A DNA stretch of 64,000 nt, taken from assembly GCA_028534125.1 (NCBI GenBank), contig CM052817.1:32736001-32800000 (forward strand), written 5' to 3'. The DNA is from Lama glama. Its lineage: Eukaryota. Shown here one piece after another: positions 1 to 64,000 of the stretch. The notes below the pieces were generated by a model, which was not told the origin of the DNA, did no database searches, and worked only from the letters and a program-made list of their open reading frames with translations. The position numbers and the translations under genes are program-made. Each line of letters starts with the position of its first letter. Position 1 is the stretch's first letter.

Positions 1-99
1 GACACTGGATTCTTTCACCTTGCAACAAAATCAAGGTTTGAAATGCCTTTTGTTATTTGAACATACTCTCTTGTGTATCAAGAAAAGTCTAGAAAGTAT

Positions 100-537
100 T
101 ATTGGGAGGAAAACTTTTTCTTTACCAACTTAGGTTGAAGTAGTTGGGAGAGGGGGGCTGTGAAATAAGACAGATTAATAGGAACAAAGATTATTATACA
201 CAAATGCAGGAGCAAGGTATAAGGACTAAGGCTCTATATGCCAGCTTAATGAGGGGTGGGGGAGGGTATTAAGGCTGCAGTGGGAAAGTGTGGAAGGTTC
301 TCATAGGAAGTATTTACAAAATTCCTTGGCAGGTCCTGCTGCCAAGTCAGGCTCCACCCTAAAGAAAGCTCCCTGAGAGAGGAGTTTATGGCAGCTGAAT
401 TCTCAGAAAGACCTGCTTTACTCATCAAAGGGAAGTTTAGAGAAGGCTTTTTTTCCCTTCTCTTGCAGCTATTGTTTGTCCAGATGTCCTCAGTTTAAAA
501 TAGTCTTTATATCATTTTAGTGGGGTTAGTCCCTTCA
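100..537 (-). mobile_element. Degenerate 3' LTR of the MER34-type ERV1 provirus
   Basis: Minus strand starts tgaagggactaaccccactaaaatg...gactattttaaactgagg after a short purine run (agggaaa) and ends ...ctattaatctgtctt...gaaaaagttttcctccca. This resembles recalled MER34/MER39 LTR termini and lies directly 3' of env. Confidence 0.7.
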
Positions 538-2075
538 TTTCCCTGCATGTAACTTGTCACGAAGTTTCACAGGCAAGGAGCTGGAGAGACTGCTGTGGAG
601 AGACCTGGCTTAGAAGTTGGGAGGTAAGAGAACTGTGAACAAAAACACAGATAACGAGGATAAAGGAGTATTACAGAACAAATCCCAACACATAGCCCCA
701 TCTCTCCCTGCACCAGCCTCTCATTCTCAAGAATAGGTCCCTCCAAATAAACCATGCTTCACCATTCGACCTAGATTGTTGACATGTTCTTTCAAACAGT
801 TCAGGTTGATACTGTGTCTTTTCCTGAATTATTCACATACAAGCAGCATTGTATGCCAGTGACGGCACGCTGTGTTCCTTGTTGGGCAGCCCACATAGCC
901 AGGAGATGATGATGTTGGAGCACAGATGTGAAATGGCCGACCCAATCGGTGTGCTTTCGAGGTCTGCAGGGTGGCAGTGAATACTTGTTCCATTACTTTG
1001 GAAATGTTCAGAATTGCTTCTTCTAGGTCAGAAGTTCTCAAATTTGGAAAGAGTGTCTTTATTGAATTAGAATTGCAATGCATGGGCAGATTGCCTATGA
1101 TGTCTTATCGGGTGCATCTATGTGGAGCCCAGGTTTGTAGCATTTAATGTGGGGTACCTTGTGGGGGAAGGTGTCAGGTATCCAAGTCCACATCGCCCTG
1201 ACCATTTAGGTGGGAACTCTTTATATATCTTATTGCCACATAAACAGACCAGAGACAAGGTAACAGAGAAGGTCAGAGTGGAGACTGTGACCTGTCAGGT
1301 TGGAGTTCAGTGTCCGTGGTGGCCTTTGTCATTGGTTCTGTTGGCATCTGTACATCTCAGTTTCCCACGTGTCTCTGTCAGGCTGTAAGAGCAAAATAGG
1401 TTGCGAAGACCAGCAGTCTGCTTTGGCAGCTATCAAGATAGGAATTGTTCCCAGACCGAGTCATGCCAGAATTTTGGTCTACACATGTGTAGCCTTGGGT
1501 ATCAGGCAGACCAACTGAGGGAACAGCTGAGCTATTCCAGGTCACATCTGGGTGGCATGCAAACCAGGAATACTGTCCAGTGCCTAGGCAAACATCTGTA
1601 TTATTATAATCAGCCTTGAATTCATTTATAACATCTGTGGAGGGTTTGAAGGTGCCATCTATGGAATCAAACCAGTGTTTGATTACAGTATTGTTTTGGT
1701 ATGTTGCCTAGGAAGGGTCCAGTGTCGTTTCTATTTTCAATGCAAAGAGAAAAATTCCTCTCCAGCAGCCTCACCTGAGTGAAGGATAGACCTTGAGCTT
1801 CCATGGGAGTGCCCCAGTGCCAAACCACCCTGCCATACATAGGAGGCAGGGTGCCTTTCCTACAGCCACTGTCCGGAATGGGTTTACCAGGTGCTTGCAC
1901 TGGCATGAATGGAAACTAGTTCGGGTTCGTGCGTGTTGTTTAGATGCTGACATAACCAGCAATCAGACTGATGAGTTAAGGTGCCAGGGTTTGGAAGATT
2001 GGTGGGGGCTGAGCTAAAATTGTTGAGAAAGCAGAAAAAGTTGGCTAGAACAACACAATTTGAAAGGGAGCCCAT
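495..2075 (-). pseudogene. ERVMER34-1: Disabled orthologue of the endogenous retroviral envelope gene HEMO (MER34 env), with many stops and frameshifts
   Basis: Minus-strand frames give collinear matches to human HEMO as recalled: MGSLSN start (ATG 2075, context ccactATGg); LTHQSDCWLCQHLNNTHEPELVSIHASASTW*; WHWGTPMEAQGLSFTQVRLLERNFSLCIENRNDTGPFLGNIPKQYCNQ; WFDSIDGTFKPS; TWNSSAVPSVGLPDTQ; LFPNLRTSDLEEAILNISKVMEQ; QCCLYVNNS; WGYVL; SPQQSLQLLACETS*QVTCREMKGLT. Stops at 1884-1886, 1105-1107, 557-559 and elsewhere. Confidence 0.93.
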
Positions 2076-2294
2076 AGTGGAGGAGCAGAGGGAGGGCTGG
2101 TGAAGGCAAGCAACCTCCAGCTAATCTTTCTATAATTGTAACAGGAGGGGTTCTGTTTAAATTTCTAGGTTCAGAGACTTTTCCAGGTCAGGGAGAGGAA
2201 AGGTTTCTAGGGGACATAAATGGAGACAAAATTCCTGATGAGAGATCTTGGGTAAAGCTGTCTGTTTCATGGCATTGCCTGCTTCTGGAGCCTG

Positions 2295-2525
2295 AGCAAG
2301 CACTGAAAATCTTCAGTTTGAGGTCACTGATAGGGATGGGTTTCTAATTGTCCTGGGGGTGATGATCTGGATCTAGCATGGTGTCTCCTGTGAATCCAAG
2401 AGGACTTTTATTCTAATGACAGTGTAGATGTAAGTTAGTGGTCCTTCCTAAGGCCTCTCCCAGAGAGGTGGCACTGTATGTTTTCTTCGAATACTCATCT
2501 CTTGGAAGAAAGGGATGGCAAGGCC
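2295..2525 (-). mobile_element. Remnant of ERV1 pol (integrase C-terminus)
   Basis: Minus-strand fragments EGP, SWIH (2401-2390) and PQDN*KPIPISDLKLKIF (ending ~2305) resemble the GPY..WIH..DLKL end of gamma-type integrase, in the expected position upstream of env. Confidence 0.65.
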
Positions 2526-2949
2526 TGTCAGTGAAGACCATGCTTCAGTGACAAATATTAACACTGGTACCATCAATGCCAAGGTTAGATTTGAATTCAC
2601 CACTTGTGCTCTGAGCTGTGTAAAAATATCACAAAGGTGCTTAAAATGAAAGGAAATTTTCTTTTGGTTCAGCTGTGACTCCAGACAGGATCCAAAGAGG
2701 AGTTCTACAATCTCTTCTCTGGGTTTTATGGAGACTTACTTTACCTGTGTTAGCCTCTTAAGGCACTGAGTCAGCCTTAAAAGGACACAGGAAAGGGCGA
2801 TCTGGGTTTTTCACAAAGTTCTCTACGATTTCCTGAACTCCTCTCCCGTCAATACACCTGGACCTCAGCAGTTCCTTTAACGAGTCCGAAAACCCACTAG
2901 AAGCAGCTGTTCTGCTTGTGAACATCCGTTTCCTTTGTTAAAGGAGAGC

Positions 2950-3800
2950 TGGATTCCGGCCTTTGCTCCAAGCACGTGCCTGGAAACGCTCTGGTGGCCA
3001 TTGGCCACGTACTCGGGCCCGGGTCATTTCACGTCACTCAAGGACGGACATACCTGTGCTTAGAACTCAGGCCGCTGCACCGCAGACGTCGGAGACAAAC
3101 TCCCAGGCCCACAGTGGGTCCGAGATCCGCTCTTACTGCCGCAGCCGGGGTCGGGCCCCGAACCCGCTACAAAGTAGCGGCGGCTGCGCCCTGGGGAAAA
3201 AGCAAAGCACAAACTTGTTACTGCGCGGGTCCTGCCCTCCGGGAAGCCTCCGAGCGACCCGCGCGGCGTGTGTGCCTCACGCGGCCCCGGGACGAGCACA
3301 ATCGCCCGCCCCACCCGGGCCGCCGAGGGCTGCTCTACCCCTGTGTTCTGGCCGCCGGGAGCAGCGGAGCTCCGGGCGGGCAAAGCTCGAAGGCATCCAG
3401 CCTTACTCGGGCCCCTCAGACCCGCCAGGGGCCCACCCTGCCGGGAGAGACCGAGAGAGCCGAAACCAAAGTAACACTCACAGCCTAACTCGCTGGGACA
3501 GAGACCCCGACCCGCAGAGACCGGGCAGGCGGGGTGGGGCCGGGAGGATGGCTGCGGGGCGGGCAGCCAATCCCTGGGAAGGTTGGGGAGGGGCGGGGCA
3601 GGAGGAGGGCTTCGGGGCGGGGCGGGAGGTGGGCGGGGGGGCAGACAGCCAGTCCCCGGGAAGGTTGGGGCAGGGCGGGGAGGGGCGGCGAGGGGCGGGC
3701 CCCTTCTAACTTGCTGCGGCGGGAGAACTAGCTGACCGTACCTGGAGCCTCAGGGTGTCAGCGTGGGAACCGGATTTATCTGGTGCCTCCCCAGGCCTGG
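2950..3800. promoter_or_regulatory. CpG island promoter, likely the non-LTR HEMO promoter firing on the minus strand
   Basis: The only dense CpG island in the window. It has several GGGGCGG GC boxes at 3530-3700 and CAGCCAATC at 3564, no TATA box, and lies upstream of env. Confidence 0.85.
3054..3190 (-). other. Predicted 137-nt non-coding exon of the HEMO-locus transcript
   Basis: Minus-strand acceptor gtaacaagtttgtgctttgctttttccccag| (AG at 3192-3191) and donor cag|gtatgt (GT at 3053-3052). Confidence 0.55.
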
Positions 3801-4929
3801 ACGCCTGTGGATATGGTTCTCCCAGGCCAACGCTCTTTCCACGGCTCTCCTAGCGAGGCCATAGCCCTTATCCTCTCCTCAGGCCAGCGCCTGGCCCAGG
3901 GCTCCAGGTCACACAGCCCCCTAGAACGCTGAGCTGCTCTTGCCTGTGCCACATTTTTATTCGTTTTGAGTGCCTACAATGTGCCGTGCACCTTTCTATT
4001 CCTCAAAAGACCGAAACAAAGGCCTTTAACATTCTAGTGCAAAACAAAAAAGTCAACATGTAAATATAAAATAATGATAAGTGGTAAGGAGAAAAACCTG
4101 TATATTTATTTCAATGTAGAAAACTAAAGATAGAAAAGTCTTTTCTGTGAGCAAATGTCCCTTCTGACACAAGAAACAAAGAAGCAAACTCATCATGACT
4201 GGAGTTACAGCGTCGGAAACTACATTTCACTGCAGAAATGACTAAATATGATGACAGGCTCTTTTACCAGGAGGGCTGTCTGGGTGGTGCCCTGCGCACC
4301 CGAGTAGGGTCTGTTTGGATTCATATTTGGTAATGCACAGACCAAGGTGGACAAGGACCATCTCCCGGGGGTGCGGACACATGGTCCACAGACCTAGTGG
4401 CAGTCACTAGTGAAAGGATACTCATGAAGGAGGCTATCTATCATGGAGATGGGACACTGGTCTTTAAACAGGTTCCCAGCCCCTCGTCTCCCAGCCCCTG
4501 AATCAGCCTGCAGTGTGCTTTATCCTTCCCGGCTGTCTGCCAGCTGAGGGGACACCTTCCCCGAAGCAGCACCACTCTGGCTGCTCTGGTCTGGGCTCCA
4601 GTTGCAGTGGCCTCCTCAGCCCTCCCCAGGCCATTCTTTATTTTTTGTTTCCTGCCTCTTCGATGACTTTTTCTCTCTCTTTTACGCTTCAGTCTGGCTC
4701 AAGAAATGGGTGTGACCACTACTCATATTGCCCTTTGCTAATGTTGATTCACCACCCCATTTGTAACTAGGTTTACTTCATTGATATCTCTTTTCCTCCC
4801 TCTCCCTTTTAAATTAATTTTACATTTTCTTTCCCCCCAAGCAACTTTTACCTTCCAACATATGTATGTTTTCACAGTATAGTTGAATGAGGCCAGGGGT
4901 GCAGGGAACTCAGTGATTGTGAAATAAAG

Positions 4930-5490
4930 TGGAAAGAGAGAAATACTCAGTCTTTGGAAGCAATTGCCTCATGCTGGGATATATTCGTTCATTTATAGAA
5001 TCCATATATTGAGAACTACCATATACCAAGCACTGTGGTAGACCTGGAGGTAAACAGCTGGCAACAAAACATGAATCTTGCCCTTGTGGATCTTTTAGTC
5101 TAGTGGGTAAAACAGACATAATACAAGAATCATATTTTTAAAATGTGAAATTACCACTTAAAGGCTTAGAGGCCAAAGACTCAGCTGTGAGGTTAAGAAA
5201 GGGATGATTAAGTAGAAAATTGAAGATGAATTTATGAGGCAAAGGAAAGGAACTTGGGGGTTTAGTTCCAGGTAGAGGGAAGAGCATGTGCAGAGTGTGA
5301 ACTCCAGGAAAGAGGCCAGTGCATTCATGAAAATACTGTGAGTTCTGCACAGAAAGCCAGGGGTGAGTGTGGAAAGAGATTCAGGACGTGGTATGATACA
5401 TACTGGGCTGGTGGGTAGGGGGCTAGTGTGGGTTACCGGGAGATGCTGGGTGGCTGCCAGATCATTCCAGACCTTGCAGACCATGTAAAA
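4930..5490 (+). mobile_element. L2 LINE fragment
   Basis: cattta...tatattgagaactaccatataccaagcactgtggtagacctgg...cttgcccttgtggatcttttagtctagtggg...ttccaggtagagggaagagcatgtgcagag. Strand is the orientation in which the motif reads; L2 sense is probably opposite. Confidence 0.65.
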
Positions 5491-5527
5491 ATTGCCCATA
5501 CATGGTACTTACTAAAAATGTGCTGTA

Positions 5528-5712
5528 ATAGATTAACAATGAGGACATATACTGCATAGCACAGGGTACTAGATTTGATTTCTTATAATAAGATATAATG
5601 GAAAAGAATCTGAAAAAAAATATGTATATATACATATAACTGAATCACTTTGCTGTATACCTGAAACTAACATTATAAATCAACTACATTTCAATAAAAA
5701 ATAAAAATAAAA
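5528..5712 (+). mobile_element. L1 3' end (cetartiodactyl-type), 5'-truncated
   Basis: atagcacaggg...aatggaaaagaatctgaaaaa...taactgaatcactttgctgtatacctgaaactaac...caataaaaaataaaaataaaaa. Confidence 0.85.
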
Positions 5713-8209
5713 ATTTTGTTGTATACATACATGTCAGTAAAAAGTTGATGTTGGCAAGGTGTTCAGCCCAGCATGTTAAAGATAATAAGAGATAGCTTTT
5801 ATTGCACACTTAACTATGTGCTCTGAACTCCTTGAACTGCTCTAACAGATTATCTTATTTAATCCTTTCAGCTACCTGCTGTGTACAGTAGGCACAATAA
5901 ATTTTCTCATTTTGCACCAGAGAATCCACGTATTGCTGATGTTTTCTGAGAGCGGTTCTACTCCCAGTCGAACAGTTTAGATGGCTGGTGAACATATTAG
6001 GAATTGTAAGCACATCCAAACAGTGTAGCAGCTAGTGCGTCAAGTTCCTCCCCAACGCTTGTACACACACACAAACTCAGGGAAGGAAACTGAAATCAGC
6101 TGCAATGGCCAGATGGTGGACACAGGATGGCAGCATGGAATTCTCAATTTCTGTAACTTTGAAGGTGTTTTCCTTAAAAGTGCTTGTGGGATTTCAATTA
6201 GAACTCTGGAAAAAACCCAGAATTATGTTGACAGCCATATCAGAAGTTGCATGTTGACCAGCTGAACCTAAACAATAGTACTTGCTGTCCTGTAGCATTT
6301 GATGACATTGGATTTGAAATATGGTTTTTCCTTTAAAAAATTCTTTTAAATGATTTCATGTTATCCATTATGCTTAGCAGTCAATGTACTCTATGAAAGT
6401 ACTACATAAATTATACTTGGTTGGTCAATTAAACTAATTAGTCTAAGATATTTATTTGAAAGTATGGCAAAAATGGACTGTTTAATTCAGTTAGAGCACA
6501 CTGAGTGAAGAGACAGACTTGCTTCTTCTGTAGCACAGTTTTAGAGAGACTGCTTCAGCTGAGTCCTGTTCTATATCAGAAATGGAGCACAAAGCCCTCC
6601 GGGTTCTATTTCTGGCTCTACCACAGGCTTTGCTATTATACCCAGAGCAAGATGGAACCTGTTACTTTTTTTCCATCAGCAAAATGTAGGCAATGCTTTT
6701 AGCCTTTTTCACAGAAGTGGCAGGATTAATGAGAGCTACAAATGACCTTGACCTGTTTTGTAACTGCAAATGCATTTTTATTGTCATATTTTCATGAAAA
6801 ATGAAAATCAGCTGTTTTTTTTTCCTGATGAGTATGTATTAAGCTAAAATTTTAAAGTCTGGAATATGTCCTTTATCAGCTGCTCTTTAAAATTCCAGTT
6901 TCTAAATTTAAACAAAAAGAGAGTAAATCTTTCAAGTGATAATCAAAACAGTAGGAAGGCAGTGAAAGGTTTACCTTGTAAATTGGGCATTTGTTTTTTC
7001 AAAACTCTTATTTTTCTGGAAGGATGGTCTCACTTCTATTCATGCACATAATTGGGCAACAGGCCCTGACTGAGCACTGACTCTGTGTTGGGCTCTGGAC
7101 TACGCGCCAGGGATACAAAGATGATCCAAACATAGTCCTGACTCTCCAAGAATTCATGGATGATGGCCGTACAGTAAGTGATGTGGTCAAGGTAGCACCA
7201 GGTACTGTGGAGTCAGAAATGAGAAATCAAACCCAGCCCAGGAAGAGTTCTAGGAGGAAGGCATCCTTCCTCGGGTTGCCATGTCCCAGAAAAGATGGAG
7301 GTGGATGACATGGAGGTATAGGTGGAATTAAGAATTTTGAACCAGGCCCAGATCCAGACCAAAAGGCTTTGTGAAGCTAACCTTGTGCTTTATGAGGAAT
7401 AGTGAGACACGGGATCTGGAGAGGAAGGAAAGGAAAGTTCTGCAGATGTTACAGAAAATATCAGGTGTTTAGACTTAGGGGCTTAGACGCAGCGCTCACC
7501 CCCTTTTGTGATGGGACATTGTTGGCACCTTTTAAAAATCAGAGTTAGAGAATCAGGGCTAAGGGATGAAAAAGGGTCCATTCACTAAAATTCACTTATA
7601 ACAAATACATCAGGGAAAAATTGTGTGTGTGGTATTTTTACTATTTTAGAGGAGGTTTATGGTTTCCCAACAAGCTTCATTTATTATAAGCATATGCTTG
7701 TATAGACATGTTGCGGAAGGAGCCTGATTGACATTAATCCCTAACGTGTTGATGGGGAGGTTTTTTTTGTTTGGTTGTCTTTGAAGTGAAGATCAGAGGT
7801 GATTCTTCCTCACCCACAAGACTTTGATGTTTTCCTGTCCTCCTGCTCACAGCCAGGATATAAACACCAACAGACACTGGCAACATTCACAATCACTTTA
7901 TGACTAGGTGAGAAATTTGTTAAGGAAAATATAATTTGTTACTGCTCAGTGTGGCTTTGAAGTGTTTCTGGGCACCCTGGAGGAAAGCTAGTTCCAGAAC
8001 AGAAGCATTAACTTCCATTAACAAACAAAGTCTATGTAAAAAAAAAAATGGTTTAACTGACTGCAAATGAATGTACCAAAATGGCAAAAAAAAAAAAAAA
8101 AAAAAAAAGAAAGAAAAACCAAAGGACTTGCTTTGGTACAGTTGGTGCAGGAGCTTATCAGGATGTGAGTCTGATTGCTGGGAATGGTGGGTGGAGACTG
8201 AGGCTTTGG

Positions 8210-8400
8210 GGCTGGACATGCTCAGCTTGGAATGTTGGCTCTGTTATTTACAAGCTGTGTGCCCTCAAAGAAATTACATCTAATAACATCGCAGTTTCCT
8301 CAGTTTCCACAAAGACGATATTTGTGTTAGGATCAACTGCAATGGCATAGTTAAGGTGCCTAATATATAAGTACATGCTCAAAATGGTAGATGTATTGAT
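8210..8400 (+). mobile_element. MIR SINE
   Basis: ggctctgttatttacaagctgtgtgccctc...cagtttcctca MIR core. Confidence 0.55.
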
Positions 8401-10504
8401 CTTGAGCAAAATAGTCATTTCACAAAATATTAACTCTGAAGTCTCAAAGGATATGACATCAATTTAAAATGTGCTAAATGCCCCAAATGCCCTACCTTGC
8501 CCAGCTCTTCCTGGTATAATGTTGACTTATGTGTTTCATCGTGGCCATGGAAGGCCAGATGCCAGACAGGACTTGTCAAAGGTATAAATGAAACCTGGTA
8601 GAAAACCTGAGGTCTAATTTATTCACACATATAACTACAATGACATCTATGATTTCTGGATATTTCTGGCTCTCTCTTACAAATATTATCCTCTCCTTAA
8701 TTTATAACCTGATATGCATGGAAGAAGGTAGACGTAGTGGTTTAATCAACAGAATGATCCTCCAATCTCTGATTGTCCTACTGGCCATAAAAGCTTCAGG
8801 AGAAAAGAACAGGAGATTGAAAAGGGAAGGAAACCCCTGCCTGGCCCATCAGAAAAACAAAATTCATCCATGTGTCCATCCATTATCATGTTTTAAACAG
8901 AGGGGACACTGTGTTAAGCAGACAACTACCCTCCTAGAGTTTGTAAGCTACGATTCACAGGGATGGCTGAATTCCTAGCCAGTTTTCCCTCACATCAGAG
9001 CAAAAGAAGAACACTCCATCGCAAATAAATGCTTATTCTAGAAAATTTGGAAAATACACAAGTAAATTAAGAAAATGATGATCGTCTTTAATCTATTTCC
9101 TAGAGCTCATCACCATGAACATTTTGGTGTATTTCTTTAAGGTCTTCTTTGTTTGTGTCTAACAACAGTGAAATAATGCAGTACATAATTTTAGGTCTTG
9201 TTTTATTAATTGTTTAACATTATATCATGAGCAATTTCCTATGCTATTAAAATTCTTTAAAAAAATATGACTTTCAGTAGTTACTTGATGTTCCATTCTG
9301 TGGATCTATTAAATTAATTTTTGCTAAACATTTAGACCATTTATTCCTTATTTTTTTGCTTTTAACTAATACAAAAGTAACATCTTTAAACTTTTTGTAC
9401 CTGAATCTCCTTAGGGTTTTTCCTTAGACTTCTAGAAGTGTAATTTCTGGGTCAATGGACAGAAAAGTTTTGTGGCTTGTGCCAAATTGCTTTCCAGAAT
9501 AGAAAAGATTCCACTCTAGAACACCTGGAAAAATTAAAAAAATACTTAAGCTCAATGTTTGATGTCATGCATATCAATCACAGCGCCATATCTGGCTGAA
9601 CAATGGTGTCTCCTTATTGGTCAATGTTTGGACACAAGCTTTTTAGATGATAGGTTTTGAGAGGATAACTCTGAATGAGCCATGCTGAAAATAATGGACC
9701 TTTTTTGGATGTTTTTCTCTTTTCTTCCCCTTTTCTTACAGCTCACCTTCATCATTTCTTTTCCTATTCATTTTACTTAGAGCATTTCAAACCCTCCACT
9801 CCTACTCCATGACTCCACTTGTGCTGGTAACCCCTGGTAACAACCTGGTGTGTGTCCTTGCATGACTTTCCTCAGGCTCACATAATCAGATACACATGTA
9901 TGCACACACAGTCATGCAAGCACACATAGTCTTATCATTATATAGAAATGCTATATCATAATCACTTCCACGTAAAACAAAGTAGTGTCTCTGGTGGTGA
10001 GTTGAGCAGTGGCTTTCTGGGAATCATTCCTAGAGGTCCAGCTTAGAGCCAGTTACTCTAGCTCTTTCCACGGTAACTCTGGCATTAAGTTCCTTTCTAA
10101 TTAAAACAACTAGAGTGGCGCCTCTTTTCTGCACCTGAACTCTGACCTTATTCAAATACTCTCCCCTCAAATCCCATGATTAATATATGTCATTGCTCTT
10201 TAAAATTCTTCCATTACGATGGGTATTAAGTGATATTTTTGTGTTGTGTAATTTTGGATATGAGTCTAAGCATATTTTTTTCTTTTTTTATCTTTGCCAT
10301 TGATGTGAATTGCCTATTCGTATCTTCTGCCTATTTTATTTTGGGTTGTCTACCTTATTCTTATCCATCTTAAGAGATCTTAATGTATTTTAAATTCAAA
10401 GTCTTTGTCTTTATTAACAGTAATTCTCACCCTCAATCCCCAAATGTCTTGCTTTTTAAATGGACTTTGTTTCCTGGATATAGTCAGGACATTTGATGTA
10501 CAGT

Positions 10505-10960
10505 AATAATTCCTAACCCCTGATCACAAGGTCTGGAAAGAGAAAGAACCAAAAAAACCCAAAAAACACATTTCACAGACTCCTTTTCAGCTAGGAATGT
10601 GATGTGAATTAGGTTGCACCAATGAGATGCACTCATGCAAGATCTGGAAGATAGAGGTGCTATTTTTGCTGGAAAGCAAGTTAGAGAGACATGAATATTT
10701 GTGTTTGCATTCCACTGTCTGATCACCAGCTTCCTGATCATGATTGTCGAGGAGGCAGGAGTAGTAGCAGCAACAGCTTTCTGACATTGAGATTGTAACT
10801 TTGTCAATGTGCCCTTGAAATCCATCATACAGTGGCAGCCACCTTACTCTCACTGGCCCTCTCAATACCTTTGTAAACACCTAATACCCTATATTAAATG
10901 CCTCTCTTCTTGAAATACCTTTAGGTGGTTATGTTTCCTGCACTGTTTCCTGATTCTTAC
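10505..10960 (+). mobile_element. ERVL-type solo LTR (LTR33/LTR16/LTR41-like)
   Basis: tttcacagactccttttcagctagg...gtgaattaggttgcaccaatgagatgcac...attaaatgcctctcttcttgaaatacctttaggtggttatgtttcctg. Confidence 0.55.
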
Positions 10961-11183
10961 ACTTTAAGATATTTTTTACCCTGAAAAGTGTAATATTTTT
11001 ATAGAGTCAGTATGTCTACTATTTTTATTTTATAGTTGATGAGATTCCTGACTTGGTTAAGAAACATCTATGACCCCAGATTACACAGTGTCTCCTAGAT
11101 TATCACTTAAGATGCTTATGATTTAGTTTTTACATTTAAATGTTTTGTTCTATAAGATAAGGGTCAGTTTTTACTTTTGGTGG

Positions 11184-11565
11184 TGTTATGGATTGAATCG
11201 TGTCCACCTCAAAGGCATATGCTGAAGCCCTAAACCCCCTCCAACGCAACTGCCTTTGGAAACACGGCCTTGGAAAGAGGTCGTTAACATTAAATCAGGT
11301 CACAAGTGTGGAGCTTTATCCAACATAACTGGTGTGCTTATAAAAATAGAAAAAAGTACCAGGGATTTGTGTACNNNNNNNNNNNNNNNNNNNNNNNNNN
11401 NNNNNNNNNNNNNNNNNNNNNNNNNNNNNNNNNNNNNNNNNNNNNNNNNNNNNNNNNNNNNNNNNNNNNNNNNNNNNNNNNNNNNNNNNNNNNNNNNNNN
11501 NNNNNNNNNNNNNNNNNNNNNNNNNNNNNNNNNNNNNNNNNNNNNAGCCTTAGCAAACTAGCATA
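11184..11565 (+). mobile_element. MaLR solo LTR (MLT1A/B-like) spanning an N gap
   Basis: Starts tgttatggattgaatcgtgtcc, ends agccttagcaaactagcata, with a perfect 5-bp TSD ggtgg at 11179-11183 and 11566-11570. Confidence 0.85.
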
Positions 11566-11922
11566 GGTGGACAGACAACTGTGTCAATGTTATTTATGAC
11601 TTAATTACTTTGCCCTTGAATTGAAATACCACTTTATCATGAATAAATTTTATATATATAAAGAGACTAACTTATGGATTCTCTAGTCTCTTCTTCTCTT
11701 CCACTCATCACTATGCCCATACCATACTGATTAGATTGTATTCATGGTACGTTCTGATATTTGATAAGGCAAGTCCCCCCTCTCTGTTCTTCTTTCTTCC
11801 TACACCCCCATGGGTTACTCCTTGAAAAACAGCATTTTCTCAGAGTGATACATGTATACAGTTGGAAAAACCAAATAGTACAATAAAGCTTGTAACTAAA
11901 TAAGGAGTCCCTCTTCGGCCCT

Positions 11923-12131
11923 TAGTGATATGCTTGTAAAGATTTAACAACTGACTTTCTGGGGGAAAAAAAAGGCTTTGATTTATAGTGTCTTCTGTTT
12001 CAGTGATGTAAATACTCCCACCATGACTGACTTCAAGGTCCCAGTGTGACATTGCTGAGCAGGGCATTGGGGACAAATGTGCCCAACTGGCGTCTCAAGC
12101 CAGAACAAGTCAACTCTAGCATACTTCTGCC
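11923..12131 (+). mobile_element. MER63A-like hAT DNA transposon fossil
   Basis: gtaaagatttaacaact...gtgatgtaaatactcccaccatgactgacttcaagg matches the recalled MER63 consensus. Confidence 0.75.
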
Positions 12132-13226
12132 CACTCCTGAGTTTCTCTTCTAAAGCTCGTTTTAGCTGTTTTTCTGGTACTTACATCCACACCTTTAAAT
12201 GGTGTGCATACATGACTATTTCACACATTTTAGGCATTATCAATTGATATCTTGTGATGGATGATCGGATACCATCAAATACCTTTTCTCTCCCCAGGCT
12301 CTCCCTTCCCCTAAAATTCTACCACAATTTTTGTTGAAATGAATACTCAATGTTCATTTTATTGTAGTTAGCTACTTATATACCCAATTACATGCCTAAT
12401 TCTAATGTGATTCTTATGATTATATGCTACTTAGTGAGCCAAGTAATTTACCTTGATAAAATTTCCTTTATTATATATTTTTAAAAACTGTTTTTTCCTG
12501 ATGCTATGTTTCCCAAGTCTCTAATCTTTTTCTCCCAAACTCTCCAAGAGGAAACGCTGTGGTAAAGCTGGGAGATTCAAAGGCTGTCATTCGGGGAGCA
12601 TTTGGCCCACTCTGCTTGCTGCTGCTGCCATTTGAGGCTATGAGGAAAACCATCTGTTTCTATTATTATTCTGAGTAGAAAAAAATCAAAACTTATTTCA
12701 GATGAAAATTGACAACTCCCCAACATATAGCTGTGGGATGTAAATTTGCATTACTAGTGCCGTCAAGGAAGACCCCCAAGCTCAGAATTGATATTATGCT
12801 GGTCACAGTTTGCAAATGCCTCCTAGCCTGCGGCCAAGGCAACCGCAAAGCCCCTGTAGAGGAAAGCACCCACCTCTCAACTCAGGCCACTCGGGGCTTC
12901 CCCAAGATCAAGTGCAGACCAATAGAGGCTCACAATAAAACATTACCCAGCACACACACACAACAAAAATGACTCACTGAGAATGAAAGTCAGCAAAAAC
13001 ACTAACAAAAAAAGTAGATTTCCCAGGATTTAAGACATTGGAATTATTAGCTACAGAACATAAACAATGCAAAATGTTTGAAATTTTAAAAAATGAAAGT
13101 AAGGATTAAGAAAGGAATAGAAAATTTAAAAAGAAATTTAATGTAAGTACCATTTCCTGTCTGAAAAATAAACTTGTTTGAGGAAGAATCAAATAGAACT
13201 TTCGGAAATTACAAAAAAAAAAAAAT

Positions 13227-13252
13227 ACACACACACACACACACACACACAC
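13227..13252 (+). repeat. (AC)n microsatellite following poly-A
   Basis: Seen directly. Confidence 0.95.
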
Positions 13253-14299
13253 AGCCATTGAAATTATGCCCATCCTCTTTGAAGTCTCCCTTCTCCTCCT
13301 TTATCCAATGGAAATCTGAATCTTCCCTAGGACGCTGTTCGCCCTGCAGCCATCCCTAGTGTTGGCTGTTGTTTCTCCCACAGCTCTCCCACCTCTGAGC
13401 GTGCAGATTTGTTTGAGCATTTTCTTTGCTTCCCACTGCCACTCTTTCTCCCTCTTCCCCAGATTTTACCACCCCACTGCCCTTTGTGGTTGGTGTCTTG
13501 TACTGATTCACACATTACTCTTCATTTAAAAATTATTTTAGCTCCTACTTCATTGATACTCTCTCCAATTGTACTCCTGTCTTAATTTGTGGCATATCAA
13601 TATCCAAGCAGACAATCCTTCCTGTATCCTCACCTCTCAGTGGTTCATTTCTTATGATTTCATTGCATGAATAGAGTATCATTTGTTTATGCATTCATCT
13701 GCCAATGGCCCTTTGGGTGGTTTCCAGTTTTGTGCCTATTGTAAACAAAGTTGCTATGAACATTCACGTGGGTCTTTGCAGCCAGATACAGTGATAAACA
13801 GATTCAAGGGTAACCAGCATATTCCAGCTGGTCCTTGCTCTCCTTTGCTCTGCTTCTAGCTCTTCTTAAGAGCTAGCCCTGCTGACCAGCAGCAGCCTCC
13901 AGATCCACTGCAAATGCTTGCTGGTGGATTCACAGGAGTGATAGCTACATAAAGGTAGCAGCTTCCCACAGATCTGTCCACAAGCTCCCTCCTTATGATC
14001 CCATTTCAACATCTGGCCCTGCTTAGCTTCTCAAGCATTCCACACTCATCTACCTACACCAGTGTGCAGAACAACTGGTCGTGACTATTTCTCTCATCCA
14101 CTAACTCCATATTTTAGACCCTTCCTTGACCAACTTCTCCCAAATCATGAAGATCTAAATCCCATAATTAATCCTCTATTCTGTAACACTTAGTGGCTTT
14201 GCTATCCTGACCAATATATACCTCCCTCCCAAATTGAAATGAACTTTCTTTGGTGTTCATTTTTTCCCCTTCTTCTTCTTTTTTAAAAATGAGAATTTT

Positions 14300-14740
14300 T
14301 TAGCAGCTTTATTTGTGATAGCCTCAAGCCGAAAATAACTCAAGTATTCCGTCAATAGTAGGAAGGGCAAATAACATGGATTTTATTCATAGAATGAGAT
14401 GTTACATAGCAACAAAAAGAATTACCAGTACCCTGCACAACCAGGGTGAATCTACCAAATGCCAAGTGAAAGAAGCCAAACAACAAAGAGATCATACTGC
14501 ATAATTCTACCTATATGAGCTTCAAAGTAGAGAAAAGTGGACTATGGTGACAGAAGTTGGGATAGCACGTCTTTGGAAAACCCTTGGGAGAGGGCTACAG
14601 TCTGGGAAGGGACATGAAGATTTTTTTCCAGTGATAGAAATGCTCAATATTGTGGTCTGGGTGATGTTTACAAGCATATATACATATGTTAAATTTTTAG
14701 CAAGCTGTTCAGTTATGATTAGTGTAATTTACCTTTGTAT
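14300..14740 (+). mobile_element. Old L1M (L1ME/MC-like) 3' region
   Basis: agcagctttatttgtgatagcc...aagtgaaagaagcca...gtgatagaaatgctcaatattg. Confidence 0.7.
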
Positions 14741-14807
14741 ATATGTATGGAGAGAGAGAGGAGTGTAGTCTCCTAGAATTTTGTCTGGACTCGAGTCTTG
14801 TTTGGAC

Positions 14808-14930
14808 TTTTTTTTTTTTAATTTTGTAATTTGAAATAATTACAGATTCACAGGAAGTTGCAATAGGCAAGTACAGAGAGGTCTTGTGTATCTGTTACAC
14901 AGCTTCCCTCAGTAGTTACATCTTACGGTT
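14808..14930 (-). mobile_element. L1MC/MD-like 3' terminus
   Basis: Poly-T then ttgaaataattacagattcacaggaagttgcaa...gtacagagaggtc. Confidence 0.7.
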
Positions 14931-15595
14931 TTCATAATCACATTCCTCATCATCGTTGGGTTGACTACCAGTAGATTTGGAACCATGGTGTCATTTCTTA
15001 TCAAAAATGTCCAGAAAAGCTTGTTTCATCATTTACCAATAAGGATTAACATTTTAAAAAATACAGATTTTTGCTCCTTAATTTAGTTAATAACCTATAA
15101 GTTAAAAAACAGATGATTAAATATTAAAATAATTATAAAAATAACGAATTATAAAAATAAACACTTACATTTTCTCAGATTTTTACACACCTTTGTGTTA
15201 CCCATGACAAACATACTTTAAAAGTCACATATTGTTGTGTGGCCCTACTGTGCAGGCCTGGTCCTTGGTTCCCTCCACAAGTGTCTTAAGTCTGACGACT
15301 CCTGACTGGTCTAGACCCTGTTCACTGAGATGCATCCACTAATCACACACCGAATGTAGCAGCAAAGCCAAATTGCCAAAAAGTTTCTAAGCATTTACTC
15401 AATTTGTCTACTAGTAACAAAGAATATGCAGACCAGAGCTGGCCGGTGGACATACCTAGAACACTGTTAGTTCTGGTGGCAGAGAGGGAAAAGGCTCTTG
15501 ATGCATTGTGTAAAGTTAATTAAATGCATGGCTGAAGTGACAGGCAAAGCTGTGATCACTGTTCTGGCTCCAAGCTCTGTCTGTTTTTGGAACTT

Positions 15596-15708
15596 ATTTA
15601 TTTGTTGTTTGTTTGTTTAGGGGGGGCAGGCTTATTTATTTACTTAAATGGAGATACTGGGGATTGAACCCAGGACCTGCACAATACCACTGAGCCGTAC
15701 CCACCTCC
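15596..15708 (-). mobile_element. Camelid-type tRNA-derived SINE with an internal deletion
   Basis: tactggggattgaacccaggacc...taccactgagccgtaccc is the reverse complement of the SINE head at 43083; possible TSD ggaactt/ggagctt. Confidence 0.8.
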
Positions 15709-18632
15709 GGAGCTTTCTGTTGAGCGTGGCCATTTTTAAATACTCTTTTTATGTTTGTCCACCATATCTATGTGTCTGTATTTGGAGTGGGGTCTGCATT
15801 AATTCAGAAGTCAAACTGCCTGAGCTCTAACACAGGGCAAGTTACTCCACCCCTCTGGTCTCTGTTTCCTCACCTTAAAAATGGGAGAAAAAAAGAAACT
15901 TGTGGTAAAGATTAAATGTGTAAAGCATTTGGAACGGTGCACAGAGCATAAGTATCATTGGATAAATTTTTTATTATTAGTGTGTTATCAGAAGTACCTC
16001 CCTTTAGTGATGTCCTGTAAGGTTAAGTCATACCCTTGGAAAATTATTACCCCAGTGTTAAAATTTTAAAGTCTAATTTGAAGAAAAAAGCTGAGAACGT
16101 CTCTTCTGTTCCTAATTGGCTTTTGCCTTTTCCAGGAATCCCTGAATGCCACTGATTTAATGAGGTGGATGGGGGGCTCTTCTCAAACATTTATCTTTGC
16201 ATATGAGTATTAGAATCAGTTTTTCAAATTCCCCAGAAAATCTATGGAAATTGGATTGGGATTGCAGTGAATTCATAGATTAATGTGGGGAGAATTGAAA
16301 TATTTGGAACAATTTTATAATTGATCATTTGGCAAAAGTTGCTCATAAAAATTATGTGAAAATGATGCCTTTTGGGGAGAGGGAGAAATTTTTTAAATGT
16401 CTTTAATATTTATTGGCTCTGTTGGGTTTAAAAACTTTTTTAACATCTGAAGTACCTCCCTGTTGGGAAATTCCCTACTGCAAGAATCTTAGCCAAAGGC
16501 AGGACCTGTATTCCATTGTTTAGAGTTGAAACCATGAAACATACACTTTCCTCTGCCATCTAGCGTCTAGGACCTGGAACTATGTTCTTGGCTCAGCTCA
16601 TGGGACCCTCCTGCCCAAGATTTTAAGCCTGGAGCAAATTAGCAAAGAATCAAGGACATTATAGAGAATTTTTTTTTTTTTGTGAGGGGCAGTGGTATGA
16701 GAAGTAACATCAAATATTTAGGAACAACATTTGGAAAGGCATCACGGTCCTTTCCAATGATGGCATGACTTGTCTTGGGATCCTTTTTTTGTTTAAAATT
16801 CATTGCTGCATTCAATGAGTTAATATTTTCTTTTAGCTATTTGCTGGTATGTTTATAAGAGACTGGCTGGTAATTCACTTCTTTCACTATCCTTTTTTCA
16901 GTTTTTGTAACAAGGCAAAATTATTTTCTGTTGCTTGAACATAGGGACAATGATTAACATAATTTTCTCTCCAAGTCTTCTTTTCCACATTGAATATGTT
17001 TTAGTATTTCATATTTTTCTAGAAAATTATCCCATTTCATATGTTTTCAACTTTATTGGCACAGAATATTCTTTGCTCATTGAATACTGTGTTCCTCTCT
17101 AGTGTATTTGTGGTTATGATTTTATTTTCTGCCCTAATATTGCTTATTTATACTTTTTAAAAAATCATTGTGGTCAGAAGTCCATTTCTTTTATTGGTTT
17201 TTTCAAAGAACAAGCTTTGGGTTCTATCAACTCTCCTGTTTGTCTTCTATTCTATGAATTTCTTGGGTGGAGTGGATCCTTCATGTTGTAACTGTACCGT
17301 AACTCCCAGACCTTTTTTGGTATCTACTGATGAACAAAGGGATTAGCAGGTTTCTGGCTTCTAAATCCAGGCAGGAAGCCCAGTCTCAGCTCTGGGCCCT
17401 GCACAGGGTCCACTGCTTTAACACTCAGCCCTTTAGGGGCATTAAAAGCTCAGCTCTGATACCACTAACCCAGCCTGTCTCTCTGTAGGCTGCATGGATT
17501 TAATCCCTGCATAGCTCTGTGGTTATGAGTTACCACTTCACATTTAGCTCTTGGAGATACTCTTTTCTTATGCATGAGCATGAGTATGTGTTTTAAATGT
17601 TTTACGAAAGACATTTTGTCCATTTCTATGTATTTAAAGTATACCAGAATTCTGTTTTTTTCTGTCATCTAAACTAGAAGTCACCAGTTGGTACATATAT
17701 GTATGTTGCTAATACTCCAAGCTCTCAGCTTTGCTCTCATTTTTCAGATTACCCCCAGACAGAGGTGGCCCCGTCAGAGAGAGGGAGTGCCTCTGAGCAG
17801 TGCCTCCTTCGACCCTGAGGTAGGACCATGGAGATCTGCTCTGGGAGGAGACAGGGTTTCTGCATGGAGGACTGTCCTTGATGACTGTGTGAACGGCATG
17901 ATTCAAGAGTGATTGCCACAGACAGGGTTAATACAGTGGGAGTGTCCCCACCCTCTGTGTTCCCTTCTCCTGCTCTGGTCTTGCTTTGACTCAATGTCTC
18001 CCCTCCCCTACATCAAGGAGAGTCTTGTCTTGACTTGCTGATTTCTGGGCCTTTGGGATTCAACATGGAGAAAATGGGTATGGATGACAGGGCAGGGGTG
18101 GAGGGATGAAAAGAAAAGAGAATAAGGCTTCAAGAAAGAGGGGAGCATCGAGATTCTGAAGCACTGTCAGATATGAACCAATAAGATCCCTGAGATGACA
18201 AGGATGCTGTGAGATATGACTCAGAATCCTTTATTGATCTTTGAAAATATAATTAATGACTAGAGTTACTTTTTAACTACTTCTGGTTTTCAGACTTTTT
18301 TCTTCAAATGTGCTTAATGTTTAATTAGCAGTACGAGCCCCCGCTTATATCCTGGTTACAACTGGATAACCGCCCCCTTTATTTGCCTGGATCATTGATT
18401 CTTATTGTGACTAGCTAAGTTTATTCTCATTCTCACCCACGGGGAACAGCCCAGTATTTAAAAGCATTTTAAACAAATATGGCCACTTGGTAGAAATGAG
18501 CCCCCACCTAGGAGCAGAACACTTGGTTCTGTTCCCAGCCACGCACCAATTGGCTGTGTGACCATAAGCAAGTCACTTCACCTCTCTGAACTGCATCTTC
18601 ATCATCTGAAAAGGTGAACCTTTTGAACTAGA

Positions 18633-18830
18633 TCAGTGGTCCTCAACCATGGGAGGTTCAACTCCCATGTGAGATATTTGGGGAAATGTGGAGCATTTTT
18701 CATTATCACAGTGACTGTGGAGACACTGTTGACACTTGGAGGGCAAGGGACTGGAATGCAAAATATCTACCACGCTTGGAATGATCCCATCTGGTGAAAA
18801 TTTGCCTCACAGGATGCCTCTGTGCTAGAT
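18633..18830 (+). mobile_element. MER20-like hAT-Charlie fossil, preceded by a MIR at ~18510-18630
   Basis: cagtggtcctcaacc...atatttggggaaatgtggagcatttttcattatcacagtgactg. Confidence 0.6.
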
Positions 18831-19609
18831 GCTCCTCTTATCTCTTAAGACTCTGGGTCATTTGTTCATTTCTCTTCATTTCTGCTTTCCTACTGCTTGC
18901 AATCCACTGGCCTCCCTTTGAGGCATCAGAACTGCTAAAAATTCAATTTCAGGGGCCCCCACATAAGACCTGAGTCAGCATCAAGATCTCCAGGTGACTC
19001 GCACATAGTCTACAATTTGCTTTACTTGTTTGTCCATCTCACTCAGCCACAAAATGACAATGATATAAAATTTTTCTTATAAATCTTATAAAATCATTTA
19101 TAAGGTTTAAAAAATAATGTTGTCACTATTCTTGGTATTTGAGTTCTTTGCATAAATTATTTCAGTAATCCTCACAGAAACCTAATAATAGAAGTTTCCT
19201 TTCCACATTTGACAGGTTAAGGAAAAGGCTTCCTTATTATTACAAGCTAGCAAATGCAAGGGCTAGGACTTGAGCCCAGATTTGCTTGACCCCAAAGCCT
19301 GAACTCGCCCCACTGTATTATATAGCTTCCTGTTGCTCTCTGTCTTTGTAATACTGGCTATCAAATGGAAACACCAAAAAAAAAAAAAAATAGGGAAGGG
19401 GGCCTGGCTGCTATTTGCAACCATGCTCTGTTCACACAAATGGTGTACATCTAAAATACATGTGGCAGATGTCTGATCTGATTTACTGTTCACAAAGAAA
19501 GATCCAGTGAATAAAACAATAAGTATGACCCCATTTTCTAGACACATTCCAGAATGTTATAGTCGGAGGCAGACCGAATACATTTTTTAAATGTAATTGC
19601 ATCACACAG

Positions 19610-20016
19610 TGTGGTAGAGGTGGCTGGCTAACTCTTCCTTAGCTTAGAGTTATCACTTGGACACAGCTGCCCAACCAGCCTCCTTTGCATCCAGCTCAGG
19701 ATGTATGGCTAATTCTCACCAATGGGATGTGAACAGAAGTGCTGTGTCACTTCCGGGTGGGGTTTTAAGCTGTGCCTGTTTTCTGCTCCCCTCTGCCATC
19801 TATCAGCCAGCAGCGGAGGACTCCAATGAAACAGGGCTACTGGACCCACAACTTGGAAGGAGCCCAGGTCCCTGAATGACCACATGGAGGAACAGCCATT
19901 GACTGAACAAGAACACCTGCCCTGAACTGTCACGTGAGCAAGAGGAAAGCTGCTGTTGTGCTGTGTGGTGCAAATTTGGGGTTTGTTATGGCATCCTGTT
20001 GCATCCTGTCTAATAA
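19610..20016 (+). mobile_element. MaLR LTR (MLT1I/J-like)
   Basis: cccaaccagcctcctttgcatccag...ggaaggagcccaggtccctgaatgaccacatggag...gtgagcaagag. Confidence 0.7.
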
Positions 20017-20749
20017 GAGTAAATAGTGCTACTCTGTCTAATACAAGTTATACCAACTGATCAACAATTACAATTTTTATCTTCTTCTTTTTATACATGT
20101 GTGATTTAAAAAAATAATAACATTTGTGAGCTTCGGAGCTCTAGTTATGGCAGTGAGCATCCTCACTGGTTTTTTAACTCTGAAAACTCACATCGTCTAA
20201 AAGATTCTACAGGGATCCACAGAAGGAGTAGAAAGCTGGCAAGTTGACTAGTTGTCTCCCTCACTTCCTTTCACATGGACTCTGACCATATATAGAAGGT
20301 CATCTAAACATCCCTGAGTTATTACTACAGCAAAGGGACAGAGAGGTGTCAAAGATTCAGGACCAGCTACCAAAACGTTTGCTTGTCCTTGAGTTGAGTG
20401 TCATTTGATACACAATAAGTATGTGTAAACATGGGACAACAGTTTGCAAAGTGCTCGTAAGGGCATAAAGGAGAATGGATAAGAGATTTGCCTATCCTTT
20501 ATCGTGATACCTTGTATAAATAAAGGAAGCTGAATTTAAAACCTAGTTGACTACAAAGAATCACAGTTTTTTTTTTTTAAACCTGGACAGTGCCTTGGAT
20601 TTAATTTCTAGCCAGTCATGCTGCATACTCATAATGAACTGCAGTAACATGATCCAAAGGCAATAAAAAGCAAAGTTGACTTAACCATGAGGCTTGATAA
20701 GAACCCTGAAGAGTACACACTGTTGCAGGAGGGTTTTAATAGGTTTAAG

Positions 20750-20965
20750 ATTTCATCAAACATTTAAAAGAAGATGAAGGAAAGGTTTGTAATTGCTTGA
20801 GGTGACAGAGACATCAAGACAGTTTAGCTGTTCAGAATGAGAATTAATGCACATATATGAAAATTTCATGAGTTTAGCTCTAAACAGAAGAGACTGTATT
20901 CATGAACAATATCAAGGTACAGTGGCAATGACATTTGGATCCTCATAGTCCCATGATTGCTGTGT
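20750..20965 (+). mobile_element. Possible CR1/L3 remnant
   Basis: agagacatcaagacagtttagctgttcagaatgagaattaatgc resembles eroded CR1 ORF2 3' sequence. Confidence 0.35.
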
Positions 20966-21929
20966 TCTCCCCCGTAGTATCTGTACGAGGATGGCAACAG
21001 ACCTTTGTGGACAGAGGCTTGATTTTAAATGGATCCTTCACACTGCCTGGCTCTGTCTCCATGAAACCAAAACAGATAGATAAGGAATATTAAGCTTTAA
21101 AAGTGCCAAGTGATGCCAAGGTTTCTGACGTTTTCAAATAGCTAAGTGTTTGTACAGATATTTCCAAATTTGTAGATGTAGCTGTTGGCAGTTTATTTGA
21201 CAAAATTCAGATAAGGGCTGGGACTTTTTATTTTTAGCACAATTATTTTTAGCACAAGGCTTCTATCAATGTTTAGTAATGGATGAGAGAGTAACTGCTT
21301 CAAATTCTTGACCCCAGGATGAGCCTGGGTATTCAGGGAGGCATTTGGAAAGACGCTTATCCCTCCAGACGTCTTGGGTACCACTGCCCCTTATTGAAAC
21401 CTAATAAGTCCTTTAAACATTCCTGAGTTATTCTAGAGAGGTGAAAGCATGTCAAAGATGTTGGGAACCTGGCAAAATGACCTAGTGGGGAGCCAAGCGC
21501 TTGGCAGCAGGAGATGCTCAATAAGCACACGAGGAAATGTGGCCATCAGAAGAGAAGGTTCCCAGCATCCCTTTACCACAGCTGCCCACTTAATGGCATC
21601 TGGAGCCACAGCTTGATAGAGATTTCCTCTGCTCCCATCTAAAACCAGCTCTCCTCTCTGCACTATTCACAGAGCCTGTTCACACTTGTCGACTTAAGAT
21701 GTTCCAACAGTTCCCCTCTCTCCTACGTCAGAAAGTTTTCTCTCTTCAGTACCCTTCCCATAACCAAGTGCATGTGCTGTTATTTAAAACACACACGTGC
21801 ACACACACAGCACCTTCTTTTGATTATACTTCCTCAGCTAGTCCTGCCACATTTATTTTAGAGTAAAACTCCTCAAAGGTATGTCTGTACTCACTGTCTC
21901 CAAGTCTCCTCTCATCTTTTCTTTGTCTT

Positions 21930-22042
21930 TCTTTCTTTCTTTTTTTCATTAACCTATAGTCAGTTACAATATGTCAATTCCTGGTGCACAGCATAATGCC
22001 CCAGTCATGCATATACATGCATATATTCACTTTCATATTCTC
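21930..22042 (-). mobile_element. Short camelid-type L1 3' end inserted in L2
   Basis: Poly-T tail then tatagtcagttacaatatgtcaattcctggtgcacagcataat...cagtcatgcatatacat. Confidence 0.7.
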
Positions 22043-22044
22043 AC

Positions 22045-23460
22045 TTTTTCTTAAACCTACTCTCATCAGGCTTTTTGTTCTACCCACTCCAGCACATCTG
22101 CCTCATCTGGCGAGGCTGCTGAATCCACACGAACCCATCAGTTCTCCATCCTCATTTTAACTTGGTCTCTTCATAGCCTTTGACCCACTGACTCACTCCT
22201 TCTTCCTTAATCATTTCTCTTGGCCTCCAGGACATCAGACTCTCTTAGTTTGCTCCCTCCCTTGATGCTGGCTCTCCTTATTCTCCTTTGCTGTTTTTTC
22301 TTCTTTTTCCAATCTTTTAAAGTAGGAATGCCAACAGGCTCCAGTCATTGACCCTTTTTTCTATGCAGACACGTTTTCTTGGAGATTTTCTTTAATCTTG
22401 TAGCTTTAGAATCACCATGCACATACCCACGACTCCAGAAGTTGTATCTTCACCTTAGCCCTGTCCCCGAACTCAGATGTTCATCCATCTAACTGCCGTC
22501 TCAATATCTCCACTTGGATGTCTGACTGACTCTGCAAACTTGGCACTTTCCAGACTCCACACCTGGTCTTCTGTCTCCATGAAAGGTACCTCCATCCTTG
22601 CAGGTGCTCAGGTCAAAGGCCATGGAATAAATAAAACCTTGGCTCCTGGTCCTCTCACACTCCACATCCAGTTCACACCCACGGGAGATCCTCCTGGTGA
22701 CAACTTCACAACAGGTCCAGAATCTGACCAGGCTGGGCCACCTTCACCACTTCCACCCTGCTGGGAGCCACCAGAACCTCTCACTGTAGAGGCCCCTCAA
22801 CAGACTCCCTGTTTCTATCCTTGACCCTTATAGTCTATTCCTGCACGGCAGCCAGAGTGATTTTTACAAAATGGAAGCCACATCATCCATCCTTTTCTCC
22901 CCTGCTCAGAAGCCTGCCTTAGCTCCTCACTCCATGCAGAGGAAGAGGCCCCGTCAGGCTCTGCGTGATCTGCACCACCCCCATCTTCCTTCTGTCACCC
23001 CGCCCCCCTTGCGCCCTTGGCTCCCACCACACTGCCCCCTTGTCTGACTTGGGGGGGAAGGGTGGGCTCCAGCACTCTCCTGCTTTGAGCCATTCTCCTG
23101 TTATCTGCTTGTCTGCGCTCTCACCCCCTCCAAGTCCCAGCTCAACTGTCACCTTCTCACTGGCGCCTACTCTGATTACCCTTCTTAAAATTCCAACCTG
23201 AGCACCCAGATTCCTGAAAATCCTTACTCTGCTCTGCTTGGTCTTTTCCCATAGCACACACATTGCCTTCTAATATACTGTACAGTTCCTCCTCTGTTAT
23301 GTATGGTCTGGCTCCCTCCTCCTCCCCGCAAGGATGTGCGCCCCTTGCGGGCCAGGGTCTGCATCTCTTGGGCTCACGGATGTACCTCAAGTGCTGAGGA
23401 CAGGGTGGGGCACTGGGTGGGCGCCCCATAAGGATCTGTTGAGAGAATTGAATCGGTAAG
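22045..23460. mobile_element. Long L2 LINE fragment
   Basis: Pyrimidine-rich L2 hallmarks: atatctccacttggatgtct, ccatccttgcaggtgctcaggtcaaa, cagccagagtgattttt, and the terminal ...atctgttgagagaattgaat. Confidence 0.8.
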
Positions 23461-26400
23461 TGGAAGAATCTGGTTGTAAGATGGTGGTGGGCCATTCCCA
23501 GGCCCCAGGACTTTATCTCATTTAATCCTCGAAACAGCCACATGACATCAATGCATTTATTTTCCCCATTTTTCAGATCAGAAGCCTGAGGCCCAGAACA
23601 TGTCTGCCCTCTGCCCGAGACCGTGTGACTGGAGGGAGGCAGAGCTGAGGTTTGAGCCCGGCCTGCAGGTTCAGCTTCCCCAGTCTCCTTCTCCGTTCCT
23701 GGGCGGAGTATTAATTGGTGCAGCTTTTCTGGAGGGTAAGTCAGCCTTACGTGTAAGCAGCTTTCCACACATGTTCATTCCCTTCATTTTGTTTTAGAGG
23801 ACTAATGACAGACACGCACAGGACCCAACTACACCATTGTTTGTAATGAGGAACAAGCAAACAAAAAAAATCAGGGAAGAACCCGACTGGTGCATAGGAG
23901 AGAACTGATTTCTTAAAAAATCATGGTATTTTCACACAATGGAAAACTGCGTAACCAGCGATTACGATGCTATAGAAACATGTATAATGACATGGAAAAA
24001 CCTTCCCAGCGTAAGTTAAGTAGGAGCAACAAAGACAACAAACCAGATGCAACACTGTATACCCATCATGATTCCCCAGTTTGGAAAAATTCCATTATTT
24101 ATGCACACACACGCACACACACACACACACAAATAACTGGAAGGAATACACCAAAATGTTAATAATAGTTCTCCCGAATGGTCTGATTATGGGTGATTTC
24201 TATTTTCTCTGTAAATTTCTGTGTAACTTTTGATAACAAGAAACAGTTATTTTTAAAAGGAATCTCTGCCTCAACATAAAAATATGCTTTTCTATTTATA
24301 TGACACATTAAGAAATGTTATGAAAAAAGTAAGCATACCTGAGTAGCTGAAATGAAAGACTAGACCCCTGTGAAACACCCAAGAGTTCTAAGAAGGTAGT
24401 GTTAAACTGTAGTCCGTATAACTAAGACTGAAATAGTTCCATTGTATTGCAATATCCTTATCTAGAGAAATCGTACCCAACCATTTCATTTAAGCACACT
24501 GGGTTTTCAAAATTTCAGTAAGGTTTAGTTTTTCTCTTCCTTTCTTTTGGAGAGATTCCTCCAAAGACAGTACATTCTATTTCTCTTTGGAGCACTTGGG
24601 TCTCTTAATTGGAGAGAAGTATCTCATTTCCACAGCAAAGTACCTTGATAAGTGGTTGCAAGAACATTGCAAATAAAACATTGAGACTGTATTAAGAAAT
24701 TGCTATATTAAGGTGCATTCCTAAGCAATTACTTACATATACATTTTCTCTTTTTAACTCCATTCTGGGAGAATAATCTTCTTTAAAGCTCATTTTGGAA
24801 AATGTCACTTGTGGGTTTTTTTCTTTTTCTTTTTCTTTTTCTGATCACAAGCCATTTTAGAGCTGTCAGAAACCTACACAGTGCAAGCAGCACCGTGGAG
24901 TTTCTCAGCATCAAAAATGAGGAGAATGCCAGGATGATCAGTTAACTTACTAAACGAAGGAAAAGGACATATTTAGATGTGCTCACAGAACAACCTGAAA
25001 AATCTGACAAGGTTAATGTTCCTAGATTAATGGTCATGCAACTGGAAGTGACTTTTAAAATATATAATTCCTGTAGCCCATCACATTCTTGTGGGTTTAA
25101 AGATGAAATGTTTGAAAGGATTGGAATGAATTTATTAAAAGAGAGGTTGGAAAGAGAGTGGACGAGCTGACAGGAGGGGTCACACTGGAGGGGAACACCC
25201 ACCACAGACGAGCACGCACACACACACACACACTCACACACACCCAGCTGTTCACACGGCCCCCACGGCAAACTGGCTTCACTTTTGAGAACCTGAATAT
25301 GAGCTAAATGCCTGCTCCATAGGGGGTGTTCAGCAGAGATCAAGGTGGCCCAGGAGAAGGGTTCCAGTACTGATGAAAGAACAGATGCGCCATCAACCCC
25401 GAAATGGACGGCAGTGGCTTCAGACCTGAACCCCACATCTGGAATATAGGCTGGAACATAAATGAAAGGAGAGGGGCACTGTTGGCCAGAGTATCACAGG
25501 GCTAGAAATGGCGGTAAGAGAAGAAAAGTCACTAACATGTGAGAACCAGTGGTCCAGCGGTTTTCAGCAAATGCCTGGTCAGGGTGGAGCCTGGTGGCCA
25601 CTCACCTCCCCCGCTGGCTCCACTCACATGCTCTCAGCACAGTCTCACCTCCTCCGTCCTCCAGCAGTGGAAACACCTTCCTAGGAGGCCCCTCTCCCCG
25701 GGGAGCAGTGGGGAGCATCGGGCCAGGCCACCAGCTTTTCCAATCCCTCTTGGAGCCCCTGCCTGTAGCCCACGCAGTCGGGCACACAGGTGTCAGCAAA
25801 CGCGTTTTCGCTCAGGAGGAAAGGAGGCCATCCTAGCTCACTCAGCTAACAAGCAGCAGCGTCAGGATTTAAAATCAGCTCTGCTTCTCTCCAAAACTCA
25901 GATGCTTTCAATCATCCCATAACGCCACATCAGTGTTTCAGTCCTAATGGTAAATCTTTAACAAATGGTGGCAAGGATTTCTGACAGAAGCTAGTTTTAG
26001 GAATTCTGGCTTTTAAGGTTTTTTTTTTTTACTTTCTCTCCTTCTCTCCATCCATCTTTTTCCTCCTTCTAGTCTTCTCTCCCTTTATTTTCTCTTTTTT
26101 CTAATCTTAAGGGAAGGCTTTTAGCCCCCACCTCATAATACCCAGCCTTTCATCTCTAATATGGACAGTTGGAGTTTTCTGCATTGCATGTCAAGTGCGG
26201 CTTCCAAGCCAGTCCCCGACCCCGCCCCTCTATCCAGCCTGGTGCCCAACCCATCCTTCCCAGAAGCTGGGTGCCAGGCCTGTGTTCTTTCACATCTACT
26301 AGGTACTGTTGGAGAGTCCGGAACAGCATGCCTCCTAGGAAGGAAGACCCACCACCCAGGCTGCCCTCACTATTCCAGCCGTCCCCTTTTTGGATCTTTC

Positions 26401-26983
26401 TCACTTGCAACGACTGGAGTCCCAGCATTTTTATTTTTCCTCCCTCTGTAAGAAGGAAAAAGAGAAGGTTCAGATGGGTGGATGTCAGACGCAGACCCTC
26501 CCCTGTGAGGATTCCCAGAAAAGCAATTGAAAACTGAACACAGGCTTTAACTTTTTTCAGTTTCAAGCCTTATGTTTTCCAAAAGAAGAAAACGTTCTCC
26601 CCTGTAATAATTATTGGGATGAAAGATGGGAATGAAGGTCATAACAAGCTGTGGTGAAGAAACGTGAGTGGCAGTGAGAACAGTCTGGTTCACACGGGGG
26701 CCCGGGCCCTGCAGACGGGGTGGGGGCCAGGGCTGGACACAGGGGGCCTGATGTGGGCCTGCCTCTGTCCTTCTCTGGACGCTTATATGAGGCTGCCTTT
26801 TGCTCCGAAATCTTCTGGAATTTAAGGAGAAACATGATAGAATAAATGAGCTGACCCATAAAATAGGGGTGCTGAGTTTCAGGAAAGTTCACCCAGCTGT
26901 CCTTACCAGTGGTGCCGGGGGTTCTGTTTATACGTATATTAAGAGGATCAGTCTAGTGGATCGAAAGGGTGTAGTTATAAAGC

Positions 26984-26985
<2 letters not shown>

Positions 26986-27018
<33 letters not shown>
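26986..27018 (+). repeat. (GT)n microsatellite
   Basis: Seen directly. Confidence 0.95.
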
Positions 27019-27020
<2 letters not shown>

Positions 27021-27349
27021 GAAACCTGTATTCTATTTCAGACACATTCAAGTGTGTTTGAATCAGAGACTTGGAGCATGGGTTGCTTCCTCCAGGAAGC
27101 CTTCCCTGACTGTTCCTGGCACGGTCTCCAGGCAGGCCTTCCTCCTGTGTAGGCAGCAACCACTCAGCACACCCAGCAGCACATTTACCTGGTGTACTTC
27201 TCCACCAGCCATGAACTTCTTGAGGACCAGGGAAGTGTGTTTTTTAGTCTTTACAATACCAGCACCTAGTCTAGGACCCAGCACATAGTAGGCCTTCAAG
27301 ACCTGTGGCTTGGAAGAGAGGCATCTTAAGACTTGAGGTGGTTGGAGGC

Positions 27350-27600
27350 AGGGTAATTAGTGGTTTACATTCAAGGGCTATCGAGCCAGACTTCTTGGGA
27401 CACACAACACTGTTATTCCGTAGTAACTGTGAACTCTTAGACCTCAATTTCCTCATCTTTAAAATGGAGGTGTGTTTGGCACCTGCCTCTTTGGACTGTT
27501 GCGTGTTGAATGAGGTAATTATTTAAAAAGCTTAGCCCAGAGTCTGCCGCTTAGCTTAGTGGGCAGTCCGTAAACAACAGCTAATCTTACTATATTATTA
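27350..27600 (+). mobile_element. MIR SINE
   Basis: acctcaatttcctcatctttaaaatggagg...gaggtaattatttaaaaagcttagcccagagtctg. Confidence 0.75.
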
Positions 27601-28319
27601 GGTAGAGGGAGCCTTTCAGAAAGAGAACAAATGAACTGTAGTTCTGTCCCTCCTTTGTCTCTAATCCAGGTTTTAGGGACTGACTCATCCTAAATCCTAC
27701 TTCTTTCTGTGTGGCATGTGAACATGTCCAGCTTTCCTGGAAACTACATCCTAGTCACTCATCTCAGCCATCTGAGCTCTGTGAACAAGGCTCGTGACTG
27801 CTCACGGCTCAGGGAGCAAGTCAGTTTAATGCTGGCATTTCCAAAGAAGCTGATGATAATTCTAAAGCTAATTCTGTTCACTTAAGGACACTGGCCATTA
27901 TCCCATTTCTGTGCACTTAAGGACCTCTTTGCTGGTTGCTGTGTTACAAGATGAACGTCAGAAAGATGGAGTGTTGTTTGCTTCCTTGGTGCTTCCAAAT
28001 CTCTAAATATTTCACAGATTTGAAATCTCTCAAAATTAACACCCTCCCTAAGAATGATTACTCACTCCCTACCCCCTGCTAAGCCCTTTCATTATTATGA
28101 CCCCACCAGTTTAAAGAACACTTTTATGTGATGGGCAGGCTAGCCTCCCTTTTGTAGATGAGGAATCAAAGACCCAGAGAGGTTAAGGTCATCCTGAGAA
28201 CAGCAGTTGGGGGGAGGGCACTGTAGAACTCAGGACTGTTGACAGAGAAACCAGTGTCTGTTCTGTAACATGTTTTGGCAATGTTAGAAATAGTCCCTTC
28301 CTTAAGACCTTTCAGTACT

Positions 28320-28783
28320 CTAGCAGAAACTGCTGTTTATCCATTCTCCCTTTATTCCTTAGTAATAAAACACCCAATTTTTAACTAGGCACACGGGCAA
28401 CTAAGACTCCATTCCCCAGCCTCCCCAGCAGATAGATGTAGCTACGTGACTAAGTTCTGGCAATGAGAGTAAGTGGAAATGATGTGCATCTGGGAAAGAA
28501 GAAAACATGTTTTCCCTCCTCCTTTCTGCTGACTGCCATGAGGATGTGATAGCTGGAAATCAAGCAGCCATTCTGAACCATGAGGTAGAGGTAAACTGTG
28601 TTCTGAGGATGGCAGATGGAAGATAGAAGGTGCTAGTCCCTGATACTGTGGACAGGCATCCTAGCTTCTGATGGATTACGCAAACCTCAGTTCATGTGGG
28701 GAGGAGATACATTTCTGCCTTGTTTAATGGATTATTATTTGGGGTTTCTGTCACTTGCAGCCAAACCTAACCTAAACAAAACA
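28320..28783 (+). mobile_element. MaLR LTR (MLT1J-like)
   Basis: cattccccagcctcccc...gtgactaagttctggcaatgaga...gcagccattctgaaccatgagg...ggtttctgtcacttgcagccaaac. Confidence 0.8.
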
Positions 28784-29219
28784 AGTGGTTTTCTACTGCA
28801 CTGAGAACAAAATCCCAGATACTCACCGAGGGCTGCCAGACCCTGCATGGCCCTGCCCTGGCTTAGTTTTTCAGCATTGTCTTGCATCAAACTCCTTTTT
28901 GCTCCCTACATTTTAACCCACTCTCCTTTCTCATATGCTGTTGCTTCTGCATGGAATGCATTCACCTGGATAACTTCTGCTCCCCACTGGGGTCTCAGTC
29001 TACATGCCCCATATTCAGAGAGGCATTCCTTGACCAAGTTCCTTTTATGCTTTTCCGTTCCCTTTGCTCTTTTCTTTTCTAGCACCTAGCTTTTCAGTGT
29101 GGAAATATATATTTTATTGCATGGTTATTTGCTTAATGTCTGTCTTAACTACTAGATGTTAGTTCTAAGGACTGGGGGACCCTCAACCCAGTACACCCTG
29201 GCCGTACACAGAGCCCACT

Positions 29220-29773
29220 TGTGGCAGACTGTCGTTAGCTACAGCATTTCCCATCCCACATATGCTTCTGCAGTGTGATTTTTTCGCTCTCCCATCAAGA
29301 AGTAGAATCTATGTCTCCACCTCCTCCAATCTGGCTAGGCCCCGTGACAGCTTTCACTTATAGAATATGACAGAAGTGACACTCTACCTGTTCTAGGGGT
29401 GGCCCTTAACTGGGCTGGCAGCTTCTGCTTTCCCCCTTTAAAAGTCATCTGTCACATAAGAAGTGCAGGTACCCTGAAGCCACCAAGCTCAAGCCATTGG
29501 AGAAGGCCTGGATAGTGAAACACTATGGGGGCAGAGAAGGACAGCCCACAGGTACCGAGGCTCCTGCTACGTGAGGGAGCCGTCCCGGTCATCCAGCCCA
29601 GGGGAGCCTTTGGATAACTGCAGGCCCAGCTTCCATCTGATGGCAAGCACATGAGACTCAAAGCAGGGACCCCCGAGCTGAGCCCAGCCAAAGGACAACT
29701 CTGTAAGAATAAATAGTTATGTAAAGCCACTGTGTTTTGGGGTGGTTTGTTACACAGCAAGATAATGTGAACA
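29220..29773 (+). mobile_element. MaLR LTR (MLT1F/G-like), near full length
   Basis: tgtggcagac...cccatcaagaagtagaatctat...aagccactgtgttttggggtggtttgttacacagcaagataatgtgaaca. Confidence 0.85.
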
Positions 29774-31129
29774 TGGGCAAAGAATAGCCATTTATCAAAT
29801 GGCTGATGGATAGGTTTTATTCTTTTTGTCCTTTGATTGTGGGAAGCTAACAATCCACAGCAACCCTGAGACAGACCTGGAACTGGCATGTGTCCTAGGG
29901 TGGAGCTCCGGCCCTGGGCTACAGCATCCTAACTGAAGGCCTGTGGTTTAATCCTCATGAGATGAATGCAAGGAGAAGATGCCTTCTCCACACACATGGG
30001 ACAAAAGACTGGGAGGTATCAGCTAGCTGTGCTTGGCCTCCTTGCTTACGGCGGCACATGCCACTTTAAACCATCATAAACACAGCTAAACTATCTGAAC
30101 AATGAGTGAGGTGGGCAGGAAGTGAGGAAGCTCAGGAGATGCAAACAGGTGGTGGTGAGACACCATGTGGACAATGGTCGCAGCTTTCTCTGGGCAGTAG
30201 GGTTATGGGCCATTGCAAATATTGTTTTTCCTTTTGCTCATCTGCATTTTCTAGATATCCTCCAAAGCACGTCTTACCGTTTTACTAAAAATAAGAAATG
30301 AATTTTTATTTAAAGTCTTCAGTTGTGCTGTGAACTTGGCAGAAAATGAAAATAACTAAACCAAACTGAGAGAAGACAAAACCACCAAGCAAAACCCAGG
30401 CTCCAAACCTGCATTCTCAGCAGCCAATCTTAAAGGCTGTTTTTTAGGAAAAAAAAGAAATAAGCATATCCCAGTGTAGCTTAGAAAGGCCAAGTGAGAG
30501 TGAGCATTGGAATGAGGTGCCAAGGGGGTGGCAGGAGTCTGGAAACCAGGGGCAGAGCTGCAGAGCATGCCCCGCTTTTATTTTTCAGTGGAATGTTGGT
30601 TTGCTCAGCCTGAGCCACCAGTGCCCCGTCTAGCAGGATCCTGGACTTGCCAAACCCCCTGATTTATAATTATCCAGCATTCAGTTGCTCTTTGGAAACT
30701 ATTTTGGTCATTATGCTCAATGCTATGATTAATTATACCTTATTAAAAGGCCAAGATATATTCTCTGGAAATGTAAACTTTTCTGATTAGGGGGAGTACT
30801 TTTCAGCTAAGCCAGCTCAGGGGCCACGTAACACTGAGTCACCAGTGCAGAACCACTGCTTTAAAGCGGGCAGCTGATGATTTGGAAATCTGATGAGAAA
30901 AAAAAAAATTAAAACTAGAAAAACTAGCTTGGGAAGGGAGTAACTCTGCCTTTTCAATAGCATCTCCCAGGATTCTCCTAAGGGCAGGTTCAAGACTGTG
31001 TAATCTCATTTTATTCAACATTATTTATTGACTCCTGCCTGGTGGCCTGGAGCTATTTGGGCCACTGGCTCCCTGTAACATGTGGCGTTCATTTATTCAT
31101 TCATTCACTCATTCTGTAAGAATTGTGAG

Positions 31130-31345
31130 CACAGGCAGCACTGGGGCCCCAGACAGATGGGCGAAACCATCTTGGACCTTCCAGCCCAGTTGAACTGTCA
31201 GCTGAATGCAGCTGCCAGAGTGAACTAGCCAAGGCCACGTGAGCCCTGCCCAAATTCTTGACCCACAGAAACATGAACAATAGTAAACAGTTGTTGTGTT
31301 AAACCACTAAGCTTTGGGTTGTTATGCAGCAATACACAAACGATA
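31130..31345 (+). mobile_element. MaLR LTR 3' half (MLT1G/H-like)
   Basis: ccatcttggaccttccagccca...gccctgcccaaattcttgacccacagaa...aaaccactaagctttgggttgttatgcagcaata. Confidence 0.75.
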
Positions 31346-31629
31346 AACTCTATCTGAATCCTCTCTCTCCCCCTGAGGAGTGTAAGAAGTCAAGACAGAG
31401 CCTTTTACTTTGACTCCCAAATCTGCAAAAGACCTGGGAGGCCTGGGTTGACCCGCTCTGACTCCATTTGTCTTCATATACCCAATAAAGGAGCTCTAGC
31501 TGCCTTAAAAGTTGCTCCTCTGACACCAAAATGTTATCAATGGATTTCTTTGGATGATGTAGTTATAGGTAATTTCTTGCCTTTTTCAACTTTTCTAGAC
31601 TTAGCTAAAATTGCTTCAATAATGAGGAA

Positions 31630-32205
31630 AGATATGGCAGGGCTCTCTTCCATTGTGGCAGCCATACCCAATCCTTTTCTTCCTTCCTGTAGGGTCTTAA
31701 AGAGCCAGATACTCATCTTCCTAGTCTTCCTTGCAGCTGGAGGTGACAAGGCAAAAAAAGTATCATCCAATAAGATACAAAATCAAGTCTGATGAAGGGC
31801 TTTTGGGCAAGAATTTCCCTTTCTGGAACAAAGAAAAGAAAAAAAAGAGTTACGCAGGAGAATTTACTCTTGCTCTCCTCTTTCTGCTTCCTGCCTTTGG
31901 ATATGGTTACTTAAGAAAGGGATGTCTGGAGCTCCTGCAGCAATCTTGTGACCCTGAGGCAATAAGTCTACAGCTGAAAAAAAAAAAAAAGGTTTTCTTA
32001 AAAAAAAAAAGAAAGAAACAGAAGGATGGAAAACATTTGGCTTCTTGATGTCTTGATACCACCATAAGTTGTTATATAACCCTGAGATTTTTTTTTTTCA
32101 ACCTCTTAACTCCTTGTTAACTAACTGACAAATGCACTTAGGGCTTAAAACACTGTAAGATTTTTTTTTTTATTTCTTGCAGCTGAAAGCATTCCTAGCT
32201 GATAC
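31630..32205 (+). mobile_element. MaLR LTR (MLT1J/K-like)
   Basis: cttcctagtcttccttgcagctggagg...gcagcaatcttgtgaccctgagg...ttgcagctgaaagcattcctagctgataca. Confidence 0.7.
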
Positions 32206-32699
32206 AATAATCCTGTGGGTATTTAACATTCCTTTTCTAGTACTGATTTTTTTCCCATGTAGCTAAATCCAATTCCTCCTATTTGTAAGTTAATCCTTTT
32301 CCTCTTATTTTGTCTCAATGGACACAGCAACTTGCTGGTTACCCATCGTTGCATTGTTAAACCTGTTAGGTATAAAACAGCTCTCGTCAAGGGTTAAATG
32401 TTAGTTACTCACAATCCAGTTTATGAGGCCTGTTTGCCTATCTTCAGCTGTGGTGCTGACAAAGTCATTACTCTGCAAAACTCCTGATGGCTTTGGCAGA
32501 TGTGGGTAGGTGGCATGTGTCCTGCTGCTTTTCCTCTCAGCCTCACCAAGCCGGATAGCATCATGCCCTCACCAGCCACAACACCCGACTCAGGAAGGCA
32601 CACTCAGGAAGGCACTGAGAAGGTCTGCACAATTCTACCAGCAGCAAAGATACAGGAAAACTCAGGTCAATCTCAGCCACAGTGACCTACACTAATTTT

Positions 32700-33030
32700 C
32701 TGTTTTTCCTTCAACTTTGTATTATGGCAATTTGAAACATATACAAAAAAAGACAAAAGAGTATTACAAACCCCCAGGTACCTAACACTCAGCTTCAACA
32801 GTTACTGATTCATGAACATTCTTTTTTACACTATACATCTACCCACTTAACTACTTCCTATGTTATTTTGGAGCAAATACCAGACATATCACTTCATCTA
32901 TATATGTCAGTATGCAGTTCTAAAAGCCAATGAGTCATTTAAAAATATAACCACTGTATCATTAGTACACTTAAAGATAATTCCTTAATACCATCAAATA
33001 TTCAGTGTTCAAATTTCCACTGATTATCTT
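32700..33030 (-). mobile_element. Old L1MC-like 3' end
   Basis: aactttgtattatggcaatttgaaacatatacaaaa...cagcttcaacagttact...aaataccagacatatc. Confidence 0.7.
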
Positions 33031-33151
33031 AAGATTGGTTGTATTATATACCATTGCTTTTAGCTGACACAAAAGTAGCACATATTTATTGAAGAACTTT
33101 GGGGAAGCATGAGAAAGCACACAGAAGACAATTTAGACTCACCTACAAGCC

Positions 33152-33290
33152 CCAGAGCTGATGCCAAGGCCTAAGGTGCCCTGTGTGATTAGGAAAAGAT
33201 GTCACTTCCAAGACGTCAATCACTGCTGTTCTGTCAAGTAGACACCCGTGGGCTGTGCACGGACTGGCCATTGTGTGTTCACGGCCCTGA
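33152..33290. mobile_element. MER91-like hAT-Tip100 fossil
   Basis: cagagctg...ggtgccctgtgtgattaggaaaag...ctgtgcacgg...cacggccctg, with short terminal inverted ends. Confidence 0.55.
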
Positions 33291-34637
33291 GTATTTCATC
33301 AGTGTTTGTTTACATTTTGGAGTATAGCTTTCCAGATTTTTATGGATACATACCTAACTTTTGCATAACTGTTTTCATATTATACATTCTGTTTTTGTAA
33401 GCAGCTTTTTTTCACTTAATAGCAGACCATAAACATTTCCCCGTGTCATTAAATTTGCTCCCAAAGCATGACTTTCTGTGGCTGCATTGGGGTGCACTGT
33501 ATGGCTGTACCATCGTGGGTTTAAGCGGTGGCCAGTTGCTTAGACCTATTGCCTTTGGAGTCACTGCCTGTCTTTGGTAGATAAAACACAGGCAAGAACG
33601 TTATGTGCTTCTCAGGAGGAACGTTAAAACACACAGGGAAATTTCTGCATACACATTGCATGACTGAGGTTTTAAATTGGTTCCACCCACTGTTTTTGGA
33701 AGAAAGCAAAGATATGGTTCCACTTACCTCGACTCACGCCTGTGGGGCAGGAAGAACCATCTCTTGGCATGTTTAGATTCCTAGCAATTCTTCAGTAATC
33801 AAGAAGCTTCGGTGAAGAGCAGTGAGGCAAGAAAATAGAACATGTCTATTAGGACAGCCACTCTCAAAGTTATGCAACCAGGAGAGTCGGGGTTTGGGCA
33901 ACCAACCTCAGCTAGTGGACTCAAGGGTTCTCTTGGACCAAAATTGCCGAGTTCTAGGGCCTAAACACAGCCACCCCTGGATGCAAACCCCCAACTAAGA
34001 AACATCACAGACTCAGGAGTCGGCCAATGGATTCTCGGAAATTTGCCAGCTCATAATCTTCATCTCTTGAGAATTAGGATAAACATTAAGATGAATTGCA
34101 AAGCATCATTTGCCCAAACGGCCCACAGTCAGCCCACGCCTGAGCCACAGCATTTTCTATCGCAGCTCTTACCTTCCTGACTGAGTCCACTAAACTAAAG
34201 GACTCACTTTAGTGAAGTCGTTTGGACAGAGTGGGGTCAGAGGGCAGATGGAAACAAGGAACTCCCAATCCCAGAAGCCACTCCTATGGGTCATGCAATT
34301 TGGTAGGTGCCTTGAAATCCCTCAGATGGGAAGGCTGCTTAAATGCAAATGATCAGAATTACGTTGGGCAGCCAAAAGAAGGGTTAGGAGGAAAACTCTT
34401 CCAATTTTACATCAACTTATAAACTTTAAAAATGGATAAGGAGCCCATATCACTGGGCTCGCTGAAGGCGTTTCTCAGGATAGGAGGAGGCACAGAGTGT
34501 CAGGTCCTGCTCAGAGGAGACTTGCACACTAAATATGACCTGGGTGGTGTGCAGGAGCCATCACTCATCACTTCTAAGGAGCTGCATTTTCACCCAGAAT
34601 TTCACCCGCCTCTCATATCATAAATGCTGTCAGATGG

Positions 34638-35010
34638 TGTATTAGTTTCCTAAGGCGGCTGTAACCAAGTACCACAGGCTGGATGGCTTAAAACAACAAA
34701 ATGTATCCTTTCACAGTTCTGGAGGTTAGAAGTTTGAAATCCCGGTGCTTGCAGGGCCGTGATCCCTCCAACCCCTAGGGGAGGACACTTCCTTGTCTCT
34801 TCCAGCTTTGGTGGCTTCATGCAGGTGTCCTTGGGTTGTGGCTGTGTAACTCTAACCCCTCATCTTTACATGGATTAGGCTCCACCCTAATGACTTCATT
34901 TTGACTCAATTCGATCTGCCAAGATTCTATTTCCAAGTAAGATCACATTCACAGGCGCTCAAGGTTAGGACTTCAATATATCTTTGGGGGACACAATCCA
35001 ACCCATAACA
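34638..35010 (-). mobile_element. MaLR solo LTR (MLT1B/C-like)
   Basis: tgtattagtttcctaaggcggctgtaaccaagtaccac...tcacagttctggagg...gggggacacaatccaacccataaca; near-TSD gatgg/gatag. Confidence 0.9.
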
Positions 35011-37999
35011 GATAGGAAGTCAAAGGTCTTGGATTATAGATCCAGCTTCATCACCAATTGCTGTGTGATCCTGAGCAAGTCACTTACCATCCCTGGGCCC
35101 TGGGCACCCTCATCTGTCCCCACAGTTTCCCTTGTGGCCTATGGATTCAGTGCAGTTTGAACAAAAGCCTAAATTATTGCAGATCAGTGAAAGAGAACAG
35201 ACTCAAGGTGGAGAAAAGGTCTGCCTGAGTGGAAACAGCTTCATAACTCAGGCATTAGGACTACAACATATGTTTGGGGGACACAATTCAACCCATAACA
35301 GATAGAAAGTCAAAGCTCCGGGATTATAGATCCAGCTTCATTACCAACTGCTGATGCCAGGACTGGGGTGGAGGGGACTGTGTAATGGGCTCCAGAGAGG
35401 ACTGGGTACTTCGAGTGGGGAATCAAAGGCACAGGATCCCTCCGGCAGCCAGGTCCTCAACTGAGCATCAGCATCAGAATCGCCGTGCTCCCCGCCAGGT
35501 ACCGGCGGCAGCTAACCCCCCGGACAGCACCCAGGATCATCAGTCCTGGAGCCCGTGACTCTCGGCTTCCAAATCTCATCATGAAACCAGCACTCACAGG
35601 TGAGACCCACTCAGCTCAGACAACTCAGTGTAATCAATCCAACTAAATATGCCTCCCCTTAGCCCAGCTTAAATATTTAGACAGTTACGGCAAATATGTG
35701 TTCCAAATGCAGAGGCTGGGAGTGGGTGAGAGGATTTTAGCTCTGGGTGAGACTGAAGAAACTTGACATGTTATTGAATTGAGGGCTGCAGAAGGTGAGG
35801 CCAGGCAGTTACACATCCCAGGAATGCGGATGTAGAGCTCAGTGTGTATCTGAGGCTGACAGGGTTTGACACTCTCCATCTGGGAACAATAACCCACCAG
35901 CAGCAGGCCAGGCCTCCCGGCTCTGTCCCTCTTGCTTTCCCGCTGCCATGGGCTCTGAGTGGGGAGGTGGTGGGGACATGAATGTCCCTGTTACTCTACG
36001 GTCCCTGGCTGCATGCAGGAGTCCTGGAAAAGGCAGGGCTGGGGGGCCGGCTCACCGAATGCTTGCAATTCCAGGAGCAGCAGGCTGAGGATAGAATCCA
36101 TTCTCCCCCCTCTGGGAGACCTGGGTGGAATGCCATGGCGGGGAAGGCAGTTTGGGATGCCAACGGGTCACCCAGCCGGCGGGCGACAGCGAGCCGCAGT
36201 GAGGCGGGGAGGTGGGGGGAGGTGGCCGGCAGTGTGTTCAGGGCACGTTGAACACCTCGGGCTTCTTTGTGAGAGTGGGGGAGGGGGCTTCCATCTGTGA
36301 AGTTCAAAGCGTCGTTCACAAACTTCCTCCGCTAATCCCCACTCTGATCTGAATTTTGTTGTGTAACTAAACTGATTACAAGAATTTGGTGAATCAGGTG
36401 AGGCTGGGCCTCTTGCACAGACTTCCTCAGGCTTGGCCCCCACGCGGCACACCGGCCCTGGGGCAGGGCAGTGAGGTGGGGGAAGCTGGTTTATGGCAGA
36501 GAATGCGGGAGGAGGAAGGCACCTGGGGGACCAGGTCACAGGCATGATGCTGAGGGGAGTGAATGTGAGAAGATAGATATGTGACTTCAAAATCTCCTTT
36601 CTGTGCCCCCGACTGACAGCCCCGACTACCTCCTGGTTATCTCCACGAGCCCATCGAACACAACATGCCCAGAGCTAAAGTCAGTGTCTCCTCCCACCCT
36701 ACTTCCTCCTGGCTGTACTGCCCTGACACCTGGGGGTCCTGGGGCCTCTGCCCCAGGGCACTTGGAAGCTCCCTCCTGCTGTCTTTCGGCTGTGCCCACC
36801 CAGAGCCCAGGCCAAGCCCCCAACAATCTTATGTGCCAAGGCCCAGAATTCCCCACACAAACAGCTCCAAGCTTCTCCTGGCATCTGTGCAGGCCTCTGG
36901 ACCCGGTCAGCGCCCCCCACACCACTCCTACTGGAGGATGCATTCTGCTGCTGGTGCAGGAGATGCTGTTTGTGTGGGGGGTGGGGTGTAGGCCAGAGGG
37001 TGCACGTGTAAGTCTCCCCACCATACCGTAGAGGGACAGGCTTTAGCCGCAGGTCCTGGCCCTGTGTTATCCAGCCCCAGGACACATCATCACCAGAGTT
37101 TCTGAAGCCAGAAACCCTGAGCCAGGCCCCCACCATCAGGTGTGAATACATCCTCCTGTCCCAAACAGATCCTCCTCGCCAACCAATCCCTAGGTTCTCG
37201 TGATGCCACCTCCAGGATGGCTCTCGAGTGCTTTGCCTTCTCTCCATCCAAACTGCCGCTGCCTCTCTCCGCTCTCCTGGATGGAGCAATGGCCCCATCA
37301 CTAGTTTCCCTGTCTCTATGCTTGCTCCTCTCCAACTCGTCCTCTGCACTGGCCAGAAGGCTCTCTCAGCCTTATATCTTGTGACTTCTTGGTTATTCAC
37401 AGTCTGAATGACCTCTACTTGACCTTCATCTCCACCTGGAGGTCAGCCCTGTGGCAGCCTTCCTGGACACTCCTGGATAGGGCCAAGGATCTGCCAGTGA
37501 ACTGCCAGGGAGCCTCACCCTTGGCCCCGGGCACGCCCCCTACACATTACAAGTGCCTGCGAATTTCCTATACCGTGAGGACTGTGGGGGCAGTGACACT
37601 GCAGGTGTTGATTCTTGGGTCCACAATACCTAGCACAATGTCTTGGGCAGGTTGGATGTTAAACAAATATGTGTTGAATGAATAAAGGGTCCAGACTGAT
37701 GGTGACATTGCTAAGACTGGGACCTAGGTCTCTTGTCAGAGCCAGGAAACTTCCCAGACCAAGAGTTTTTGAGGAGAGTTTAAACATTGCTGTTAAGCTA
37801 AGGCATCCTTGGAAATGTGCCAGCATGGAGAAAACTACTTACTGGAATCTGTCTGTAGGAGAGTAGAGTATAACATGGTTCAAAGAAAACTTAACATTCT
37901 CGGGGAATATTTGAGTAACCAGTAAATATGGTGCTTTATGAAGTGCTTTTTTGCTAGGTGGGTGTGCAAATTTGGGTCCAAAGCAGAATGGCTTCAGGA

Positions 38000-38435
38000 C
38001 AACAAACTGGAGAGTGTGCAGCTACTAGCATCCCTCATCCTCCCTTTTCCCTCAAACCACTCTCAGTGTATCTGCAGTCAGCAGTGGCCTTGTGGCCAAG
38101 CTCTGGCCTTTGAGATGCAAGCAGAACTGTTGTATGGGACTTCCAGGAAGGCCCTGCAAAAGATAAAGGGTGTAAATACTCTTTTTGACCTTCCTTGGTT
38201 CTTCCTTCCTGTTGCCTGGAATGTGGATGTAATGGCTGGAGCTCCCAGCAGCCATATAGGATCACGAGGCAAACTTGAAGATGAAAGCAGGGAACTAGGA
38301 TAGTGGAGCAGAAAGCTATGAGGAGCCTGGGTCCCTAATGAGTTTGTGGAGCCTCTAGACTTCCTTCATATGAGAGAAGAATAAACCTCTTGTTGAAGGT
38401 ACCACAATCAGGTCACTGATGCTAATAACTAAATG
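38000..38435 (+). mobile_element. MaLR LTR (MLT1J/K-like)
   Basis: gcctggaatgtggatgtaatggctggagctcccagcagccat...ggagcctgggtccctaatga...gagagaagaataaacc. Confidence 0.75.
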
Positions 38436-39539
38436 CTATTTCTAATTGATTTGGGCCGAATGGTTCACTTGCCTGGCTGTTACATGTTGCAGGTGGGTCA
38501 GCTCCTGGCCCTTGGCCCAGGGCTCTCCTCACTCTTTCTTTCTCTGCGTTCCTCTCCCTGCGTTGTCACAGTCTCAGGCACCCATGACCCCTGTGGGCTG
38601 CCCAGGAGCAAGCAATTCCCTCCCGGCGTGGCAAGGTGCACCCAGGCTCAGGTCATGCATCTGCGCGCAGTGGAGATGGGGTGCCAAAGCGGTTATTCGT
38701 AGGGGGAAATGAACATAAGCAAGACTCCACAACTGTTATCAGCAGAGGGACACTTTCTCGGAAGTTTGGGGCTTCTTGTTTACCATGGAACCTGTTTCCT
38801 GGAATACATTGATGAAATGTGACTGTTTTTTTTGAAATTACAGACAAAGAATGCCACCAGGATAGGATGTTCAGGGCACTTTGTGCAGCTCCTACAGGGA
38901 GGGACCCAGGGTGCAAGGGAGAAGTGAGGGGATCAGAGAGGACACTCGTCCTCTGGTGGGAAAGGGAGACAGAGTAAGAGGAGTGGAGGCAGACTCGCCA
39001 GTTCTTGGCTCCCTCGCCTCCTGTGCAACCACCCCTCTTCTGATGGTGCCATCACGTCTGCCGTAAGTGCCCCGTCAGTCGCTGGGCCTCTCGGACGTGC
39101 GTGCGGTTGTGGAGTTTTCCCCGATCTCAGAGACGTTCACAGTGGAGTGCTGTGGGCGGACTGCTGTGCGGGCGCCTCTGAGGGCAGGAGCCCGAGGGCT
39201 CAGAGAAGTGAGCCGACCTGCCCAGGATCACAAAGCTCTTCTAGCAGAGTCAGTTCAATAATGACAGTAACGCTTATAACTAAGAGCTGTATGATTATTA
39301 ACACAGCATAACATATAATCACTTGTTTTGTGACATTCTTCTCTGTTCTTTACCCATGTCAACTCCTCTGATCCTCAGAACAACCCCGTGGCGCACTCAG
39401 AGCCCCATCTCACAGGCAAGGAGACTGAGATGCTAGTAGGTTAACCGTCCTCCCAAAGCCGACCTGCTGGTTCACGGCAGAACCAGGATGGGGGGCCCCT
39501 CAGGCCAACGTTCCTTCTACCACAGCACAGGCACTTAAA

Positions 39540-39729
39540 AAATAGGTAAACAAGATTATACTGTGTAGCACAGGGAAACATATACAAGATCTTGTGGTAG
39601 CTCACAGCGAAAAAGAATGTGTCAGTGAGTATATGTATGTTCATGTAAAACTGAAAAATTGTGCTCTACACTGGAATTTGACACAACACTGTAAAATGAC
39701 TGTAACTCAATAAAAAATGTTTTAAAAAA
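39540..39729 (+). mobile_element. Camelid-type L1 3' end
   Basis: tactgtgtagcacagggaaacatatacaagatcttgtggtagctcacagcgaaaaagaatgtg...gactgtaactcaataaaaaa. Confidence 0.85.
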
Positions 39730-40108
39730 TGGCCTTGAAATTAGAGTCATTTTGGAAAAGACAAAATCTACTAGTTTCTGCCGGTGATGGGGAGCTTCCC
39801 TCTGCATGTGCCCAGGAGAGAGAGACTTGAGTGACAGGCTGGAGTCACATGTGGTGTTGGGGGGCAGGGCCCCAGAAGCAGGGAAGGCTTCGTTTCTTCC
39901 TCCCTGCCTGTTCTGCCCTCGTCCTCTTCCTGGGCACGGAAGGCCTGAATGGGCAGCTTGGCATGTAACATTCCCACAGGGTGGTATAAGCAGATGACCT
40001 TTGAGTATCTCTACTTGGGGACCAGTGACCCTTTAAACAACAGGCACCATGATAAAAAGCTGGTGCTTTATTTCTACACACAGGATCCCGTTCGAGATGC
40101 ACGAGAGG

Positions 40109-40840
40109 CCCTCCTACACTGTTGGTGGGAATGTAAATCAGTGCAGCCACTATGGAGGACAGTATGGAGGGTTATCAAAAAACTAAAAATAGACTTAACG
40201 TATGATCCACAATCCCACTCCTGGGCATATATCCAGAGAAAATGCTAATTTGAAAAGACANNNNNNNNNNNNNNNNNNNNNNNNNNNNNNNNNNNNNNNN
40301 NNNNNNNNNNNNNNNNNNNNNNNNNNNNNNNNNNNNNNNNNNNNNNNNNNNNNNNNNNNNNNNNNNNNNNNNNNNNNNNNNNNNNNNNNNNNNNNNNNNN
40401 NNNNNNNNNNNNNNNNNNNNNNNNNNNNNNNNNNNNNNNNNNNNNNNNNNNNTTAAGTGAAGTAAATCAGAAAGAGAAAGACAAATATCATATGATTTCA
40501 CTTATATGTGGAATCTAAAAAAAAAGATACAAATTTTATTTGCAAACCAGAAATAGATTTACAGACATAGAAAACAAACTATGGTTACCAAAGGGGAAAG
40601 CGAGGGAGGGATAAATTAGGAGTTTGGGATTAACGTATACACACTACTACATATAAAATAGATAAACAACAAAGACCTACTGTACAGCACAGGGAACTAT
40701 ATTCAATTTCTTGTAATAAGCTATAGTGGAAAAGAATCTGAAAAAAAAATGTACATGTATAACTGATTCACTTTGCTGTACACCTGAAACTAATACTGTA
40801 AATCAACTACACTTCAATAAAAAATAAAATTAAAAAGAAA
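40109..40840 (+). mobile_element. 5'-truncated L1 (ORF2 end and 3' UTR) with TSD, containing an N gap
   Basis: ccctcctacactgttggtgggaatgtaaat...cagccactatggag...A-rich tail; TSD gagatgcacgagagg (40094-40108) / gaaatgcatgagagg (40841-40855). Confidence 0.92.
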
Positions 40841-41189
40841 GAAATGCATGAGAGGAGCTTGACCAATAGCAGGTCCGTGGGGACTATTTATTGTCAGCTC
40901 TCACCTCCTACTTTTTCTTTCTTGAAAATGTAGTTTTTTAATATAAGCATTGTTTAAATATGGATATCTGTATTTATGATTCTGAAACATAATCTCCAAG
41001 GGTGAGGGAGCTTCTGGGGATTAGTGACCTTTTCTGTGACAGAAGAGTGGACCTGGCCCAGGCTACTAAGGAGACACCCAGTGTCTGGTGAGGTGGCCCA
41101 TGCTCAGGTGCTTTATTTGACAGCCATCACTGGACCCCTTCTCTTTTCATCTGACTCACTCCCTTTATGATCTCGTGCCCGAGTGACAT

Positions 41190-41389
41190 CTCACCCACAA
41201 CTCTCACAATCACATCCAACTGTCTACGCACCCATTTCTGCTTGGATGTCCTGGGACACCACAGACCGACACATTCAAATGGAATGCCCCATCATCTCCT
41301 TGTAGATGCCTTGCCCACAGCTGCCCCAACTCAGTTAATAGAAACCATCTTCCAAGATTTTAGGCCAAGAGCCTTGGAGCTATCCCTGA

Positions 41390-41425
<36 letters not shown>

Positions 41426-41645
41426 CCTGACATCCAGACTCTCAGAAAATCCTATAGGTTCGACTTTCAAGATATTTCCAGAATTTGACACTCTTGCCAT
41501 CCTCACTGCCACTCCCTTGGTCCAAGTCACTCTCTTCTCCTTATTGCAGTGGCCTCCTAGTAGGCCACCTGGCTCCCACTCTTGGTCATTTCTGTCTCTC
41601 AACATGGCAGCCAGAATGAACCGGTTAAAACGACAGTGAGATCAC
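41190..41645. mobile_element. L2 fragment with an internal (TC)n tract at ~41393-41422
   Basis: cttggatgtc...tcagttaatagaaaccatcttcc...ggcagccagaatga. Confidence 0.75.
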
Positions 41646-41789
41646 CTTCTAGTGACCCTAGGGGTCTGAGCAAGGACTATGGCTTCCTGCTGGGAGTTAA
41701 GAAGCCACCGCAGCCTGGTTCTCCTGGCTTTCCATCAGTTCTGTGTACACCCAATATCCTTCAGTACGCTGCCTTTGGTTCAGTTAAGC

Positions 41790-41985
41790 ACCAACTCTGG
41801 AGTCAGAAAATGGGATTCAAATCCCAGTACCACCACTAGTGCTGCAATCTTGGGTAGGTTACTTGCTCCCTCTGTACCTCTATGTCCTCCTCTGTAAGCA
41901 TGTGTACAATAACAGGACAGACTAGTGAATTATTGGGAGGATTAAACAAGTTAATACATACAAACACTCAGAATTGGTGAGCCTT
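41790..41985 (+). mobile_element. MIR SINE
   Basis: ctctggagtcaga...gggattcaaatcccagtacc...ttgggtaggttactt. Confidence 0.75.
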
Positions 41986-41992
41986 ATTTAAC

Positions 41993-42006
41993 GTGTGTGT
42001 GTGTGT

Positions 42007-42045
<39 letters not shown>
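41993..42045 (+). repeat. (GT)n microsatellite, interrupted
   Basis: Seen directly. Confidence 0.95.
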
Positions 42046-42046
<1 letters not shown>

Positions 42047-43082
42047 TGGGGGACTCTAAAGGAGCTGAATACCAGAAGACAAGGCACATGGGGACCATCT
42101 TGGAAACTAGTCACCACGTTCCTCTCAAGGAAACTGGCGTATGGTTAGGAAAGAGGATTAGATGCTGCAAACCCAAAATGAAACATGCCACACACACCAC
42201 CCCCCAGATATCTACTGGGGCCCACTAGTATCTCCTTCACAGGGCTGTCCTGAGGATGCACGTGGTGTTGGACACTTGGCACATGGCAAGCAATCAACAG
42301 ATGTTAGGTGTTGCTCTAGTTGTTTGTTACAGTTTCAGCTTGCTCGTCCATTCCTGCCCTGATCAAATCTACCAGCCAAGTGTCAGCAGTGCTTTTGCCC
42401 TAACTGGCATCTGCTTCCTTCACCTCTGATTGACTTCAGAGCACTCAGTCCTCAGCACCCACTGCAACCGTGGCGCCTGGTTCTCTCTCGCTGCTGTCCT
42501 GCCACCTGTCCACTTCCCCTCCTCTTTCCTGAGAACATGTAGCGACTCCATGCTGTCTTTTTATTCCATCTTTGAGTCCTGCTCTCTATCCAACTTCTCA
42601 TCTTCCCCTTTATTATTTCTTGCTGTGACTAATTGGTTTAAACTGTCCCCTGGAATTTCTATCTGTTCCAGACGTTAACGGGTCTTAGAAAGGAGAACCC
42701 TAAAATCCTTCCCTGCCACGGTCAGGAGATGCAGAAGGGGGGCTTCCTTGTGCAAAATATACTATACTCTTGAACATAAATACATCATTTTGTGGTTTAC
42801 AAAGTAATTTCATATTTATCAAGGGGCAAAATCCCATCCTGGTAATGAAGTAAAATCTGCTTAAATTCTAAACTCCCACAGAAGCAGGGTGAAGTTGAGC
42901 TCCTAGAGGGGCTGGGGGATCTCCTAGACATCATAGAGCTTGTGGTGAGTCTGAATGCTGCTGCTTCTACATCTGAAATCCTGCACACTCTACCCTGAGA
43001 ACCTGCTGCTTGCACAATGAGCAGCACACATTGATTCATTCATTCAATTATCCTTAATAGATACTGTAAAGAATCAGCTACA

Positions 43083-43222
43083 GAGGGCAGGGTATAGCTC
43101 AGTGTTAGAGCATGGGCCTAACATGCACAAGGTCCTGGGTTCAATCCCCAGTACCTTCATCAAAACAAACAGATAAAAACCTAATTACACCCCCCAAGTT
43201 TTTAAAATAAATATATTTTTAA
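43083..43222 (+). mobile_element. Camelid-type tRNA-derived SINE with TSD, inserted in an L2 tail
   Basis: A box tagctcagtgttagag, B box gggttcaatccc, A-rich tail; TSD aaagaatcagcta (43068-43080) / aaagaattagcta (43223-43235). Confidence 0.88.
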
Positions 43223-43479
43223 AAAGAATTAGCTATGAATCACTTACTATTCTGGGTGCTGGGTTACGGCAATAAGGCTGACTCCACCCCTACAGTCGTG
43301 GAGCTGAGTTTGCGGGGCTGGGGGTGCTGGATGGGGTGGTGGAAGAGATATTAAAGTAATCATTACACAATATTGAATTCTATGGTTTAACTCCGGTTGT
43401 TGCAGAGGGAAGAGCACAGGATGCGAGGAGGCAGTTTGACAGAATATCTGACCCTATCACCTGTCCCAGCTTGCCCCCT

Positions 43480-43870
43480 ACCCGCCAGCGCTGTCCTGCT
43501 CTAGCCGTAAGGGACTGACCCCTGAGGCTGTTTGCCAGGAGAAGGCTGGAGGGTGGGGAGAAAATATAAGATATTTTTGTTCCCTTTCCCTCCCTGGCTG
43601 GGTGATATCTCCTCCGTGACCCCAGCTCCCACCAGACAGGCCTGCTTTGGGTATGGCTCCTTTCTGGGGCCTCCCGCCTTGGCTCTGCTTGTCCCATCTC
43701 CTCCCTCTGTCTCCCCAGCCTTCGAGTGGTAGCTGCTTCCTGCTGTTGCCAACTTCAGGACCGTCTCCTGGTTGGCTCTTCCATCACCCCGTGACAAATT
43801 CCTCGGAATGCATTCCCTGTTGGACAACCATAGAGCTTTTTCTTCGCCTAGATGGACTCAGACTGATGTA
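43480..43870 (+). mobile_element. ERVL-type LTR (LTR16-like)
   Basis: gccaggagaaggctggagggtgggg...agtggtagctgcttcctgctgttgc...ttccctgttggacaaccataga. Confidence 0.55.
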
Positions 43871-45559
43871 ACTGCTCTTTGTATTTTCAACCCCAACCAT
43901 CACACATGCTGTAGGGCTTGCTGCTCACATGGAGCTGAGCTGTGACTCTGTCATGAACGGTGCCTGGCTGTGCCCTGTCCTAGGTCATGGCACAAGCCTG
44001 CAGCCCCGGGTGGTGAGCAGAGAGGGCCACAGCACTGAGCAGAAAGTACTCAGGTGGGACAGGGGCAGGGATGTTAATTTCCTCACTGTGGAGGCAAGGA
44101 AACTGTCCTAGACCTTCAAGTTTCCTGATTCCCAGCCCATTTCCTTTTAGAACCCACCTGTCACCTCCACGGTCCCACCCACTACCCAAGGCAGGGCAAT
44201 CCTTCCACCTGCACCCCCCATTCACCTGGCTGCATCACTATCCAAGCATCATTTGTCTCCCCCCACAATCCTCAAGTCTCACCCAGAAGTGCTGTGGTTT
44301 CCCTGGTGTCCTGGGGTGAAGGGGGAAATCTGGACTGTTACTGAAGCAGAACAGTGGTCCCTAGTCCAGGGGATCAGCCAGCAGCATGATCAGAAAGTGA
44401 GTTGGGACTGCTGATGGAAGGGCAGGAAAGGGTGACATGCCCAGCAGTGAGTCTCTTGTCTCTGAGCCCCAGACTCTTCCAGTGCCCACTACCCCAAACA
44501 GCAGCAGGTTAAAATTGATACAGCCTCTCGGTCCCAGACTGGCTGCTGGAGCACAAAGGAGGACGAGGACCAGACAGAGTTTTCTACCCGAGACAAATGC
44601 TTCTCTCATCCAGCCCCATGTGCAGAAAGCCTGACTACCCCAGAAATGGCAGCCAAAAAATCCACCCTCCTCATAATCCTACAGTTTCCCACTAATCAGA
44701 TGTCTAGACAAGAACGGTTCCTGCCCCCTTTCCTGTTTGCAAATCTGCCTTGACAAGTCGTATCCTCCTGACAGTACCATGAAAACGCTCTTTATTTGCT
44801 CTGCGGGCCTTCTGCGACTGGGTTGCTGGAAATACTATTAGTTTCTGAATCAGCTCACTTCTCTGGAAATCATGCTCTGATATTCTTCTGCTTAAATTTC
44901 ATTCCCTGGAGAGGAAAGTTGTTAACAAGGCAATTAGTATTGTCTGAGTTTAAGTAGAGGACTGTGGGGTTCTTGGCCAGATGGCCTGCGAGTTAAACCT
45001 GATTCAGGGTCACAGTGACTCTGGAGAGGGTGCCATTCTCATTGTAGCCCCAACTCCTCCCGCCATGGGTTCAGACATCACCATCTTAAATGCCATCTGG
45101 AAAAGCCACCATCTTTACTGTGCATCTTTAATGCCGTGAGGAAAATGGTGGGGAGAGGGGTTTCAGTTTCTATGCATCCACTTGAGAATAGGAGAGGCTC
45201 TCATTTAATTCCTCCCCTTGGTACACTAACAGAATGGAGGATGAAAGCAAGACCTATTTATATATTTTTAAATTAGTAATAGAATAGTAGGAATCAAGAG
45301 AATGAACCCCCAGTTTCTTATCTGAGGAGCTAGGGGAGCTGGGCACTGGGCTTATGGTCCTCACCACCCCCACCTCCCTCCAAACATCACCCAACTCACG
45401 CCTTACTCTGAGAACAGGACCCAGGGATGGTGTCTCCCTCAAGATCAGAGATGGCTGCAACAACTCCCTTTGACATCGAAAAAAAAAAAAAACAACCAAT
45501 GTCTTTATTATTCTTCGAAAACAGAACATGCATATGGTATTTGGAGCCTCTCTATTTGC

Positions 45560-45755
45560 ATTCAAATGCCAGCTCTACCACTTACTAGAGGTCTACACTC
45601 TATGTACCTCAGTTTTCCATCTGTAAAATGGTCGCAATAATGGTTCCGACCTCTTAGGGTATGGTGAGGAGTAAATGAGTTTAAACATGTGAAGTGCTTA
45701 CAACAGTACCTGGTAGGTAATATGTGGCAAATCAGTGTTAGCAGTGGTAACAATA
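45560..45755 (+). mobile_element. MIR SINE
   Basis: ttcaaatgccagctctaccacttactag...cctcagttttccatctgtaaaatgg...gtgaagtgcttacaacagtacctgg. Confidence 0.85.
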
Positions 45756-47897
45756 CCTTCGGAAAAGTTTTAAAATTCAAACTTTATAAATGCATATATA
45801 GTGAAAAGTTAAAGTTCTTTTGAACTTGATCTGAAGGCTCCTAGTTTCCCTCTCCAGAAGCCCCACGGTTACCAGTGTACTAGCTATCAGTCAAGAGCCA
45901 TCCAAAGCATATTTTTCAGTGCAGATATGGTCATTTATATTGACATACACACAATGGAGGGAGAGAAAGCTACAGATACAGATAACTCCCAGTCAAAACC
46001 AAAACCATATTATACACTGGTCTGTAGTTTTTTTTTAAGTATAAGAAAAAGATTTGTTGCAAATCAGAAAACAATCAAAAGATTGTTCTGCATGAATCCC
46101 TACAGATCCAGCTCATTCTCCACAATTGCAGAGGCCCCTCCGCCTGGACAGAGAGTGATCCCTTTAACCTGCCGTAGTGCATTTGGGTTGTTTCATCCTC
46201 TTTGCCGGGATGGCTTTGGCTCCTACCCCACTGCTCTTTCCCTTCCCCCATCCCTCCATGAGTCTTTTTGTGAGAAAGTTGAAGCAGACCCTCAGGTCTC
46301 CTGAAATGATCAGGCCCCGAGCTAACTCTGGACAAGAGCCGGGCAGCTTCTGGAAGCAGACTCCGCCTCCAGGCTGCCCGCCCTCCCTAAAGTCTATGAG
46401 AAAAACTCAGAATACCTGGGTCTGGTCAGAAACATTAGAAAAGTTTGTCGAATTTTAAAACGGATAGGAATGATTTTCAAGAAACCATTCCAAGAAGGTA
46501 GATTTCGGATGTATCAATAATTGCAGATCATAGACAGATGAGAGCCTGCATGCATATTTGCACATCACACTTGTTTTTCTGGTTTTTAGGAACCCAAAGA
46601 ACAAGCCATTATACATGTATGGCTGTTTATCTCACTTTCTGAATTAGGGTTTTTTGATTTTTTCCAGTTGCTCTTAGAGAACGTTTAATTTTAGCATCAC
46701 AATAATGAAAGCTCTGGAAAATAGCCTTCTTCCCACCCTGACAGGTTTTCAGACGCAGTAACTTCAGGTACAAATAACAGTTGGCAAGTTAGAGTACTGT
46801 CTTTGGATAACAAGACGAGAAGGAAAAAACACGTCTCCATTTCTCTTGAAACATCTTCTGAAAGCGAAACCTTGACACAAAATTTTGAATGTTAGTGAGC
46901 GTGTTTGAAATAACTGAAAGGTCACTGGGGAGGCAGCTCTAGGATAATCGAAGATCGCTGTTTTCAGCCAGATGGGCCTGTGTTTGAACCCACCCCTTAC
47001 TGGCTGTGTCACCTTGGTGACTGGCCCTCCACAAACCTGGGAGGCCTGTGCTTCGACACGGGAATCAGGCAAACCGTGAGGATCAGTGAGAGGAGTGGGA
47101 GGAGAAATGAGAACCAGCATGGGTGAGCCTGGCAGGTAGCAAGCGCTCAATAAATATTCATCACTGAAAGGGCCTGACGTCACCGTACGGGGAGCACAGA
47201 GAAGATGGAAGAGCCTGGCCGCCGTCCTCGTCTCTCTTTCCTTTTTCACTTTTGTCTCTGTGAATGGGAGTGAGGGAGCCAGGGCCCCCACCTCACAAAG
47301 GGCCAGTGTCTGCGGGCTCGGTGACGGCTGGGAGGCCCATTAGGCTGATGTGGGGCCCCCCGAGTTCTCATATGGTTTTCATATCACCGGGCTTGTTTTG
47401 ACTTCCACAAGCTTTCTCGCCACAATCCCTCTGTGACCCTGGGGGAGGAAGTGAGGGCTGCACACACAGATGCAGCCGAGGGTACGAGAAAGGAAAACAC
47501 CTCCCCGGCCCGCACAGAACCCCCTAGAACGGTCCCCCGCAGGGACCGTCTCCTCACTCCCCTTCCCAGGCTCCCAGCCTCTGGCCCGGGCTGGCCTCCC
47601 AAGGACTCAGTCATGTCTGCTCTTTCTTCCCAGAGGAGGCCTGGCGGGGGAATTTGGCAGGCGAACAAAAGCCGTGAGCGGGTCTGGCCTGGCCCAGGCA
47701 GTCCTCGGGCTCTGCGGGGCTGACATGGGCGGGTCCCTCCATCAGCTGCCCTTTGATGATTGCTCCTCTGGCCAGTTCTAATTCAGGCCCCTGGTCATCC
47801 AGAAATAGCGCCGGGTCACGGATATCAAGCCCTTCCTAGGTGCTGGGTAATGGACTGGGTTCTGGATACAGCTTGTGAGCACTGTGTGAAGCCACTT

Positions 47898-47946
47898 CAA
47901 TAATAATGATGATGGTGATAATGATAATAATAATAATAATAATAAT
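47898..47946 (+). repeat. (AAT/GAT)n trinucleotide repeat
   Basis: Seen directly. Confidence 0.9.
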
Positions 47947-49271
47947 CAACTGAACCAATATGAGTTGAGCTTCGTATTTATTTACTTAACAAAACATGTA
48001 TTAAGTCTGATTCTAGATTTTCCCATGTTATTTAAACAGTATTTTTATTGCAAAGACTTTTAGACACACACAAAAGTGGTGAGACTGAAACACTAATACT
48101 GGAGCAGCAACAGTACAGCACAGCATAATACAGCACCACAGGGTAATAAACTCTGGGTGACCAGTGTGTCCTCTGCACCAGGACTTTGCCTCTCTTGCTT
48201 CATCGGCTCCCCTGAGCCAGCTCCACCCAACTGTTTGCCTTTTCAAATCCCAGCTCTCACGTCACTTCACTTATGAATGGTGCAGGATACATCTTATAGG
48301 AGTACGGATGTTTTCTGGAGCTCCATATTTACTGAACTCCAGTTATACACCTGGCACCGGACTACTGCAGAACAAAACAATCACAGCTTAGGTTCATTGT
48401 GTCCGTACGGGTGCAAAGAATTTTTCATATGTCATCTTATTAGTCTCATTAGCCTCACAATGTAGGTATTGTAATTAGTCCCATCCTTCAGATGAAGAAA
48501 CTGAGGCTCAGAAAAATAAAGCAACTTACTCAAAATAACATCACTAGAATGGGAGCCACAGGTAGGGTTGTGGGCAAAAAATTAACCCAGGACCTTGACA
48601 ATCGTGGCGCGACTGTGACTTTCTAACATGGACCACCCGAAATGTCTACCCTAAGACTTCTGTTACTAGCAGCTGCATCTAATCCTAATGCTCTCTAAAG
48701 TCCCTTCCCGTTCTGGAATCCTGACTATGAACCCAATGCCCGGCTTGGCTCAGCCCTCACCTTCTAAACTTTAGAGCCATGTAGGTCTTAGGGCTGGACA
48801 TCTAACCTCAAAGAAGGAGGGAGCATCATCTCTTCTGCCTGCATTTGCTTCTCTGGACACGACATCTTTATTACCATCTAGCCATGACCAACAACTCCAC
48901 CTCCTTCTTGGGCTCAGTTTCCAGAATCCTCCTTCTGACCAACACCTCCTACTTTTCCAGCTCCTCCTATAGCTCGTCTCAAAGGGTTCTTTGGCTTCAG
49001 TGGGTGGAAGACTCCTTGAAGTCTACGAGCAGTGTGTTGTCCCCATCTGCCTTCCTTTCTCAATTGCCTCCATCCCCAGTTGAGTGCCCGCGGTACACAT
49101 CTATAGTCACTTCCTTGTAAGAACGCTCAACCCCTTGTTCTCTCTCTTTTTTGTTGTACTTCCCTGGCAAAACATGAACCCTACTAAAGTCCTGGTCCAT
49201 GTCTGTGTGCAGACCGATGAACAAGGCTGAAGGAAAACCCAAGCCAGAGCTGGCTGGTCTCACTTTACATG

Positions 49272-50163
49272 TTTTCCCTTGTTTGTCTTCATTTTTTTTT
49301 GTATATATACCTTTATTGTGGTATGGTTCCTGTACAGTAAACTACACATATTTCAGATGTACAAATTTGATGAATTTTGATAGATGTATATACTTATGAA
49401 ACCACTACCACAATCAAGATAGCTAACATTTCCATCTCTCCCCAGGAGGTGCACATTTCGAATTCCCAGTTTATCTCTTCCCACCCTCTTTACCCCTGGG
49501 TAACCATAAGTTTGTTCTCTATGTCTGCGAGTCTGTTTCTGTTTTGTAGATAAGTTCACTTGTGTCTTTTCTTTCTTTCTTTTTTTTTTTTTAGATTCCA
49601 CATATAAGTGATATCATATGGTATTTTTTTTCTTCTTTTTCTGGCTTCCTTTGNNNNNNNNNNNNNNNNNNNNNNNNNNNNNNNNNNNNNNNNNNNNNNN
49701 NNNNNNNNNNNNNNNNNNNNNNNNNNNNNNNNNNNNNNNNNNNNNNNNNNNNNNNNNNNNNNNNNNNNNNNNNNNNNNNNNNNNNNNNNNNNNNNNNNNN
49801 NNNNNNNNNNNNNNNNNNNNNNNNNNNNNNNNNNNNNNNGTCTTTTCAAATTATATTTTTCTCCAGATATATGCCCAGGAGTGGGATTGCTGGATCATAT
49901 GTTAAGTTAATTTTTAGTTTTTTAAAGGAACCTCCATACTATCCTCCACAGTNNNNNNNNNNNNNNNNNNNNNNNNNNNNNNNNNNNNNNNNNNNNNNNN
50001 NNNNNNNNNNNNNNNNNNNNNNNNNNNNNNNNNNNNNNNNNNNNNNNNNNNNNNNNNNNNNNNNNNNNNNNNNNNNNNNNNNNNNNNNNNNNNNNNNNNN
50101 NNNNNNNNNNNNNNNNNNNNNNNNNNNNNNNNNNNNNNNNNNNNNNNNNNNNNNNNNNNNNNN
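49272..50163 (-). mobile_element. Composite L1 insertion within an L2: old L1M 3' end (~49290-49449) fused to a camelid-type L1 body (49450-50163, two N gaps)
   Basis: Two L1-family signatures are joined at ~49450 and flanked by tcactttacatg (49260-49271) / tcactttatatg (50164-50175). Confidence 0.75.
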
Positions 50164-51279
50164 TCACTTTATATGCTTGCACACTAACCTCAGGTCAGTC
50201 CTGAGCCTGCCCACTGATCCTAGTATGTGTCCTAGTTTATTTACCTCCCCCACCCACCCTGTGACTGTTTCACACCTTCTCTTCTGTCCTCGACAGCCCA
50301 ACCTCTTCTCCCCCATCCTCACTCACTCGCAGTGGGTGGCCTTGCTTTGATTCCCTGAGAGAACGGAGCCATCAGAAGAGAACTCCCACGTGCTGTCCCC
50401 TGCCACCTCCACCCTCCTCCTGCTTTGCTCCCAGACGCTGACCTCTGCCCATTAGGAGAGAGGCCAGTGCCATCTGCATCAAAGCCAGAGGTTTTCATGA
50501 AACTCTCAACCAACCTCTACTTCCTCTATTTCATTGGCTGGAACTGTGTTGCATCCTTCTCACTGCAAAGGAGACTGAGAAAGGAGAGGTTAGCCTTTCC
50601 TGCTTCGGTAGCAAAAGCAGCAGGGCGAGGGGGTTGGGATTGGCTGTTTGAGTGTCTGCCACAAATACAGTCTTATTCCCTGAGACTCATTCATGGCTGC
50701 CAAGAGGTTTCCTATATTATATGATGTTCTCCTGGAGGGTCCCCCCTCCTCAAAGTCTGGGGTCCTCAAGGACACTCGTCCTAGCTGGAGGAGGATCCCA
50801 GCCAGGCTAAGAGGAAGGGGACAGCTCTTCCAGGCCCTTTGACTTTCTAACTCCACCTCAACCTTAATTAACACTCTAACTCCTACTTTATTCAATTCAT
50901 GGGACTCAGTCCCTACAACCTAAACACGAGTGTCGGGGTTTTGTTTGGTTTGTTTCTTTCCTGGGGATTGGTAGGTAGTTCTTAACAATCCCTCAACTAC
51001 TTATTTATGGGAACTGACATGAGGTTATAAGAAAAGACAAAGATATGATGAAACTCTAAACTGATTAAAACAATGAAGGCTTAGCCATGAAGGTGTGGAA
51101 TAGTCATACCAGGGTGTTCAGGACAAGGAACACATGTGCAGTTAAGTGTGAGTCTCAGGTCTGAGCTTCCTGGGAGATGTAACAGTGTGTAGGAGCCATC
51201 AAAGAATGAAAAGGTGCCTCCCCAGTCCATCAACTTGGTTCATAAAATAACTGAGCTTTGAGATCTGCGTCTGGGTCAG

Positions 51280-52160
51280 CTCCTTTCTGTCGTGGATACC
51301 CTGAGGAAGGGTGGTGGCAGTGTCAGCTCTAACTGCCACCATGTAGAAGTCCCACAGTGGCAGAGGCTCCTCACTGGGGGCTTGAAGCTAGAGGTGACCA
51401 ATGGGAGCCTGAGGAGTCATTGTGAACAACAGGGAATGTCCGTCACCTGTGAGTTGTCAGAAGAGGCCAATGCCAATCACTCCAAGGACACTGCATTTGT
51501 CACAGTGCCACTGTGGGAGAAGCAGAAGCAGCCATGCACACAAGGCCACATAAGGTGGGTGGACGAGAAACCCTTGGGTGAGCCAAATAGGCCTGTCTCG
51601 AGAGAAGACTCTTGAAGGCCCACTGACCTGGTTAAGGAAGACCCTGAAAAATTCCATTCAAGAGGTTATTCTGAACAGCGTGAAAGGATCAAAGTAAGGC
51701 CATGAGAGAGAGGCGTGGTTTTGGTATCCTTCAATGACAATGATTCTGTGGCTCCAACACTGTTCAGAAAGACCACACTGTGGATGGCCACAGATGTGCC
51801 ATGGCTGTGAAGTGAGAGGAACGTTGTCTGACTGAGGGTTGGCCAATGCTTCACCCAGCCCAAGGTGGACTCTTGGGTGGTGCCTGAGGTTTGATTTTGA
51901 CAGGACCCACTTTACTGATGGGCAAAATCTTCAGTGGTTATAGTGGTCTTGGTGGCAGCCATGGCAGAGAAGGTGAATGAATGTGGGTGTGATGGAAGTG
52001 GCAGGTGCTACAATGCCTTTGGCAATTATAATAGTCTTCAAATTTTGTTTCAGGAAAGGACCAAAATGTTGGAGGCAGGAACTCTGGCTCTAAGATGGTG
52101 ATACGTCACTCTTCTGGCAAAACCACAAGAGCCAGTTGGCTCTGGGCAGTGGCAGGAGCC
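51280..52160 (+). pseudogene. HNRNPA1: HNRNPA1 processed pseudogene, heavily degraded
   Basis: 5' UTR-like ctcctttctgtcgtgga and gccaccATG at 51341 followed at once by TAG. QRLLTGGLKLEVTNGSLRSHCEQQG..AFVT resembles [40 protein letters not shown] resembles EPKRAVSREDS; ttcaatgacaatgattctgtg resembles FDDHDSV; tacaatgcctttggcaattataat..tcttcaaatttt resembles YNDFGNYNNQSSNF; gcaaaacca is AKP. No introns. Confidence 0.88.
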
Positions 52161-52789
52161 ACAGTGGGGGCGGACATGAATCCGAGCTGGAAGACGAGCC
52201 CTGGCAGGGGTGGAGAGCAAAGTGACAGGGCACTAGCTGCTCCTCCGTCAGGGCTGACGGCCATCCCGTGTGTGCTCCATGGCAGCCAGGGCCCCTTCTG
52301 GTGGGTCATTCTAATTGCTCAGGTTTTGTGCCATAAGATTGATCAATATTTCCTGTGCCACTCCTGGCTAAAACAGATTTATGAATTCAGCCAAGCAGTA
52401 CTTGGCCCTTGAAGCCAAATTTTAGCGTGGGCCCCCTCAGGCCAAGGACCCTGAAGTAACCCCAAGTGCTCCTCCTTCGGAGCCTGTCCTTTTGTTGGAT
52501 GGCATGTCCTACAGGGCTCCCAAACAGCCCCGGCTCAGAAGCAGTCCCAGGATCAGAGACTCAGAGTCATGAGGCGACCTTAGAAATGTTCTAATCCATC
52601 AACCTTATTTGACAGAAGGGAAAAGTGAAGTGCAGGAAGGTAGAGCATCTCATCCAAGGTTACCACACTGGTCAATGGAACCAGATTCCATGTCTCTTTA
52701 TGTTCAGACCGCTTTCATCTCAATTTATCTCTGTGATGTGATATTGGGGATTATCATTCTCTTCAGATTCAAATTAAAACTAGTGGCTG

Positions 52790-53345
52790 TACCAGTTGGA
52801 TTGCACTTGACAGCAACCACTTAAATGAAAGAACATTCATTACTATTTACCTACAGAAAGTCTGGAGGGAGGTGATTTCATTTTTCTTTTTTTTTTTAAT
52901 GGTCTCAAAGTTATCACAAAGAGTCAGGCTTCTGCATTGCCATCGAGTTAGCTTTTTATCCCCATGCTTGTTGCCATATGATCACAAAATGGTTGCCACA
53001 GCTCCAGGCATTTTGTCTTCATACCAGTGTTTCAAGCAGAAAAGAATGGAGAGGGACAAAACTATATTTATTTTTATCTAGTTAGAAAGTGATTCCCAAA
53101 AGCTCCCTCAGAAGATCTCCTCTCCTTATATCTCACTGGCCACTTCTTGTGGCAGGGGAGCCTAGGGCAGTAAATAATTGGCAGAGGAAAACACAATAGT
53201 TAGGGTTGGCTTAGAACAATCATGATGCATTCTTTGGGGCTGGGCACATTTCTACCAAGAACAAAATAGGCTCTTGTTGGTTAGGAAAAAAAGGATGGTG
53301 AGGCAAGGGGATGGTTTCCAGAGGCAGCCTAGAGTGTCTGCCACA
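52790..53345 (-). mobile_element. MaLR LTR (MLT1K/L-like)
   Basis: cacaaaatggttgccacagctccaggcat...ccttatatctcactggcc...gagtgtctgccaca. Confidence 0.7.
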
Positions 53346-54039
53346 GATTTCGTTCCACATGGTGGAGGAAATGGAGGCTCTCGGTTAAAAAAGACCAGGG
53401 TTCAAATACTAGCTCTACTGTTTACCAGCTGGGTGACTGTGGCTAAGTTCTTTAGCCTCTCTAGGACTCATTTCTTTTAACTTTAAAATGTAAATAATAT
53501 AAATAATTTAGGTACTGCCTGACACACAGTAGGGGCCCAGCAAATTGTAGCTATTATTATTACTAATAATAGTCCATTAAGGACTTTCTCATAATTTCAA
53601 GTATTCACATCCTCACAGTCTTTGAGGTAGGGAACATACAGTAATTCCTTTGATTAACCTAAGGTCACATGGGAAGCAGGTGGTGGACGTGGAACTTAGA
53701 CCTGGAGATACAAACATCTCTACCCTTGCCCTAAGCCCTCCCCGTGATGTTTTGATTGTGCAGTGCATGTGGGCCAGTCATTGGAAATGAAAGCCCTTTC
53801 AGAAATGCCATCTAATTCCCATTTATTTCTGTCTTCCAAAGAGACACACTAAAAGCAAACAAGAGAAACAGAAAGCTTCCGGGACTCTAGGACAGCATAC
53901 CCTGGCTTGGGCAGGCCCTGTTCTATTTCAATGTCGTGAGCCAGGACTCATATAAGTCAAATAAGACCCCAGAAGAGACGGCTCATTTACACATGGGGGG
54001 AAGCATGACTTGGAGATCTGCTCTTTGACCTGCCTGGCA

Positions 54040-54556
54040 TTCATTTCCTAATTACAAGCAACCTGTTTTCACTCTTGGTCCCAGTGATTCAGCAGCGCTG
54101 ACCTCACCCACTCTGCTCCAGGGCTGGGCAAGGGATCTACAGCCTGGCCAGTTAGCATTTTCTATCCTCTTGGCCAAGGTGATTGCTTTTGGGTTGGGAA
54201 TAGTACCTAAGCTGGGCCAATGATACTCAATTCTAGAACTTTTGCTGGAGTTACTGGGAAAGAGTTTTTCTCTTTGAGCTGAGACTTGCGAGCTGTGTGG
54301 CTGAGGTAAGTCCAGAATTTCCAAGGACAGCTACCTGGCCAGAGCCCACCTGGGAAGGAGGACAGGTAAGAGAGAAGTTGGCCTGAGACCTATGGACCAA
54401 TGGATGCCATCAGAGCCTGTGAACCCAGCCAGGCCTGAACCCACCAAGTCTACCTTTTGATTTTCCAGTTGCACAAGCCCAGAAATTCCATTGTGAACCT
54501 TAAGCCGGTTTGAATTGAGTTTCTGTGATTTTTTTCTGCAAAACGTATCCTGACCA
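54040..54556 (+). mobile_element. MaLR LTR (MLT1K/L-like)
   Basis: acctaagctgggccaatga...gagcctgtgaacccagccaggcctgaa...ttaagccggtttgaattgagtttctgtga. Confidence 0.75.
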
Positions 54557-56271
54557 CTTTGAAAAGAGAGATTTTTTTTCCTATCTTCCCTAGATAAGAT
54601 GAAAACCACTCATTTTCCTCCACTCCTGAGAGGAGACCAGTCCTGCTCTCTCAGCTGAAGGCATCACGGATTATTCGTCAGCATCAAAGGCTGACACCAT
54701 GATGACCCCATCTGCAACAATGACCCAAGGATCGAGGGATTTCAGTTTGAGTGGGGGGCAGCTGTGAGCAGAGGCTTTCTATGGGAAAAACTCGGGCTTT
54801 CTATTGCTTTGCTGACTCAGGCTTTCTATGGAAATCTCTCTTCATTGTTGTAAGCAACTACACATCTGCTGTGACATTATGGCCAGCTTTCTACTACATA
54901 AGCCATCAATGTGACATTAGTATCGACTTCCCCAAAGCATCCCTGAGCTCACTGGGTACCGGGCTTGTGACTGTCAGCTCCTGTTCAGTAAATCATGCAG
55001 CCAACGAGAAGGAAAAGTTGAAATTTTGCAGAAATTAGGGCAAGATAGTCCATAAATTTCTACTGACTTCACTTTTCTCACTCAAGTAAGTGTTTAATGA
55101 GGTAGAGGGAAAGGCATCATCACAGATTTGGAATTATTCTCTACCACCGGCCTTCCAGCGGGCGTAAAGCCAATTATTCCACAGCACAGGCTGGCGAATC
55201 AAGCCATTACAGGTGAGTGGTCTGTCTCCAGAGGGGCTGAATCTGTCTGGACTCGCGCTGAACTTTTATCATGGAAGGAGGGCAACGCCCCAGGGGCTTT
55301 GGAGAGGCTACTATGTAAGTCTAGCAACTGTCTATAAATGTGCTCTCACTGTCCCCTCTCCCTCTCCGGCACCTTTCCCCTGCAGCTCTCTCTGCATCTG
55401 TTCTAATGGGAGGACGGGAATGAGCTGGCCCAGTCCCTGGGGTCTGGCAGGATTTGCTTTTGGGCCGTGGACTTCATATCTTGCTCTTTGGTCTTTCCAT
55501 GCTCTTCCAACCTCCAACCTCGGCTGGCTGATTCCTCTTCCTAGACTTGCCTCTGCACCTGTATTCTCCTGCACTACAACCGTGTCTGGCACATAGGAGC
55601 CACGCAACCCAGGCTACCTTGACGCACAGCTACATTCATGCTTATTCTACATGGTGCTCCAGGGATGCCATCTATGTAGAAGACAACATGAATGGAGCCC
55701 CCAGGAACTGGGCAACTCAGTGATTGTACTTGATAGATTTTGTTGATGAATAGACAAATACATGAATAAATGAATGAATGAGTGAGTGAGTGAATCCAGC
55801 TGGTCATGCTTCTCTCCTTAGACACACAAGGTTCTCCTGTTTACTAGCTTGCCTTTAAATTGTATTCATAAATATTGGCTGGATGGTATCAGCCTGTAAA
55901 TTAATTCTGTTCCCATGTCTATCCGTTCTCCGTGTAAGTAATTTGAGTGCTTCTTTCAGCTTCTGGACAAGTTCTGCTCCAGCAGCCATTTTTTTGTGTT
56001 CCTGGCCTTTGCCATCCTCCTTTTCTTGTTTTGTGGTCCCCTGTATCCCCTCTCCCCTATTTTTCTGTTACTCCTGCTTGATCTCCCATGTGGATTTTTG
56101 CCCCTGGAGTGTCAAGGCACCAGGATCAGTGCTTTTAGCTCCTTGCTTTCTTGTGGAAAAACAAATGTCAGAAATGAACAATAATTCAAATCAGCCATTG
56201 AACTGTGGTCTGTTTCTGACATTAGCTATGGTTGCAATGTTTCTTCTCTTATTTCCTTTGGTCCCTCACAC

Positions 56272-56771
56272 NNNNNNNNNNNNNNNNNNNNNNNNNNNNN
56301 NNNNNNNNNNNNNNNNNNNNNNNNNNNNNNNNNNNNNNNNNNNNNNNNNNNNNNNNNNNNNNNNNNNNNNNNNNNNNNNNNNNNNNNNNNNNNNNNNNNN
56401 NNNNNNNNNNNNNNNNNNNNNNNNNNNNNNNNNNNNNNNNNNNNNNNNNNNNNNNNNNNNNNNNNNNNNNNNNNNNNNNNNNNNNNNNNNNNNNNNNNNN
56501 NNNNNNNNNNNNNNNNNNNNNNNNNNNNNNNNNNNNNNNNNNNNNNNNNNNNNNNNNNNNNNNNNNNNNNNNNNNNNNNNNNNNNNNNNNNNNNNNNNNN
56601 NNNNNNNNNNNNNNNNNNNNNNNNNNNNNNNNNNNNNNNNNNNNNNNNNNNNNNNNNNNNNNNNNNNNNNNNNNNNNNNNNNNNNNNNNNNNNNNNNNNN
56701 NNNNNNNNNNNNNNNNNNNNNNNNNNNNNNNNNNNNNNNNNNNNNNNNNNNNNNNNNNNNNNNNNNNNNNN
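56272..56771. other. Assembly gap of 500 N; other gaps at 11375-11545, 40261-40452, 49654-49839, 49953-50163 and 62607-62802
   Basis: N runs seen directly; the five shorter gaps fall inside repeats. Confidence 0.99.
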
Positions 56772-57074
56772 GCTCAAGTAGGGCTGTGGTGTTTGTCAAC
56801 AGCCACCAGCGTTCGGCAAATGTGCTGCTGGTTACTGAGCGACGGGCCTGTTGTGAAGCTTTTTCTCCGCTCTGAATGGGACTGGCATCATGTGATACAA
56901 GGACAGAAGGTGGAAAAAGCAAAACACCAAGAAATAGATGAATTGGCCACTTTTCCTTTTTAAAAGCACCCTGCAGAGTACTTGGCTTATGGCTGGAGTT
57001 AAACTGAATTTCACTCTGCAGACCCCGTTCTAAGCACACTGCCCCTTGGTACTAGCCAGGGGTTGGGTCCAGAT

Positions 57075-57190
57075 TTTGGCCCCTCAGTTACCAAAATCTG
57101 CAGGTGCTTAAGTCCCTTATTTAAATGGTGTTTACAGTCTGCCCTCCGTTTCTGCGGGTTTTGCATCCATAGGTATGGATGGCAGACTGC
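57075..57190. mobile_element. MER2/Tigger-type Tc1-mariner fossil
   Basis: taccaaaatctgcaggtgcttaagtcccttatttaaatggtgt...cagtctgccctccgtttctgcgggttttgcatcc. Confidence 0.7.
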
Positions 57191-57749
57191 AGTTTCTTTT
57201 TCAGTTCTTGAGACTTCTGGGCAAAATGAAGAGGTGGTTGAACTGAATGCTCAAGTTATATTCAAGAAATGATACTCTTTCCTCCTCCCACCCTGGGATA
57301 AGCTGAAACTCTTCGTTTTGGTGTTGCCTTTCTGATTAACCAGTTCTCAACTTTCTATATGCTGACCCTAAATTAACATGATAACATTCTGGTCAAATTC
57401 CAGTCCTGTAGCCATGGTCAGGGAAATGCTCTGACCCTGGTGGGTTATATGAGAAGTCACTTTTTTTTAATATACGAAAAGTCATTTTTAACAACTGCAG
57501 CCCCTATCACACCACACCACACCATACACACACGTGCACACACACACACACACACAGACACAGAGCTTGGGACTCTAGCCTTTCCCCAGCCTCCTGCCCT
57601 CTTCCTCCTTGCATTTCACACTTTCCTTTCCCAATGCAAACCCTCTCCACCTGCAAGTTGCATAGAAGGTGGAGAAGTGAGATGAAGGCTGAGGACAGGG
57701 GTTGGGGAATGGGTGGGATATGGCCCCCGGGGAGCACCCTGAGAAGTAT

Positions 57750-58005
57750 GCAGCAGGCTGTGGGCGATGGGGCTCAGGAGTCAGACTGTCTGGGTTCAAA
57801 CGTTGCTGTTTCCACTTCCTACCTATATCATCTTGAATAAACTGCTTAGCTTTTCTAGACCTGGATTTCATGGCACTAAACAAAGAGACAACAGCATTAG
57901 CCTTGTCTTGTGGGTTTGTGGTAACAATTAACTGAGTCAATATGTATGGAGCACTTGGAACAGCGCCTGGGACATGGTATGTGCTTAATCAGTATTCATT
58001 ATCAT
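57750..58005 (+). mobile_element. MIR SINE
   Basis: ggagtcagactgtctgggttcaaa...gagcacttggaacagcgcctgggacatggtatgtgcttaat. Confidence 0.8.
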
Positions 58006-61000
58006 TGTTGGGGAAGGCACGTGAATCTAGGGCCAGGGACCAGGATAAGACCCACACGAGTCAGATTGTATCTGCTTATTCCTGCCCACAGGCAGCTCTG
58101 TTCATTAATTTTATTCAGCAGCTATGGAGACCTAGCACATACCAGGCATTTGTCAGGCACAGAGAATACAGAGGTGGAAAGATGCTACTATCCTTGCCCT
58201 TGTGAGCTTATGGTCCAGCCTGTCCCTGCGCATTGTGGACGCTGGCTGTGCAGCACAGTGGCCAGCCCCTAGAAGGTCCAGGAGTCACTCACCATTACTC
58301 TCCTTCCTCGTGGACATCCTTCCCATGTAAATTCCAGAGTCAGTCACTCATCCACATCCTGGCACACTCCCCTCCTCGGCCCCCTGAGACGCCATGCCCC
58401 TTTCCCTGCTTCTGCTTCCCTGTACAGAATGTCGCTGCCTGAGCCACACACACCGTGTTCCTGTTCTCACATCAGCCAGTCCTTTGGTTCCTGAAGCATT
58501 CTCCGTGGATGTGACCTGCCTGTTCTGTTCTCCTTGTGCCGACCCCACCTCCACCCTGTCGTTGCCCAGTCTACCCCTCAACCTGGGCCAGTGGCCTTAA
58601 TTCTGCTTCCTGAGACCCCAGCCAGCCAGCTGTAGCACGCACTCCATCTTCTTCCCCCGGCCATGACCTCCGACTGCAAAGCCATCTTCTTGATCTGTCT
58701 CCCCGCATCCATGGAAAGAGTGAACCAGGACTGAGCCAGTGCCTGGAGCAGCCCGGAAGTCTGTCTCACCTCCAAAGCCCATCTCTGTGTTCTCATCCCC
58801 ACCCTCTCTGCACCCTCTCCGGTCGTGACTCCCTCGCTGTCCTCGTCCACACCTCTAGCTTCCTCAGTTTCCCTCTACCGCCTCCTTTCTCAGCGCACAG
58901 AAAACGCACAGATTCATTCATCCGTTCATTTCTTCACAAACACCTACTAAGTACTAGTGTGTGCTGTGCGCACACTTCTAGATTCTGGAGCTGGAGCAGT
59001 GAAGACACATCTCTACCTCCAAGGAGCTTACTCTGCAGTGTGGAGAGTTGGACAATAAAGAAATAAATAGCTAGTGCATTGGGGGTGAAGAACACAGCGA
59101 GCTGAAGCACTTGCCAGTGGCCCTGGGCCCAGAAGTGAGCTGGAGAAGAAGGATGGGGGTGGGGGTGGCGGGCTGGTCGCGCCATGGAAGGGCCTCCTGT
59201 GGGTCAAGCTGCTTTGTAATGATGAGGGAGAAGCTGCTAAGGGGCTCCCTCAAGATGCTGCTTCGTTGACCTGTTGAGGAATTCCTCGAGCCGGCTGCTC
59301 CAGCACCACGGTCTGGAAATTGTTCTCTACCATGTTCTTAGGCTTGGAGTGCGCTGTAACCTTAGGGAGGCTGCCACATTCTGCCCTAAAATCACAGTGG
59401 GCCTGATTAATAAGCAGTGCACTAGCTCTTCTAAAAGAAATGATTCCATCTCTTGCCTGAAGATAGGGAGAGAGGAATGCCTCGGCTCTTGGCTGTAACT
59501 GCGTGTTTTGGCAAATAAGCACAAGAGAGATTTCAGTCTATCTCTTCAACTCAGCCCAGGTAAGGAGGGATTTGGAAGAGGCTTTGATTGGGTTGTAAAT
59601 ACATTACTTCTCAACAACTGATTAAGGGACAGTCCAGGCTGGAAAAATAAATCTGCTTCATTCTCATAATGAAGATATAAAAGTATATTTTTATAATTTA
59701 CAGAGCACTTTCATATGTCTAAATTTATCAGATAGTCAACAGGTGTATGGCACAAAATCTGTTATAACTTACTTACCATTGAGCTAAATATATTTTTTAT
59801 TTAGCATTAGAATACACATCTTCTGCAAAAAAAAATTAAGTTTTTTTTTCTGTTGTTATTATTTGCTTTTAGAGTCAATTAAGAATGGTCTCAAACTACA
59901 CTGGGTTTTTTCCTATCTTGAAAAATGTAAGGTCCTGGAGCAGCTAACTTGACATTCCAAACGAATTAATAATGGACTTCACACCGCATTCCCAGCAGAG
60001 ATGCCCCAGCATACCACTCCTCATGTTCCTCAGGTCTGGAATGTGTAATTCCTCTACGAGCTACATTCTGCTGTGTGCAGCTCTATTTTGGGACTGAGTT
60101 GTTTCTTTATATAGAAACCAGTACCCTTGTCAAATCAAGCGAGTACATGAGTCATTTGTGCAATTCCTAGAAGCGATCACACCAAATTTTTCTCATCTGC
60201 TATCCATTTTCTTTTTTAATCAGAAGGGAAATGCATTAACAATACAAATACCTTGGTGAAAATCCTAAACTCTCATAGAGCACTGTTAGAATAAAAATGT
60301 TTTTTTGGCAGTGACTGAATTTCATGCTTGTTGAAGAAATGATCACATCACCGTTTCCATTTTCACAAACCAAGTAACTTACGTACCTCTGCTAACTTGG
60401 GGCCCCATTTCTATAAATCACACTCTGACTCATGGTATTTTAGACACTCGTGAATGACCTGAGCCAGTGGTGCTAATTAGGGTTTAGAAAGCGTTTGATG
60501 GTTACTGTGATTTTGAGAACCAGATAAAGCAATGAGAATCAGTGGCTTTGGTCCTCAGCAAGACTTCATTCCTCTGAATTCCACCATCCAGGTGATCTGG
60601 GGAATGAAGAGAAGCGAAGTTTGTTCTGTCCTCATGACATAGGTGGATATTTATGAAGAGTTTTGATTTTCTTTTAGCTAAGGAGTTAAGGCTGCAGAGA
60701 GAGGCTTTGTCTTCTGCGCAAAGACAAATAAGGATGCCTAAAGTGTCCTTGGGTGACCTTTTAAGCACCCCTAGGGGAAGTTAGAGGGCAAAGATTAGGT
60801 GTGTCCAATCTACTTAAGAATTTGGAACCAAAGGTTCTGCTAAACAATTGGCTCAGTTGTTCAAAATCTTTTTTAACTGTTTCTGCTGGTGCCTATCACC
60901 TGATCCGAGTATCTTGTCAAATTTCCCAAGAGCATTCATTCATGGAGGACCAATACTTACCTCTCTCTGCTTCTTAGTCTTCTATATAAATGATGAGTTA

Positions 61001-61729
61001 GAGAGAAGGGGCAGGATCCTTGTAAGCTTGTACGATTCTTCCCGCTGGAGAAAAGAAGAAAATGATCTCAGGGAACACGAGCGCCGTTTAGTTGCAATAT
61101 TGTCAGACCTTCCATTTCACCAAGGGAACTCCTAACAATAAATAACGGTATTTGTTAATAATGCAGTCAGGTCAGTTTCTAATGTTCAGTGTGTTAAAAG
61201 TCCTTCGGAAAATGGGTGCTGTGGGTTTTCCTACTCTCCAGGAAAAGAGCAGAAATTCACTAGTTGTTCTAAGTCATGTTTAAAACTTGAATGTATTCTG
61301 AGTTATTGTCATCAGATTACTTATCATATTGGTCTTCTACATTCCCAGAAAAAGTGACAAGCTGTTAAGACTTACATCATTGAGAGGAGAAGAAAATCTC
61401 AGATTTTGCCCTGAATGAAAAGGAGAACTCTTTTCACCTTTTCTTTTACCTTCAGTTTATATGTTACATTGAAATAGAGAAAGAGGGTGGAAGAAACCTT
61501 CCAGAATAAGAAAGATAAAATCCGATACAGTAGCAAGGGACTATAATTGTAGAACACTAGTTCTTCTTTCTCCCTGAGTGTGGAAAGGGGAGACTGTGGG
61601 CTATTTGCTACCATGGAAACCAACCAAGGTATGTGGGGGGGAGGGAAGGCCCATTAGAGGAACTTAAAGATCTACTTTTTTCAAAGTTAAAGTATTCTGG
61701 TCAATAGGTGATCTTTCTAATGGCAAGAG

Positions 61730-61730
<1 letters not shown>

Positions 61731-61763
<33 letters not shown>
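61731..61763 (+). repeat. (TG)n microsatellite
   Basis: Seen directly. Confidence 0.95.
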
Positions 61764-61767
<4 letters not shown>

Positions 61768-62379
61768 TTCAGCGTGCGTGTCCTTTGTATTTAAGTTCCA
61801 AACTGCCTTCTCTCCTGCTTTGTCTTCTGAACCTAATGATTCTGTCTTTCAGTCCGGCCTCTACTAAAAAGAAGGTTGACAATTAAAAAAAAAAAATCAT
61901 TGTGTCCCCACTGTGTACCAGGAAAGCTCTCTGGAGTGAAATGCATGGGACTGTAAGAAATCCAACACACAGTGCATGGAGCCATCAGATGAAAACCCTC
62001 TATTATGTTTACTTCTATCTGTTGCTAGTTTCACACCCAGAGAGCTCCTAGAAAATGAGCAGCTTAAAATGAATTCTATCCCCTCCTTAATCCAGACGCT
62101 GCTTCTGAGCCATGGTTCTTTTTAATTTTTGAAACTGAATGATAAAAGCGCTATTAAAAGTTGTCCTCAGCAAAGAAGCAGGAGACACGCCTCCCATGTT
62201 TTCTGTTCCTTTATACTTCCATGTCCCAGGAAGCACCTTTCCTTTTCCTTACCAGTTCTTTAGTCCCTTCCAAACTACCATGGAAGGCAAAGGAGCAATG
62301 GACCAGATGTTTGGAAAGCTGGTGAGGACGTCAAAGTCTCTCTTTCAGGAAGGAGGCTATAGGAGCAAAGATACCAGCT

Positions 62380-62495
62380 CAGGATAAACGTGCTGCTGTG
62401 GATGATGGGGCATTCCCATCACCGGAAGTATTCTTGATTAGGCTGAACAATCTCTCAGCAGGGATACTGTAGGAGAAAGTTGGACTAGATGCCCT
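62380..62495 (+). mobile_element. CR1/L3 3' end remnant
   Basis: ttcccatcaccggaagtattc...aggctgaacaatctct...ttggactagatgccct. Confidence 0.6.
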
Positions 62496-62521
62496 ATCCT
62501 ATATATATATATATATATATA

Positions 62522-63003
62522 TTTTTTAATAGACTATTTTTTTAGAGCAGTTTTAGATTCACAGCAACGTTGAGCAGAAGGCACAGACTTCCCATATGTA
62601 GCCCGTNNNNNNNNNNNNNNNNNNNNNNNNNNNNNNNNNNNNNNNNNNNNNNNNNNNNNNNNNNNNNNNNNNNNNNNNNNNNNNNNNNNNNNNNNNNNNN
62701 NNNNNNNNNNNNNNNNNNNNNNNNNNNNNNNNNNNNNNNNNNNNNNNNNNNNNNNNNNNNNNNNNNNNNNNNNNNNNNNNNNNNNNNNNNNNNNNNNNNN
62801 NNATGGGCAACCACTGTTCTTCTTACTGTCATCTTAGTTTTGCCTTTTCTGGAATGTCATACAGTTGGGATCATACAGTAAGTGACCTTTTCAGATTGGC
62901 TTCTTTTACTTAGTAATATGCATTTAGGCTTCCTCCATGGCCTTTCGTGGCTTGATAGCTCATTTATATCTAGTGCTGAACAGTCCATTGTCTGGATGTA
63001 CTA
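62522..63003 (-). mobile_element. L1MC-like 3' end with a (TA)n tail at ~62500-62522 and an N gap
   Basis: ttttagagcagttttagattcacagcaacgttgagcagaagg...ttgccttttctggaatgtcatacagttgggatcatacagta...ccttttcagattggcttctttt. Confidence 0.85.
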
Positions 63004-63229
63004 AGATCCTTTCAGGGTGTGTGTTGATTTCTACAGACTGCAGGACAGCACTGATAGGGTAGTCACAGGGTGAAATAAAAAGGAAGGGACAGCCCCACGG
63101 CTGTGATTTCCAGTGAAGGAGGCCGAGGTCAGATTTCTGAATGACAGACGCTGCTAATACTGGGATCAGTCTTGGTGTGGCTTGTGCAGAGACCACAACG
63201 CCACACAACCAGAATGTGTGAGGCCTTGT

Positions 63230-63720
63230 TCAGTAGAGGTGACAGAGATCCAACTCAAACTGGCATACTCTCAAAAGCAACTGTGTTGATTCCTGTAACT
63301 GAGAATTGTAAGGGGTGTCTGGATTTTCAGGTGTGGCTGAATGCAGGGCAGGAAAAGATGCCATCAGGGTCCTGGCCTCTCTGCCTCTAAACTGCTTTCT
63401 TTTGGGTTGGCTTCATTCTGAGCCTGACTCCCCCACAAGGTGGCAGGATGGCTACCTGGGGCTCCTGGCTCACTTTCTACCAGCTGATTAACACCAGTGC
63501 AAGTGAAGTACCCCTTTCCCCAGCAAAACTCTCTGGGAGGTATTTCATTGGTCCAGCCCTGAATGAATCCCTGTGCCTTACTGGTATCGACTCCTGGAAT
63601 TAGGGATGTGTGTCTCCCCACCACCAATGCCAGAGCAACATAAGAATGAAGCAGGAGAAGTTTCCAAAGCAAAATTGGGGTACTCTTATTAAAGAATGGA
63701 AAAAGATCTGAGCAAGTAAC
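63230..63720 (-). mobile_element. MaLR LTR (MLT1K-like)
   Basis: gtgacagagatccaactcaaactggc...gggttggcttcattct...ccctgaatgaatccctgtg. Confidence 0.7.
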
Positions 63721-64000
63721 ATCAATAAATACTCCCTGTGCCAGGCTGTAGGAAAACAGTTCTATAAAGCAGAGCTAAGTGTCAATACATAGTACAGAAA
63801 AGCAATGAAAATAGTGGTCTTGAACAGTGGTCTCAAAAAAATCAACTGAAAAAGAACCTCATCATACTCTTTTATAATTGAAAATTAAATGACTGGCAGG
63901 GCCCAATCTCTCCTTTTCTGGGCTTTTATGTTCTTTGTGACGGTGGAGAAGTGTGGAAGAAATGGTGAGTTCACACTCGGCATCCTTTCCATTTCTAGTG

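Follow-up and report, generated by a model that had tools for sequence, protein, structure and literature searches.

The DNA analysed here, a 64,000-nucleotide stretch of the llama genome (hereafter the window, meaning the whole stretch), carries a dead HEMO/ERVMER34-1 envelope (env) gene and, just before it, an inverted cassette made from the 5' end of DANCR. The cassette in front of env is directly shown, and it offers a testable origin for the HEMO promoter. With moderate confidence we favour the reading that a dead camelid HEMO env follows a second, inverted copy of the 5' end of DANCR that was likely its cellular promoter in the past and was likely kept DANCR-like by gene conversion. The env fossil itself is real, orthologous and ordinary. 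According to excerpts of published accounts (PMC12704712, PMC10604696, PMC13461226), HEMO entered the boreoeutherian ancestor and has stayed coding in simians and cats alone, so that an orthologue in broken form is to be expected in a camelid.

The earlier note, made from the sequence alone, had proposed a near full-length fossil of HEMO/ERVMER34-1 on the minus strand, and it was correct in both identity and position. When cat HEMO (P0004) and human HEMO (P0017) are aligned to the minus strand of 430-2120 with frameshifts allowed and broken sites read as X, the gene appears as a series of collinear blocks that starts at the ATG (2075) and ends at about 455. Identity is 62% to cat HEMO (328 of 525 aligned residues) and likewise to human HEMO (311/500). 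In a tblastn search with cat HEMO the env trace is found at E = 3e-99, with no second match below E = 0.1 in the whole window. When 1378-1707 (minus strand), the longest stop-free stretch within the env fossil, is used in a search of longer proteins, lion HEMO is its single match (64% identical, E = 2.5e-28). The features of the gene, placed by these alignments to HEMO, are as follows:

455..2075, minus strand: HEMO/ERVMER34-1 env pseudogene that starts with the ATG at 2075 and carries 8 stops and 9 frameshifts (alignment to cat and human HEMO)
1884-1886, 1860-1862, 1307-1309, 1295-1297, 1105-1107, 671-673, 557-559 and 512-514, minus strand: in-frame stops of env (frameshift-aware alignment)
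near 2042, 1984, 1841, 1675, 1422, 1129, 942, 818 and 762, minus strand: frameshifts of env (frameshift-aware alignment)
1950..1961, minus strand: intact CWLC (CXXC) motif of SU (alignment to HEMO)
1075..1116, minus strand: SU/TM cleavage-site region; the columns of human C352 (1114-1116) and C364 (1075-1077) both hold Cys, and a stop lies at 1105-1107
819..941, minus strand: immunosuppressive-domain region, degenerate, together with the block of CX6CC columns, in which the motif lacks its first Cys

The 17 disablements are evenly scattered over the gene, and the same alignment indicates deletions of about 4, 10, 5, 1, 9 and 1 codons. A ninth stop-like codon lies at the extreme end of the env tail. 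The first stop is at 1884-1886, exactly where the earlier note had put it; the earliest break is the frameshift near 2042, which falls within the signal peptide and precedes that stop. No full-length open reading frame is present, and the longest of the stop-free stretches of at least 100 codons has 109. The series of env motifs listed in the note held in part. CWLC is intact, whereas the cleavage site and CX6CC can be recognised by position but are broken, the former by the stop that it contains. CXXC in SU and CX6CC in TM are the motifs named in the excerpts of PMC12704712, from which the residue numbers C352 and C364 are also taken; of this pair, which would be expected of a functional HEMO, CX6CC has lost its first Cys. 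Pfam found no domain in five fragments of 41-109 residues from the window, and its TLV_coat match was restricted to the intact cat and mole proteins. The env gene of the window is dead.

Its position leaves little doubt that it is the camelid orthologue of HEMO/ERVMER34-1. The gene order around the window is USP46-DANCR-env-RASL11B. USP46 exons lie on the minus strand to the left of the window (the best match of an exon among solved structures in the PDB is USP46), and RASL11B begins about 3.2 kb to its right on the plus strand, so that both flanks named in the earlier note were found. A SNORA26 and mir-4449 pair lies on the plus strand about 19 kb left of the window, and because of this pair we read the locus as DANCR, in which MIR4449 occupies intron 1 and SNORA26 intron 2 (PMC7591992, in excerpt). 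Thus env is located between USP46-DANCR and RASL11B on the strand opposite DANCR. Presumably env lies opposite DANCR in human as well. Excerpts of the literature place DANCR between USP46 and RASL11B throughout vertebrates (PMC12694859) and give a human gene order that agrees with that of the window (PMC12694859, PMC7591992). Similarity points the same way. With frameshifts allowed, the window env scores 1436 against cat HEMO (63%), as compared to 1005 (49%), 840 (46%), 555 (40%) and 461 (46%) for four other MER34-type env remnants of the genome, these four paralogous places being drawn from a longer list of matches. Among the MER34-type copies compared it is the closest to both cat and human HEMO. 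Together, the synteny with USP46, DANCR and RASL11B and the highest score among these remnants support orthology, as the note had suggested. In a protein tree with the breaks masked, the window env groups with muntjac (support 91). The host had been described as a probable camelid, and this is borne out by RASL11B exons 1 and 4: over 203 residues, compared ungapped and leaving aside one further, misregistered row (seals), they show no difference to the Camelidae record, 1 to Bos and 2-9 to 14 others. The four paralogous remnants (G000:C35:8523650-8525104, C2:77544351-77545664, C1:86455087-86456440 and C23:3740207-3741264) are near full-length, 40-49% like cat HEMO, and each has 6-14 stops and 7-16 frameshifts.

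The 5' end of DANCR is present a second time, as an inverted duplicate located 540-1600 bases upstream of the env ATG on the strand of env; this duplicate comprises a CpG-island promoter, mir-4449, exon 2 and SNORA26. Self-alignment of 94 kb yielded one inverted repeat of about 1.1 kb, linking this place with DANCR, and Rfam detected the second SNORA26 and mir-4449 on the env strand. A genome search with 2800-3700 returned two long matches, namely the duplicate and the DANCR site. It also returned two pieces of 75-80 bases (G000:C94732:4989-5063 and C10:16273394-16273473) that match one part of the duplicated region. The exon-2-like segment in the following list is based on the DANCR exon/intron layout in excerpts of PMC7591992:

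2611..3390, minus strand: core of the inverted duplicate; the DANCR site, which lies 19-22 kb to the left, matches it at 743 of 777 aligned bases
2671..2788, minus strand: second SNORA26 copy with a 4-base deletion (126 bits versus 150 at the DANCR site; cut-off 40)
3054..3190, minus strand: DANCR exon-2-like segment, a putative exon, with an acceptor-like AG ending at 3191 and a donor-like signal at 3053
3267..3334, minus strand: second hairpin of mir-4449, scoring 71.6 bits here as in the DANCR arm (cut-off 71)
3513..3684, minus strand: promoter-like part of the duplicate with GC boxes and a CCAAT-type box, about 20-24% divergent from the DANCR promoter; donor-like signal at 3481
2751..3750, no strand: CpG island (observed/expected 0.72-0.88, G+C 57-73%)

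Divergence from DANCR is strikingly uneven along the duplicate. The core differs at 34 of 777 bases (4.4%), with 1.7% in SNORA26, 2.2% in the exon-2-like segment, 2.6% around mir-4449 and 7-8% in the rest of intron 2. It is followed by about 120 bases that are unalignable (about 50% identity, the level of chance) and then by the promoter part, in which 37 of 152 bases differ (about 24%; Fisher p = 3e-13 against the core), corresponding to a divergence of about 0.29 summed over the two arms. The promoter part is nonetheless homologous to that of DANCR, having a local score of 121 versus at most 35 in 300 shuffles and 23-45 for three other CpG islands. Human SNORA26 and the camelid DANCR-site copy differ at 8 places, and by eye the two camelid copies agree with each other at 7 of them. 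In DANCR, according to excerpts of PMC12694859, conservation throughout vertebrates is confined to two small patches. Since an exon/intron core that is 92-98% identical adjoins a far older promoter part, this mosaic is probably best explained by an old duplication with later gene conversion between it and DANCR, an age that derives from divergence alone, in camelid DNA of this locus, and that selection on the promoter or the small RNAs would blur. The layout of the duplicate fits that of a DANCR-type snoRNA host: mir-4449 and SNORA26 follow in order, splice-like signals surround a short exon, and the promoter is a CpG island.

Two side observations concern the neighbourhood of these copies. 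Hits resembling the heads of tRNA-derived SINEs are found at L010 1812-1883, window 43088-43159 and L011 612-683; one such tRNA-like hit directly follows SNORA26 at the DANCR site and has no counterpart in the duplicate. An unexplained CpG island lies between DANCR and env (L010 8500-9250; G000:C2:32724500-32725250) with CCAAT-like and GC-rich boxes at one end, and is possibly a young LTR or an orphan promoter.

Upstream of env a piece of the provirus is preserved:

2076..2540, minus strand: internal sequence of MER34 type that lies upstream of env; it has two acceptor-like AG signals (ending at 2207 and 2235), and its homology to three paralogues ends at 2491-2544

Beyond this point the paralogous proviruses keep matching one another, and no other piece of the env provirus (pol, gag or LTR) was found within -20 to +30 kb with the three paralogues as probes at this sensitivity. 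For these reasons the duplicate occupies the place where the 5' LTR and gag-pol would be expected. The DANCR-like cassette starts about 70 bases from the end of retroviral homology and points towards env. The 5' LTR is missing and a CpG island is close to env: proviral homology ends near 2540 and the island spans 2751-3750. Splice-like signals on the env strand comprise, in order, a donor-like 3481, an acceptor-like 3191, a donor-like 3053 and acceptor-like signals at 2235 and 2207. Behind env, 100-480 contains LTR-like sequence that gave short-piece matches to many contigs and no match to the flanks of the three paralogues. No canonical AATAAA is present on the env strand within 1.3 kb of the end of the gene.

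As to transcription, contigs of two RNA-library runs cover 100-2600, a stretch that ends before the duplicate, at a flat depth of about 2-6, non-exonic parts included, and contain no splice joints there; this is what DNA carry-over would give. RNA run X19 and DNA run X9 had almost no cover of 100-2600. A second snoRNA host unit at the duplicate is a putative one.

It is tempting to connect the duplicate with the promoter of HEMO in other species, for which the literature offers no description beyond 'a cellular CpG island' (PMC8978518). The DANCR duplicate is likely that island, and we rate the chance that it represents an ancestral HEMO promoter shared with primates at slightly better than even. 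Rows of human snoRNA tables (from supplements of PMC4914119, PMC8178906, PMC10234308 and PMC13736004, each in part) contain 11 members of the SNORA26 family genome-wide. Next after SNORA26 in database order is SNORA26L2 (ENSG00000212490), which lies 35,179 bases behind exon 2 of an overlapping lncRNA, has a conservation score of 0.83, similar to that of several dispersed copies, and is scored as not expressed. The host named in those tables is LINC01618, later ENSG00000293643, and not ERVMER34-1; the strand and coordinates of SNORA26L2 were not found in the searched parts of four supplements. Human DANCR and ERVMER34-1 are 28.7 kb apart. If exon 2 of the host is DANCR exon 2, which is an assumption, these two distances would place SNORA26L2 a few kb upstream of the human HEMO ATG. 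If hosts are assigned by strand, its orientation would be opposite to that of the second camelid copy. No published DANCR-HEMO promoter link and no second mir-4449 was found in the main texts of the Creative Commons part of PubMed Central and of bioRxiv; Heidmann et al. 2017 and its supplement were outside this search and may describe camelid copies or the duplicate.

Based on these observations, we propose that an inverted duplication of the DANCR 5' end might have replaced the 5' LTR and gag-pol of the provirus. In the simplest account, the duplicate would have supplied env with a CpG-island promoter and two short non-coding exons, a DANCR-type transcript splicing from exon 2, over SNORA26, into the env acceptor. 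The duplication would then be the step by which env came to be driven from a cellular CpG island, the kind of promoter reported for human HEMO. In the camelid line the protein would have been lost and env would have drifted since, while the cassette would have stayed alike via conversion with DANCR; it may now serve as a second snoRNA host, for which the dead env would be a disposable last exon. A bolder version, which we offer tentatively and give somewhat less than an even chance, is that HEMO, the most ancient of the captured env genes of humans, owes its domestication to the theft of a promoter some 100 million years ago, when the duplication spliced DANCR exons 1-2 onto env, and that gene conversion has kept the duplicate evolving in concert with DANCR ever since. 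This would explain both the CpG-island promoter and the expression in stem cells, placenta and tumours, and in camelids the duplicate would have outlived the protein as a second host of SNORA26 and mir-4449.

There are two other ways to account for this arrangement. The duplicate might have arisen later, in the camelid or cetartiodactyl line, next to an orthologous env but unrelated to the capture of HEMO, with SNORA26L2 an independent local copy. The core is just 4.4% from DANCR, the annotated host of human SNORA26L2 is a different one and this copy may lie on the other strand, and the promoter divergence of about 0.29 over two arms is not enough on its own to date the event to before the split of the orders. 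However, promoter and core are separated by sequence that retains no more than chance-level identity, which indicates an old event, and a second SNORA26 within about 35 kb of human DANCR, given 11 members genome-wide in those table rows, would be an unlikely independent coincidence; we therefore regard a late duplicate as unlikely. Far less probable still, and already largely refuted, is the idea that the env is a non-orthologous MER34 remnant or the duplicate an artefact of assembly. The genome does contain several MER34-type env remnants, one of which beats the window env in its best single tblastn piece, and the assembly has more than 1 million contigs. Yet once frameshifts are allowed the window env scores far higher, and synteny agrees. 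An artefact is difficult to reconcile with the differences between the duplicate and DANCR arms (34 core places plus indels) and with the presence of 0.77-0.89 of the words of 450-3700 in 14 DNA runs from 6 studies. Moreover, a contig of a relative runs, by eye, across the provirus-duplicate junction, so the junction is unlikely to be an assembly error.

A separate question is how long the protein survived. The earlier note took the closeness to the human protein as a mark of purifying selection; our data do not bear this out, and we consider neutral decay on the camelid branch very probable. Among columns where cat and human agree, and with proteins of other species as comparison, those invariant in four intact proteins changed in the window env about as often (51/230) as variable ones (16/55; p = 0.29). 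Compared with the substitutions of cat or human, those of the window env are not milder (p = 0.72), and in SU it has 41 private changes versus 23 in cat (p = 0.03) and 29 in human (p = 0.19). The 8 stops agree with the 8.0-10.1 expected if all amino-acid change on the branch were neutral (Poisson interval 3.5-15.8), although this test, in which nonsense is 6-7% of missense changes for the codons present, is weak. The relative mentioned above, represented by contigs of the two RNA-library runs, is 2.8% away (42 differences in 1511 bases), and the 32 in-gene differences fall 12/10/10 on codon positions 1/2/3. Hence neither the protein-level nor the codon-position tests of env show a sign of selection on the camelid branch, and an identity of 62% to HEMO fits neutral decay. 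By eye, the relative shares 8 of the 17 breaks and lacks 3 (one stop and two frameshifts), the other 6 being unresolved or uncovered; in one of the 8 shared regions both copies are out of frame, one base apart. Since 8 of the 11 resolved breaks are common to both, env was dead before the split from the relative. Dating of the loss by break counts was dropped, as with 3 window-specific breaks the interval is too wide.

The alternative that HEMO stayed functional under purifying selection for much of the camelid stem and died late, so that this copy would date the loss, draws on several of the same comparisons. The window env and the muntjac models share a 10-codon in-frame deletion, none of the 17 breaks is demonstrably common to both, and, of 43 changes at positions where cat and human have the same residue, muntjac shares no more than 7. 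Cys is retained at 10 of 11 invariant columns, and 3 of the 11 resolved breaks are missing from the relative. By eye, the muntjac models run in frame through 12 of the 17 breaks, skip the segments that contain 2 others and do not reach the remaining 3, but such models skip breaks by construction and so hide shared ones, which makes the comparison low-powered. Trp, on the other hand, is kept at only 9 of 15 columns, and constrained columns without excess conservation, the unmitigated substitutions, the excess of window-specific changes in SU over cat-specific ones, the neutral stop count and the breaks older than the split from the relative all argue against a late death, which we consider improbable. 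An early spell of weak selection may be compatible with the stop count. The shared in-frame deletion and the lack of a demonstrable shared break make it possible that the frame was open in the common ancestor of camelids and ruminants. In other words, the idea of former selection finds no support on the camelid branch but is not refuted for the short branch before the camelid-ruminant split.

The decayed cleavage region also bears on the binding of BACE2, which excerpts of PMC12704712 tie to two cysteines, 352 and 364, gained in catarrhines. The window env (1075-1116) has Cys at both columns; their spacing is 13 rather than 12, and a stop intervenes. By eye, the relative reads tyrosine at the second (C364) column, which is R, H, Y or C across species. 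Because a dead copy carries Cys at both, these columns can reach Cys without selection, and no function follows in the window copy. An origin of the second cysteine by CpG decay was dropped as unproven, given the variation of the column and the tyrosine of the relative.

If the promoter is DANCR-derived, it provides a concrete mechanism by which a captured env without an LTR could stay expressed, and it would link the regulation of HEMO, a tumour target, to the oncogenic lncRNA DANCR. In camelids, reads of DANCR exon 2, mir-4449 and SNORA26 can map to two places. Compared with simian and felid HEMO (PMC12704712 and PMC8978518, in excerpt), the window copy is alike in its locus between DANCR and RASL11B, strand, CWLC motif, lack of a 5' LTR, a CpG island just upstream and a protein trace that is 62% identical. 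It differs in having no open frame, a broken cleavage motif and CX6CC, and no sign of selection. In addition, its CpG island is identified as a DANCR duplicate, which is not stated for human in the excerpts of those two papers. Compared with DANCR (PMC7591992 and PMC12694859, in excerpt), the duplicate has the same order of promoter, mir-4449, short exon and SNORA26, with the donor 265 bases before SNORA26 as against 291 in human DANCR; unlike DANCR, it is inverted, ends about 60 bases after SNORA26, continues into proviral sequence instead of DANCR exon 3, and has only putative activity. Published accounts, as far as excerpted, name simians and carnivores alone as having coding HEMO, and the mole is not among them. 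In the mole Talpa occidentalis (P0013, two contigs) a frame of 383 residues spans the C-terminal two thirds of HEMO, and its cleavage motif looks intact. Two Logan proteins, P0016 and P0010, give a full HEMO of 578 residues that resembles lion HEMO at about 82% and represents a frame of carnivore type outside the cluster of the listed cats. Finally, the laurasiatherian HEMO genes of muntjac (P0014, P0036) and mole resemble the window copy in being broken or shortened orthologues, the 10-codon deletion being shared with muntjac, whereas the individual breaks that can be compared differ from those of the window and the mole keeps its C-terminal frame.
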